From the NCBI GenBank assembly GCA_029287855.1, contig JARFQI010000063.1, positions 1-44,318 on the forward strand: 44,318 bases of DNA. Reading direction: 5' to 3'. This DNA comes from Arenicellales bacterium (GTDB lineage Bacteria; Pseudomonadota; Gammaproteobacteria; BMS3Bbin11). The translations under genes were made by a program, and so were the position numbers. Every line of letters begins with the position of its first letter. Position 1 is the stretch's first letter. A model generated the notes under the pieces. The model was not told where the DNA came from and ran no database searches. It worked only from the letters and a program-made list of their open reading frames with translations. Of the stretch, positions 1-44,318 are shown piece after piece.

Positions 1-2
1 AC

Positions 3-203
3 CTGAAAGCACTCGAAAAACGCTTTGGCTGGTTAGCCGAGAACCCGCAACTGGGCAAACACCGCACGGATGTGGCTGAAGGCTATTACAGCTTTCCACA
101 GGGCGAGCATGTTGTCTTCTATCTGATTGGAGATGAAGGCATTGATATTATCGGCATCCCGCACAAGGAGATGGATATCATCACTTATTTTCTACCTGGC
201 TGA
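3..203 (+). CDS. ParE/RelE-family type II toxin, C-terminal part (5' end lies outside the window)
   Basis: Reading frame 3 from the window edge gives LKALEKRFGWLAENPQLGKHRTDVAEGYYSFPQGEHVVFYLIGDEGIDIIGIPHKEMDIITYFLPG*, with stop TGA at 201-203. The pattern (G.HR.D...YSFP.G.H.vFY....gI.IiGI.H..MD) is typical of the C-terminal half of ParE-like toxins. It is absent from the ORF track because it has no start codon in the window. Confidence 0.65.
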   Translation: MKALEKRFGWLAENPQLGKHRTDVAEGYYSFPQGEHVVFYLIGDEGIDIIGIPHKEMDIITYFLPG

Positions 204-270
204 ATAATCAGATATAAGGTGAAATGCCTGCTGTTGCCAGCCAGTGCCAGACATTGCCTGGCAGTACCAG

Positions 271-1848
271 TCACTCCCACTCAATGGTCGCAGGTGGTTT
301 TCCCGAGATATCATAGGTGACACGTGAAATACCGTCGATTTCGTTAATGATACGACGAGACACCAGGTCAAGGAAGTCATACGGCAGGTGCGCCCAGCGC
401 GCTGTCATGAAGTCGATGGTTTCTACAGCCCTGAGTGTGACTACGTACTGGTAGCGCCTGTTATCACCGACGACACCGACTGATTTTACCGGCAAGAAGA
501 CAGCAAAGGCCTGTGATACCTTGTCGTAGAGATGATGACGGTAGAGTTCTTCAATGAAGATATTATCTGCCCGGCGTAAAAGGTCAGCATACTCCTTTTT
601 CACTTCGCCTAGTATGCGTACACCAAGACCCGGGCCGGGGAAAGGATGACGGTAGACCATTTCTGCCGGCAAGCCGAGTTCAACACCGAGCTTGCGCACT
701 TCATCCTTGAACAGTTCTCTCAACGGCTCGAGCAATTCAAGATTCATATCGTCGGGAAGGCCGCCGACATTATGGTGCGATTTGATGACCTTGGCCTTGC
801 CTGTTTTTGAGCCTGCTGACTCGATCACATCGGGGTAGATAGTGCCCTGTGCAAGCCATTTAACATTCGTAAGTTTGCCAGCTTCTTCATCAAATACTTG
901 AATGAAGTTGTGGCCGATAATTTTACGTTTTTTCTCAGGATCTGTTTCGCCTGCCAGGCCTGCGAGGAAGCGATCTTCTGCATTGACACGGATTACCCTG
1001 ACGCCCATGTGCTCAGCAAATGTGGCCATTACCTGGTCGCCCTCGTGCAGACGCAACAGGCCATTGTCGACAAACACGCAGATGAGTTTGTCACCAATAG
1101 CCTTATGCAGTAAAGCGGCAACCACCGATGAATCTACACCACCTGACAGGCCCAGCAGTACTTCATCATCACCTACCTGTTTCTGGATATGATCAATACT
1201 GTCGTGAATGATGTTTGCCGGGTTCCAGAGTGAAGCACAACCACAGATATCATGAACGAACCGGGCAAGTACCCGGTCGCCCTGTTTCGTGTGTGTAACT
1301 TCGGGATGAAACTGGACGCCATAATAATGCCGTGACTCATCTGCCATGCCAGCCAGCGGGGCATTATCAGTCGTAGCAATTGCGGTAAACCCAGGGGGCA
1401 GACTGACTACTCTATCGCCATGGCTCATCCAGACGTCTAGCAATCCAAAGCCCTCTGGAGAGGTATGATCTTCTATGTCGCGAAGTAAACTGGAGTGGCC
1501 GCGTGCACGAATCTGGGCATAGCCATATTCGTGGTGCAGGGAGGTTTCAACTTCCCCGCCCAGCTGCGCTGCCATGGTCTGCATGCCATAGCAAATTCCC
1601 AGTATTGGCATGCCTGAATCAAACACCAGCTGGCTTGCTTTTGGCGTGTCGCCCTCAGTAACACTTTCCGGGCCGCCTGACAGGATATAACCTTTAGCTG
1701 CAAACTCCCTGATGTGCTCTTCATCGACATCGTAGGGAAAGATCTCGCAATAAACACCCGCTTCCCGTACGCGCCGTGCTATGAGTTGAGTGTATTGCGA
1801 TCCGAAATCGAGGATAAGAATCCTGTCAGAATGAATGTCGTTGCTCAT
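271..1848 (-). CDS. guaA: GMP synthase (glutamine-hydrolysing)
   Basis: 525-aa ORF. It has an N-terminal class-I amidotransferase ([27 protein letters not shown]), the ATP-pyrophosphatase P-loop SGGVDSS and the conserved C-terminal end [10 protein letters not shown]. It sits downstream of guaB as in the guaBA operon. Confidence 0.97.
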
Positions 1849-1891
1849 GGGTTACTCATAATTTTAGAGTATCCGTTACCGGCAAGTAACG

Positions 1892-3403
<1,512 letters not shown>

Positions 3404-3537
3404 TCATACTATCTGTGTCTTTTTTTTACGAATCTATAGAATTATTCACTGCATACTACTTGACGGACACTGTAATATTGTTGATGATTACATGACATAA
3501 ATATAAATTTCGAACCAAATTGAGAGGATACCAAATT

Positions 3538-3849
3538 ATGAAGAAACTTTTACTTGTAGCCTTTGCTGCGTCTATTTTTGCGGTTGGTGGATGTGCTTCA
3601 TCAGGAAGCAGCTCCATGTCAGACGATGCATGGAATAAACAGGTTGCTGCCGCTGAAGCAGGTATGAAAGACCTGAAGAAAAGAGAAGCACTGTGGCGTG
3701 ACACCGGCAAGTACCTGGAAGAGGCGCAGAAGGCATATAAGGAAGGAGACAAGGCAACGGCTGACAAGCTGATGAAAAAAGTAGAATACCAGATTAAAGC
3801 AGCTGGTATGCAGGCTGATTCCCAGGCTGGTGCCAAGCCACACTACTAA
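3538..3849 (+). CDS. small secreted lipoprotein, function unknown
   Basis: ATG at 3538 is preceded by GAGAGGA. The signal peptide plus lipobox reads MKKLLLVAFAASIFAVGG|C. The mature part is charged and helical, and a strong intrinsic terminator follows. The TTG at 3520 given in the ORF track is a less likely start. Confidence 0.6.
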   Translation: MKKLLLVAFAASIFAVGGCASSGSSSMSDDAWNKQVAAAEAGMKDLKKREALWRDTGKYLEEAQKAYKEGDKATADKLMKKVEYQIKAAGMQADSQAGAKPHY

Positions 3850-3872
3850 AAGTATCGGAAACGATATTTGCA

Positions 3873-3896
3873 AGCCGGGCGATGCCCGGCTTTTTT
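3873..3896 (+). terminator. rho-independent terminator after the lipoprotein gene
   Basis: AGCCGGGC-GAT-GCCCGGCT forms a perfect 8-bp GC-rich stem, followed by TTTTTT. Confidence 0.75.
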
Positions 3897-3919
3897 ATTT
3901 TTTCTAAACTCTTTAATTT

Positions 3920-5395
3920 ATGCTTATTGGCAAGTCAATTTATACGGTTTCCCTTCTGACCAAAGAAGTTAGGAAATTACTGGAAGCCAGCTATATCAAT
4001 ATCCAGGTGGAAGGAGAGATATCTGGTCTGAGCCGACCTGCTTCAGGCCACCAGTATTTTAATCTTAAAGATGAATATGCTCAGCTACGCTGCGTATTTT
4101 TTAAGAACAGTGCCCGCCTTTCAAATATTGAACTTGCTGATGGTATGCAGGTCATTCTTACAGCGCGGGTAAGCCTGTATGAACAGCGAGGTGATTTTCA
4201 GCTTTTAGTACGATCTATTGTTGGGTCGGGCGAAGGACTGCTGAGAAAAAGATTCGAACAATTAAAAGCTCGCCTCGGCGTTGAAGGCCTGTTTGAATTA
4301 TCGAACAAGTCCACACTGCCCTCACTACCGCGTCGAGTTGGCATCATTACTTCAGCTACTGGTGCAGCAATTCACGATATCATTTCAGTTTTCAAGCGCC
4401 GTTATCCTTCTATTCGAATTCTTGTCTACCCTGCCCTGGTTCAAGGTGAACAGGCAGCGGAATCGCTGGTAAATGCAATCAGTGCTGCTGATTCACGCAA
4501 GGAATGTGATGTGTTGATTCTGGCGCGCGGGGGTGGCTCTCTGGAAGATCTCTGGCCATTTAATGAAGAGATCGTTGCCAGGGCCATATATAACTGTTCT
4601 ATACCCCTGGTATCTGCAGTCGGACATGAAACGGATTTTAGTATCAGTGACCTGGTCGCCGATGCGCGTGCTGCTACGCCAACTGCAGCTGCGGAGATGC
4701 TATCTCCTGATAAAAGTGATTTAAGCAAAGCCTGCAAGGGGCTGCAGTTAAGATTATTGAATGCAATATCCAGAACACACGAGGCATTGAGTCAACAGCA
4801 GGATATGTTACAGACCAGGCTGATTTTGTTTAAACAGCAAGCCGAGCAGGAAAAATATCGCTTTGATATTCTGTCACAGCGGTTCTCTCGCCTTTCTGAC
4901 AGGATGATCAAAGACAAAGACATGGCGCTTTGCGGTTTGCTGTCTCGCATTCACAGCCCGAAAAAAGCACTGGATCAACGCTCGCAACGCTGCTTGAGTC
5001 TTGAGCTGCGACTGTTTCGCGGGGCTAGACACAGTCTTTCATCTGCAAAGCATGATTATGCAATCAATTATCAGCGTCTTTCGCAGAAACTGCCGATAAA
5101 CAAGATACAAAATCAATCAATCATCCTGTCGGGAATTAGAAAACGGTTATCGAATAGAATGCCCGAACTGTTACAGCATAAAACCAGTCAGCTGGAAAAG
5201 CAGGCCTACGCCCTGCAAACACTCAGTCCATTGCAGACTCTCGCACGAGGTTTTGCTACCTTACAATTCCCTGGTGAGAAGGCAATTGTAAGTTCTGTTG
5301 ACCAGGTTAAAATTGGCGATGAACTGCAGGCAAATCTCCACAACGGCTATCTACACTGTAAAATAATCAGATTATACAGGAATAAACATGACTAA
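3920..5395 (+). CDS. xseA: exodeoxyribonuclease VII large subunit
   Basis: 491-aa ORF with an OB-fold N-terminus (VEGEISGLSRPASGHQYFNLKD), a core containing ITSATGAAIHDI, ARGGGSLEDLWPFN and GHETD, and a long helical C-terminus. It is divergent from guaB, as in E. coli. Confidence 0.9.
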   Translation: MLIGKSIYTVSLLTKEVRKLLEASYINIQVEGEISGLSRPASGHQYFNLKDEYAQLRCVFFKNSARLSNIELADGMQVILTARVSLYEQRGDFQLLVRSIVGSGEGLLRKRFEQLKARLGVEGLFELSNKSTLPSLPRRVGIITSATGAAIHDIISVFKRRYPSIRILVYPALVQGEQAAESLVNAISAADSRKECDVLILARGGGSLEDLWPFNEEIVARAIYNCSIPLVSAVGHETDFSISDLVADARAATPTAAAEMLSPDKSDLSKACKGLQLRLLNAISRTHEALSQQQDMLQTRLILFKQQAEQEKYRFDILSQRFSRLSDRMIKDKDMALCGLLSRIHSPKKALDQRSQRCLSLELRLFRGARHSLSSAKHDYAINYQRLSQKLPINKIQNQSIILSGIRKRLSNRMPELLQHKTSQLEKQAYALQTLSPLQTLARGFATLQFPGEKAIVSSVDQVKIGDELQANLHNGYLHCKIIRLYRNKHD

Positions 5396-6245
5396 TATTG
5401 TTCACACCGGGTCGATTCTCCGGGTTTTTGTTCTGTTCATATGCATAAGCGCTTTCAATACTGCATCTGCAGCTTCATTTACCGGTTCTTCAGTACCAGG
5501 TGGAGTGAGCATGGTTAACCTGGGTAATGCCTCCGGACCTAAACCTCAGGCGCGCTATGGGGCAAAAAATGTACTGGTGATTGAGCAGGATGGCCAATGG
5601 AAGGGTCTTGTCGGCATATCGTTAAAGACACTGCCAGGGAATTACATTGTTAGCTATCAAACGGATAAAGACAGCAGTACTCACAAGGAAGTTTCTGTCA
5701 AGGTAAAGCCAAAGACATACCCTGAACAGCGCATCAAAATGAAACAAAAAAAATATGTATCACCAAACGAGGAACAGCTTGCCAGGATAAATTCAGAGAA
5801 AAAGCATATGAGCAAATTATTCAAGATATGGAGAGACACTGATGTTTCTGTCGACTTGTCCTGGCCGGTTGACGGCCCTCTTAGCAGTCCATTTGGTCTG
5901 CGTCGCTTCTTCAATGACCAGCCTCGCAACCCCCACAGCGGCATTGATATTGCAGCACCCGAAGGCACTGATATCGTTATGCCCTCTGATGGTGTGATTA
6001 TTGATACCGGCAATTATTATTTCAACGGAAAAACCGTATTTGTAGACCATGGCCAGGGCATGATCAGCATGTTTAATCACATGAGTAAGGTTATTGTAAA
6101 AACGGGTGACAAGCTGAAACGCGGGGATAAAATAGGTGAAATTGGGCAGACTGGAAGAGTCACCGGACCACATCTGCACTGGAGCCTGAGCCTTAATGAA
6201 GCCAGGGTAGATCCGATGCTTTTCCTTCCAGAAAAACAGAATTAA
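5388..6245 (+). CDS. M23/LytM-family peptidoglycan metalloendopeptidase (secreted)
   Basis: N-terminal signal peptide. The motifs HSGIDIAAPEGTDI and GPHLHWSLSLN supply the HxxxD and HxH zinc ligands. The start overlaps the xseA stop by 8 nt. Confidence 0.85.
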   Translation: MTNIVHTGSILRVFVLFICISAFNTASAASFTGSSVPGGVSMVNLGNASGPKPQARYGAKNVLVIEQDGQWKGLVGISLKTLPGNYIVSYQTDKDSSTHKEVSVKVKPKTYPEQRIKMKQKKYVSPNEEQLARINSEKKHMSKLFKIWRDTDVSVDLSWPVDGPLSSPFGLRRFFNDQPRNPHSGIDIAAPEGTDIVMPSDGVIIDTGNYYFNGKTVFVDHGQGMISMFNHMSKVIVKTGDKLKRGDKIGEIGQTGRVTGPHLHWSLSLNEARVDPMLFLPEKQN

Positions 6246-6346
6246 AAAAGAGCATGAATTTAGAAATGGATTAAAAAACCAGCTGTGTTGCGTGTTTTGT
6301 TTTTTACTTAAAACTTAACACGTGACTCGTAAATCGGTTTTAAAAT

Positions 6347-7519
6347 TTATATGGTGGTGCTCATTTCTGCCTCGGCAGAAACCTTGGCAACCAGCAGATC
6401 CTGTGCAATATCCCGCCAGTTGCTATCTGACTGGTCAATCAGCTCAGACAGTTTCTTGCTTAGTTTCTGGTAAGTCAGATCACTATCCTCACGCACCATT
6501 TTTGCAGCTACTTCGAGAAAGTTAATTACGGCTTCAAGCTTTTTCAGTTTGTCACGTTTTTCACGAATATCGTAATCTTCATTCTTGTCTTCAAAATATT
6601 GCTGTGAATTTGTTGACATCATCGTCACAGCTTTCTTGAAGCTGTTGAAGTCGAGGCGAAACATTCCATATGCACGCTGATAGAGCTTGAAATAGTCCAT
6701 CAGGAAGTCCTTGATTTTGCCAAGTCGGCGGTGCTTCTTCAGTGCGGTGACGAAGAGCGTAAATACGTCATCGTAATCTTCCTTGATCAGGACCTCTCTT
6801 TCCTTTATCTCACGCATGGTTGGATTCATTGCCTGTTGGCACATGGCGTTTATTTCTTCAAGCAGTTCATCAATCTCTCTTTCCTTGAGTTTGGCTTCGC
6901 GCTGTACCATGGAAAGGTTATTTTTCGCTTCAGCATGATCAAATGTCTGAATAACTTCATCTTTGATGGTTGATTCAACTTCAGACTGAGGATCATTACC
7001 GAGCGTTCCTGCCAGCCTTTTCTTCAGCCTGACGCTTGCTTCTTTTGCAATTCTGTATTCATTTGCACGCCTTGATTCAACTTCCTTGATCTCCAGGAAC
7101 TCAACCATGCTTGTATTGAATGTTTTTACCTTGAGCAAAAACTGATGGGTAAAGTTCATAAAAGGTGAAAAGAAATCGGCGCTCTCCTGCGGAGTGACTT
7201 TTAGCCTGTCGAAGTAGCTGCGTAAATAAGAGACTTTTCTGGCAATAATCTCTGTACTGCTCTGAATTCTGGTACTGATCTTGGAAAGGTCGCTGAAAGC
7301 GGTGTGCATTTCCTCGTTAAAACGTAGGATCTCGATAAGTTTGCGAAGCATCGTTTCTTCGCCACTAGTGCGAAGGAATAGAGCCTGCAGGCTTTGTTTC
7401 GCGTCTCGCATCTGAGACTGCGACAAAAGGTTGTTCTGCTCCGTGTACAGAAGTGCTGTCATGACGATCAGCATTTCCTTCTGTTTTGCTCCGATTGATG
7501 TGTTGCCTATCTGATCCAT
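6347..7519 (-). CDS. hypothetical protein, 390 aa, K/E-rich and predicted helical/coiled-coil
   Basis: Long uninterrupted ORF with an ATG start. I see no TM segment, signal peptide or catalytic motif. The sequence is AT-richer by eye than its neighbours. Confidence 0.6.
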   Translation of the reverse strand: MDQIGNTSIGAKQKEMLIVMTALLYTEQNNLLSQSQMRDAKQSLQALFLRTSGEETMLRKLIEILRFNEEMHTAFSDLSKISTRIQSSTEIIARKVSYLRSYFDRLKVTPQESADFFSPFMNFTHQFLLKVKTFNTSMVEFLEIKEVESRRANEYRIAKEASVRLKKRLAGTLGNDPQSEVESTIKDEVIQTFDHAEAKNNLSMVQREAKLKEREIDELLEEINAMCQQAMNPTMREIKEREVLIKEDYDDVFTLFVTALKKHRRLGKIKDFLMDYFKLYQRAYGMFRLDFNSFKKAVTMMSTNSQQYFEDKNEDYDIREKRDKLKKLEAVINFLEVAAKMVREDSDLTYQKLSKKLSELIDQSDSNWRDIAQDLLVAKVSAEAEMSTTI

Positions 7520-7661
7520 GATATATCGATTATGTTATATTCGAATTAGTTCCGCTAAAAAGATCTTCTACAGCTATATACAACGAATCTAGTTGACTAA
7601 GTTGTGAATGTCAATCTGTTCAGGTTATTCCATAAAATAATTAATAACTTCCAGCAATTAT

Positions 7662-9017
7662 CTAATGTCTTTTCCTACGTTTTCTTGATTTACCAGAAGG
7701 TCTGCCTTCAAACGGGTTGCTGCCTGCTCTGAAATCCAGGCGGATGGGCGTTCCCTGTAGTTTTCCAGCTTTTCTGAAAGTATTTATCAGGTAGCGGCGA
7801 TACGATCCTGGCAATTTTTCTAACTGGTTACCATGAATCACGATAACCGGTGGATTATGTCCACCCTGGTGGGCGAATTTGGGTTTCATTCGGCGGCCGG
7901 AAATCATCGGCGGCGGTGTTTTTTCTACTGCTTTTTCGAGGATTCGGGTAAGAAAAGAGGTTGGAAGGTCCTTCATGGCAGCATCATAAGCGCGTTCGAC
8001 TGCCGGAAAAATGTTGCCAACGGCTGTTCCATGTAAAGCCGAGACATAAAGAAATTCAGCAAACTGCAAAAACATCAGTTTGCGGTCAATTTCATCCTTA
8101 ATCCAGATTCGTTTTTCAGGTGTCAGCCCATCCCACTTGTTAACAATGACAACCATGGCTTTGCCCTGCTCTATGGCATAGCTGGCGAGAGTGGCATCCT
8201 GGTCGCTTATTTCTCGTCTTGCATCAAGCATCATCAGTACAACATTTGCCTGATCTATTGCCTGTAACGTTTTGATAACAGAGAATTTTTCTATTTTTTC
8301 ATCAACTTTTCCGCGGCGTCTGACACCGGCGGTATCAATCAGGGTGTAATCTACACCTTCCCGGTTAAAGGGTATTTTTACACTGTCTCGTGTGGTGCCT
8401 GGACGATCAAAGACAACCACACGTTCTTCGCCAAGCAAGGCATTAATTAGCGTTGATTTACCTGCATTGGGGCGACCAATGACAGCAATTACCGGTCCAG
8501 CATCAAGCTCTTCATCCTTGTGTTCGTGTGGAAAATCAGCCAGTACATTTTCCATCAGAGCAGAGACACCCTGTCCATGTGCAGATGAGATGGGCTGAGG
8601 CTCACCGAGTCCGAGAGAATAAAAATCTGACATTCTCTGGTCTATATCGAGGCCTTCGGTTTTATTTACAGCCAGTGTCACCCGTTTACCAAGCTTCCTC
8701 AGGCGGGCGAGAATACGGTCATCAAGCGAAGACAATCCTGCGCGGCCGTCAACAAGGAAAATGACAGCATCTGCTTCATCAGCAGCATCCCATGTCTGGC
8801 TAGACATCACTGTTTGCAATGGATCAGAACCGTCATCGAGACCACCGGTGTCGATAATTATGAAAGACCTGTCATTGATCCTGGCATTGCCATAAATACG
8901 GTCGCGGGTAATTCCGGGCTGATCATCTACCAGGGCGTCGCGACTTCGAGTCAGGCGATTGAACAAGGTAGACTTGCCGACATTGGGCTGTCCGACCAGG
9001 GCTATAACAGGTTTCAT
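7662..9017 (-). CDS. der: ribosome-associated GTPase Der (EngA)
   Basis: Two tandem GTPase domains with P-loops GQPNVGKST and GRPNAGKST, DTGG/DTAG and NKTE/NKWD motifs, a KH-like C-terminus and a basic tail. Confidence 0.95.
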   Translation of the reverse strand: MKPVIALVGQPNVGKSTLFNRLTRSRDALVDDQPGITRDRIYGNARINDRSFIIIDTGGLDDGSDPLQTVMSSQTWDAADEADAVIFLVDGRAGLSSLDDRILARLRKLGKRVTLAVNKTEGLDIDQRMSDFYSLGLGEPQPISSAHGQGVSALMENVLADFPHEHKDEELDAGPVIAVIGRPNAGKSTLINALLGEERVVVFDRPGTTRDSVKIPFNREGVDYTLIDTAGVRRRGKVDEKIEKFSVIKTLQAIDQANVVLMMLDARREISDQDATLASYAIEQGKAMVVIVNKWDGLTPEKRIWIKDEIDRKLMFLQFAEFLYVSALHGTAVGNIFPAVERAYDAAMKDLPTSFLTRILEKAVEKTPPPMISGRRMKPKFAHQGGHNPPVIVIHGNQLEKLPGSYRRYLINTFRKAGKLQGTPIRLDFRAGSNPFEGRPSGKSRKRRKRH

Positions 9018-9041
9018 GCTGAATGTTTCTGTATCAGGCTG

Positions 9042-10184
9042 CTATTGGGACAGCTGCCAGGCGAAGATATCGCCATCGAGGTTCTGCATCCATACTGTCT
9101 GGCCACGAGTGACTGGCTGGGCGAGAAATTCCCCACCGACCTTTTCCCTGCCCTCTATAACACCGGTCGAGGAATTAAGAATATGGATATAACCCTCACT
9201 GTCACCAACAATAATATATTCGTCGAGAACCGCTGGAGGAGTCAGTTTTCGATTTGCAAATTTATCCTGCTCCCAGGCAGTTTCTCCGCTTTTTCGATCT
9301 ATTGCATAGACGATATCACCCTCTGCCACAACGTACAGATGTTTTTCATCAGCATCCATGTCCTTGTTGGTGGATACCTCGTTTTCCCACATCATTCTGG
9401 CTGTTGGGGCATCTATCGCAATAACTCGTGACTGGTAGGCAGCTGTGTAAACCGTATCGTTTACTATCATAGGTCTTGCATCTACATCAGTCATTCTTTC
9501 TATTTCGGTTTTACCAATCGCATCACCTACCCTTACTTCCCAGAGACGTTGGCCATTATCGAGGCGTATCAGTGTCAATTTGCCATTATCAAAGCCAGCG
9601 AGGACGACATCAGTGACAACTAAAGGGCGGCCTCTTCCGCGCAGCAGTAAGCGTGGATTAGACTCTGTCAGGTTCCAGACCAGTGAGCCATCGGTCGCGG
9701 ATAAACCAACGAGTTTGTTCCCAGTAATGGGAACAACGACAACATTCTGTCCTCCTTCCGGACTCGCTGCGACACCGCCCTGTACGGCTCCAACCCATGC
9801 AGGATTGCCGTTACTTGCATAGAGTGCAACAACCTCACCCTCCTCGGTACCAGCAAGCAGAAGTCCATCGCCATAGCCGACGCCTGCGGACAGATTCAGC
9901 TTCAGTTTTCTGTTCCAGAGCGTTTTCCCTGTTTCGGCATCAAAAGCAGTAATTACTCCAGCAGAAGATGCAGCGTAGAGCGTTGTATCAACGAGGATTG
10001 GTTGTATCTGCCGGTTGTTCTTAGTTATTTTTCCACTCGATGCCTTCCATGCCCTGATAAGTTTTACCCTTTCTGAATAGGGCTCCAGCTTTGCAGGTGG
10101 ACTGATGTCTTCTTTTCCACCAAAGATTGAACATCCACTCAGGAATGTCAAAGCTGTAATTAAAAAGATAAACCTTATATTCAT
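9042..10184 (-). CDS. bamB: outer-membrane protein assembly factor BamB
   Basis: Signal peptide with lipobox LSGC, followed by repeated PQQ-like beta-propeller blades. It lies between yfgM and der as in E. coli. Confidence 0.9.
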   Translation of the reverse strand: MNIRFIFLITALTFLSGCSIFGGKEDISPPAKLEPYSERVKLIRAWKASSGKITKNNRQIQPILVDTTLYAASSAGVITAFDAETGKTLWNRKLKLNLSAGVGYGDGLLLAGTEEGEVVALYASNGNPAWVGAVQGGVAASPEGGQNVVVVPITGNKLVGLSATDGSLVWNLTESNPRLLLRGRGRPLVVTDVVLAGFDNGKLTLIRLDNGQRLWEVRVGDAIGKTEIERMTDVDARPMIVNDTVYTAAYQSRVIAIDAPTARMMWENEVSTNKDMDADEKHLYVVAEGDIVYAIDRKSGETAWEQDKFANRKLTPPAVLDEYIIVGDSEGYIHILNSSTGVIEGREKVGGEFLAQPVTRGQTVWMQNLDGDIFAWQLSQ

Positions 10185-10828
10185 GACTTGCTGCCGGTTG
10201 CAATTGCATCCAGTTTCATTTTCAAGACCGGTTCATACATAGAATCTGCAGATAGACCATCGATAGCAGCGCGGTAGGCATCACGTGCCTTGTCAGCCTG
10301 TTGCAGGCTGAGATAAATATCTCCGCGCATTTCATAATAGTGCGACTCAAAGCCATCCATGCTATCTACACTGAGCAAGTCAAGGGCTTCATTAAGTTTG
10401 TTTTCAACCATCAGGATAGTAGCAAGCCTTAATCTTGCTGTATGGACGGTTTCGAACTGTTTAGAATTTTCAATTGCCCAATTAAGTTTTTCCCGCGCGC
10501 CGTCTATATCCTTGTTGTCATAGGCAATGCGTGCCAGAATCAGCGCAGCTTTTCCCGCATAGGAGGTGTCATCATATTGATCAATGATCTGCTGGCCGAG
10601 CACGCTGGCCTGGCTGGCGACTCTATTGCCATCTGCATCAGTATTGATCATTTCCTGGTAAATAATTGAAGCGGCTTCGCCTCGGCCAGTTTTATACTCG
10701 TTCCACCAGTTGAAGCCGATAATGATTGAAAGCCCTAGCACCACACCAGATATAATTGGCGCACGATTTTCTTTCCACCATTTTCTGGCTTTTTCCTGTT
10801 CATCATCTTCTACAAGATTAAGATCCAC
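10181..10828 (-). CDS. yfgM: YfgM-family membrane-anchored TPR-like protein
   Basis: Acidic N-terminus, one TM helix (APIISGVVLGLSIIIGFNWW) and a TPR-like C-terminal domain. It lies between hisS and bamB and overlaps the bamB start by 4 nt. Confidence 0.75.
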   Translation of the reverse strand: MDLNLVEDDEQEKARKWWKENRAPIISGVVLGLSIIIGFNWWNEYKTGRGEAASIIYQEMINTDADGNRVASQASVLGQQIIDQYDDTSYAGKAALILARIAYDNKDIDGAREKLNWAIENSKQFETVHTARLRLATILMVENKLNEALDLLSVDSMDGFESHYYEMRGDIYLSLQQADKARDAYRAAIDGLSADSMYEPVLKMKLDAIATGSKS

Positions 10829-10835
10829 TATTTGA

Positions 10836-12107
10836 TTACTCCGTTATTGCGAGATACTTGCTTGCTTCAGCCAGCAAATTGTCTCTTGATACTGAAAATT
10901 GTTCACCATCATCCAGTTTTTTTACAGAAATTGTACTAGTTTGTAACTCGTCATCGCCAATTATTAGCGCCAGTCGAGCATTGCACCGGTTTGCTTTTTT
11001 CAACTGGCTTTTAAAGCTAGCATCACCGACGTTTGCAGTTACCGAAAACCCTGCATCACGCAGCTCCATGGCGAGAGTCGAGCCAAGCTCAAGAGCCGTC
11101 GCAGAAGTCTGAACTAGATAGACATCCTGTCTTTTTACGGGCTGGCATAATTGTTCGATCTTCATTAACTCAATCAGTCGTTCCATGCCTATGGCAAATC
11201 CGGCAGCCGGCACTGGTTTGCCTCCAAGTTTTTCCACCAGGTTATCATATCGCCCACCGCCACAGATGGCACTCTGTGCCCCCAGCTTGTCCGTGGTCCA
11301 TTCAAACACGGTTCTACTGTAATAATCGAGTCCGCGAACGAGTTTAGGATTACGAACATAGCTGATCCCAAGCTTATCGAGTAGTTGTTGCACGCGCTGA
11401 AAATGTTCGCGGGATTCATCATCAAGGTAGTCGAGTATATCCGGCGCATTCCTGTTCAACTCAATGATTGCGTCATTTTTACTATCAAGAATTCGTAACG
11501 GATTCTTCTCCAGGCGGTGCAATGTGTCCGCATCTAGACTCTCTTTATGTGACTGATAATAATCCACCAGCGCTGCACGGTACTGTTGTCGTGAATTGGC
11601 CGTACCAAGCGTATTTAGCTCAAGTGTTGTTTCTGTCAGTCCCAGCTGTTTCCACAATTGCCAGGTCAACGAAATTATTTCAACATCAAGGTCTGCTTCT
11701 GCCATTCCATAGGCTTCGACACCAATCTGATGAAACTGGCGATAACGGCCTTTTTGCGGGCGTTCGTGCCGGAACATTGGCCCTGTATACCAGACCCGCT
11801 GTATAGCGTTATGAAGAAGACCATGCTGCAGCATTGCTCGTACAACACCTGCCGTTGCTTCAGGCCTGAGAGATAGCTGATCACCATTTCGGTCCTGAAA
11901 GGTGTACATCTCTTTTTCTACAATATCTGTCGCCTGGCCGATTGAGCGTGCGAACAGTTCTGTTTTCTCAACTACAGGCAGACGAATTTCCTGGTAGCCA
12001 AACAGTCTGAAAACATCACTCGCCGTGCGCTCAAGTTGTTGCCAGCAGATTAGATCTTCGGGAAGCTGGTCATTCATACCCCGAATAGCCTGGATAGAAT
12101 TAGACAT
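10836..12107 (-). CDS. hisS: histidine--tRNA ligase
   Basis: 423-aa ORF with class II motifs: RGMNDQLPED, FRHERPQKGRYRQFHQ and GGGRYDNL. Confidence 0.95.
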   Translation of the reverse strand: MSNSIQAIRGMNDQLPEDLICWQQLERTASDVFRLFGYQEIRLPVVEKTELFARSIGQATDIVEKEMYTFQDRNGDQLSLRPEATAGVVRAMLQHGLLHNAIQRVWYTGPMFRHERPQKGRYRQFHQIGVEAYGMAEADLDVEIISLTWQLWKQLGLTETTLELNTLGTANSRQQYRAALVDYYQSHKESLDADTLHRLEKNPLRILDSKNDAIIELNRNAPDILDYLDDESREHFQRVQQLLDKLGISYVRNPKLVRGLDYYSRTVFEWTTDKLGAQSAICGGGRYDNLVEKLGGKPVPAAGFAIGMERLIELMKIEQLCQPVKRQDVYLVQTSATALELGSTLAMELRDAGFSVTANVGDASFKSQLKKANRCNARLALIIGDDELQTSTISVKKLDDGEQFSVSRDNLLAEASKYLAITE

Positions 12108-12111
12108 GACT

Positions 12112-13182
12112 TTACGGGTTCACAGATTCACCAACGGTGAAGCGGGCAAACACTCCCCTGGTGTAACCAGGGACGTCAATTTCTTCACCGTTGAAGGTGA
12201 CTTTAACCCCCTGTGCAAAGCCAAAGAATACCGACAATGGCAATTTTCCGGCAATCACGATATTTTCGCCCTTCTTCACCGTCCGATAGAGTAATTTCTT
12301 ACCATTTGCATCGCGTACATCCGTCCAGCTGTCATTGCTATAGCTGATACTCAAAGTGCCGTCGCCGGCAGCTTCAACAGAGCTTTCGGTCTCTCTACTT
12401 CCTGCGACTGTAACTCCAGTCGTTGCAGGTGTTGTATCCGTATCTGCAGTATCGACGGATGCCGTTGTATCGACTGCTTGTACTGGTATCAAGACTTCGG
12501 CTTCAGCTTGAACCTGAAGCGGGGTTGTTTCAGAAATTACCTGCTGTTCTTCACTGCTGGCAGACTGTGGCATCACTATCGCTGCTGATGTCGTTTCGGC
12601 AACAGAAGCTGTCGGTCTCGTAGACGTGATAATGGTTTTTTCAACAACAGAACTTTCAACTGGACTGTCAAGGCTGAGGGTGCTGGCTCCAACAGGAACT
12701 TCTTCCACCTTAGCCACCGTTTTTTCTTCTACTGCCGGACTATCTGCTTTTTCGCCAGTCAGAGGCAGTTTGTCATGAGGTACAAGCACCCACACTGCAC
12801 TTAAAGCAATCACGGCAATCAGGAAGATGACAGCAAACAGTCGAATGCCTTTGCTGCTTTTATTAATAACACTTTCGCCGGATGGTATTACCTGCTGTGG
12901 TTTCTTTTCGCTGCTGCGGGTTTCCCTGGCAAATGCCATTAAAATGGTGTTCTCGGGAATCCCAACCAGCCTGGCATAATTTCTTAAATACCCTCTGACA
13001 TAGGTCTCCTCTGGCATCTTCGAGTAATCATTTTCCTCCAGCGCCAGCACCTGGGATGGTGTCAGTCGAATCTCATATGCAACGTCCTCAGGGCGAAGAT
13101 TCTTTTCCTCACGTGCAATTTGTAGAATTTTACCCGGCCCAAGGACCTGCTCATCTTGATTTGGAAACATCTCTTCATTCAC
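12112..13182 (-). CDS. rodZ: cytoskeleton protein RodZ
   Basis: N-terminal Xre-type HTH (ILQIAREEKNLRPEDVAYEIRLTPSQVLALEEND), a single TM helix, a Ser/Thr/Ala/Val-rich linker and a C-terminal DUF4115-like beta domain. Confidence 0.8.
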   Translation of the reverse strand: MNEEMFPNQDEQVLGPGKILQIAREEKNLRPEDVAYEIRLTPSQVLALEENDYSKMPEETYVRGYLRNYARLVGIPENTILMAFARETRSSEKKPQQVIPSGESVINKSSKGIRLFAVIFLIAVIALSAVWVLVPHDKLPLTGEKADSPAVEEKTVAKVEEVPVGASTLSLDSPVESSVVEKTIITSTRPTASVAETTSAAIVMPQSASSEEQQVISETTPLQVQAEAEVLIPVQAVDTTASVDTADTDTTPATTGVTVAGSRETESSVEAAGDGTLSISYSNDSWTDVRDANGKKLLYRTVKKGENIVIAGKLPLSVFFGFAQGVKVTFNGEEIDVPGYTRGVFARFTVGESVNP

Positions 13183-13198
13183 AGCTGTTTATCTCGAA

Positions 13199-13948
13199 TT
13201 AGTTATTAAGCTTTCTTGCCTGGCTGGAATTGGGGTATTTGCTGCGTAATTTCAAGGCATAGCTCGCTGCTGCATTTTTATCACCCAACTTCATTTCTGT
13301 CTGGTACGCGATATAGAGAATTTCAGCATTGCCGCCCGCCATTTGGAAATAGCGCTGGTACCAACCACGCGTTTCCAGTGTTTTGCCGTTTATATAACTG
13401 ATTTTAGCCATTTGCAGGAGCGCAGTGGGTGAGTTCGGGTTGATCCTCAACGATTGCCGCATGGCATTTTCAGCTTCTTTATATTTCTCCTGTTTGTAGA
13501 AGCATGCCCCAACGTTCATCAGTAACCTTGCCCGCGCTTTATACAACGGATTATCCAGCAGCTCGCGATACAGGTCTTCCGCTTTCTCAAATTCCCCTTT
13601 CCTGCACAACTGGTTTGCATAATCATTCTGGGCACTTGGCAGCGGGTCAGGTTTTACGATAGCTTTCTTAAAGTAGCGCTCTGAATTTTCGGGTTTATTT
13701 AACTGAATCTGGATCAACGCCATGACGTAATTGGCAGACTTGTTGTTCTTGTCGAGATCAAGAGATTTATTGATTTCCTCAAGGGCAACGTCAAGCTGGC
13801 CACGCTGTAAATACTGGCCCGCAAGATCGGCATGGATCTTCGACCGATCCTCTGCAGGTTCGACTTCAGGTTCAGGAAAGGCTTTTTCTGTAACACAGCC
13901 CGCAAGCAGTAATGACGATAATAAAAATACAGTGACAATAAGTTTCAA
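13199..13948 (-). CDS. pilW: type IV pilus biogenesis/stability TPR lipoprotein PilW (PilF)
   Basis: Lipobox LLAGC followed by TPR repeats. It lies between rlmN and rodZ, as pilF does in Pseudomonas. Confidence 0.72.
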
Positions 13949-15078
13949 GATAGGTCACCTGTGGTTTGAATTTGTTGCAGATGCTCTGTGCGTCGTGTCC
14001 TGTCGGTGAATTTACCGGCTAGCTGGCCACAAGCTGCATCGATTTCTTCTCCGCGCGTCTTTCTGGTCACAGTCATAATCCCTTTTTGCATCAGTATATC
14101 GCGGAAGCGATTGATGCGTGATAGAGGTGAACTGCTGTAACCGCTGTTTTCAAATGGATTAAAAGGGATCAGGTTGATTTTACACGGCACATTTCCAACC
14201 ATTTTTGCCAGTTTTCTTGCGTCGTTATCCGAGTCGTTGACACCGTCAAGCATGACATATTCAAAGGTTATTTTCTGATGCGGCAGCCCTCTCGTATATT
14301 CACGGCATGCCTTCATTAACTCTCTTATTGGATACTTTCTGTTAATCGGCACCAGTTCATTTCGCAATTCATCATCTGGGGCATGCAGGGAAACAGCAAG
14401 GCTGACAGCACAATCTTTGCTTAGTTGCTGCATTTCAGGTAACAGACCAGAAGTACTTAATGTCACCCGGCGTTTTGACAGGCCATAGGCGAAATCTTCC
14501 TGCATTAACTGCATTGCCCTGACGACATTGTCGTAGTTCAGCAAGGGCTCGCCCATACCCATCATGACAACATTCGTGACCGGCCGTTCATTCTCAGCGC
14601 TAACCAACAGCTGATTCGCCAGTCGCAACTGTCCGATTATCTCTGCAGAGGTCAAATTGCGGTTAAATCCCTGGCGGGCAGTCGCACAGAAACTGCAGTT
14701 TAAGGCACAGCCAACCTGTGATGATACGCATAAGGTGCCACGGCCAGCTTCCGGGATGAAAACAGTTTCTATACTATTGCCATCCTCCAGCCGCAAAAGC
14801 CATTTTCGTGTTCCATCGTCTGACACCTGGTCATTGATGATTTCAGGTACGACGAATGCAGCCTCGCTCGAAAGCTTGCTTCTAAGGGATTTACTCAGGT
14901 TTGTCATCTCAGAAAAATCATAAACACCCTGCTGGTGTACCCACTTCAACACCTGGGTGGCACGAAATGATTTCTCACCTATAGAGGCAAAAAACGTCTC
15001 TAGCGCCTGACGGTCGTGTCCCATCAGGTTCTCCAGTGAGCCTTGATTTGCAGCTATATCGGTCAATGATAATTCCAT
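13945..15078 (-). CDS. rlmN: 23S rRNA/tRNA adenine-C2 methyltransferase RlmN (radical SAM)
   Basis: 377-aa ORF with the radical-SAM triad [15 protein letters not shown] and the C-terminal catalytic Cys context IDAACGQL. Confidence 0.93.
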
Positions 15079-15342
15079 TATTTAGTTTCTAATGCACTAT
15101 GCACTTTAATTTCATCTACTTTTATCGGTCTATTTGAGCAGGGTCAAGTCAGATCGTATAGTGACATCAGAAATCAGGGTTTTACTGTCTTCTCTGTCTT
15201 ACAATCCCTGGTTAGAAACTAAGGGGAAAGGTATAAATACGGGTAGCTTAAATATTAGCCTGACTGCGCCCAACTAGTTGTATTTAAAATAATTATACAG
15301 TCTTACACAAATAGCAGAGTTAAGCTTTCTATTTTACCTGTC

Positions 15343-16668
15343 TCAGACTGGCCGGGCAATCAGTCTGCTACCGTCAATTCCCGTTATTTGTACATTTATC
15401 AAATTTCCTGACGCAAAAGAGCCAGATTGGATAACAATCGGCAGGTATTCTGCTGAACGTCCTGTAGCCCATTGAGGATTTTCTTTATCCTGCTGCTCTA
15501 CCAGAACCGTCGCCCGGTAGCGTTTCGCTAGCAGCTGTTTAAACAATTTCAGACGTACCCGCTCTCCTGCTTCAATTAATTCACGGGTGCGTTGTTTGCG
15601 TATGGCGTGTGGAACCTGGTCAGGGATGCGTTCCGCCGGTACGCCGGGTCGATCTGAATAGCTGAAAACATGCGGAAAAGCTATGCCAAGGCGTTCAATC
15701 ATGGTTACGCTATCTGCAGATGCCTGTTCTGATTCTGTTGGAAACCCCGCCAGAACATCAGCACCATAGACGGCATGGGGAATTCTTTTCGATAATTCGC
15801 CTATCCTCTCGTACATTTGCTCCGCGGTGTAGCGCCTTTTCATTCGTTTTAGTATCAGGGTATTGCCGCTTTGCAGTGAAAGATGGAAATGCGGGCATAT
15901 TTTCTGCTCGCTGGCGAGGACGTCGATTAGCTCTGTATCAAGGTAGGATGGGTCAATAGAACTGATGCGAAGCCTGAAGTCGCCATCCAGAGAACAAACC
16001 TCACGCAGCAGCTTTGCCAGGTTGTATTGCTGGCCACCAGGATCCAGGTTTTCGCCATAACTGCCAATATCCACTCCACAGAGGACTATTTCGTGATAGC
16101 CATTTAACACCAGCCTTTCTATCTGGCGTTTAACCAAAGTGATCGGGAAAGAGCGAGACGGGCCTCTTGCTGTATGAATAATGCAGAAAGTACATCCCTG
16201 GTTACAGCCTTGCTGAACCTGAACAAATGCACGGGTGTGTCCTTCACAGGTCTCGATAATGTCCTGCGGCAGTGATACATGCTCATTAAGGTCACCAACC
16301 AGTATGGGAGGCAGTTTTCCCCGCATCAGGTCAGGCAACAACTGATGTAAATCCAGTTTACGGTCATTTCCCAGCACCAGGTCGACCCCGGGAATTTCAG
16401 CACAGGCATCGGGTGAGATTTGAGCATAGCAGCCTGTGACAACAATCAGCGACTGCGGGTTCTGCCGGATCAGTCTGCGGACGGTTTGCCTGGCCTGACG
16501 ATCAGCTTCAGAGGTGACGGTACAGGTGTTAACGATATACAGATCAGCGCGATCTGTGTGGTTAACCTGTTTCCAGTCAACATTTTGCAGAGAATGGCCG
16601 ATCAGTCCGGATTCAAAAAGATTTACCTTGCAACCAAGGGTCGTCGTGGCGAATGAATGCTGCTTCAA
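15343..16668 (-). CDS. mtaB: MiaB-like methylthiotransferase, MtaB type (ms2t6A37)
   Basis: The UPF0004 N-terminus TLGCKVNLFES...YIVNTCTVTSEADRQARQ...VVTGCYAQ resembles B. subtilis YqeV/MtaB more than MiaB or RimO. It also has the radical-SAM motif CNQGCTFC and a C-terminal TRAM-like domain. Confidence 0.78.
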   Translation of the reverse strand: MKQHSFATTTLGCKVNLFESGLIGHSLQNVDWKQVNHTDRADLYIVNTCTVTSEADRQARQTVRRLIRQNPQSLIVVTGCYAQISPDACAEIPGVDLVLGNDRKLDLHQLLPDLMRGKLPPILVGDLNEHVSLPQDIIETCEGHTRAFVQVQQGCNQGCTFCIIHTARGPSRSFPITLVKRQIERLVLNGYHEIVLCGVDIGSYGENLDPGGQQYNLAKLLREVCSLDGDFRLRISSIDPSYLDTELIDVLASEQKICPHFHLSLQSGNTLILKRMKRRYTAEQMYERIGELSKRIPHAVYGADVLAGFPTESEQASADSVTMIERLGIAFPHVFSYSDRPGVPAERIPDQVPHAIRKQRTRELIEAGERVRLKLFKQLLAKRYRATVLVEQQDKENPQWATGRSAEYLPIVIQSGSFASGNLINVQITGIDGSRLIARPV

Positions 16669-16727
16669 TGTGGGCCTTTAATCCTACGCTAATCCTGACG
16701 TAATGCTTAATCTGTATGGCTTCGCTG

Positions 16728-16928
16728 TTATTGCTGCTCTTCTATCCAGGCCATCTGGATCGCTTCAAGGATTCTCTCTCCGCAATGCTCCGGGTCATCA
16801 TCGAAGTCATCAAGATTCATGACCATTTCCATCAACTGCGGGAAGGCAATCGTCAAAGGATCAATATCAGGATTGTTGTCGGATAATTCAATAGCGATAT
16901 CAAGGCTATCAGTCCATTTCAACGGCAT
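16728..16928 (-). CDS. iscX: Fe-S assembly protein IscX
   Basis: 66-aa ORF. LKWTDSLDIAIEL...DDFDDDPEHCGERILEAIQMAWIEE is collinear with E. coli IscX, and it lies downstream of fdx. Confidence 0.85.
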   Translation of the reverse strand: MPLKWTDSLDIAIELSDNNPDIDPLTIAFPQLMEMVMNLDDFDDDPEHCGERILEAIQMAWIEEQQ

Positions 16929-16943
16929 TATATATCTCCTTGT

Positions 16944-17282
16944 TTAATGGTTCTCTGAAACCTGGTTTATGGTGTATTTAGGTATCTCAATGACCAGGTC
17001 CTCCTCCGCTACGACTGCCTGGCAGGAAAGCCTTGAATCCGGCTCCACCCCCCAGGCCTTGTCCAGCATGTCCTCTTCATTGTCTGTCGATTCATTCAGC
17101 GAATCAAAGCCCTGCTGGATAATGACATGACAGGTCGTGCAGGCACAGGCCTTCTCGCAGGCATGCTCAATTTCAATACCGTTTGCCAATGCAGCATTTA
17201 GTATTGTCACCCCCGGTTCAACTTCTATTTCCAGTCCGTCAGGGCAGACCTCATGGTGAGGCAGGAATTTCAACTTAGTCAT
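16944..17282 (-). CDS. fdx: ISC-system [2Fe-2S] ferredoxin
   Basis: 112-aa ORF with GIEIEHACEKACACTTCHVI and SRLSCQ cluster ligands. It is nearly collinear with E. coli Fdx. Confidence 0.92.
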   Translation of the reverse strand: MTKLKFLPHHEVCPDGLEIEVEPGVTILNAALANGIEIEHACEKACACTTCHVIIQQGFDSLNESTDNEEDMLDKAWGVEPDSRLSCQAVVAEEDLVIEIPKYTINQVSENH

Positions 17283-17285
17283 TGT

Positions 17286-19166
17286 TTACTCACTGAATTC
17301 ATTAATGTTATGGCCTGCCATCACGCTGCGGATACTGGCATCCATGCGGCGTGAGGCAAACACTTCAGATAGTTGATTCAGATCATTGGCTGCCTGTTTA
17401 ATTGACTCTGCATTATCACTATCCGTTAATTCTTTTAATTTATTTATTCCCTTTACTAACTCTGATCGTTCATCATCATTAAGGAACTTGTCACCATCTA
17501 CATCTAATGCGCTTTGTATGGCAAGAATTACCCGTTCGGCTTCAACTCGCTGTTCTGCCAGTAAGCGGGCCTTGATATCATCATTGGCAAAGGTGATTGA
17601 GTCGCGCAGCATCTGCTCTACTTCTTCGTCTGTTAGACCATATGATGGCTTTACATCGACCTGGGTTTCAATGCCTGTTGTGGCTTCCCTGGCGCTGACG
17701 CTGAGCAGACCATCAGCATCAACCTTAAAGCTCACTGTGATACGTGCACTGCCTGCCGCCATTGGTGGAATACCGCGTAACTCGAAGCGGGCCAGTGAGC
17801 GGCAATCAGATACCAGTTCCCGTTCACCCTGTACGACATGAATAGACATGGCAGTCTGGCCATCTTTATAGGTGGTGAACTCCTGTGCGCGCGTGACGGG
17901 AATTGTCGCATTACGCGGGATTATTTTCTCCACCATGGAACCCATGATTTCTATGCCGAGAGACAGTGGGATCACATCCAGTAAAAGCATCTCGTCGGCG
18001 GAGCGGTTTCCTATCAAAATATCAGCCTGTATTGCAGCGCCTACTGCGACCACCTGATCAGGATCTACATCAGTGTAGAGCTTTTTCTCAAAAAACCTTT
18101 CCACCTTTTCTTTAACACTGAGAACACGGGTTGACCCCCCGACCATTACGATACCGTCAATATCATCTTTATCGAGTCCGGCATCACGCAGACTTCGACG
18201 GCAAGGAATTAACGTTTTATCAATAACCGGCGCAATAATTTCATCCATCGTTGTGCGATCAAGGACAATCTCCCTGCTCGACCCGTCCGGTAGCTTGAGT
18301 GAGACTATTGTGGATGTATTTTCGGTCAATGCTTCTTTAGCAGTGCGGGCGGAAACCATCGCCTGCCGCAGAAATTGACTGTTACTGGATAATTCTTCAT
18401 CGTCGACATCATCGAGCAGCCATTCAGCAATCAGCCTGTCCATGTCATCACCGCCCAGGGCTGAATCACCAGCTGTCGCTAGCACCTCAAAAACGCCTTT
18501 ATTTAGATGTAAAATTGAAACATCGAAGGTTCCGCCACCGAGGTCATAGATGGCATAGATACCTTCAGATCCCTGGTCTAGTCCATAGGCAACAGCAGCT
18601 GCCGTGGGTTCGTTGAGCAAACGCATGACATTAAGACCAGCCAGCTTGGCAGCATCCTTTGTTGCCTGGCGTTGGGCATCGTCAAAATAAGCCGGTACAG
18701 TGATCACTACACCACCGAGGTTTCCTCTAAGTGAAGTTTCCGCGCGTTTTTTCAGTGCCGTTAATATTTCAGCACTGACCTCAATCGCACTGCGTGGTCC
18801 ATCTGCTGTTATAATTCTCGGGACATTGGCGGACTCATCATCAAAGTTATATGGCAGCTGATCGCGCAATGACTTGATGTCTGCTGTCTTACGACCAATC
18901 ATTCGCTTTGACGATGCAATGGTATTCATCGGGTCATTAATGCTGGCATCCAGCGCCGGGTAACCAATCTGTGGAGAGCCTTCAGCTCTGAAACGCACGA
19001 CAGAAGGCAACAGGTAACGACCTTCTTCATCGGGCAGTACTATGGCTTCTCCACTGCGTACTGTTGCGATCAACGAGTTGGTTGTACCGAGGTCTATCCC
19101 CACCGCCAGGCGACGCTCATGTGGATTGGTAGATTTACCGGGTTCACTAATTTGTAATAGTGCCAT
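17286..19166 (-). CDS. hscA: Fe-S cluster assembly Hsp70 chaperone HscA
   Basis: 626-aa Hsp70 fold with [19 protein letters not shown] and the HscA-type C-terminal lid. Confidence 0.95.
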
Positions 19167-19230
19167 TGATGATCTCTCGACAGTCTGCGGGTATTAGGAT
19201 TAATATTAAAGAAATTGTTTCAGATAAATT

Positions 19231-19770
19231 TCAGAATAGTGCTTCTTCCGCATCTTCAATTTCAGAACGCATGCGAACAAGAAACTGTAACTCACGTACC
19301 AGGTGTCGGGCTGTCTCCAGCTGTGACTCCTGTTCGCTCGTATTATCCAATATCTCACCTATACTTGCTTCCCTTTTTGAGAACTCGTCGCTGATCCTGG
19401 CTGAAAGCCTGGCAAGTGCATCGATGGACGACTGTGCATCATCCAGTTCTTCCCGCAATTCTATCTGCTGCATCAGGAATTCAGGATCCATGCCGGTATC
19501 ATGCTCTTCATCAAGATTTATACCATGCAGGCTGAGCATGTATTTTCCACGCTGCATTGGATCATTCAAAGTTGTGTAGGCTTCATTGATGAGCGCCGCA
19601 TACTGTGCGGATAGCCGGCGCTCATGATCGCTGGCACTGGCAAAATTATCCGGATGAAATTTCTTTTGCAGTTCTCGAAAACGATCACGCAGCAAACGGC
19701 GGTCAAGTGAATATGTCCTGCCAATACCGAAGAGATCGAAGAAGTCGTTTTCGAGCGGAGTGTGCATCAT
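19231..19770 (-). CDS. hscB: Fe-S cluster co-chaperone HscB
   Basis: J-domain with FHPD (an HPD motif) and a C-terminal helical HscB domain. The start could instead be the second Met at 19767. Confidence 0.88.
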   Translation of the reverse strand: MMHTPLENDFFDLFGIGRTYSLDRRLLRDRFRELQKKFHPDNFASASDHERRLSAQYAALINEAYTTLNDPMQRGKYMLSLHGINLDEEHDTGMDPEFLMQQIELREELDDAQSSIDALARLSARISDEFSKREASIGEILDNTSEQESQLETARHLVRELQFLVRMRSEIEDAEEALF

Positions 19771-19816
19771 AGGTGCTGTTCTGACCTGGTCGGCGAAGCG
19801 GGTTTACTGTGTGCTG

Positions 19817-20140
19817 CTAGACAGTAAAGCTCTCTCCACAGCCACATGCATCTTTGACATTAGGGTTATTGAACTCGAAACCTTCATTCAGACCTTCACG
19901 CTTGTAATCAAGCTCCGTACCATCAAGGTAAATCAGGCTTTTTTTGTCTACGATCACTTTAACGCCGGATGATTCAAAAACCTCATCTGTATCTTCGATT
20001 TCATCGACAAACTCGAGTACATATGCCAGACCTGAGCAGCCAGAGGTTTTTACCGCCAGCCTGAGGCCCGCTGCTCCGCCCCGTTTTTCAATAAAATTAA
20101 GTACGTGTTCTGCTGCTTTTTCTGTCAGACTTATCGCCAT
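19817..20140 (-). CDS. iscA: A-type Fe-S carrier IscA
   Basis: 107-aa HesB/IscA fold with Cys in SGCSG and the C-terminal CGCGESF. Confidence 0.9.
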
Positions 20141-20200
20141 TACATTACTCCACTTCCGTCAGACTGTTCTTTCCTGATTGAATAAACCAACTATTCTAAA

Positions 20201-21415
20201 TCAGTGTGCAACCCATTCTACTTTTGACAGGTCTACACCTTCCTGAAACATGTCCCATAAAGGTGAAAGTTCACGCAATCTGTCTATGTTTTCACGCACC
20301 AGCTGGATAGCCTGGTCGATATCATTTTCCGTTGTAAAACGGCCAATGCTGAAACGAATGGAACTGTGTGCAAGTTCATCATTCCTGCCCAGCGCCCGCA
20401 ATACATAGGATGGCTCGAGACTGGCAGATGTGCATGCCGAGCCTGAAGAAACGGCGAGATCTTTTAGCGCCATGATCAGAGACTCGCCTTCGACATAATT
20501 AAAACTGATATTAATATTGCCAGGTATGCGGTGGTCCAGATCACCATTGACATAGACCTCATCCATATCTCTAAAGCCATCGAGCAGCCGGTTACGTAAA
20601 TGCAGAATCCTTGCGGACTCTTCTACCATTTCTTCACGTGCGATACGAAACGCTTCACCCATACCTACGATCTGGTGCACGGGCAGTGTGCCGGAGCGCA
20701 TGCCTCGTTCATGACCGCCGCCATGCATTTGTGCCTCGATCCTGATGCGGGGCTTGCGTCGCACGAACAGGACGCCGATACCTTTTGGTCCATAAATTTT
20801 GTGAGCCGACAATGACAGCATGTCAATATCCATGGCTTTGACATCAATCGGTATTTTACCTGCACTCTGTGCAGCATCGGTATGGAAGATAACTTTGTGC
20901 TTATGTGCAATTGCAGCGATTGAAGCAATATCCTGAATCACTCCAATTTCATTATTGACATGCATGATACTGATCAATGTAGTATCGGGTCTAATCGCAG
21001 CTTCCAGCTTGGCAAGGTCAATCAGGCCATCTTCTTCAGGATCAAGATAAGTTACTTCGTACCCTTCACGTTCGAGCTGGCGGCAGGTATCCAGAACCGC
21101 TTTATGCTCAGTTTTACAGGTAATAAGATGCTTTCCTTTCTTGCTATAGAAATGCGCAGCACCTTTAATAGCCAGGTTATTTGATTCGGTTGCTCCCGAG
21201 GTCCAGACTATCTCCCGTGGGTCGGCATTGATTAAAGCTGCAACTTGCTTGCGGGCCTCTTCAACAGCTGCTTCTGACTCCCAGCCATAAGCGTGCGAAC
21301 GTGAGGCCGGGTTGCCAAACTCACCATCCATAGTCAGATAATGCATCATCTTCTCTGCTACCCGTTTGTCTACCGGGGTCGTCGCTGAATAATCAAGGTA
21401 TATTGGTTTCATCAT
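20201..21415 (-). CDS. iscS: cysteine desulfurase IscS
   Basis: 404-aa ORF starting [13 protein letters not shown], with PLP-lysine context [10 protein letters not shown] and the active-site loop SSGSACTS. Confidence 0.96.
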
Positions 21416-21473
21416 TTTGCTTTGTTCTCTGCTTGTAAGAAATGACAGTTGTGATTCAATAACTAATTGACGA

Positions 21474-21947
21474 TTACTGTGCTCTAACCGGCTGTAATGA
21501 AGCTGTCCTGCTTATTTCTTCCTGACGACAGGCTACTTCCTGAACATTTGGCTGGTTGACAAGATCACCCAAGGTGATTTGATTAAGAAATTCGTGTATC
21601 CGGGTACTCAGGTCTTCCCATAAATAGTGGGTCAGGCAGCGACCGTCCTTGTCACAATTTTTTTCACCGCCACAGCGGGTGGCATCGACATTCTCATTAA
21701 TGGCGGAGACAATCTCTGCAACCGGGATATTTTGAGGCTCAGTCGCAAGCTGGTAACCACCACCGGGTCCCCTGGTGCTTTTTACCAGGCCTTTGCGCCG
21801 CAAACGGGCAAATAGCTGCTCCAGGTACGATAGAGATATACCCTGCCGGCCTGCAATGTCAGATAGTGTCACTGCACCTTTTTCATAATGTATGGCTAAA
21901 TCAAGCATAGCTGTCACAGCATAACGGCCTTTTGTAGTCAGTCTCAT
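21474..21947 (-). CDS. iscR: Rrf2-family Fe-S cluster regulator IscR
   Basis: [18 protein letters not shown] winged-helix N-terminus. The cluster ligands follow C-x5-C-x5-C-x2-H ([17 protein letters not shown]), as in E. coli IscR. Confidence 0.9.
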
Positions 21948-21991
21948 AGTAGTTACTCGCGATTGATGGAATGAATGTGTTATAGTTAGTA

Positions 21992-22020
21992 ATTATGTAA
22001 TACCTGACCAGTTTAGTCAA
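21992..22020 (-). promoter_or_regulatory. candidate sigma70 promoter of iscR
   Basis: The minus strand reads TTGACT-N17-CATAAT. The -35 element is at 22015-22020 and the -10 element at 21992-21997, 45 nt upstream of the iscR ATG. Confidence 0.5.
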
Positions 22021-22024
22021 GTAT
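22000..22024 (-). promoter_or_regulatory. IscR type-1 operator
   Basis: ATACCTGACCAGTTTAGTCAAGTAT matches 23 of 25 positions of the type-1 consensus ATASYYGACTRWWWYAGTCRRSTAT. It is near-palindromic and overlaps the -35 element and spacer of the candidate promoter. Confidence 0.6.
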
Positions 22025-22029
22025 TATAA

Positions 22030-22842
22030 CTAATTCTTTTCCCCATCCTTGTTATCACTTGTATCAACAGTTTGGTCGTGAATTTTCTCCTCACCACCAC
22101 TACTCAGTTCTTCTACAGCAATTTCAGGCATATCACCTAGCCCTTCAGCGAGACCCGCCTGTTCCAGCTTGCCGTCAATCAGGTTAATACGAGCGTCAAC
22201 AGCATGCAGGTGCTCGAGTATATGGTTAACTGCCTGCGCTACCGGGTCTGCAGAATCCTGCGTTTCGCCATAGGCAGTAAAACCGATCTTTTTCGCCTGT
22301 TCCTTACGCTTGTGGTCGTTCTTATCAGTTTCCGTATTGACAATATGGCCAGGGATTCCGATAACTGTCGCCATCGCAGGCACATCTTTAACAACGACTG
22401 AATTTGAGCCAATTTTTGCACTGGTACCTATGGTAATAGGCCCTAATACCTTCGCGCCGGCACCAATTACAACATTATCTTCCAGCGTCGGGTGGCGTTT
22501 GCCTTTGTCCCAGCTGGTACCACCTAGTGTCACACCATGGTAGAGGGTGCAATCGTTGCCGATTATCGCTGTTTCACCTATCACCACGCCCATTCCATGA
22601 TCTATAAAAAAACGGCAGCCGATCGTCGCACCGGGATGTATTTCAATTCCCGTCAGCCAGCGGAACAGGTTTGAAACCACTCGTGCCAGCCACTTCAGGT
22701 GGTGGTGCCATAAAAAACTGCTGATGCGATGACCCCAGACGGCGTGCAGACCCGGGTATGTTGTCAGCACTTCAAGTGCGTTCCTGGCTGCAGGATCACG
22801 CTCGAATACACTTTCAATATCTTCTCTAATTCTTTGAAACAT
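22030..22842 (-). CDS. cysE: serine O-acetyltransferase
   Basis: SATase N-terminal helical domain plus a left-handed beta-helix ([38 protein letters not shown]), with a charged C-terminal extension. Confidence 0.9.
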
Positions 22843-22851
22843 AGTATTTTT

Positions 22852-24261
22852 TTAATTATTCTTCGGGGATTTATTTGCGCTCTTGTACCAGTTCAGCTTT
22901 TCTCTGAGCTGAACCACCTGCCCCACAATTATCAATGTAGGTGCCTTGATTTCATTCAACCTCACCAGCTCAGGCAGACTATCCAGATCACCAACATAGA
23001 CTTTCTGCTCTGGTGTTGTGCCCTTTTCGATTAGAGCGGCAGGTGTTGTCGGTGGCATATCGTGCGCGATCAGTTCTTTACAGATGATGTTGACTGCCTG
23101 CAACCCCATGTAAAAAACGATGGTCTGATTCGGCTGTGCCAGCGCCGGCCAGTTAAGGTTACAGGTGCCATCTTTCAGATGTCCGGTGACAAATGTGCAG
23201 GCCTGTGAATAATCCCGATGCGTCAGTGGTATCCCTGAATAGGTAGAGCAGCCTGAAGCTGCGGTGATGGCGGGCACGACCTGGAACGGGATTCCCTCCT
23301 CCATCAGTCCTTCAATTTCCTCTCCACCACGTCCAAAGATGAAAGGATCGCCACCTTTTAGTCGCAATACGCGATGTCCCTCTTTTGCCAGTCTGACCAG
23401 CAGGTGATTAATATCTTCCTGTGGAATCGTATGGTTATTTCTCTCTTTACCGGCATAGATACGCTGTGCATCGCGGCGAACCATATTTAGTATCGGTTCT
23501 GACACCAGCCGGTCGTAGACCACGACATCAGCCTGCTGCATTAATCGCAAGGCCCGAAATGTCAGTAGATCCGGGTCACCCGGTCCAGCACCCACGAGAT
23601 ATACCTGCCCCGATTCATGCGGTTTATCTTCAGCTTTGCTGATTTCTTCGGCAAGCGCCATCCTGGCCTCATCATCATGGCCGGCGTAAACCATTTCAGC
23701 GATACTTCCCTGCAGTACACGTTCCCAGAAGTAGCGCCGCGATTCTACATCGCTAAAGCGTTCTTTAACCGCATCTCGGTACTCTTCCACCAGGCTTGCC
23801 AGTCTGCCACAGGCGGATGGGATGGAGGATTCCAGGCGGCCTCGCAGCAGTCTTGCCAGTACCGGTGAGGCGCCGCCTGTTGAAATTGCAATCTGTACTG
23901 GAGAGCGGTCAATGATTGATGGCATCAGGAAACTGCATAAATCGGGATTATCAACTACATTCACAGGGATTCCTTTCTCATGCGCTATGGCTGATATGCG
24001 TTCATTGACTTCTCTATCGTCTGTAGAGGCAATGATAATAGCCTGATTACTAATATCAGCATCTTCGAAATTACGTTCGATATGAGTAATTGTATTTGCC
24101 GCCGCCATGGCTGACAGATCGTCACAAAGCCCGGGTGATATAACGGTAATGGATGAACCGGCTTTTTTCAGCAGAGCGACCTTTCTTGCAGCAACCTGAC
24201 CACCGCCTACAACCAGGCAATCGCGTTGTTTTATATTAAGAAATATGGGTAGTGAATCCAT
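22852..24261 (-). CDS. cysG: siroheme synthase (uroporphyrinogen-III methyltransferase / precorrin-2 dehydrogenase / ferrochelatase)
   Basis: 469-aa ORF. N-terminal Rossmann motif VVGGGQVAARK, and C-terminal SUMT motifs VYLVGAGPGDPDLLT and RLKGGDPFIFGRGGEE. Confidence 0.92.
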   Translation of the reverse strand: MDSLPIFLNIKQRDCLVVGGGQVAARKVALLKKAGSSITVISPGLCDDLSAMAAANTITHIERNFEDADISNQAIIIASTDDREVNERISAIAHEKGIPVNVVDNPDLCSFLMPSIIDRSPVQIAISTGGASPVLARLLRGRLESSIPSACGRLASLVEEYRDAVKERFSDVESRRYFWERVLQGSIAEMVYAGHDDEARMALAEEISKAEDKPHESGQVYLVGAGPGDPDLLTFRALRLMQQADVVVYDRLVSEPILNMVRRDAQRIYAGKERNNHTIPQEDINHLLVRLAKEGHRVLRLKGGDPFIFGRGGEEIEGLMEEGIPFQVVPAITAASGCSTYSGIPLTHRDYSQACTFVTGHLKDGTCNLNWPALAQPNQTIVFYMGLQAVNIICKELIAHDMPPTTPAALIEKGTTPEQKVYVGDLDSLPELVRLNEIKAPTLIIVGQVVQLREKLNWYKSANKSPKNN

Positions 24262-24400
24262 AATGGCTCCAGCATGGTCAGAAATCTAATCTACAAATAA
24301 CCGATCAATTTTATCAAATACTTGAGGGCAGCTCTATTAAATCTCAAGATGAATGATTAAATGATCACACAGTTGCGTACAGGCCTGGTACAACGATAAT

Positions 24401-24421
24401 GCTAAAGCAATGAGCTTTAGC
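24401..24421 (-). terminator. hairpin between the 178-aa gene and cysG (weak terminator candidate)
   Basis: GCTAAAGC-AATGA-GCTTTAGC forms a perfect 8-bp stem, but no T-run follows on either strand. Confidence 0.3.
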
Positions 24422-24439
24422 GCTTTGATAGAGGGGGCT

Positions 24440-24976
24440 TTACTGTTGCTGACGGCAGCTTGTCACTTCTATTTCTTCAAAATGTTCCTTCAGCCAGCGG
24501 TGGACAAGGTGTGATGAATAGCGCTTGAGGTCTTTTTCATGTCCATCCTGGTTCATAATGCGTGCAGTCATTTCGAGTCTTACCTTGTTTGGTGTAAAGT
24601 GTTGCGCCAGTTTTTTAATAGCAGATGGTTTCCCCGGACGAACCTTGGGCATGGTGTATACGAGGTTTTGCATTGTGTCTATACGCAGGCTGGCAAAAAT
24701 CGGCCGCAGTCGTCTGCGGACTTCTTCCCGCACCAGCCGCGTGGCGAGCCAGGCCAGGTTATCAGCAGCATCGAGTAAATCCGGATCGACACCGAGTGCA
24801 GATTGCTGAAAGAAATCCAGTGCAGGGTAATAACCGAGATGATTTTCTTTTTCGTAGTCTGCAACCTGCCTCGCCAGTTCTTTTCCTACTACTTCAGCAG
24901 CTGCGGCAGAATGACTGTCCAGGTCTTCAAGTTTCACTGTGACCAGGATCGAAAGTGAAACATTAGTGACATTCAT
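24440..24976 (-). CDS. hypothetical protein, 178 aa
   Basis: ATG-initiated ORF 42 bp downstream of the DUF2237-like gene on the same strand. I recognise no motif. Confidence 0.5.
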   Translation of the reverse strand: MNVTNVSLSILVTVKLEDLDSHSAAAAEVVGKELARQVADYEKENHLGYYPALDFFQQSALGVDPDLLDAADNLAWLATRLVREEVRRRLRPIFASLRIDTMQNLVYTMPKVRPGKPSAIKKLAQHFTPNKVRLEMTARIMNQDGHEKDLKRYSSHLVHRWLKEHFEEIEVTSCRQQQ

Positions 24977-25018
24977 ATCTACAAAGCTTGTGCAGGGCAG
25001 ATGGTGAAATAATATTCG

Positions 25019-25414
25019 TTAATTAAGGTCAGCTGCATATTCCTTCAGCTGTTCCAGCGCTACAATTTCCAGCGCACGAATATGGGTTCGAGTCATATGC
25101 ACACGCGGTGCCATATCATGTTCATAGGCCTCCAGCCATCTGGCAGCACACAGGCACCAGCTGTCACCGGGTTTCAGTCCGGCAAATCCAAACTGGGGCA
25201 TTGGTGTTGACAGGTCGTTTCCACGAGATCGCGAGAATTCAAGAAAGTCGCTGTTTACCTTGATGCATACCGTGTGAGAGCCAAGGTCTTCCCTGCAGGT
25301 ATTACACTTGCCGTCCCTGAAAAATCCTGTAACGGGTTCTTCACTGCAGGACTGCAGAGGCTCGCCATAGACATTTAATGATTCATCTTTATCCATTTCC
25401 TGCATGCTTCCCAT
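25019..25414 (-). CDS. DUF2237-like small Cys-rich protein
   Basis: NVYGEPLQSCSEEPVTGFFRDGKCNTC...GSHTVC...GDSWCLCAARW matches the conserved pattern I associate with the DUF2237 family. Confidence 0.65.
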   Translation of the reverse strand: MGSMQEMDKDESLNVYGEPLQSCSEEPVTGFFRDGKCNTCREDLGSHTVCIKVNSDFLEFSRSRGNDLSTPMPQFGFAGLKPGDSWCLCAARWLEAYEHDMAPRVHMTRTHIRALEIVALEQLKEYAADLN

Positions 25415-25439
25415 TATTGCTTTCTCCCGAGTGAGTAAA

Positions 25440-26576
25440 TCATTGTTCTAGTGTCCCGATCATTTCAAGCAACGGTTCACTGACAGGCTTAATCCGCTTA
25501 CGCATTACACTACCGAGGCAATCAGTACCGCCAAATAGAGGGTCCAGCAATGTTTCGCTCATTTGTGCCAGTCCGAGCATGGCGAGTGTACGCTCTCGAC
25601 ATCCTGGTACTGCAGCAATGAGCTGTTTTATTTCGCTTGAAAGATGATGGTGCTCATTTTCACAGTTGTCATCATAGATTCTGCAATTGTAAGCACTGAG
25701 CTCTTCTATAGTGCGAAAACGCCGCGTCAGCCCCATCTCTGTAAAATGATGACCAATGGCGTTCAGCAAAGTCACCACCACTGCCTGCTGTGCTGGCCTC
25801 TTCAACGACAGGCCGATAGTGTGAAGAAATGCTCGTCCCCTGTCACTGTGGCACCAGAGATAGTATTCAGCGGCTTTATTACCCTGATCAATAATATTGG
25901 CAAGCTGCTGGCTCAACTGCGGATAGTTTTCATGTTCCGGGATATCAAGTGGCAGATCATTCGCTGCTGTAATCAGAAACCCGGGGTAATAGGCCGATTT
26001 GTGTGACGCCTTTTTCCACAAGCCTATACGGTCTTCTTCAGAAAGCACTCCTGCCTGCAGCAGCAGGCTGACTGTTTCAACGATGCGCAGGGCATCTGAT
26101 TCAAACGGCAGGAATTCCATCAGGAAGGTCGCCAGTTCCTGACCCAGGTCATCGTCAATAACACTTTTATGCCGCAGCAATATCCGTGCATTTTCTTCCG
26201 TCGGCTGCGCCCACCAGGCATGCCGGGCAACTTCTACCGGCAGATCTTCACTGTTGGCAACCGCAACGACAGCCTCTGGTTCACCCAGTTTTAGCAGGTT
26301 CTGCAGGCTTTCTTCCTTACGCGACTGGCCCATCCTGATCCAGCGGTGGATATATACCGGATAGCCAATAGGCGAACCCAGCACATATGTAGAGATCATT
26401 TCTTTGACCATGCCGATATATTTCTCATCACGACAATTGGGATTCAGAACAACCTGCCCTTCACCACGCTCTGTCAGGGCATCAATGCGCATTTTTGATT
26501 CATCAATACGCAGGGCATAAAGGTTTTGCCTGAGTAATACGTTAATTCGCAGATTGTCTTCGTTTGAAAGTGGCAT
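25440..26576 (-). CDS. hypothetical protein, 378 aa (possibly DsrS-like, unverified)
   Basis: Uninterrupted ORF 22 bp downstream of the VWA gene, with no TM segment or classical motif. The N-terminal LSNEDNLRINVLL...IDESKM...LTERGEG and the size recall DsrS of sulfur oxidisers. This rests on memory only. Confidence 0.55.
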   Translation of the reverse strand: MPLSNEDNLRINVLLRQNLYALRIDESKMRIDALTERGEGQVVLNPNCRDEKYIGMVKEMISTYVLGSPIGYPVYIHRWIRMGQSRKEESLQNLLKLGEPEAVVAVANSEDLPVEVARHAWWAQPTEENARILLRHKSVIDDDLGQELATFLMEFLPFESDALRIVETVSLLLQAGVLSEEDRIGLWKKASHKSAYYPGFLITAANDLPLDIPEHENYPQLSQQLANIIDQGNKAAEYYLWCHSDRGRAFLHTIGLSLKRPAQQAVVVTLLNAIGHHFTEMGLTRRFRTIEELSAYNCRIYDDNCENEHHHLSSEIKQLIAAVPGCRERTLAMLGLAQMSETLLDPLFGGTDCLGSVMRKRIKPVSEPLLEMIGTLEQ

Positions 26577-26598
26577 TAATTCGTATTATATAACTTGG

Positions 26599-27867
26599 TT
26601 AGTTTAGCTGTACCCGTGTACCAAACGGCACCTTCTTTTTTCCTTTTACCAGCCATAGCACATCAACAGCTGGTTCCTGCCTGGGGAACTCGCCTTCGGC
26701 GTCTGTAAAGTAGACCAGCAGATCAGGTTGTATATCCTGTTGCTTTAGCCACTGAAATGGCGGGACAAAAGAGGTGCCGCCACCGCCGCCAAGCTTTTCC
26801 GGCAAATGCACTTCTTCCCATGGCTCATATCGCCAGGGACAATTGCTATCAAGTTCTGCATCACAGGCGAGCAAAGTGATGCGGGCAGATAACTGTCCTT
26901 TTATGGCATTGATCTCGCTCAGAAACTCGCTCATCTCACCGTTACTGATGGATCCGCTGGTATCGACGACGACGACAATATTGACTTCTGTACTTCGCAA
27001 ACTGGGGTAGATTGCCGGGCCATCGCGCCGGCTTGATGGTCGCATGTAACTGTAATCATTACGTGCGATATAGCTAAGATAGCGAGCCAGCATCATACGC
27101 CATGGAAGGCTAGGCTGCAGCATATGATCAACCAGGCGGGCCAGTGATCCGGCCAGTTTTCCCGCCTGCATCGCCTGTTGTGCTGCGCCGGCCAGCCTCT
27201 GCTGCCATTGCACAGACAGGTCTTCCCGCTCCTGGCCACTAAGCGGACGAGGACGTTTCGCCCCTCCCGCATCACTGTCAGATTCAGCCTTACCACCGGT
27301 TTTGCCCTTTACTTCACTGCCGCCGCCTTTTTCAGTGACTTCACCATCAGCTGAGGACTGATCTCCGTTTGATGGTAATTCGCCTGACCCTTCACCCTGT
27401 GCACCATCATCTTCTTCTGCATCATAGATATGCTGATCGATAGTCTGGTCGGCCATCTTTTTATCAAGATAAGGATAGATTTCCTCAGCCGTCATTTCAG
27501 CAAAGCCTTTATCGTAGAGTATGCCAAATGGTGCTGTCAGGCCTTCATCAAGTAACAATGGATTGATAGCATAGTCACAGGCAATGTCCCAGCGCCACTT
27601 CAGGCGATTTTCTCTGCGTGCAAAGTGTGCGAGACCGCAATGCAGGGCTTCATGAGCAAGCATAAACTCTGTTTCCTGAAGCGACAGGGAATCAATAAAT
27701 TCGGGATTGTAATAGAACTTTCTGGCATCAGTTGCCGTGGTTTTACACCATTTACGGTCCGCGGCTACTAGCGGCAGTCGCAATACCAGTGCACCGAGAA
27801 AAGGTCTGTCGAGAATTAGTCGAGTGCGGGCAGTAGCGAGTTTCTGTTCAACTTGTTTAAGTATCAT
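26599..27867 (-). CDS. zincin-like (HExxH) / VWA-domain protein, DUF2201-type partner of MoxR ATPases
   Basis: HEALH is at aa 72-76 (nt 27640-27654). An acidic Gly/Ser-rich linker spans about aa 148-205. The C-terminal VWA fold carries the MIDAS motif VVVDTSGSI. Confidence 0.8.
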   Translation of the reverse strand: MILKQVEQKLATARTRLILDRPFLGALVLRLPLVAADRKWCKTTATDARKFYYNPEFIDSLSLQETEFMLAHEALHCGLAHFARRENRLKWRWDIACDYAINPLLLDEGLTAPFGILYDKGFAEMTAEEIYPYLDKKMADQTIDQHIYDAEEDDGAQGEGSGELPSNGDQSSADGEVTEKGGGSEVKGKTGGKAESDSDAGGAKRPRPLSGQEREDLSVQWQQRLAGAAQQAMQAGKLAGSLARLVDHMLQPSLPWRMMLARYLSYIARNDYSYMRPSSRRDGPAIYPSLRSTEVNIVVVVDTSGSISNGEMSEFLSEINAIKGQLSARITLLACDAELDSNCPWRYEPWEEVHLPEKLGGGGGTSFVPPFQWLKQQDIQPDLLVYFTDAEGEFPRQEPAVDVLWLVKGKKKVPFGTRVQLN

Positions 27868-27906
27868 GGGTGATCTAGAGGCGGTCTATCTCAGCAATTA
27901 TGGCTT

Positions 27907-28953
27907 CTAGCGACCGAACACCATCAGGTCTGCGATAGAATCTGCCCACTGGTCAAATTCCGGAACTGAAAACATTGCTTCACCCAGTGTTCGGTTCATA
28001 TCTGACACCATCATCACGCCCATCTCCCGCTGCGGGAAACTGCCAGCAAAACTCAATATATTGCCAATGACCCTGGCGGCATCCTCGCTGCCCTTCTCGC
28101 GAATGGCACGGCCAACCAGTGCCGTGGCGACAGCATATTGCAGATCTATCTCACCGGGTACAGGTACATCTTTTCCAGCAATAATTTCATCGAGATCCGG
28201 CATATTACTGAGATTCTCGATATACGCCTTGAGTTCGATACCGGTTGCCGGTCCCACGCAGGCCTGCAGAGTTTCAGTCAGCAACTCTGGTTGGTCTTCA
28301 AATTTCTGCAGGGCATTGTTGGCAAACTCCCATGAACGCGGAGTTGGAAAGGCAACCGGATTATGTGCCGGATCGAATTCAAACAGCTTTTCCGGTCGGA
28401 AGCGCAAAAATGCGATAAGCCTGTCATCAATACCCTTGCTATAGGCCCAGTTGACCCAGTCATCGAGGTTGATATCGACATCAAAATGCGAGAAGCGGTT
28501 AGCCAGCGGTGATGGCATGGTGTAGGTAACGCCACGATCACCCTGCCGGTTGCCGGCAGCAAAGATTGCCCAACCTTCGGGTACTTTGTATTCACCAAGA
28601 CTGCGGTCAAGAATCAACTGATAGGCAGCGGCTGAAACGCTGGGTGGTGCGGAGGTCACTTCATCGAGGAACAGGATGCCTGTTTCACCATGACGCTTCG
28701 CGTTCGGCAGCATAGACGGAATAGCCCATTCTACAAAATCTCCCACTCGCATAGGAATTCCGCGCAAATCACTTGGCTCCATTTGTGAAAGGCGCACGTC
28801 AATGACTTCAACACCATGTGAAACAGCTATCTGCTGAACAATCTGTGATTTTCCTACGCCTGGAGGGCCCCAGAGCATTACCGGTGTGTGCAGGCCTTCA
28901 CTGGCACTGAGGAACTCCCGTTCCAGGACTTTTATTAAATGTGCTGGGCGCAA
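27907..28953 (-). CDS. MoxR-like AAA+ ATPase (AAA_5 type)
   Basis: Walker A GPPGVGKS, Walker B ILFLDEV, sensor region AAGN and PLANRF. It has a single AAA+ module plus a helical C-terminal domain. Confidence 0.85.
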   Translation of the reverse strand: MRPAHLIKVLEREFLSASEGLHTPVMLWGPPGVGKSQIVQQIAVSHGVEVIDVRLSQMEPSDLRGIPMRVGDFVEWAIPSMLPNAKRHGETGILFLDEVTSAPPSVSAAAYQLILDRSLGEYKVPEGWAIFAAGNRQGDRGVTYTMPSPLANRFSHFDVDINLDDWVNWAYSKGIDDRLIAFLRFRPEKLFEFDPAHNPVAFPTPRSWEFANNALQKFEDQPELLTETLQACVGPATGIELKAYIENLSNMPDLDEIIAGKDVPVPGEIDLQYAVATALVGRAIREKGSEDAARVIGNILSFAGSFPQREMGVMMVSDMNRTLGEAMFSVPEFDQWADSIADLMVFGR

Positions 28954-29004
28954 TATATTATTCTCGTCATTATTATCGTGTCAGATCTGTTAGATCCAGA
29001 GTAA

Positions 29005-29430
29005 TTAAAATCCGGCTTTGGCATACCACTCTTTCGCCAGTTCAGGATCTTTCTCAACACCGTTACCTTCTTCATAAATCATCGCCAGGGTCGTCTGTGA
29101 GCCAGCCAGTCCCTGTTCTGCAGCCAGCGTGAACCATTTGATGGCCTCCTTCATATCCTTGTCGACACCATCACCTTCCATGAACATAAAACCAAATCCG
29201 TGTTGTGCGACGGCATGGCCCTGTTCTGCTGCCTTGCGCATCCATTTTACAGCAGCATCCGGGTCATGCCCGACACCCAAACCATTCTGGTACATGATGG
29301 CCACACGATGCATTGCTTCGGTATTGCCGCTTTCAGCAATGGGTGAGAGAAAACGCATAGCCGTGGCAAAGTGCTTGGATTCAAAGGCTGACATTCCACT
29401 GGCGAAATCGAGATCTTCGTTATCGCTCAT
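29005..29430 (-). CDS. Sel1-like repeat (SLR/TPR-family) protein
   Basis: Three to four repeats of the SLR signature (A..W..KAAEQGH..AQ..LG.MY..G.GV..D). Confidence 0.8.
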   Translation of the reverse strand: MSDNEDLDFASGMSAFESKHFATAMRFLSPIAESGNTEAMHRVAIMYQNGLGVGHDPDAAVKWMRKAAEQGHAVAQHGFGFMFMEGDGVDKDMKEAIKWFTLAAEQGLAGSQTTLAMIYEEGNGVEKDPELAKEWYAKAGF

Positions 29431-29810
29431 AATCTACTCCACAAATGTGATATTACAAACCGCTAATAATATCAGATTGTACCGACAGAATATTGCCCTA
29501 TAGACATATGCCCCATAGTGCAAATGGATATAAATATTGTTTATACAGGCGGGATTTCCTGACACTTCAATCAATCCATCGCTATCGCGGGAGTCGTTTA
29601 CAACATAATATTTTTCACAAAAGTCAACGCTAGAGCATTAATACTGACGAGACTTGTTTCTCATTTTTGCACGTCAATTCCCGCTGGACAAAAGGGTTAT
29701 TATCAGTCAAAATAAGCGTTTAATTATTTACTGTATTTTCGGGGATGTTGCGTTGATCAAAGCATCCTTGTAACCATTGACAAAGTATTTAAGGACATAG
29801 GGGACTTTTC

Positions 29811-30005
29811 ATGAACAAAGAATATTATGACGCAGTAGTCAAAATGGAAGAAATGGGTGTAGACAGCGAATATATCCAGGGTTGGCAAGGCGGCTACCTG
29901 TGCAACGTCAAGCGTGAAGAACAGAGGCTGACCGAAGCCTATGAAGCTGGCTATGACGACGGTTTAGAAAAGAACCAGGACAACTTCGGCAACTGGATCA
30001 GCTAA
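29811..30005 (+). CDS. small acidic hypothetical protein, 64 aa
   Basis: ATG is preceded by AGGGGA, and two consecutive hairpins follow, the second a strong terminator. Confidence 0.5.
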   Translation: MNKEYYDAVVKMEEMGVDSEYIQGWQGGYLCNVKREEQRLTEAYEAGYDDGLEKNQDNFGNWIS

Positions 30006-30042
30006 GCCAGATTCAGCTGCGCTGAATTCCGAAAAAGTCTAG

Positions 30043-30070
30043 AAAGGAGCGCATTGCGCTCCTTTTTTTT
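30043..30070 (+). terminator. rho-independent terminator
   Basis: AAAGGAGCGC-ATT-GCGCTCCTTT forms a 10-bp stem running into a T8 tract. An additional hairpin ATTCAGC-TGC-GCTGAAT lies at 30011-30027. Confidence 0.8.
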
Positions 30071-30111
30071 ACTGAAATATTTGCGACACCTTCGCATAGG
30101 AAAAAATACCG

Positions 30112-31029
30112 ATGCGCTTTATATTGGCTTTAATACTCATACTGCCATCTCCATTTATCTGGGCGAAAGATTATTCACACCTGCATAAACGAGTTATTCA
30201 CCAGGACAGGCTTCTTTTACCAACTAATATTGAAAAAATTGGTGACCAGTATTTTATTGTTGATTGCTATAACAACAGGGTTATATATTCAGAAAAAATA
30301 GACACTCCTCTCGCCAAATGGGACAGGCTCGGCGCAGACATTCCTATGTCCTGGCCGCATTCAATCGCCTCCGATGGTCACTTTTACCTGGTAGACGATA
30401 CATACCAGAATAGACTGCTAATTTTTAAGCGAGAGGGAACAGCGTATACGTTCCATAAAGCGTTTAGCGATATCTCAAAGACTCCACACAGGGTGATATA
30501 TGACGATGCCACTAATGCCTTTTATCTACTTGGTGCGTGGTCACAGACAATAACAAAATTAGTGTCCAGGAATGATGATGTCGAGATTGAATACACAAAA
30601 AAAATGGATTTTCTTAAAGGGAAATACAGCCGGTCAATTCATATCATCGATGGCCTTATGTATTTCATCTCCGGCCCGGGAAAGATCAACGCCGTCAGAT
30701 ATAAAGATGATAGCTATGAAGTCGTAAGATCGTCTGTTGTCCCTGATGGATTTGAAAGTATGAACGATATTGTCAGGGTTGGTGATTATTTTTACCTGAC
30801 AGCTACAAGAAAAAAGATGCTTAAATGTAAATCACTGGATGACCACTCAAGTTGCGAAGATGTGTATGATAGTCTTGGCATAAAAGGAAACCCATATTAC
30901 TTCAGCTATTTTGATGATGCATTTTATCTAACTGAGATTAGTTCGGGTGATGGAATTATTAAATTTGATCACGATAATGACGGATTGAAAAATCCTGTTT
31001 ATTTTCATCGTCCTGAACCTCCCCACTGA
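30112..31029 (+). CDS. secreted repeat protein, probable six-bladed beta-propeller (NHL/SGL-like)
   Basis: Signal peptide MRFILALILILPSPFIWA. Six spaced repeats have the form (G)D.(F)Y(L/I)(V/T)D....N+(L/V): GDQYFIVDCYNNRVIY, DGHFYLVDDTYQNRLLIF, NAFYLLGA, DGLMYFISG, GDYFYLTA and DDAFYLTE. Confidence 0.6.
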   Translation: MRFILALILILPSPFIWAKDYSHLHKRVIHQDRLLLPTNIEKIGDQYFIVDCYNNRVIYSEKIDTPLAKWDRLGADIPMSWPHSIASDGHFYLVDDTYQNRLLIFKREGTAYTFHKAFSDISKTPHRVIYDDATNAFYLLGAWSQTITKLVSRNDDVEIEYTKKMDFLKGKYSRSIHIIDGLMYFISGPGKINAVRYKDDSYEVVRSSVVPDGFESMNDIVRVGDYFYLTATRKKMLKCKSLDDHSSCEDVYDSLGIKGNPYYFSYFDDAFYLTEISSGDGIIKFDHDNDGLKNPVYFHRPEPPH

Positions 31030-31234
31030 TCCAGATTTTTCTGTGATCAAGGCTGGCTTTCTATCAGCGCACGCCCTGAGAAGAAATCTCTGAGTCGCTT
31101 TCCGCCCTAAGCGGTTGATTCAAAATATACCCTTCCTTGGTATTGATGACTAGAGGACGCCGATACAGATTCAGACTACCAGTTAAATTCAGAGCGGTGT
31201 GATTAAAAATGTTCTTTCTGTTTATGAAATGCCA

Positions 31235-31807
31235 TTATTTCTCACTGTTCTGCTCATCTTCAGGCAGTAAATTGGCAATCCCTCTTTTCAGGGTCTTGAT
31301 CGCATCAGGTGCTTCAATATCAATGACCTGTGTAGTGACCCATTTCTTTTGTCTCTCTCCCATTACAGCGGTAACGTTTTCACCAAAATAGCGCAGCATG
31401 GGAAATGACGGACCGCTTTCATCGCTGTAACCGAAACGAGCATACTCATTCATGCGCATATTTAGTGTATTGATCAATTCAGGCTTATATTCGCCGTTGC
31501 CAAGAAAGTCTTCCATATTGTCCTGCATGGTTTGCGCCATTGCTTTCGCCATTGCAGAGATAAACACCGCACGCTCTTCCTCGTCCATGCGCTCATACAT
31601 CATGCGATCTGTGATATGGATCAGAAATGCAGCAAATTCCCAGATAATGGCCAGGCGTTGTACCTGGGTGTCTGTCTGGAAATCATTGTTTTCAAGCTCC
31701 AGTACGGCCTGGGTGCAGATACGCCAGGCGATAAAGGCAACGACGCCAGCTATTTCCTCAGGTGAACGGTCACGATTCTTGGCGCTCCACTTACTACGAA
31801 TTCTCAC
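31235..31807 (-). CDS. hypothetical protein, 190 aa
   Basis: ATG-initiated soluble ORF, divergent from the 349-aa gene across a 79-bp spacer. I recognise no motif. Confidence 0.55.
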   Translation of the reverse strand: MRIRSKWSAKNRDRSPEEIAGVVAFIAWRICTQAVLELENNDFQTDTQVQRLAIIWEFAAFLIHITDRMMYERMDEEERAVFISAMAKAMAQTMQDNMEDFLGNGEYKPELINTLNMRMNEYARFGYSDESGPSFPMLRYFGENVTAVMGERQKKWVTTQVIDIEAPDAIKTLKRGIANLLPEDEQNSEK

Positions 31808-31886
31808 AATAAACTCCCGTAATTTTTCAAGTAGCTTATTCTACAATAAGTCGTATGATTGATGAGAATAACGACACAGGTTGTGT

Positions 31887-32930
31887 ATGGACTTAGAATT
31901 AAGAAAACTGCAGCAGCATGTGCAGCACAATTGCCACATTTCTGATGCAACACATGCTGGAAATTATACGCTGTGCATTTATTTGCTGAAAATGCGTGAG
32001 TATTACCGCTGGGAGCATGCGATGGGTTTCGATGATCGCATTGAGAATGACAACATCGGTAAATGGCTGACTGATCGTGAATCACTGTGGGAAACCCTCG
32101 AGGAATCACAATTTAGAAAATTGTCGATAGGTGATAAGGAATTTGAACCTTTTGATATAGACGCGATTAACGATGCTTTGCAGCCAGAAAACCTTGTCTA
32201 CAGCGCAGGCTACATACTACGTGGCAAGCCGCATTTCTTTCTAGCTGATATAGACCAGGTGCATGAACACGATGAGTACAGGATTATTGTCAGCGGCAGG
32301 GAATACGCACGTGAACTATCAGCGCCACCGGCACTGAGCCAGGGCGGGACAATTTTTATTCGCAGTGAATCATTGCGCCGCACTGTCTGGGAAAAGGTTG
32401 AAGAAAGTCTCTGGAATACGCAGCAGTCACCGCTGGTTCGTGCTATTGCCTGTTATGATTTTAAAAACAACCTGCAGCAAAGCCTTGCACTGATGTGTGA
32501 CAGGGAGATAGACACCCTGGTGGCCCATGAGGTCGGTGAGATCACGGCGGGTAAACAACTGGGAGAGTCCTGGCAGGAGATGATAAGTGCTGCAGATCAT
32601 CCGCCACTTGAACTGATGCTGCGCTCAATCAGGGACAACCTGGCAGACTGTATCATGACTATACCGGATATCATTGAGAACCTGGAACCGGCCCGCCTGC
32701 ATTTCTATATCGCTAATATTGGAAATATGCGAAAGGCGCTCTTCCCTGCCCTGCGTGAAGCCTATGATTGCTGGCTGGAAGATAATTCAACGGCACATCT
32801 GCAGCAAGTGGCAGACAAAGGTAAGGATCACTGGTTGTCAGTGGCAAAAAATCTGCAGGATATGTTTCAGAAAGAAGGTAAAATAAAGAAACAGGCTTTT
32901 CAGGAATTCATTGAATCACAAGCTTATTGA
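31887..32930 (+). CDS. hypothetical protein, about 347 aa
   Basis: Long ORF. I prefer the ATG at 31887 over the TTG at 31881 in the ORF track. It has a Cys/His-containing N-terminus (HNCHISDATHAGNYTLC) and no motif I can name. Confidence 0.6.
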   Translation: MDLELRKLQQHVQHNCHISDATHAGNYTLCIYLLKMREYYRWEHAMGFDDRIENDNIGKWLTDRESLWETLEESQFRKLSIGDKEFEPFDIDAINDALQPENLVYSAGYILRGKPHFFLADIDQVHEHDEYRIIVSGREYARELSAPPALSQGGTIFIRSESLRRTVWEKVEESLWNTQQSPLVRAIACYDFKNNLQQSLALMCDREIDTLVAHEVGEITAGKQLGESWQEMISAADHPPLELMLRSIRDNLADCIMTIPDIIENLEPARLHFYIANIGNMRKALFPALREAYDCWLEDNSTAHLQQVADKGKDHWLSVAKNLQDMFQKEGKIKKQAFQEFIESQAY

Positions 32931-32996
32931 ATCAGCGAAGCAGGAATCAAGCATAAGATACTCCCGAGTAACCAGGCGAATTATTTCATTAATCTC

Positions 32997-33602
32997 ATGA
33001 ACCATACCCCTACTTCTACAGAACTGAAAACAATCCGGGAAATCATTCCCAATAGCTTTATCTTCGAAAAGCTAAATGCACTGCCAGCCGAGTTATGCGA
33101 TGAAATGATTCGTCGATTTGAGGCCAGCGAAGATGAGCAGTATCCAGGGCGGATAGGTCAGACCGTATCCAGTGACCAGAGCGTTAAAAAAACCACTGAC
33201 CTGGTAGTCAGCGGCAAACCAGAGTGGAAAGACATTGATCGCGCCCTGTTTCAGTCACTCGGCCGCGCGATTCTTGAATTCAGGGAGAAGTACATCTACT
33301 TCAAGGGCCCTTTCAAGGATATGGGTTATAATCTGCAGCGCTATAATCCCGGCGAGTATTATCACTGGCATATTGATGGCGGCAGCCATGATTTCAGCCA
33401 GCGGCAGCTGGTGGCCCTCTGGTATCTAAATGATGTCGACGGCCCCGGTGGTGAAACAGAGTTTCTATTTCAGGATGCCAAAATCAAACCCGAGCGTGGT
33501 AAGCTGGTACTGTTCCCGCCCTTCTGGACGCATGAGCACCGGGCCGTCGAACTGGAAAAAGGCGTTAAATATATTGCTACAACCTGGGTTGTTTTTGCCT
33601 AG
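32997..33602 (+). CDS. 2OG-Fe(II) oxygenase superfamily protein (prolyl-4-hydroxylase-like)
   Basis: The HxD...H facial triad (YHWHIDGG ... FWTHEHRAV) is embedded in a jelly-roll-like C-terminal half (LWYLNDVDGPGGETEF...GKLVLFP). Confidence 0.75.
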   Translation: MNHTPTSTELKTIREIIPNSFIFEKLNALPAELCDEMIRRFEASEDEQYPGRIGQTVSSDQSVKKTTDLVVSGKPEWKDIDRALFQSLGRAILEFREKYIYFKGPFKDMGYNLQRYNPGEYYHWHIDGGSHDFSQRQLVALWYLNDVDGPGGETEFLFQDAKIKPERGKLVLFPPFWTHEHRAVELEKGVKYIATTWVVFA

Positions 33603-33698
33603 CAGTCGTTCTCGACTCACCAGCCCTTAGAGGTTTAATGCGAGGATATTACATGAACACTTCTGTTCAAATCGTATGTATTACTTATCCACATAAAG

Positions 33699-34106
33699 TT
33701 GATTAACAGTATTAAATCTATCATTGGCGGTTTTCTTGCCATTATTGTTATGGGGTTGATCGCACAACTGATTATTTTATTCGTTGGTGTGGGATATTTC
33801 AGCCTGGTAAAAAAGTTTCCTTCACTTTCGTTTATTAGTGAATTTACGACTATCTTGCTGTTTGCAGTAACGGCAGTCGTGGCTTTTATCGGCGGATTAT
33901 TCACTGCCAAACTGGCACGTCAAGCCGTTGCTCTTCATTGTTTGATTGTGGGTTCTATGGCAGGCGCGTTAACGCTTGTTCCATCACTGATCAATGGTTA
34001 TGAGATCACAACTAATGGTATTGTTTTTCTGATTATTTTTTTAGTGGCAACCATTGCCGGTGGACTGTACTGGAAAAAGCAGCAGAGTTTGGTTGATGAC
34101 ACATAA
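33699..34106 (+). CDS. small integral membrane protein (about 4 TM helices)
   Basis: Four hydrophobic stretches. The start is uncertain: TTG at 33699 or the internal ATG at aa 17. Confidence 0.5.
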   Translation: MINSIKSIIGGFLAIIVMGLIAQLIILFVGVGYFSLVKKFPSLSFISEFTTILLFAVTAVVAFIGGLFTAKLARQAVALHCLIVGSMAGALTLVPSLINGYEITTNGIVFLIIFLVATIAGGLYWKKQQSLVDDT

Positions 34107-34366
34107 TTCTGTATCAGATACTCCGACCTAGTTGATCCAATAATAAACCAAGAAAAATGCCTTCTCAGGTGGTTATCAGAATGCCGATGATATGGTCTCC
34201 TACACATATGCAAGAAATCTGTAGCGGGGGAAGTCCAGACTCAATTTAGATGCTTCGCCAAATCAAGGCAAGACCAAATAGTGGTAGTTGTAGTAAACCT
34301 GATAAAAACAGATCTTACTGAACTATAAGAAGAAAATCGTGACTCGGCAAAACCAGAAAGTTGGCC

Positions 34367-34564
34367 TTAAAAATTTGCTTCAGTGCGAATTTCAGAATAA
34401 ATTTTTTCCAAAATCTTCTGGTCGTACATAGTATCTCTACCCAGGGTAGTCACCATTGCATCGTAAGTCGCCTTATTTTGTCTATCCATAAACACTGATT
34501 TAACACCGTCAATGTCTTCTTCCAGCCATTTCACTGTCAAAAATGCATAAATTGATGTTTTCAT
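34367..34564 (-). CDS. possible small hypothetical protein (65 aa)
   Basis: ORF with ATG at 34564 (TTG at 34570 in the ORF track) and a weak ribosome-binding site. It lies in an AT-rich context. Confidence 0.3.
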   Translation of the reverse strand: MKTSIYAFLTVKWLEEDIDGVKSVFMDRQNKATYDAMVTTLGRDTMYDQKILEKIYSEIRTEANF

Positions 34565-34806
34565 TTTCAATATTCCAAAGAACGAAGTAAAAAGTTGAGA
34601 AGAATATTCAATACCAGCCTTATTTTTTAGACTTTACTAAATAAATATTACAATAATATGTCAGGGTAAAAAAACCTTATAAAAGTGCTAGATACAGAAG
34701 AAACAGTATATTCATCAGTTTCATTTATATCTATTGTGGAAAGTACTTAATCGGGTAAGCCTGTCGGGATGCCTATTTGAGGTTGCGTCGAGCATCGGTT
34801 TTTATT

Positions 34807-34825
34807 GTGGAGACGCTATCTCCAC
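34807..34825. repeat. inverted repeat / hairpin
   Basis: GTGGAGA-CGCTA-TCTCCAC forms a perfect 7-bp stem. Confidence 0.6.
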
Positions 34826-34835
34826 AGCCGAAACC

Positions 34836-34867
34836 AGTAAATGATCATTCTGTTGCAATCATTTACT
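34836..34867. repeat. inverted repeat / hairpin
   Basis: AGTAAATGAT-(12 nt)-ATCATTTACT forms a perfect 10-bp stem. Confidence 0.65.
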
Positions 34868-34907
34868 AACTGGTTATCGATACCAAGATTTTGCCTGGGT
34901 TTACTTT

Positions 34908-34926
34908 CCCCTCCCCCCCCTTTTTT
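34908..34926. repeat. homopolymer tract C4-T-C8-T6
   Basis: Read directly as CCCCTCCCCCCCCTTTTTT, about 130 bp upstream of the DUF2062 gene start. Confidence 0.9.
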
Positions 34927-35053
34927 AAGTGATAGCAGGTGTTATTTACAAAATACCCTGTTTCCTGAAAGTCCTTTTTATACAGCATCGAGTTGTTTGT
35001 TAAATTATTCATAAATCAGGTGAAATCTGATAATCGGGTGATATACTGTTTTG

Positions 35054-35602
35054 ATGCCAAGGAAGTACATTAAGCGTTACCTGCCTGACCGCAAAAGTTT
35101 CCATGAAACGTCACAATTGCGGCCGTTCAAACGTTTTCTGCACCACCCCTGTTTATGGCACCTTAATCGACGGACTGTATCGGGTGCAGTCGCTATTGGC
35201 CTGTTCTGCGCATACCTGCCAATGCCAATGGAAATGCTCGTTGCCGCAGCACTCTCCATTATTTTAAAAGTGAATCTGCCTATTTCGGTCTCACTGGTAT
35301 GGATCTCCAACCCGGTTACATGGGTTCCTATGTATGGTGCAGGCTATTTACTGGGAGCGAAGATACTGGGCATGGAAGCAGTCAAATTTGATGACATGAC
35401 GATGACCTGGCTGATGTCACAGGTTGTCCCATTATGGCTAGGTTCATTAATCCTGGGGAGCTTAGCTGCCCTGGCCGGTTACCTGATTACCAGAGGACTG
35501 TGGCGACTTTACGCTATTCAACACTGGCAAAAACGCCGGAACCGTAAAGAAATGCTTCGTCACCCGGAAAGCATAGAAGTCATCACTAAAGATAGCATAT
35601 GA
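35054..35602 (+). CDS. DUF2062-family inner-membrane protein
   Basis: The N-terminus MPRKYIKRYLPDRKSFHE...RFLHHPCLWHLNRRTVSGAVAIGLFCAYLPMP and the following TM helices match the DUF2062 pattern. ATG at 35054 is preferred over TTG at 35051. Confidence 0.72.
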   Translation: MPRKYIKRYLPDRKSFHETSQLRPFKRFLHHPCLWHLNRRTVSGAVAIGLFCAYLPMPMEMLVAAALSIILKVNLPISVSLVWISNPVTWVPMYGAGYLLGAKILGMEAVKFDDMTMTWLMSQVVPLWLGSLILGSLAALAGYLITRGLWRLYAIQHWQKRRNRKEMLRHPESIEVITKDSI

Positions 35603-35609
35603 GTAAATG

Positions 35610-35631
35610 GCTGGATGCATACAAATCCAGC
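35610..35631. terminator. hairpin between the convergent DUF2062 gene and lolD (weak bidirectional terminator candidate)
   Basis: GCTGGAT-GCATACAA-ATCCAGC forms a 7-bp stem, but there is no clear T-run. Confidence 0.3.
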
Positions 35632-35641
35632 ACTCAAACAT

Positions 35642-36334
35642 TCAGATATCTTTAAGCACCCCATCGTCGAGCGTACAGATCCGGTTCATGCTTTCAGCAA
35701 GGCGCTGGTCATGGGTCACGATCACAAAAGCAGTGTCGTTTTCCTGGTTCAGTTCCAGCATCAGCGAATAGACAGATTCCGCCATCTTGCGGTCAAGGTT
35801 ACCAGTCGGCTCATCAGCCAGGATGCACAGTGGTTTAGTAACCATGGCACGGGCCAGTGCTGCGCGTTGACGCTCGCCGCCGGATAATTCACCGGGTTTG
35901 TGATCTAACCGATGTGACAGGCCGACACGGCCAAGAATCTCTGCTGCCTGCTGCAATGCCTGCCTGCTCTCAAGACGACGGATCAGCAATGGCATGGCGA
36001 CATTTTCCTGTGCGGTGAATTCAGGCAACAGGTGATGGAACTGGTAGACAAAACCCAGGCTGCGGTTGCGCAACTGCCCACGCTCTGCCTGTTTCAGTGA
36101 ATTAATATCGATACCGCCAACGTTAACAATCCCGGCAGTTGGCTCATCAAGTCCACCTAGCAGATGCAACAAGGTACTTTTACCCGATCCCGAGCTGCCT
36201 ATAATGGCGACCTGCTCTCCGGCAGCAATAGAGAAATTTATACCCTTCAGTACGGTTACATCTGCCGGACCTTCGGAAAAAGTCCGTTGCAGATCGATGC
36301 ATTCCAGCACCGGTTTTTTGCTCATTTCGATCAT
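35642..36334 (-). CDS. lolD: lipoprotein-releasing ABC transporter ATP-binding protein LolD
   Basis: Walker [10 protein letters not shown], signature LSGGERQR and Walker [12 protein letters not shown]. It lies immediately downstream of the LolC/E-type permease gene. Confidence 0.92.
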
Positions 36335-36340
36335 GACGCA

Positions 36341-37588
36341 CTACTCATAACGCAGAGCCTCGGCCGGCATCGTTCTGGAAGCGCGCCAGGCGGGATAAAT
36401 AGTCGCGAGTACAGACATGACGAATGACAACACGCCGATGACGGTGACATCATTCCAGTCAAGGCGGGAAGGAAATCCCGATATATAGTAGAGGTCAGGC
36501 GGCATAAACTGTACCTGGAAGAAGCTTTCAATTGCACCGACAATTGTCGAAACATTAAGCGCCAGGGAAATGCCGCCAGCCAGTCCCAGCAGGGTACCGA
36601 TAAAGCCAATGATCGTCCCCTGGTAGATAAACACAGACATAATGTTGCCCGGGCTCATACCGAGCGTGCGGAGGATCGCGATGTCCGCCTGTTTGTCTGT
36701 AACAACCATAACCAGTGTAGACACCAGGTTGAAGGCGGCGACGGCGACTATCAGCATGAGAATGACAAACATGACGTTCTTCTCTATCTTCAGCGCACGG
36801 AAAAAGCTCACATGCTCCTGGGTCCAGTTTCTTACCCGGTAATCTGAGTCCAGCTGTTTTGCAAAATCCAGAGAAAATAATGGTGCGGCATCAATATCAT
36901 CCAGCTTCAGACGTAAACCGGTTACGCCATCGCCCAGGCGGTAAAGGGTCTGTGCGTCGGCCATGTCGATCAGCACCAGGCCGCTGTCATACTCGTACAT
37001 CCCCGCTTCGAACACACCGGCGATGGTGAATCGTTTCATACGCGGCAGAATACCGGCCGCTGTCACTGACGCCTGTGGTGCCATCAGTGTCACCTTGTCA
37101 CCGACCCAAACGCCCAGCGACAATGCCAGTTCCTTGCCCAGGATAATACGGTATTCACCGGCTGCAAGGTCGTCAAGATTACCGCCTTTCATGTTCTCGC
37201 CAAGGCTGGAAACAGTAGCTTCTTCTGTGGGCAAAATACCACGCACCATGACACCGCTGCTTTTGCCATGCACCGTTAACAACCCCTGGGCCAGCACGTA
37301 AGGAGCACTGCCAAGAACACCCTCTTTGATAGCCGCTTTTTTCTGCACCGACTGCCAGTCTGTCAATTCACCGCCATAGCCAGTCACCGTAACGTGGGCA
37401 GCTACTGAAAGAATTCGACCCCGCAACTCCTCACCGAAACCGTTCATTACAGACAGCACAGTTATCAGCGCCGTAACACCGAGGGCGGTGCCTAACATCG
37501 AGGCAAGAGAGATAAATGAAATGAAATGATTACGCCGCTTGGCACGGGTATACCGCAGGCCGATGAAAAGTTCCAGAGGGCGGATCAT
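36341..37588 (-). CDS. lolC: lipoprotein-releasing ABC transporter permease (LolC/LolE/LolF family)
   Basis: 415-aa ORF with the MacB-type topology: LELFIGLRYTRAKRRNHFISFIS N-terminus, a large periplasmic loop and a C-terminal FtsX domain. Confidence 0.9.
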   Translation of the reverse strand: MIRPLELFIGLRYTRAKRRNHFISFISLASMLGTALGVTALITVLSVMNGFGEELRGRILSVAAHVTVTGYGGELTDWQSVQKKAAIKEGVLGSAPYVLAQGLLTVHGKSSGVMVRGILPTEEATVSSLGENMKGGNLDDLAAGEYRIILGKELALSLGVWVGDKVTLMAPQASVTAAGILPRMKRFTIAGVFEAGMYEYDSGLVLIDMADAQTLYRLGDGVTGLRLKLDDIDAAPLFSLDFAKQLDSDYRVRNWTQEHVSFFRALKIEKNVMFVILMLIVAVAAFNLVSTLVMVVTDKQADIAILRTLGMSPGNIMSVFIYQGTIIGFIGTLLGLAGGISLALNVSTIVGAIESFFQVQFMPPDLYYISGFPSRLDWNDVTVIGVLSFVMSVLATIYPAWRASRTMPAEALRYE

Positions 37589-37620
37589 TGAATTTCAGAG
37601 GAAAGATATAAGGGGAAAGG

Positions 37621-37671
37621 GGAAAGGTTTAAGGGCAAGAACAAAAGGCAACCTGAATCGGTATTCCTATC
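37621..37671. repeat. direct repeat copy A (degenerate copy of the lysS terminator region)
   Basis: The core ACAAAAGGCAACCTGAATCGGTATTCCTATC (37641-37671) matches 37835-37865 at 28 of 31 positions. Similarity extends upstream to GGAAAG. Confidence 0.7.
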
Positions 37672-37718
37672 TCCCTTGCTGCTGAAACCTTGTTCTGGTG
37701 TTTCAATTCTATCGCGCC

Positions 37719-37800
37719 TATCGCGGCGAGGTGCCGCTTCCACAAAACCAGTTAAGCTGTTTGGCTCTATCATTGTAGGAGCCCCGCCCTCGGGGCGATA
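37719..37800. repeat. pair of REP-like elements in inverted orientation
   Basis: The reverse complement of 37719-37744 is TGTGGAAGCGGCACCTCGCCGCGATA. The forward strand at 37774-37800 is TGTAGGAGCCCCGCCCTCGGGGCGATA. Both have the layout TGTRGRA-[GC-rich 5-6 bp hairpin]-GATA. Confidence 0.55.
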
Positions 37801-37814
37801 AAAATTAAAAAAGT

Positions 37815-37865
37815 GGAAAGCTTAAAGCAAGAGCACAAAAGGAAACCTGAATCGGTTTTCCTTTC
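37815..37865. repeat. direct repeat copy B (overlaps the lysS terminator)
   Basis: See copy A. The core is ACAAAAGGAAACCTGAATCGGTTTTCCTTTC at 37835-37865. Confidence 0.7.
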
Positions 37866-37866
37866 A
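37836..37866 (-). terminator. probable intrinsic terminator of lysS
   Basis: The minus strand reads GAAAGGAAAACC-GATTCA-GGTTTCCTTTTG. This gives a stem of about 10 bp with one bulged A, ending in a T-run 11 nt after the lysS stop. Confidence 0.55.
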
Positions 37867-37876
37867 CCTGACATCA

Positions 37877-39382
37877 TCACTCCGCCTCTGGTCTCATGTG
37901 CGGGAACAGCAAAACATCACGAATCGACGGGCTGTCAGTGAACAGCATTACCAGGCGGTCGATGCCGATCCCCTCCCCTGCAGTTGGCGGCATGCCATGC
38001 TCAAGCGCACGGATATAATCGGCATCATAGGACATCGCTTCTTCATCACCTTCGTCTTTTTGCTTCAGCTGGTCACGGAAACGTTCTGCCTGGTCTTCCG
38101 GATCATTCAGCTCTGAGAAGCCATTGGCGATTTCACGCCCGCCGATGAATAACTCAAAACGGTCTGTCACGGTAGGATCTTCATCATTGCGTCGCGACAG
38201 CGGTGAGACCTCGACGGGATAGGCAGTGATAAATGTCGGGTCTTTTAGCTGGTGCTCACCTGTTTTCTCAAAGATTTCAATCAGCAGCTTGCCGATACCA
38301 TAGCTGTCTTTTAACGGAATCTGTAAACTTTCAGCATGTGCACGCAGGGCCGCTTCATCATCAAGCTGCTCAGCGCTTAGTCCATCATTGTATTTAAGCA
38401 CCACCTGTTTGACCGTCATGCGGGTGAAAGGCTTACCGAAGTCATACTCGTCACCCTGATAGCTGACAAGGGTATTGCCATCCTGAATTGTCTCCGTGAT
38501 ATGGCGCAGCATGTCTTCAGTCAGGTCCATTAATTCATTGTAATCGGCATAGGCCTGGTAAAACTCCACCATGGTGAATTCAGGGTTATGCCGTGTACTT
38601 AAACCTTCGTTGCGGAAATTACGGTTGATCTCGAACACACGTTCAAAACCGCCGACCACCAGGCGTTTCAGATATAACTCAGGCGCGATTCGCATGAACA
38701 GATCAATATTCAGCGCATTATGAAAGGTCTTAAAAGGACGCGCTGCCGCACCACCGGGCACCGCCTGCATCATCGGTGTTTCTACCTCGAGAAAATCCTT
38801 TTCAGTAAGAAAATCACGAATTAGGGAAATAATACGTGTTCGTTTGCGGAAACTGTCGCGCGAAGCCTGGCTCATAATCAGGTCAACATAGCGCTGGCGA
38901 TATCGAATCTCCTGATCTGTCAGCCCGTGGTATTTTTCCGGCAGCGGCCGTAGTGACTTGACCAGCAGCTGTATCGCATCAACACGGATACTTAATTCAC
39001 CCGTTTTAGTACGGAACAAGACACCTTCAACGCCAACGATATCGCCAATGTCCCATTTTTTAAAACCGGTATTGTAAAGGCCTTCCGGCAGCGAATCACG
39101 CTGAACAAAAAGCTGAATACGTCCCGACATATCCTCGACATGGGCAAAACTTGCCTTGCCCATTATACGGCGTGACATCATGCGGCCTGCCACTTTGACA
39201 CGAACCGGCTCTGCCTCCAGCTGAGCATTATCCTTGCCCTCGTAGCGGGCCAGAATTTCAGCGGCCATGGTATTGCGGCGAAAGTCATTGGGAAATGGAT
39301 TATTACCATTTTCCCGCATCGCTGTGAGTTTTTCACGACGCAGTTTGATCTGTTCGTTTTCGTTTTGAATTTCTTCTGTCAT
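37877..39382 (-). CDS. lysS: lysine--tRNA ligase (class II)
   Basis: 501-aa ORF with an OB anticodon-binding N-domain and class II motifs (FRNEG, GGLGIGIDRL-like [14 protein letters not shown]). It lies downstream of prfB as in E. coli. Confidence 0.96.
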
Positions 39383-39447
39383 GACTATTTATCTATAGTA
39401 ATGTCGCCGCCGCGAAAACGCAGTTGCAACTGTATTTTCGTCGCTAC

Positions 39448-40546
39448 TCAAAGTCCGGACTTCAAGCTCGCCTCTATGAACTGGTTCAGGTCACCATCCA
39501 GCACGGCCTGGGTATTTCCGGTCTCTACTCCGGTACGCAAATCTTTGATGCGTGATGCATCGAGTACATATGAACGTATCTGGCTGCCCCAGCCGATATC
39601 TGATTTGGCATCTTCCACCTGCTGCTGGTCGTCCTGCTGCTTCTGTATTTCCAGTTCATACAGACGTGCTTTCAACATGTCCATCGCCTGTGCCTTGTTG
39701 CGATGCTGGGAGCGGTCATTCTGGCATTGCACAACAACCCCTGTCGGCATATGTGTCAATCGCACAGCAGAGTCCGTCTTATTGACATGCTGACCGCCTG
39801 CACCGCTTGAGCGATAGGTGTCTATACGCAGGTCGGCCGGGTTGATCTCAATCTCGATACTCTCATCTATTTCCGGTGAAACAAAGACTGAAGCAAATGA
39901 TGTATGGCGGCGGTTGCCTGAATCAAACGGAGATTTTCTCACCAGGCGGTGAACGCCGGTTTCTGTACGCAACATGCCAAAGGCATACTCGCCGGTAAAC
40001 TTGATGGTGGCACTTTTAATTCCAGCCACGTCACCTTCAGAGACTTCCATCAGTTCCGTCTTAAAGCCCTGGCGTTCACCCCAGCGTAAAAACATCCGCA
40101 GCAGCATATTTGCCCAGTCCTGCGCCTCGGTACCGCCGGATCCGGCCTGGATATCCATCCAGGCATTATTGGCATCCATTTTTCCCGAAAACATGCGGCG
40201 AAACTCGAGTTCCTCCAGTTTTTTCAGCAAGCGGTCGAGATCGTTCTGAACATCGGCTAGCATCGACTCATCATTTTCTTCCTCGATCATAGAGAGAAGT
40301 TCTAACGACTCATCAATGCCATTTTCCAGCATCAGGATAACGTCGACGACCGCTTCCAGCCTGGCCCGTTCCTGGCCCAGGGATTGTGCCCTGTCCGGGT
40401 CGTTCCAGACATCCGGGCTTTCCAGTTCGCGCAGTATCTCAGTTAGCTGCTCTGATTTTGTATCGAAGTCAAAGATACCCCCTCAAAGACAGTACGCGTT
40501 CTTTCATGTCTTTGAGTTGATTCTTTAACGGATTCAGGTCTTCCAT
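39448..40546 (-). CDS. prfB: peptide chain release factor 2, expressed through a programmed +1 frameshift
   Basis: Frame 0 reads ATG at 40546 ... [25 protein letters not shown] then TGA (40469-40471). The +1 frame continues [25 protein letters not shown]... into the 294-aa ORF listed in the track, which contains SPF and [13 protein letters not shown]. The total is 365 aa, as for E. coli RF2. Confidence 0.93.
40468..40483 (-). other. RF2 autoregulatory +1 frameshift site
   Basis: The minus strand reads AGGGGG TAT CTT TGA C. This is an internal SD-like element, then a 3-nt spacer, then the CUU UGA C slippery/stop context, identical to the E. coli site. Confidence 0.9.
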
Positions 40547-40875
40547 ATTCGGATTATTATCTGCAACAAATTTGTTAAATTGCTTATGCAATACGGGGAG
40601 AACTAATCCCTGCTAATTGCCATGAATTACTTTAAAAACGCTACCTGCAACAATGCTGTATTGCCGGCGCGAAACAGCGGAGGATTCTACCAGTTCATTC
40701 GCTTGATAAGAAGCAAGCAACTACAAAGCTTTCAGGTGGATTTACCTGCTAATGGCGCATTGATTCAGGTTAATTCATGTAGAATACGGGCTATTGCGCT
40801 TTGCCTGCACTCTTTTTTCAGCCGAAGAATGATAATAATCCATCACTATCTACAAGACATTTACTCACTGTACGC

Positions 40876-41748
40876 ATGCGTATGACCCAGTTTATTCATA
40901 GTTCCAGGAAAGTATCTTCCCACATATCGGCGAGCACCAGCGTTTCACTGAAACCTCTCCTCGTACTAATCTGCCTGTTGTGCCTGTATTTTTCTGCCGC
41001 ATCAGCAGACACCCTGGCAAGCGAGAATGAGTCAGCAAATAAGATTCAGCAATACAGCTATGAAGTTGTAAATGTGTATCCCCACGACCCTGCCGCCTTC
41101 ACTCAAGGACTGATATTTAAAGACGGCCACCTGTATGAAAGCACCGGTCTCAATGGCCACTCCAGCCTGAGGAAAGTTGAACTTGAAACAGGCAAAGTAC
41201 TGCAGAAAATAGATATCGACAGGAAGTTTTTTGCAGAAGGACTGGCCAGCGGTAACGGGCAGCTGTTTCAACTAAGCTGGAGAGCCCGCACTGGCTTTGT
41301 GTATAACACAGAGACCTTTGCACTGGAGCGGACATTCAAATATCCGGGCCAGGGCTGGGGGCTGGCATTTTACAAAGATCAGCTAATCATGAGTGACGGC
41401 ACTTCTATTCTCCGTTTCCTCGACCCTGTTGACTTCAAGGAGATAAAAAAGCTGGCAGTTTCTATTGATGGAAAGCCATTAAAAAGGCTCAATGAGCTAG
41501 AAATGGTAAAAGGAAAGATTTTTGCCAACGTCTGGTTAACTGACCGGATTGCCATTATTTCACCTGAATCAGGCAGAGTGGATGGCATTGTCAATCTCGC
41601 AGGCCTGCTTGATCAATATGCAACCGTATCGAAGGCGGAGGTGCTTAACGGCATTGCCTATGACGCTGCGGATGACCGGCTTTTTGTTACCGGAAAAAAC
41701 TGGCCAAAGCTGTTTGAGATTAAAATCATAGCCGATGATTTAAAATAG
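40876..41748 (+). CDS. glutamine cyclotransferase (bacterial/plant-type glutaminyl cyclase), secreted
   Basis: YPHDPAAFTQGLIF..GHLYESTGLNGHSSLRKVELETGKV...FAEGL...WRARTGFVY is characteristic of the five-bladed QC family. A hydrophobic signal/anchor follows Met at 40876. The track's start at 40801 is non-ATG and unlikely. Confidence 0.82.
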   Translation: MRMTQFIHSSRKVSSHISASTSVSLKPLLVLICLLCLYFSAASADTLASENESANKIQQYSYEVVNVYPHDPAAFTQGLIFKDGHLYESTGLNGHSSLRKVELETGKVLQKIDIDRKFFAEGLASGNGQLFQLSWRARTGFVYNTETFALERTFKYPGQGWGLAFYKDQLIMSDGTSILRFLDPVDFKEIKKLAVSIDGKPLKRLNELEMVKGKIFANVWLTDRIAIISPESGRVDGIVNLAGLLDQYATVSKAEVLNGIAYDAADDRLFVTGKNWPKLFEIKIIADDLK

Positions 41749-41903
41749 CTCACTTTAAAATTGGTCACGGCATTCAACAAAGGGCACGAAATGAAATAGT
41801 CTGGGCACGAGGCAGCTCAATACACCGGATGCTGTAACTGTGTTTTAATTTCATATAGGATTAGATACATGATCATAATTCTCCTTTACCTCGTGGAGTA
41901 GCC

Positions 41904-42203
41904 ATGTTTCTCGATATATTTGCCCTCATCGTCATGGGTATCCTGATCGCTGTGGTTATTGTTGCAGTCGTCAAACTTGGGCCTCTGCCCGGCAACATTG
42001 CAAAAAAGCGCGGCCACCCGCAGGCCGATGCCATTAATGTACTGGGCTGGATCGGCGTTATCACGCTGGGGCTTGCCTGGCCGTTTGCACTGGTTTGGGC
42101 GTTTACCCGCAGCGCTGAACAGCAGGCCGCCTATCTCAGCGAGCGCGTCGCATTGCTGGAAACAGAGCTGGCTGCATTGAAATCAGAAGGAGATGGCCAA
42201 TGA
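41904..42203 (+). CDS. DUF3302-family small inner-membrane protein (YiaW-like)
   Basis: MFLDIFALIVMGILIAVVIVAVVKLGPLPGNIAKKRGHPQADAINVLGWIGVITLG matches the DUF3302 pattern. GGAG lies 6 nt upstream of the ATG, and the stop overlaps the HlyD gene start. Confidence 0.7.
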   Translation: MFLDIFALIVMGILIAVVIVAVVKLGPLPGNIAKKRGHPQADAINVLGWIGVITLGLAWPFALVWAFTRSAEQQAAYLSERVALLETELAALKSEGDGQ

Positions 42204-43195
42204 TAGCTTTCCTGATACTGATCTATGCGTCCTTTTATTTCCTCGTTTTTGGCAAGGGCCTGGTAAAGACGAACGCACGCAACGTCTCCATTTTTGTCGG
42301 TGTCGGCGTCGTCCTCGTCGGCATGATTATTTTTATGTGGCTAACCTACGCACCCACCACCAAGGACGGCCGTACATTTCAGTACGTCGTTCAGATCGTG
42401 CCCAATGTTGCAGGACCTGTCACAGAAGTCACTGCTGATGCACTGACACCGCTTAAAAAAGGAGACATTCTGTTCAAGATCGATCAGACACAGTACCAGG
42501 CTGCTGTTGACCAGCTCGAAGCATCAATCAAACGAACACAAGCACAAAAGCAACTCGCTGATATACAGGTTGAGCGTTCTGAAGGTCTGGTCAAACGCGC
42601 GGCTGGCTCGCAGCAGGAACTCGACACCTGGATAGCGAAACGTGATGAGGCCATCGCGGCCATCACCAGCTTTGAAGCTCAGTTAAGTAATGCACGCTGG
42701 CAACTGGATGAAACTATCGTTCGTGCACCCAGTGATGGCTTCGTCATTAACCGCCAGATTCGCCCTGGCACGCGGGTAGTCACCTTACCCGCCACGGCAC
42801 CGATGACCTTTGTCTCAACTGAAGGCACACAAATTGTTGCCAGCATGTCTCAAAGCGCGGTGAGATACGTGCAGCCAGACGATAATGTCGAGGTGGTGTT
42901 TTCTGGCCTGCCGGGCAAGGTCTATCCGGGTAAGGTTGTCGCAATCGCAAAGGCGACGGGTGAGGCACAGCTGGCACCCAGTGGCTTAATTCCTTCCTTT
43001 ACCGGCCAGCCCATAATAGGACGACGGGCCTTACGCATTGAACTGGAAGATAAAAGTATTGTCAGTGAAATGGGCCAGGGAGCGCAGACGTTTGTTGCCG
43101 TATATACAACAAAAGGCAAGCCATTCCATGTTATTACCAAGGTAGTGGTGCGCATGCAGGCGTGGCTCGGGTTCCTTACCAATCCGGCAGGTTAA
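42200..43195 (+). CDS. HlyD-family membrane fusion / periplasmic adaptor protein (YiaV-like)
   Basis: N-terminal TM helices, a lipoyl-like motif (VTEV...GDILFKID), a coiled-coil hairpin (YQAAVDQLEASIKRTQAQKQLA...) and VRAPSDGFV. Confidence 0.85.
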   Translation: MIAFLILIYASFYFLVFGKGLVKTNARNVSIFVGVGVVLVGMIIFMWLTYAPTTKDGRTFQYVVQIVPNVAGPVTEVTADALTPLKKGDILFKIDQTQYQAAVDQLEASIKRTQAQKQLADIQVERSEGLVKRAAGSQQELDTWIAKRDEAIAAITSFEAQLSNARWQLDETIVRAPSDGFVINRQIRPGTRVVTLPATAPMTFVSTEGTQIVASMSQSAVRYVQPDDNVEVVFSGLPGKVYPGKVVAIAKATGEAQLAPSGLIPSFTGQPIIGRRALRIELEDKSIVSEMGQGAQTFVAVYTTKGKPFHVITKVVVRMQAWLGFLTNPAG

Positions 43196-44318
43196 TGGTG
43201 GTGACAGGTATTAATATAAAACACTTACTTACTGCCAGTATCGGGCTATTACTGATCGTCTCAGGCTGTACCGCTGTCGGCCCTAACTTCGAAAAACCAG
43301 ATGCAGAGGTTTCGGACAGCTGGCTGGAGGCTCACGATCCGCGAGTTGACACCTCGAGCACAGCCTACAAGGACTGGTGGACAGTCTTCAATGACCCGAT
43401 TCTGATTGAGTTGATTGAACGCGCCTACAACCAGAACTTAAACCTGCAGGTGGCAGGTCTGCGAATCCTGGAAGCACGAGCACAATTGGGTATCGCTACT
43501 GGCCTGCAGTACCCACAATCACAGACGGTAGGTGCCAGCTACGCCCGTTCAAAGAGTAGCGTTAATGCGCCGCCTTTTTCCAACCTGCCGGATGATGTTG
43601 CCAACCGGGTTAACCCGACAATCAACAGCTGGTCGACCAGTTTTGATGTCGCCTGGGAGGCCGACATCTGGGGTAAATTCCGCCGCGGTGTCGAGGCAGC
43701 GGATGCCAACCTGGCGGCCAATATGCTCAATTATGATGCTGTCCTGGTTACCCTGAGTGGCGATATAGCCCTGCTCTACACCACTATCCGCACCCTCGAA
43801 CAACGCCTGTCCTATACAGAGGAAAACGTAAAACTTCAGAAACAGGCCTTGAAGCTTGCCACTGCAAGATTTGACCTGGGTGCCACGTCTGAACTGGATG
43901 TTCAACAATCGATAAGCCTGGTGAAGAATACCGAATCACTGCTGCCTTTCTTCAAAATGAAAATCCGCCAGTCTAAAAATGCTTTGAGTGTACTGCTCGG
44001 TATGCCGCCGAATGATCTTGAAGATGTGCTGAAAGGGCCTGCCGAAATACCCCAGGCACCAACTCTCGCTGCAGTCGGCATTCCGGCTGACCTGATCCGG
44101 CGGCGTCCCGACGTACGCGCTGCAGAAATGGTCGCTGCTGCTCAGTCTGCAACCATCGGCATCGCCAAGGCAGATCTCTATCCCCAGTTCGTGCTGGCAG
44201 GTTCGATCGGCCTGGCAGGTGCCACTTTTTCAGACCAGTTCCAGTCCGGCAGCGGCACTGGTTTTATTACGCCCCTGATCAACTGGAACATTTTCAATTA
44301 CGGACGTATCAAGAATAA
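43195..44318 (+). CDS. NodT-family outer-membrane efflux lipoprotein (3' end outside the window)
   Basis: The ATG overlaps the preceding TAA (TAATG). Lipobox LLIVSGC is followed by GPNFEKP...WWTVFNDPILIELIERAYNQNLNLQVAGLRILEARAQ and the second repeat RRPDVRAAE. The frame stays open to the window end, so it is absent from the ORF track. Confidence 0.85.
   Translation, partial: MVVTGINIKHLLTASIGLLLIVSGCTAVGPNFEKPDAEVSDSWLEAHDPRVDTSSTAYKDWWTVFNDPILIELIERAYNQNLNLQVAGLRILEARAQLGIATGLQYPQSQTVGASYARSKSSVNAPPFSNLPDDVANRVNPTINSWSTSFDVAWEADIWGKFRRGVEAADANLAANMLNYDAVLVTLSGDIALLYTTIRTLEQRLSYTEENVKLQKQALKLATARFDLGATSELDVQQSISLVKNTESLLPFFKMKIRQSKNALSVLLGMPPNDLEDVLKGPAEIPQAPTLAAVGIPADLIRRRPDVRAAEMVAAAQSATIGIAKADLYPQFVLAGSIGLAGATFSDQFQSGSGTGFITPLINWNIFNYGRIKN

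Follow-up and report, generated by a model that had tools for sequence, protein, structure and literature searches.

The six-gene cluster on the minus strand of the window (the whole 44,318-nucleotide stretch of DNA that was analysed) appears to contain a housekeeping chromosomal module of a MoxR ATPase, a VWA protein and DsrS, usually led by a Sel1-repeat gene and often followed by a gene for a 178-aa protein. We propose, with a probability of about 0.5, that this module is accessory to sulfur oxidation by the reverse Dsr pathway (rDsrAB). The MoxR-VWA pair probably remodels DsrS or something held by DsrS, and the module is best read as a chaperone, not as a system for defence or proteolysis.

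The gene cluster and its setting

Six minus-strand open reading frames, separated by 51, 39, 22, 25 and 42 bp as calculated from their coordinates, make up the cluster. The first gene of the module encodes a Sel1-repeat protein (29005..29430; 141 aa, three repeats; Pfam Sel1, E=9e-33), for which no N-terminal signal peptide was apparent when the translation was judged by eye. It is followed by a MoxR-type AAA+ ATPase (27907..28953; 348 aa, TTG start; Pfam AAA_5, E=3.1e-10), its VWA partner (26599..27867; 422 aa; Pfam DUF2201_N, E=4.2e-49, and DUF2201 VWA domain, E=2.4e-22), a DsrS-family protein (25440..26576; 378 aa; no Pfam family), a DUF2237 protein (25019..25414; 131 aa; Pfam DUF2237, E=4.1e-53) and the 178-aa protein, orf178 (24440..24976; no Pfam family). 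An earlier note on this DNA had described a co-directional, tightly spaced cluster around the MoxR/VWA pair. Its reading frames and spacers match the coordinates exactly, the motifs it read (GPPGVGKS, ILFLDEV, HEALH and the MIDAS motif DTSGS) are all present in the translations, with ATPase and MIDAS sites intact, and its domain calls (Sel1, AAA_5, DUF2201_N/DUF2201 and DUF2237) were borne out by Pfam searches. Since all six reading frames have homologues elsewhere, the cluster is real, far beyond chance.

A hairpin with an 8-bp stem and a weak T-tail lies 19 nt past the orf178 stop (24401..24421, minus strand; consensus scan and sequence reading), within the 178-bp spacer ahead of cysG, and is possibly a weak terminator. 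The siroheme synthase gene cysG (22852..24261, minus strand; Pfam TP_methylase, NAD_binding_7, CysG_dimeriser and Sirohm_synth_M) is followed by cysE, iscR, iscS, iscA, hscB, hscA and fdx, as the note had reported. Upstream, the gene for a conserved 64-aa protein (orf64; 29811..30005, plus strand) diverges from the module; beyond it are genes for a conserved 190-aa protein without a Pfam family (31235..31807, minus strand), a 349-aa DUF6866 protein (31881..32930, plus strand; Pfam DUF6866_N, 8.9e-65, and DUF6866_C, 1.9e-60) and a 201-aa 2OG-Fe(II) oxygenase (32997..33602, plus strand; Pfam 2OG-FeII_Oxy_3, 3e-15). Core genes (guaAB, der, hisS, the isc genes, lysS and prfB) surround the cluster, the GC content of which (0.48-0.52) is near that of most of the window. 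Neither repeats nor an integrase were found near the cluster, and no dsr genes were found within the 44-kb window.

The DsrS-family protein

The 378-aa protein, previously treated as an unknown, is instead a member of the DsrS family and points to the Dsr sulfur-oxidation pathway; the names shared in databases, the family size and the context are the grounds for this assignment. The family, of about 370 aa, is named DsrS by NCBI and UniRef; we found 1519 homologues, in 372 clusters at 50% identity. Full-length relatives at 44-46% identity carry the names 'sulfur reduction protein DsrS' or 'DsrS', and the Thiocapsa bogorovii dsr-operon gene equivalent to Alvin_1265 has the same PGAP name (PMC10892978). 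In Allochromatium vinosum, dsrS (Alvin_1265) closes the dsr operon, dsrABEFHCMKLJOPNRS, named for reverse dissimilatory sulfite reductase; there it comes after dsrN, the product of which probably amidates siroheme, and dsrR. DsrS was defined genetically within this operon, with no function assigned to it (PMC3368242). The window protein resembles A. vinosum DsrS in being a single-domain, cytoplasmic protein of similar length, whereas its gene lies outside a dsr operon, 3' of a MoxR/VWA pair and near cysG and isc genes.

Judging from source names, hosts of DsrS homologues include sulfur-oxidising Gammaproteobacteria, among them the rDsr sulfur oxidisers Thiohalobacter and Ca. Thioglobus. One homologue, without MoxR-VWA, lies 7 kb from dsrB-dsrA-dsrEF and adjoins CbiX, TusA and soxYZAB genes. 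In Thiohalobacter FOKN1 the dsr operon ends at dsrR, and the DsrS homologue is elsewhere in the genome. DsrS was not found on plasmids. Deletion of dsrS in A. vinosum reportedly slows the oxidation of stored sulfur, and Grimm et al. are said to have proposed, in the same work of 2010, post-transcriptional control of Dsr protein levels.

The AF2 model of the window protein (pLDDT 90.4) consists of a small N-terminal beta-sheet and then an all-alpha solenoid; a PDB fold search with it gave nothing at E below 0.5. Residues Y53, W121, W122 and G355 are invariant in the family, and Cys or His is conserved at none of its positions. Residue 17 is Q in 63 of 64 loci linked to MoxR/VWA and in none of the 10 examined loci without the pair, a pattern that would fit a contact surface on DsrS.

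The MoxR ATPase and its VWA partner

The closest solved relatives of the ATPase are midasin AAA domains (1.8e-13), then NorQ (2.7e-4). All orthologues compared (46 of 46) keep its Walker A (G-x-P-G-x-G-K-S) and Walker B (LFLDE) motifs unchanged, along with the sensor and Arg residues (N135/R136 and R153). The VWA partner joins an N-terminal zincin-like DUF2201_N domain, with HEALH at residues 72-76, through an acidic, Gly-rich linker of variable length (roughly 140-205 here; 46 to 118 residues among orthologues) to a VWA domain at the C-terminus. The MIDAS residues of this VWA domain (D302, S304, S306, T365 and D389) are fully conserved, in 56 of 56 orthologues.

Conservation across related loci

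We surveyed 86 non-redundant related loci, chosen through DsrS, and counted only those informative for a given gene. In 51 of 58 loci the gene immediately 5' of dsrS is the DUF2201-type VWA gene; MoxR was found in 41 of 47, and Sel1 upstream of DsrS in 29 of 36 (60-87% identical). In seven loci Sel1 immediately precedes dsrS without intervening MoxR/VWA genes. The conserved core is four genes, encoding a small Sel1 adaptor, the MoxR ATPase, the VWA partner and the DsrS relative. The cluster of the earlier note is thus real but is not kept as six genes across the surveyed loci. The DUF2237 gene, counted there as a member, is present in 1 of 46 loci, that of the closest relative (L001) alone, and missing from L002 (DsrS identity 78%) and 44 others; it is a recent, lineage-specific passenger outside the conserved module. 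Solved homologues of its product (4ioh, 3ush and 2lq3) have no assigned function. The 178-aa gene, a frequent partner directly following dsrS, is 3' of it in 25 of 46 loci, only about half, Thiohalobacter (without MoxR/VWA) among them. Only 56 homologues of its product were found, each unnamed. The AF2 model (pLDDT 91.2) is alpha+beta with a four-stranded sheet; its top PDB match, MoaC (E=4e-3, TM 0.2-0.3), is not meaningful.

The MoxR-VWA-DsrS trio recurs in two further DsrS clades, set among unrelated genes, as in L094 (identities of 68% for MoxR, 55% for VWA and 38% for DsrS) and L099 (69%, 57% and 35%), and MoxR identity holds at 67-94% as flanking genes change. Since the trio persists as its surroundings differ, no single neighbour is an obligate partner. 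L093, in a third DsrS clade, has the trio with orf64, Sel1 and cysG as in the window, and L010, in the main clade, has it too. MoxR/VWA is missing beside the DsrS homologues of L009, L011, L095, L096 and seven metagenome loci; with so many homologues lacking it, the ATPase pair is an add-on, not a requirement.

The earlier cluster limits also missed an upstream set that travels with DsrS. Homologues of the 64-aa gene (56-95% identical) were found in 23 of 30 loci and those of the 190-aa gene (38-94% identical) in 15 of 26, both also in L095 and L096, which lack MoxR/VWA; the DUF6866 gene is in 11 of 21 (also L009, L095 and L096), paired with the 2OG-Fe(II) oxygenase gene (57-92% identical), in 10 of 19 (also L096). 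Downstream, the adjacency to cysG and isc genes is true of the window but less general: cysG lies within 3 kb of dsrS in 11 of 33 loci, directly after it in L093, and the run cysG-cysE-iscRSA-hscBA-fdx is shared by the window, L001, L005 and L093. L003, L007 and L010 instead have genes for a glutaredoxin, an EgtB-like protein (DinB_2 plus FGE-sulfatase) and an EgtD-like protein (Methyltransf_33). CbiX is near dsrS in L096, and one distant DsrS homologue sits after a thioredoxin gene. The frequent neighbours (cysG, isc, glutaredoxin and EgtB/EgtD-like genes) are also compatible with a broader thiol, siroheme or Fe-S role.

Comparison with known systems

In CbbQ/CbbO, NorQ/NorD, CoxD/CoxE(F) and RavA/ViaA, as here, a gene for a MoxR-clade AAA+ ATPase adjoins one for a VWA protein with a MIDAS site; a third protein serves as client or adaptor, and the setting is one of housekeeping metallo-enzymes. 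NorQ/NorD and CoxD/CoxE are linked to cofactor insertion or metalloenzyme assembly. NorQ is a detectable relative of the window ATPase, although the latter is nearer to midasin. Unlike CbbO, NorD and ViaA, the VWA partner here belongs to the DUF2201 type and carries a zincin-like domain at its N-terminus, and none of the known clients of the characterised pairs is related to DsrS. Paralogues of both proteins in the same gene order (ATPase 31-33% and VWA 33-35% identical across the entire length) form AAA plus VWA-like (DUF2201) modules on conjugative plasmids of Burkholderia, Cupriavidus, Simplicispira and others; these differ in having another middle gene between the pair and in lacking DsrS, Sel1 and orf178, and the Burkholderia example is near type IV secretion genes.

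Alternative explanations

The module might serve general sulfur, thiol, siroheme or Fe-S homeostasis instead of Dsr itself, acting on an assimilatory siroheme sulfite or nitrite reductase, an Fe-S protein or an enzyme of a low-molecular-weight-thiol pathway; the role of DsrS-like proteins would then be wider than their name suggests. The cysG-to-fdx run, the glutaredoxin and EgtB/EgtD-like genes, the thioredoxin gene before one distant homologue and the lack of dsr genes in the window all favour this possibility. Yet the trio is constant in L094 and L099 while the flanks vary, named hosts of the family include sulfur oxidisers, the gene of one member lies amid dsrAB, dsrEF and sox genes, and DsrS was defined inside a dsr operon (PMC3368242); we consider such a role unlikely, though still credible. 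The HExxH domain invites another explanation, ATP-dependent regulated proteolysis, in which MoxR would unfold or present DsrS or a Dsr-pathway protein for cleavage by this domain, setting Dsr levels. HEALH is intact in the window protein, H76 and H81 are invariant among orthologues, DUF2201_N is annotated as a putative metallopeptidase domain, its fusion to a substrate-gripping VWA domain is suggestive, and the control of Dsr levels reportedly proposed by Grimm et al. would agree. However, HExxH is degenerate in 12 of 56 orthologues from operons otherwise intact, through loss of its first His or its catalytic Glu (REALH, KQALH, QQALH and HDALH; H72 retained in 45 of 56, E73 in 49 of 56), whereas MIDAS and ATPase residues do not vary. 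A peptidase mechanism therefore cannot be the conserved function, against the zincin/peptidase function considered earlier. Solved peptidases gave no significant match (top MJ1213, E=0.59), the literature searched documents no peptidase activity for DUF2201_N, and we regard proteolysis as rather improbable.

Class I chelatases (BchI/BchD/BchH and CobS/CobT/CobN) likewise combine an AAA+ ring, an acidic-linker VWA-MIDAS subunit and a third subunit, and by analogy MoxR and VWA might drive loading of metal or siroheme/siroamide, with DsrS holding the cofactor or apo-enzyme. This would agree with the record of characterised MoxR/VWA pairs, with cysG as the next gene after dsrS or orf178 in one third of loci, with CbiX in L096 and with the place of A. 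vinosum dsrS after dsrN and dsrR, a tetrapyrrole context. DsrS, however, is a much smaller protein than BchH or CobN, matches neither of them in fold and offers no conserved metal- or porphyrin-ligand residues; the window proteins have no significant Mg_chelatase or CobS/CobT profile match (ATPase to Pfam Mg_chelatase, E=0.023, below threshold), and loss of dsrS is said merely to slow sulfur oxidation in A. vinosum. Cofactor insertion thus described has a slim chance. A conflict or anti-phage role is slimmer by far. The vWA-MoxR ternary systems proposed as conflict systems, in an account that also cites CoxD/CoxE and Mg-chelatase, combine MoxR and vWA with a third, distinctive protein that the two are presumed to restructure (Kaur et al. 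2020, PMC7159879), the bpMoxR profile gives a weak match (19.9 bits vs a cutoff of 27), and paralogous pairs are found on conjugative plasmids. But the defining third components (VMAP, iSTAND, FtsH or beta-propeller) and effector domains are absent, PADLOC gave no significant match, and the module is housekeeping in phyletic pattern and setting, within the core genome and with MoxR well conserved despite changing flanks. The stand-alone NTPase/peptidase or conflict system allowed for in the earlier note is thus unsupported, and its other suggestion, housekeeping maturation or remodelling tied to sulfur metabolism, fits better.

Proposed role

Our preferred reading is the accessory role in reverse-Dsr sulfur oxidation. 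MoxR-VWA systems generally work by capture of a peptide by the VWA domain and remodelling of a third component by the ATPase (PMC7159879); in the literature searched, MoxR or VWA is nowhere linked to DsrS. We infer that the proteins bind one another, with DsrS as adaptor or client and the Dsr system as target. The MoxR protein would form an ATP-hydrolysing AAA+ ring onto which the VWA protein docks, its MIDAS gripping an acidic residue on DsrS or on a client held by the DsrS alpha-solenoid. ATP hydrolysis, relayed via the flexible acidic linker, would then bring about remodelling, assembly or release of the DsrS/client complex. Dsr-pathway proteins would thereby be set in amount or activity post-translationally, and the final target would most likely be the siroheme enzyme DsrAB with its partners.

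Gene content of the cluster and its surroundings

Six minus-strand ORFs occupy positions 24440-29430, separated by spacers of 51, 39, 22, 25 and 42 bp, just as the earlier note had read them from the sequence. Its domain calls were borne out by Pfam: a Sel1-repeat protein (29005-29430), a MoxR-type ATPase with an AAA_5 domain (27907-28953), a protein joining DUF2201_N to the DUF2201 VWA domain (26599-27867), and a DUF2237 protein (25019-25414). The two other ORFs encode a 378-aa protein (25440-26576) and a 178-aa protein (orf178; 24440-24976), neither of which matched a Pfam family. The same-strand genes downstream are indeed cysG, cysE, iscR, iscS, iscA, hscB, hscA and fdx, with a gap of 178 bp between orf178 and cysG. 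To judge from spacing and strand, the six ORFs would form an operon. A weak hairpin was found 3' of orf178 by consensus scan and by reading the sequence; a promoter and terminator scan returned counts near those in shuffled sequence, and inspection of Shine-Dalgarno sites was uninformative on operon structure. Scanning the six proteins against NCBIfam and PADLOC returned no significant match; none of the PADLOC matches was better than E=1.8e-4.

The remaining genes of the window are core housekeeping genes (guaA, guaB, xseA, der, bamB, hisS, rodZ, rlmN, lolCD-like, lysS and prfB). No tRNA genes, Rfam matches or mobile-element boundaries (the last by repeat search) were detected in the window, and no dsr genes lie within its 44 kb. 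Three local features were recorded in passing. Upstream of the prfB ORF (39448-40332), the minus-strand stretch GGGTATCTTTGAC at about 40466-40480 includes CTT TGA C, the classical programmed +1 frameshift site of release factor 2; the 294-aa ORF is thus only the post-frameshift part of prfB. The iscS gene (20201-21415) adjoins iscA (19817-20140) with no iscU between them, an order unusual for iscRSUA-hscBA-fdx and found again at 14916-16463 of L005, a related locus with 55% DsrS identity. Finally, about 950 bp of low GC (0.37) at 34107-35050, between genes for a DUF3792-like membrane protein and a DUF2062 protein, held no ORF of at least 110 aa and no Rfam match.

Assignment of the 378-aa protein to the DsrS family

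The 378-aa protein, previously listed as an uncharacterised partner, has full-length homology to proteins named DsrS. We found 1519 homologues in a collection of 5.8 billion proteins, and an exhaustive HMMER scan placed the family in 372 clusters at 50% identity; most members comprise a single domain and, at full length, about 370 aa. Their named hosts include sulfur oxidisers, and close homologues occur in named lineages such as Thioalkalispiraceae, Thiohalomonadales and Kaarinaea. Members 44-46% identical to the window protein carry the NCBI names 'sulfur reduction protein DsrS' or 'DsrS'; the former is borne by two homologues (P0340 and P0358) aligned at 99-100% coverage, while two others at 45% identity (P0064 and P0092) have the UniRef name 'DsrS'. 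In Thiocapsa bogorovii, a gene beside dsrR that is tabulated as the counterpart of Allochromatium vinosum dsrS (Alvin_1265) bears the same PGAP name (PMC10892978). In A. vinosum itself, the dsrABEFHCMKLJOPNRS operon ends with dsrS, which has its own promoter and a function described as 'still not resolved' (PMC3368242). The shared PGAP name ties the window protein to Alvin_1265, which makes its placement in the DsrS family strong but indirect, since neither Pfam nor NCBIfam has a DsrS profile (the NCBIfam scan covered 114 diverse family members).

In the AlphaFold2 model of the DsrS protein, which is confident (pLDDT 90.4, pTM 0.85), a small three-stranded sheet at the N-terminus precedes an alpha-solenoid. 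A Foldseek search of the PDB with this model returned no significant match, its hits being generic ARM, HEAT and TPR repeat proteins (best E=0.51), and a PDB sequence search with the DsrS profile yielded no solved relative. Residues Y53, W121, W122 and G355 are invariant in the family, and the alignment contains no conserved Cys or His. As an alpha-solenoid devoid of cofactor ligands, DsrS looks like a scaffold or adaptor. For orf178, the model (pLDDT 91.2) has an alpha+beta fold with a four-stranded sheet; its PDB matches by Foldseek were not significant, the weak MoaC-like ones reaching E=4e-3 and a TM score of 0.2-0.3.

The ATPase and its VWA partner

The ATPase matched AAA_5 at 40.6 bits (E=3.1e-10) against a Pfam cutoff of 22, whereas its bpMoxR match (19.9 bits) fell below the cutoff of 27. 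Its nearest sequence relatives were the AAA domains of midasin (1.8e-13). Residues G29, P31, G32, G34, K35, S36, L94-E98, N135, R136, R140 and R153, which cover Walker A, Walker B, the sensor and the arginine residues, were invariant in 46 of 46 orthologues. The VWA gene begins 39 bp downstream, and the two genes remain paired in every surveyed locus with upstream sequence long enough to show both.

The VWA protein matched DUF2201_N at 4.2e-49 and the DUF2201 VWA domain at 2.4e-22. Its MIDAS follows the pattern D-x-S-x-S, then T, then D, reading D302-T-S304-G-S306 in the window protein, and D302, S304, S306, T365 and D389 are each invariant (56/56 orthologues). The acidic Gly-rich stretch that links the two domains is 46 to 118 residues long, depending on the orthologue. 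No solved relative emerged from a PDB sequence search, the sole match being a weak one to the minigluzincin-like MJ1213 (E=0.59), and a literature search on DUF2201 returned nothing relevant to function. The zincin-like motif claimed for the N-terminal domain is present in the window protein as H72-E-A-L-H76; what did not survive comparison is its conservation as a catalytic site. Of 56 orthologues, 11 have R, K or Q in place of H72 and 7 have Q or D in place of E73; overall, 12 of the 56 carry degenerate motifs (REALH, KQALH, QQALH, HDALH), in operons that are otherwise intact. Proteolysis as a conserved activity is disfavoured because of this degeneracy. H81 is invariant among the orthologues and could be a zinc ligand.

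Synteny of the cluster

Altogether 99 loci were collected from contigs encoding homologues, from one genome scan with a single-sequence query, which added two close MAGs, and from one metagenome scan with an alignment (A1); 92 were used in the survey, or 86 after removal of duplicates. Window proteins were mapped onto the loci by tblastn, and the count for each gene takes only loci with enough flank. All loci were picked via DsrS, and the 86 had mostly 41-90% DsrS identity. The following counts mainly describe the clade with at least 41% DsrS identity; deeper clades were represented by a handful of look-ups. VWA lay directly 5' of dsrS in 51 of 58 informative loci, and MoxR was present in 41 of 47. 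Sel1, a three-repeat protein by Pfam (112 bits against a cutoff of 30.7, E=9e-33), was found in 29 of 36, orf178 directly 3' of dsrS in 25 of 46, and cysG within 3 kb in 11 of 33.

The idea that all six genes travel together was not upheld: orf178 accompanies about half of the loci, and DUF2237 appeared in a single one of 46. The DUF2237 assignment itself is secure (178.6 bits, E=4.1e-53; PDB 4ioh at 3.9e-43); the gene occurs only in the nearest relative (L001) and is already missing from L002 (78% DsrS identity). It was inserted recently and does not belong to the system. The one feature returned by the repeat search, an inverted repeat of 18 nt (17/18 complementary; 24346-24363 and 25372-25389), encloses orf178 together with most of the DUF2237 gene. 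Its significance is doubtful; it may be due to chance or may be a trace of a DUF2237 insertion event.

Conservation of the trio (MoxR, VWA and DsrS) could reflect either functional coupling or inherited gene order. The trio recurs in other DsrS clades, with identities to the window of 69% for MoxR, 55% for VWA and 41% for DsrS in L093, of 68, 55 and 38% in L094, and of 69, 57 and 35% in L099; in a further locus, L012, a VWA gene lies directly upstream of dsrS. Window-like flanks (the gene for a 64-aa protein, Sel1 and cysG) are retained in L093; L094 and L099 have unrelated flanks, as has L010, a locus of the main clade. The ATPase and VWA proteins are far better conserved than DsrS and remain beside it as the surroundings change, which favours functional coupling over inherited gene order.

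DsrS also occurs without the pair. Both MoxR and VWA are missing from L095 and L096, and in seven metagenome loci Sel1 lies directly 5' of dsrS with the pair absent. Thiohalobacter sp. FOKN1 has the arrangement Sel1-DsrS-orf178, again without the pair; its dsr operon spans dsrA to dsrR and lacks dsrS (PMC6934394). The most telling case is L096, from a genome of 4.68 Mb: only 7 kb separate its DsrS homologue from dsrB-dsrA-dsrEF, and CbiX, glutaredoxin, TusA and soxYZAB also come after it. Presence of the pair is mirrored at position 17 of DsrS, which is Gln in 63 of 64 MoxR/VWA-linked loci, as well as in L093, L099 and L012, and is never Gln in ten loci without the pair, which have N, A, G, S or T instead; one exception in the opposite direction was seen, in the clade of homologue P0176. 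Q17 is therefore a candidate contact or specificity determinant, as judged from the alignment, and phylogeny may partly confound the pattern.

A wider set of genes travels with DsrS. Upstream of the cluster lie genes for the 64-aa protein (29811-30005), a 190-aa protein (31235-31807), a DUF6866 protein (31881-32930) and a 2OG-Fe(II) oxygenase (32997-33602), and these genes recur in many loci, among them L095 and L096, which have no MoxR or VWA; in L096 they accompany DsrS even beside dsrAB and sox genes. The four proteins may be further accessory components of Dsr-type sulfur oxidation. In evolutionary terms, the accessory set centred on DsrS looks older, and MoxR–VWA, usually with Sel1, looks like a later addition placed immediately 5' of dsrS within it. 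The conserved block is broken up in the window by a plus-strand 305-aa ORF (30112-31029), which lies in the lowest-GC kilobase of the neighbourhood (0.39) and has no counterpart in the surveyed related loci; it is probably a recent insertion. By eye its hydrophobic N-terminus resembles a signal peptide, and it has a weak NHL-repeat match (E=0.007).

Two alternative flanks were found downstream: cysG-cysE-isc, as in the window, or genes for glutaredoxin, an EgtB-like protein (DinB_2 + FGE-sulfatase) and an EgtD-like protein (Methyltransf_33). The latter set follows dsrS or orf178 in many relatives, replacing cysG-cysE-isc (for example, L003 11176-13892, L007 11693-14512 and L010 11716-14704). 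This set represents an ergothioneine- or ovothiol-type thiol-histidine pathway.

Comparison with known MoxR–VWA systems

By analogy, the module would work in the manner of CbbQ/CbbO, NorQ/NorD and CoxD/CoxE, yet it lies outside those subfamilies. Within the CbbQ/NorQ/GvpN (CGN) subfamily, NorQ is a weak relative of the window ATPase (E=2.7e-4, 23 bits), and the partner is of the DUF2201 type, not the CbbO or NorD type. A class I chelatase would be expected to match the Mg_chelatase or CobS profile and to have a large porphyrin-binding subunit; the ATPase matched Mg_chelatase at E=0.023 and 14.5 bits, short of the 20.3-bit cutoff, and DsrS has 378 aa and no fold match. With no significant Mg_chelatase or CobS profile match and no large porphyrin-binding subunit, the chelatase reading was down-weighted.

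The earlier note had also raised the possibility of a conflict system. The four types of vWA-MoxR conflict system use VMAP, iSTAND, FtsH or a beta-propeller fused to vWA as their third component and have effector domains; here the third component is the DsrS alpha-solenoid, and Pfam revealed no effector domains in the module. We down-weighted a defence role because the setting is core genome and both effector domains and significant PADLOC matches are absent. Homologues of the DUF2201 VWA-like protein do occur on conjugative plasmids of Burkholderia, Cupriavidus, Rhodococcus and others (130 records). On the two examined, Burkholderia cenocepacia plasmid pBcn842-1 and a Simplicispira suum plasmid, an AAA ATPase gene lies upstream of the VWA-like gene; on pBcn842-1 there is a single hypothetical gene between the two, and genes for type IV secretion come immediately after the pair. 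These paralogues share the order of the window genes at 31-33% (ATPase) and 33-35% (VWA) identity, but their middle gene is different and DsrS is absent.

A proposed role in Dsr-type sulfur oxidation

According to the established model of MoxR/VWA action, the VWA MIDAS captures a partner peptide and ATP hydrolysis by the MoxR ring remodels that partner, aiding complex assembly (PMC7159879). We propose that MoxR, VWA and DsrS would form a ternary chaperone module, with assistance from the Sel1 protein and, in many cases, from orf178, because the ATPase and MIDAS residues are invariant, the third conserved gene is dsrS, and the predicted solenoid is scaffold-like. Such a module would act after translation, either on DsrS or on a client of the Dsr pathway that DsrS holds. 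Family assignments, synteny and residue conservation were observed; from these we infer the physical contacts among the proteins and the identity of the client. Grimm and co-workers reportedly found in 2010 that deletion of dsrS slowed sulfur oxidation, and proposed post-transcriptional control of Dsr proteins; the chaperone proposal is consistent with this genetic picture.

Taken further, the proposal would cast DsrS as an adaptor or client dedicated to a MoxR–VWA 'activase' for the reverse dissimilatory sulfite reductase system. Recruited via DsrS, with help from the Sel1 and 178-aa proteins, the pair would assemble, reactivate or load siroamide/Fe-S DsrAB or the DsrC/DsrEFH relay, much as CbbQ/CbbO acts on Rubisco. 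This reading is tentative, and we give it roughly one chance in four. In the library searched, no paper was found that covers MoxR together with DsrAB and sulfur oxidation.

The genes considered here define a new subfamily among housekeeping MoxR/VWA systems, distinguished by a VWA protein with a zincin-like domain that is, by its motif, often catalytically dead. They also flag a wider accessory set, entirely uncharacterised, of the DUF6866, 2OG-Fe(II) oxygenase, 64-aa, 190-aa and 178-aa proteins. To our knowledge, DsrS is among the dsr-operon proteins with no assigned biochemical function; that its gene is usually joined to genes for a MoxR ATPase and a MIDAS-VWA protein with invariant active sites makes it a testable proposition that DsrS works with, or is acted on by, an AAA+ remodelling machine. 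In marine sediments, oxygen-minimum zones and symbioses, the reverse Dsr pathway is one of the main ways in which sulfur is oxidised. If the 'activase' reading is true, it would provide the first biochemical function for DsrS and would show that this globally important pathway includes a maturation or repair step that had gone unnoticed.
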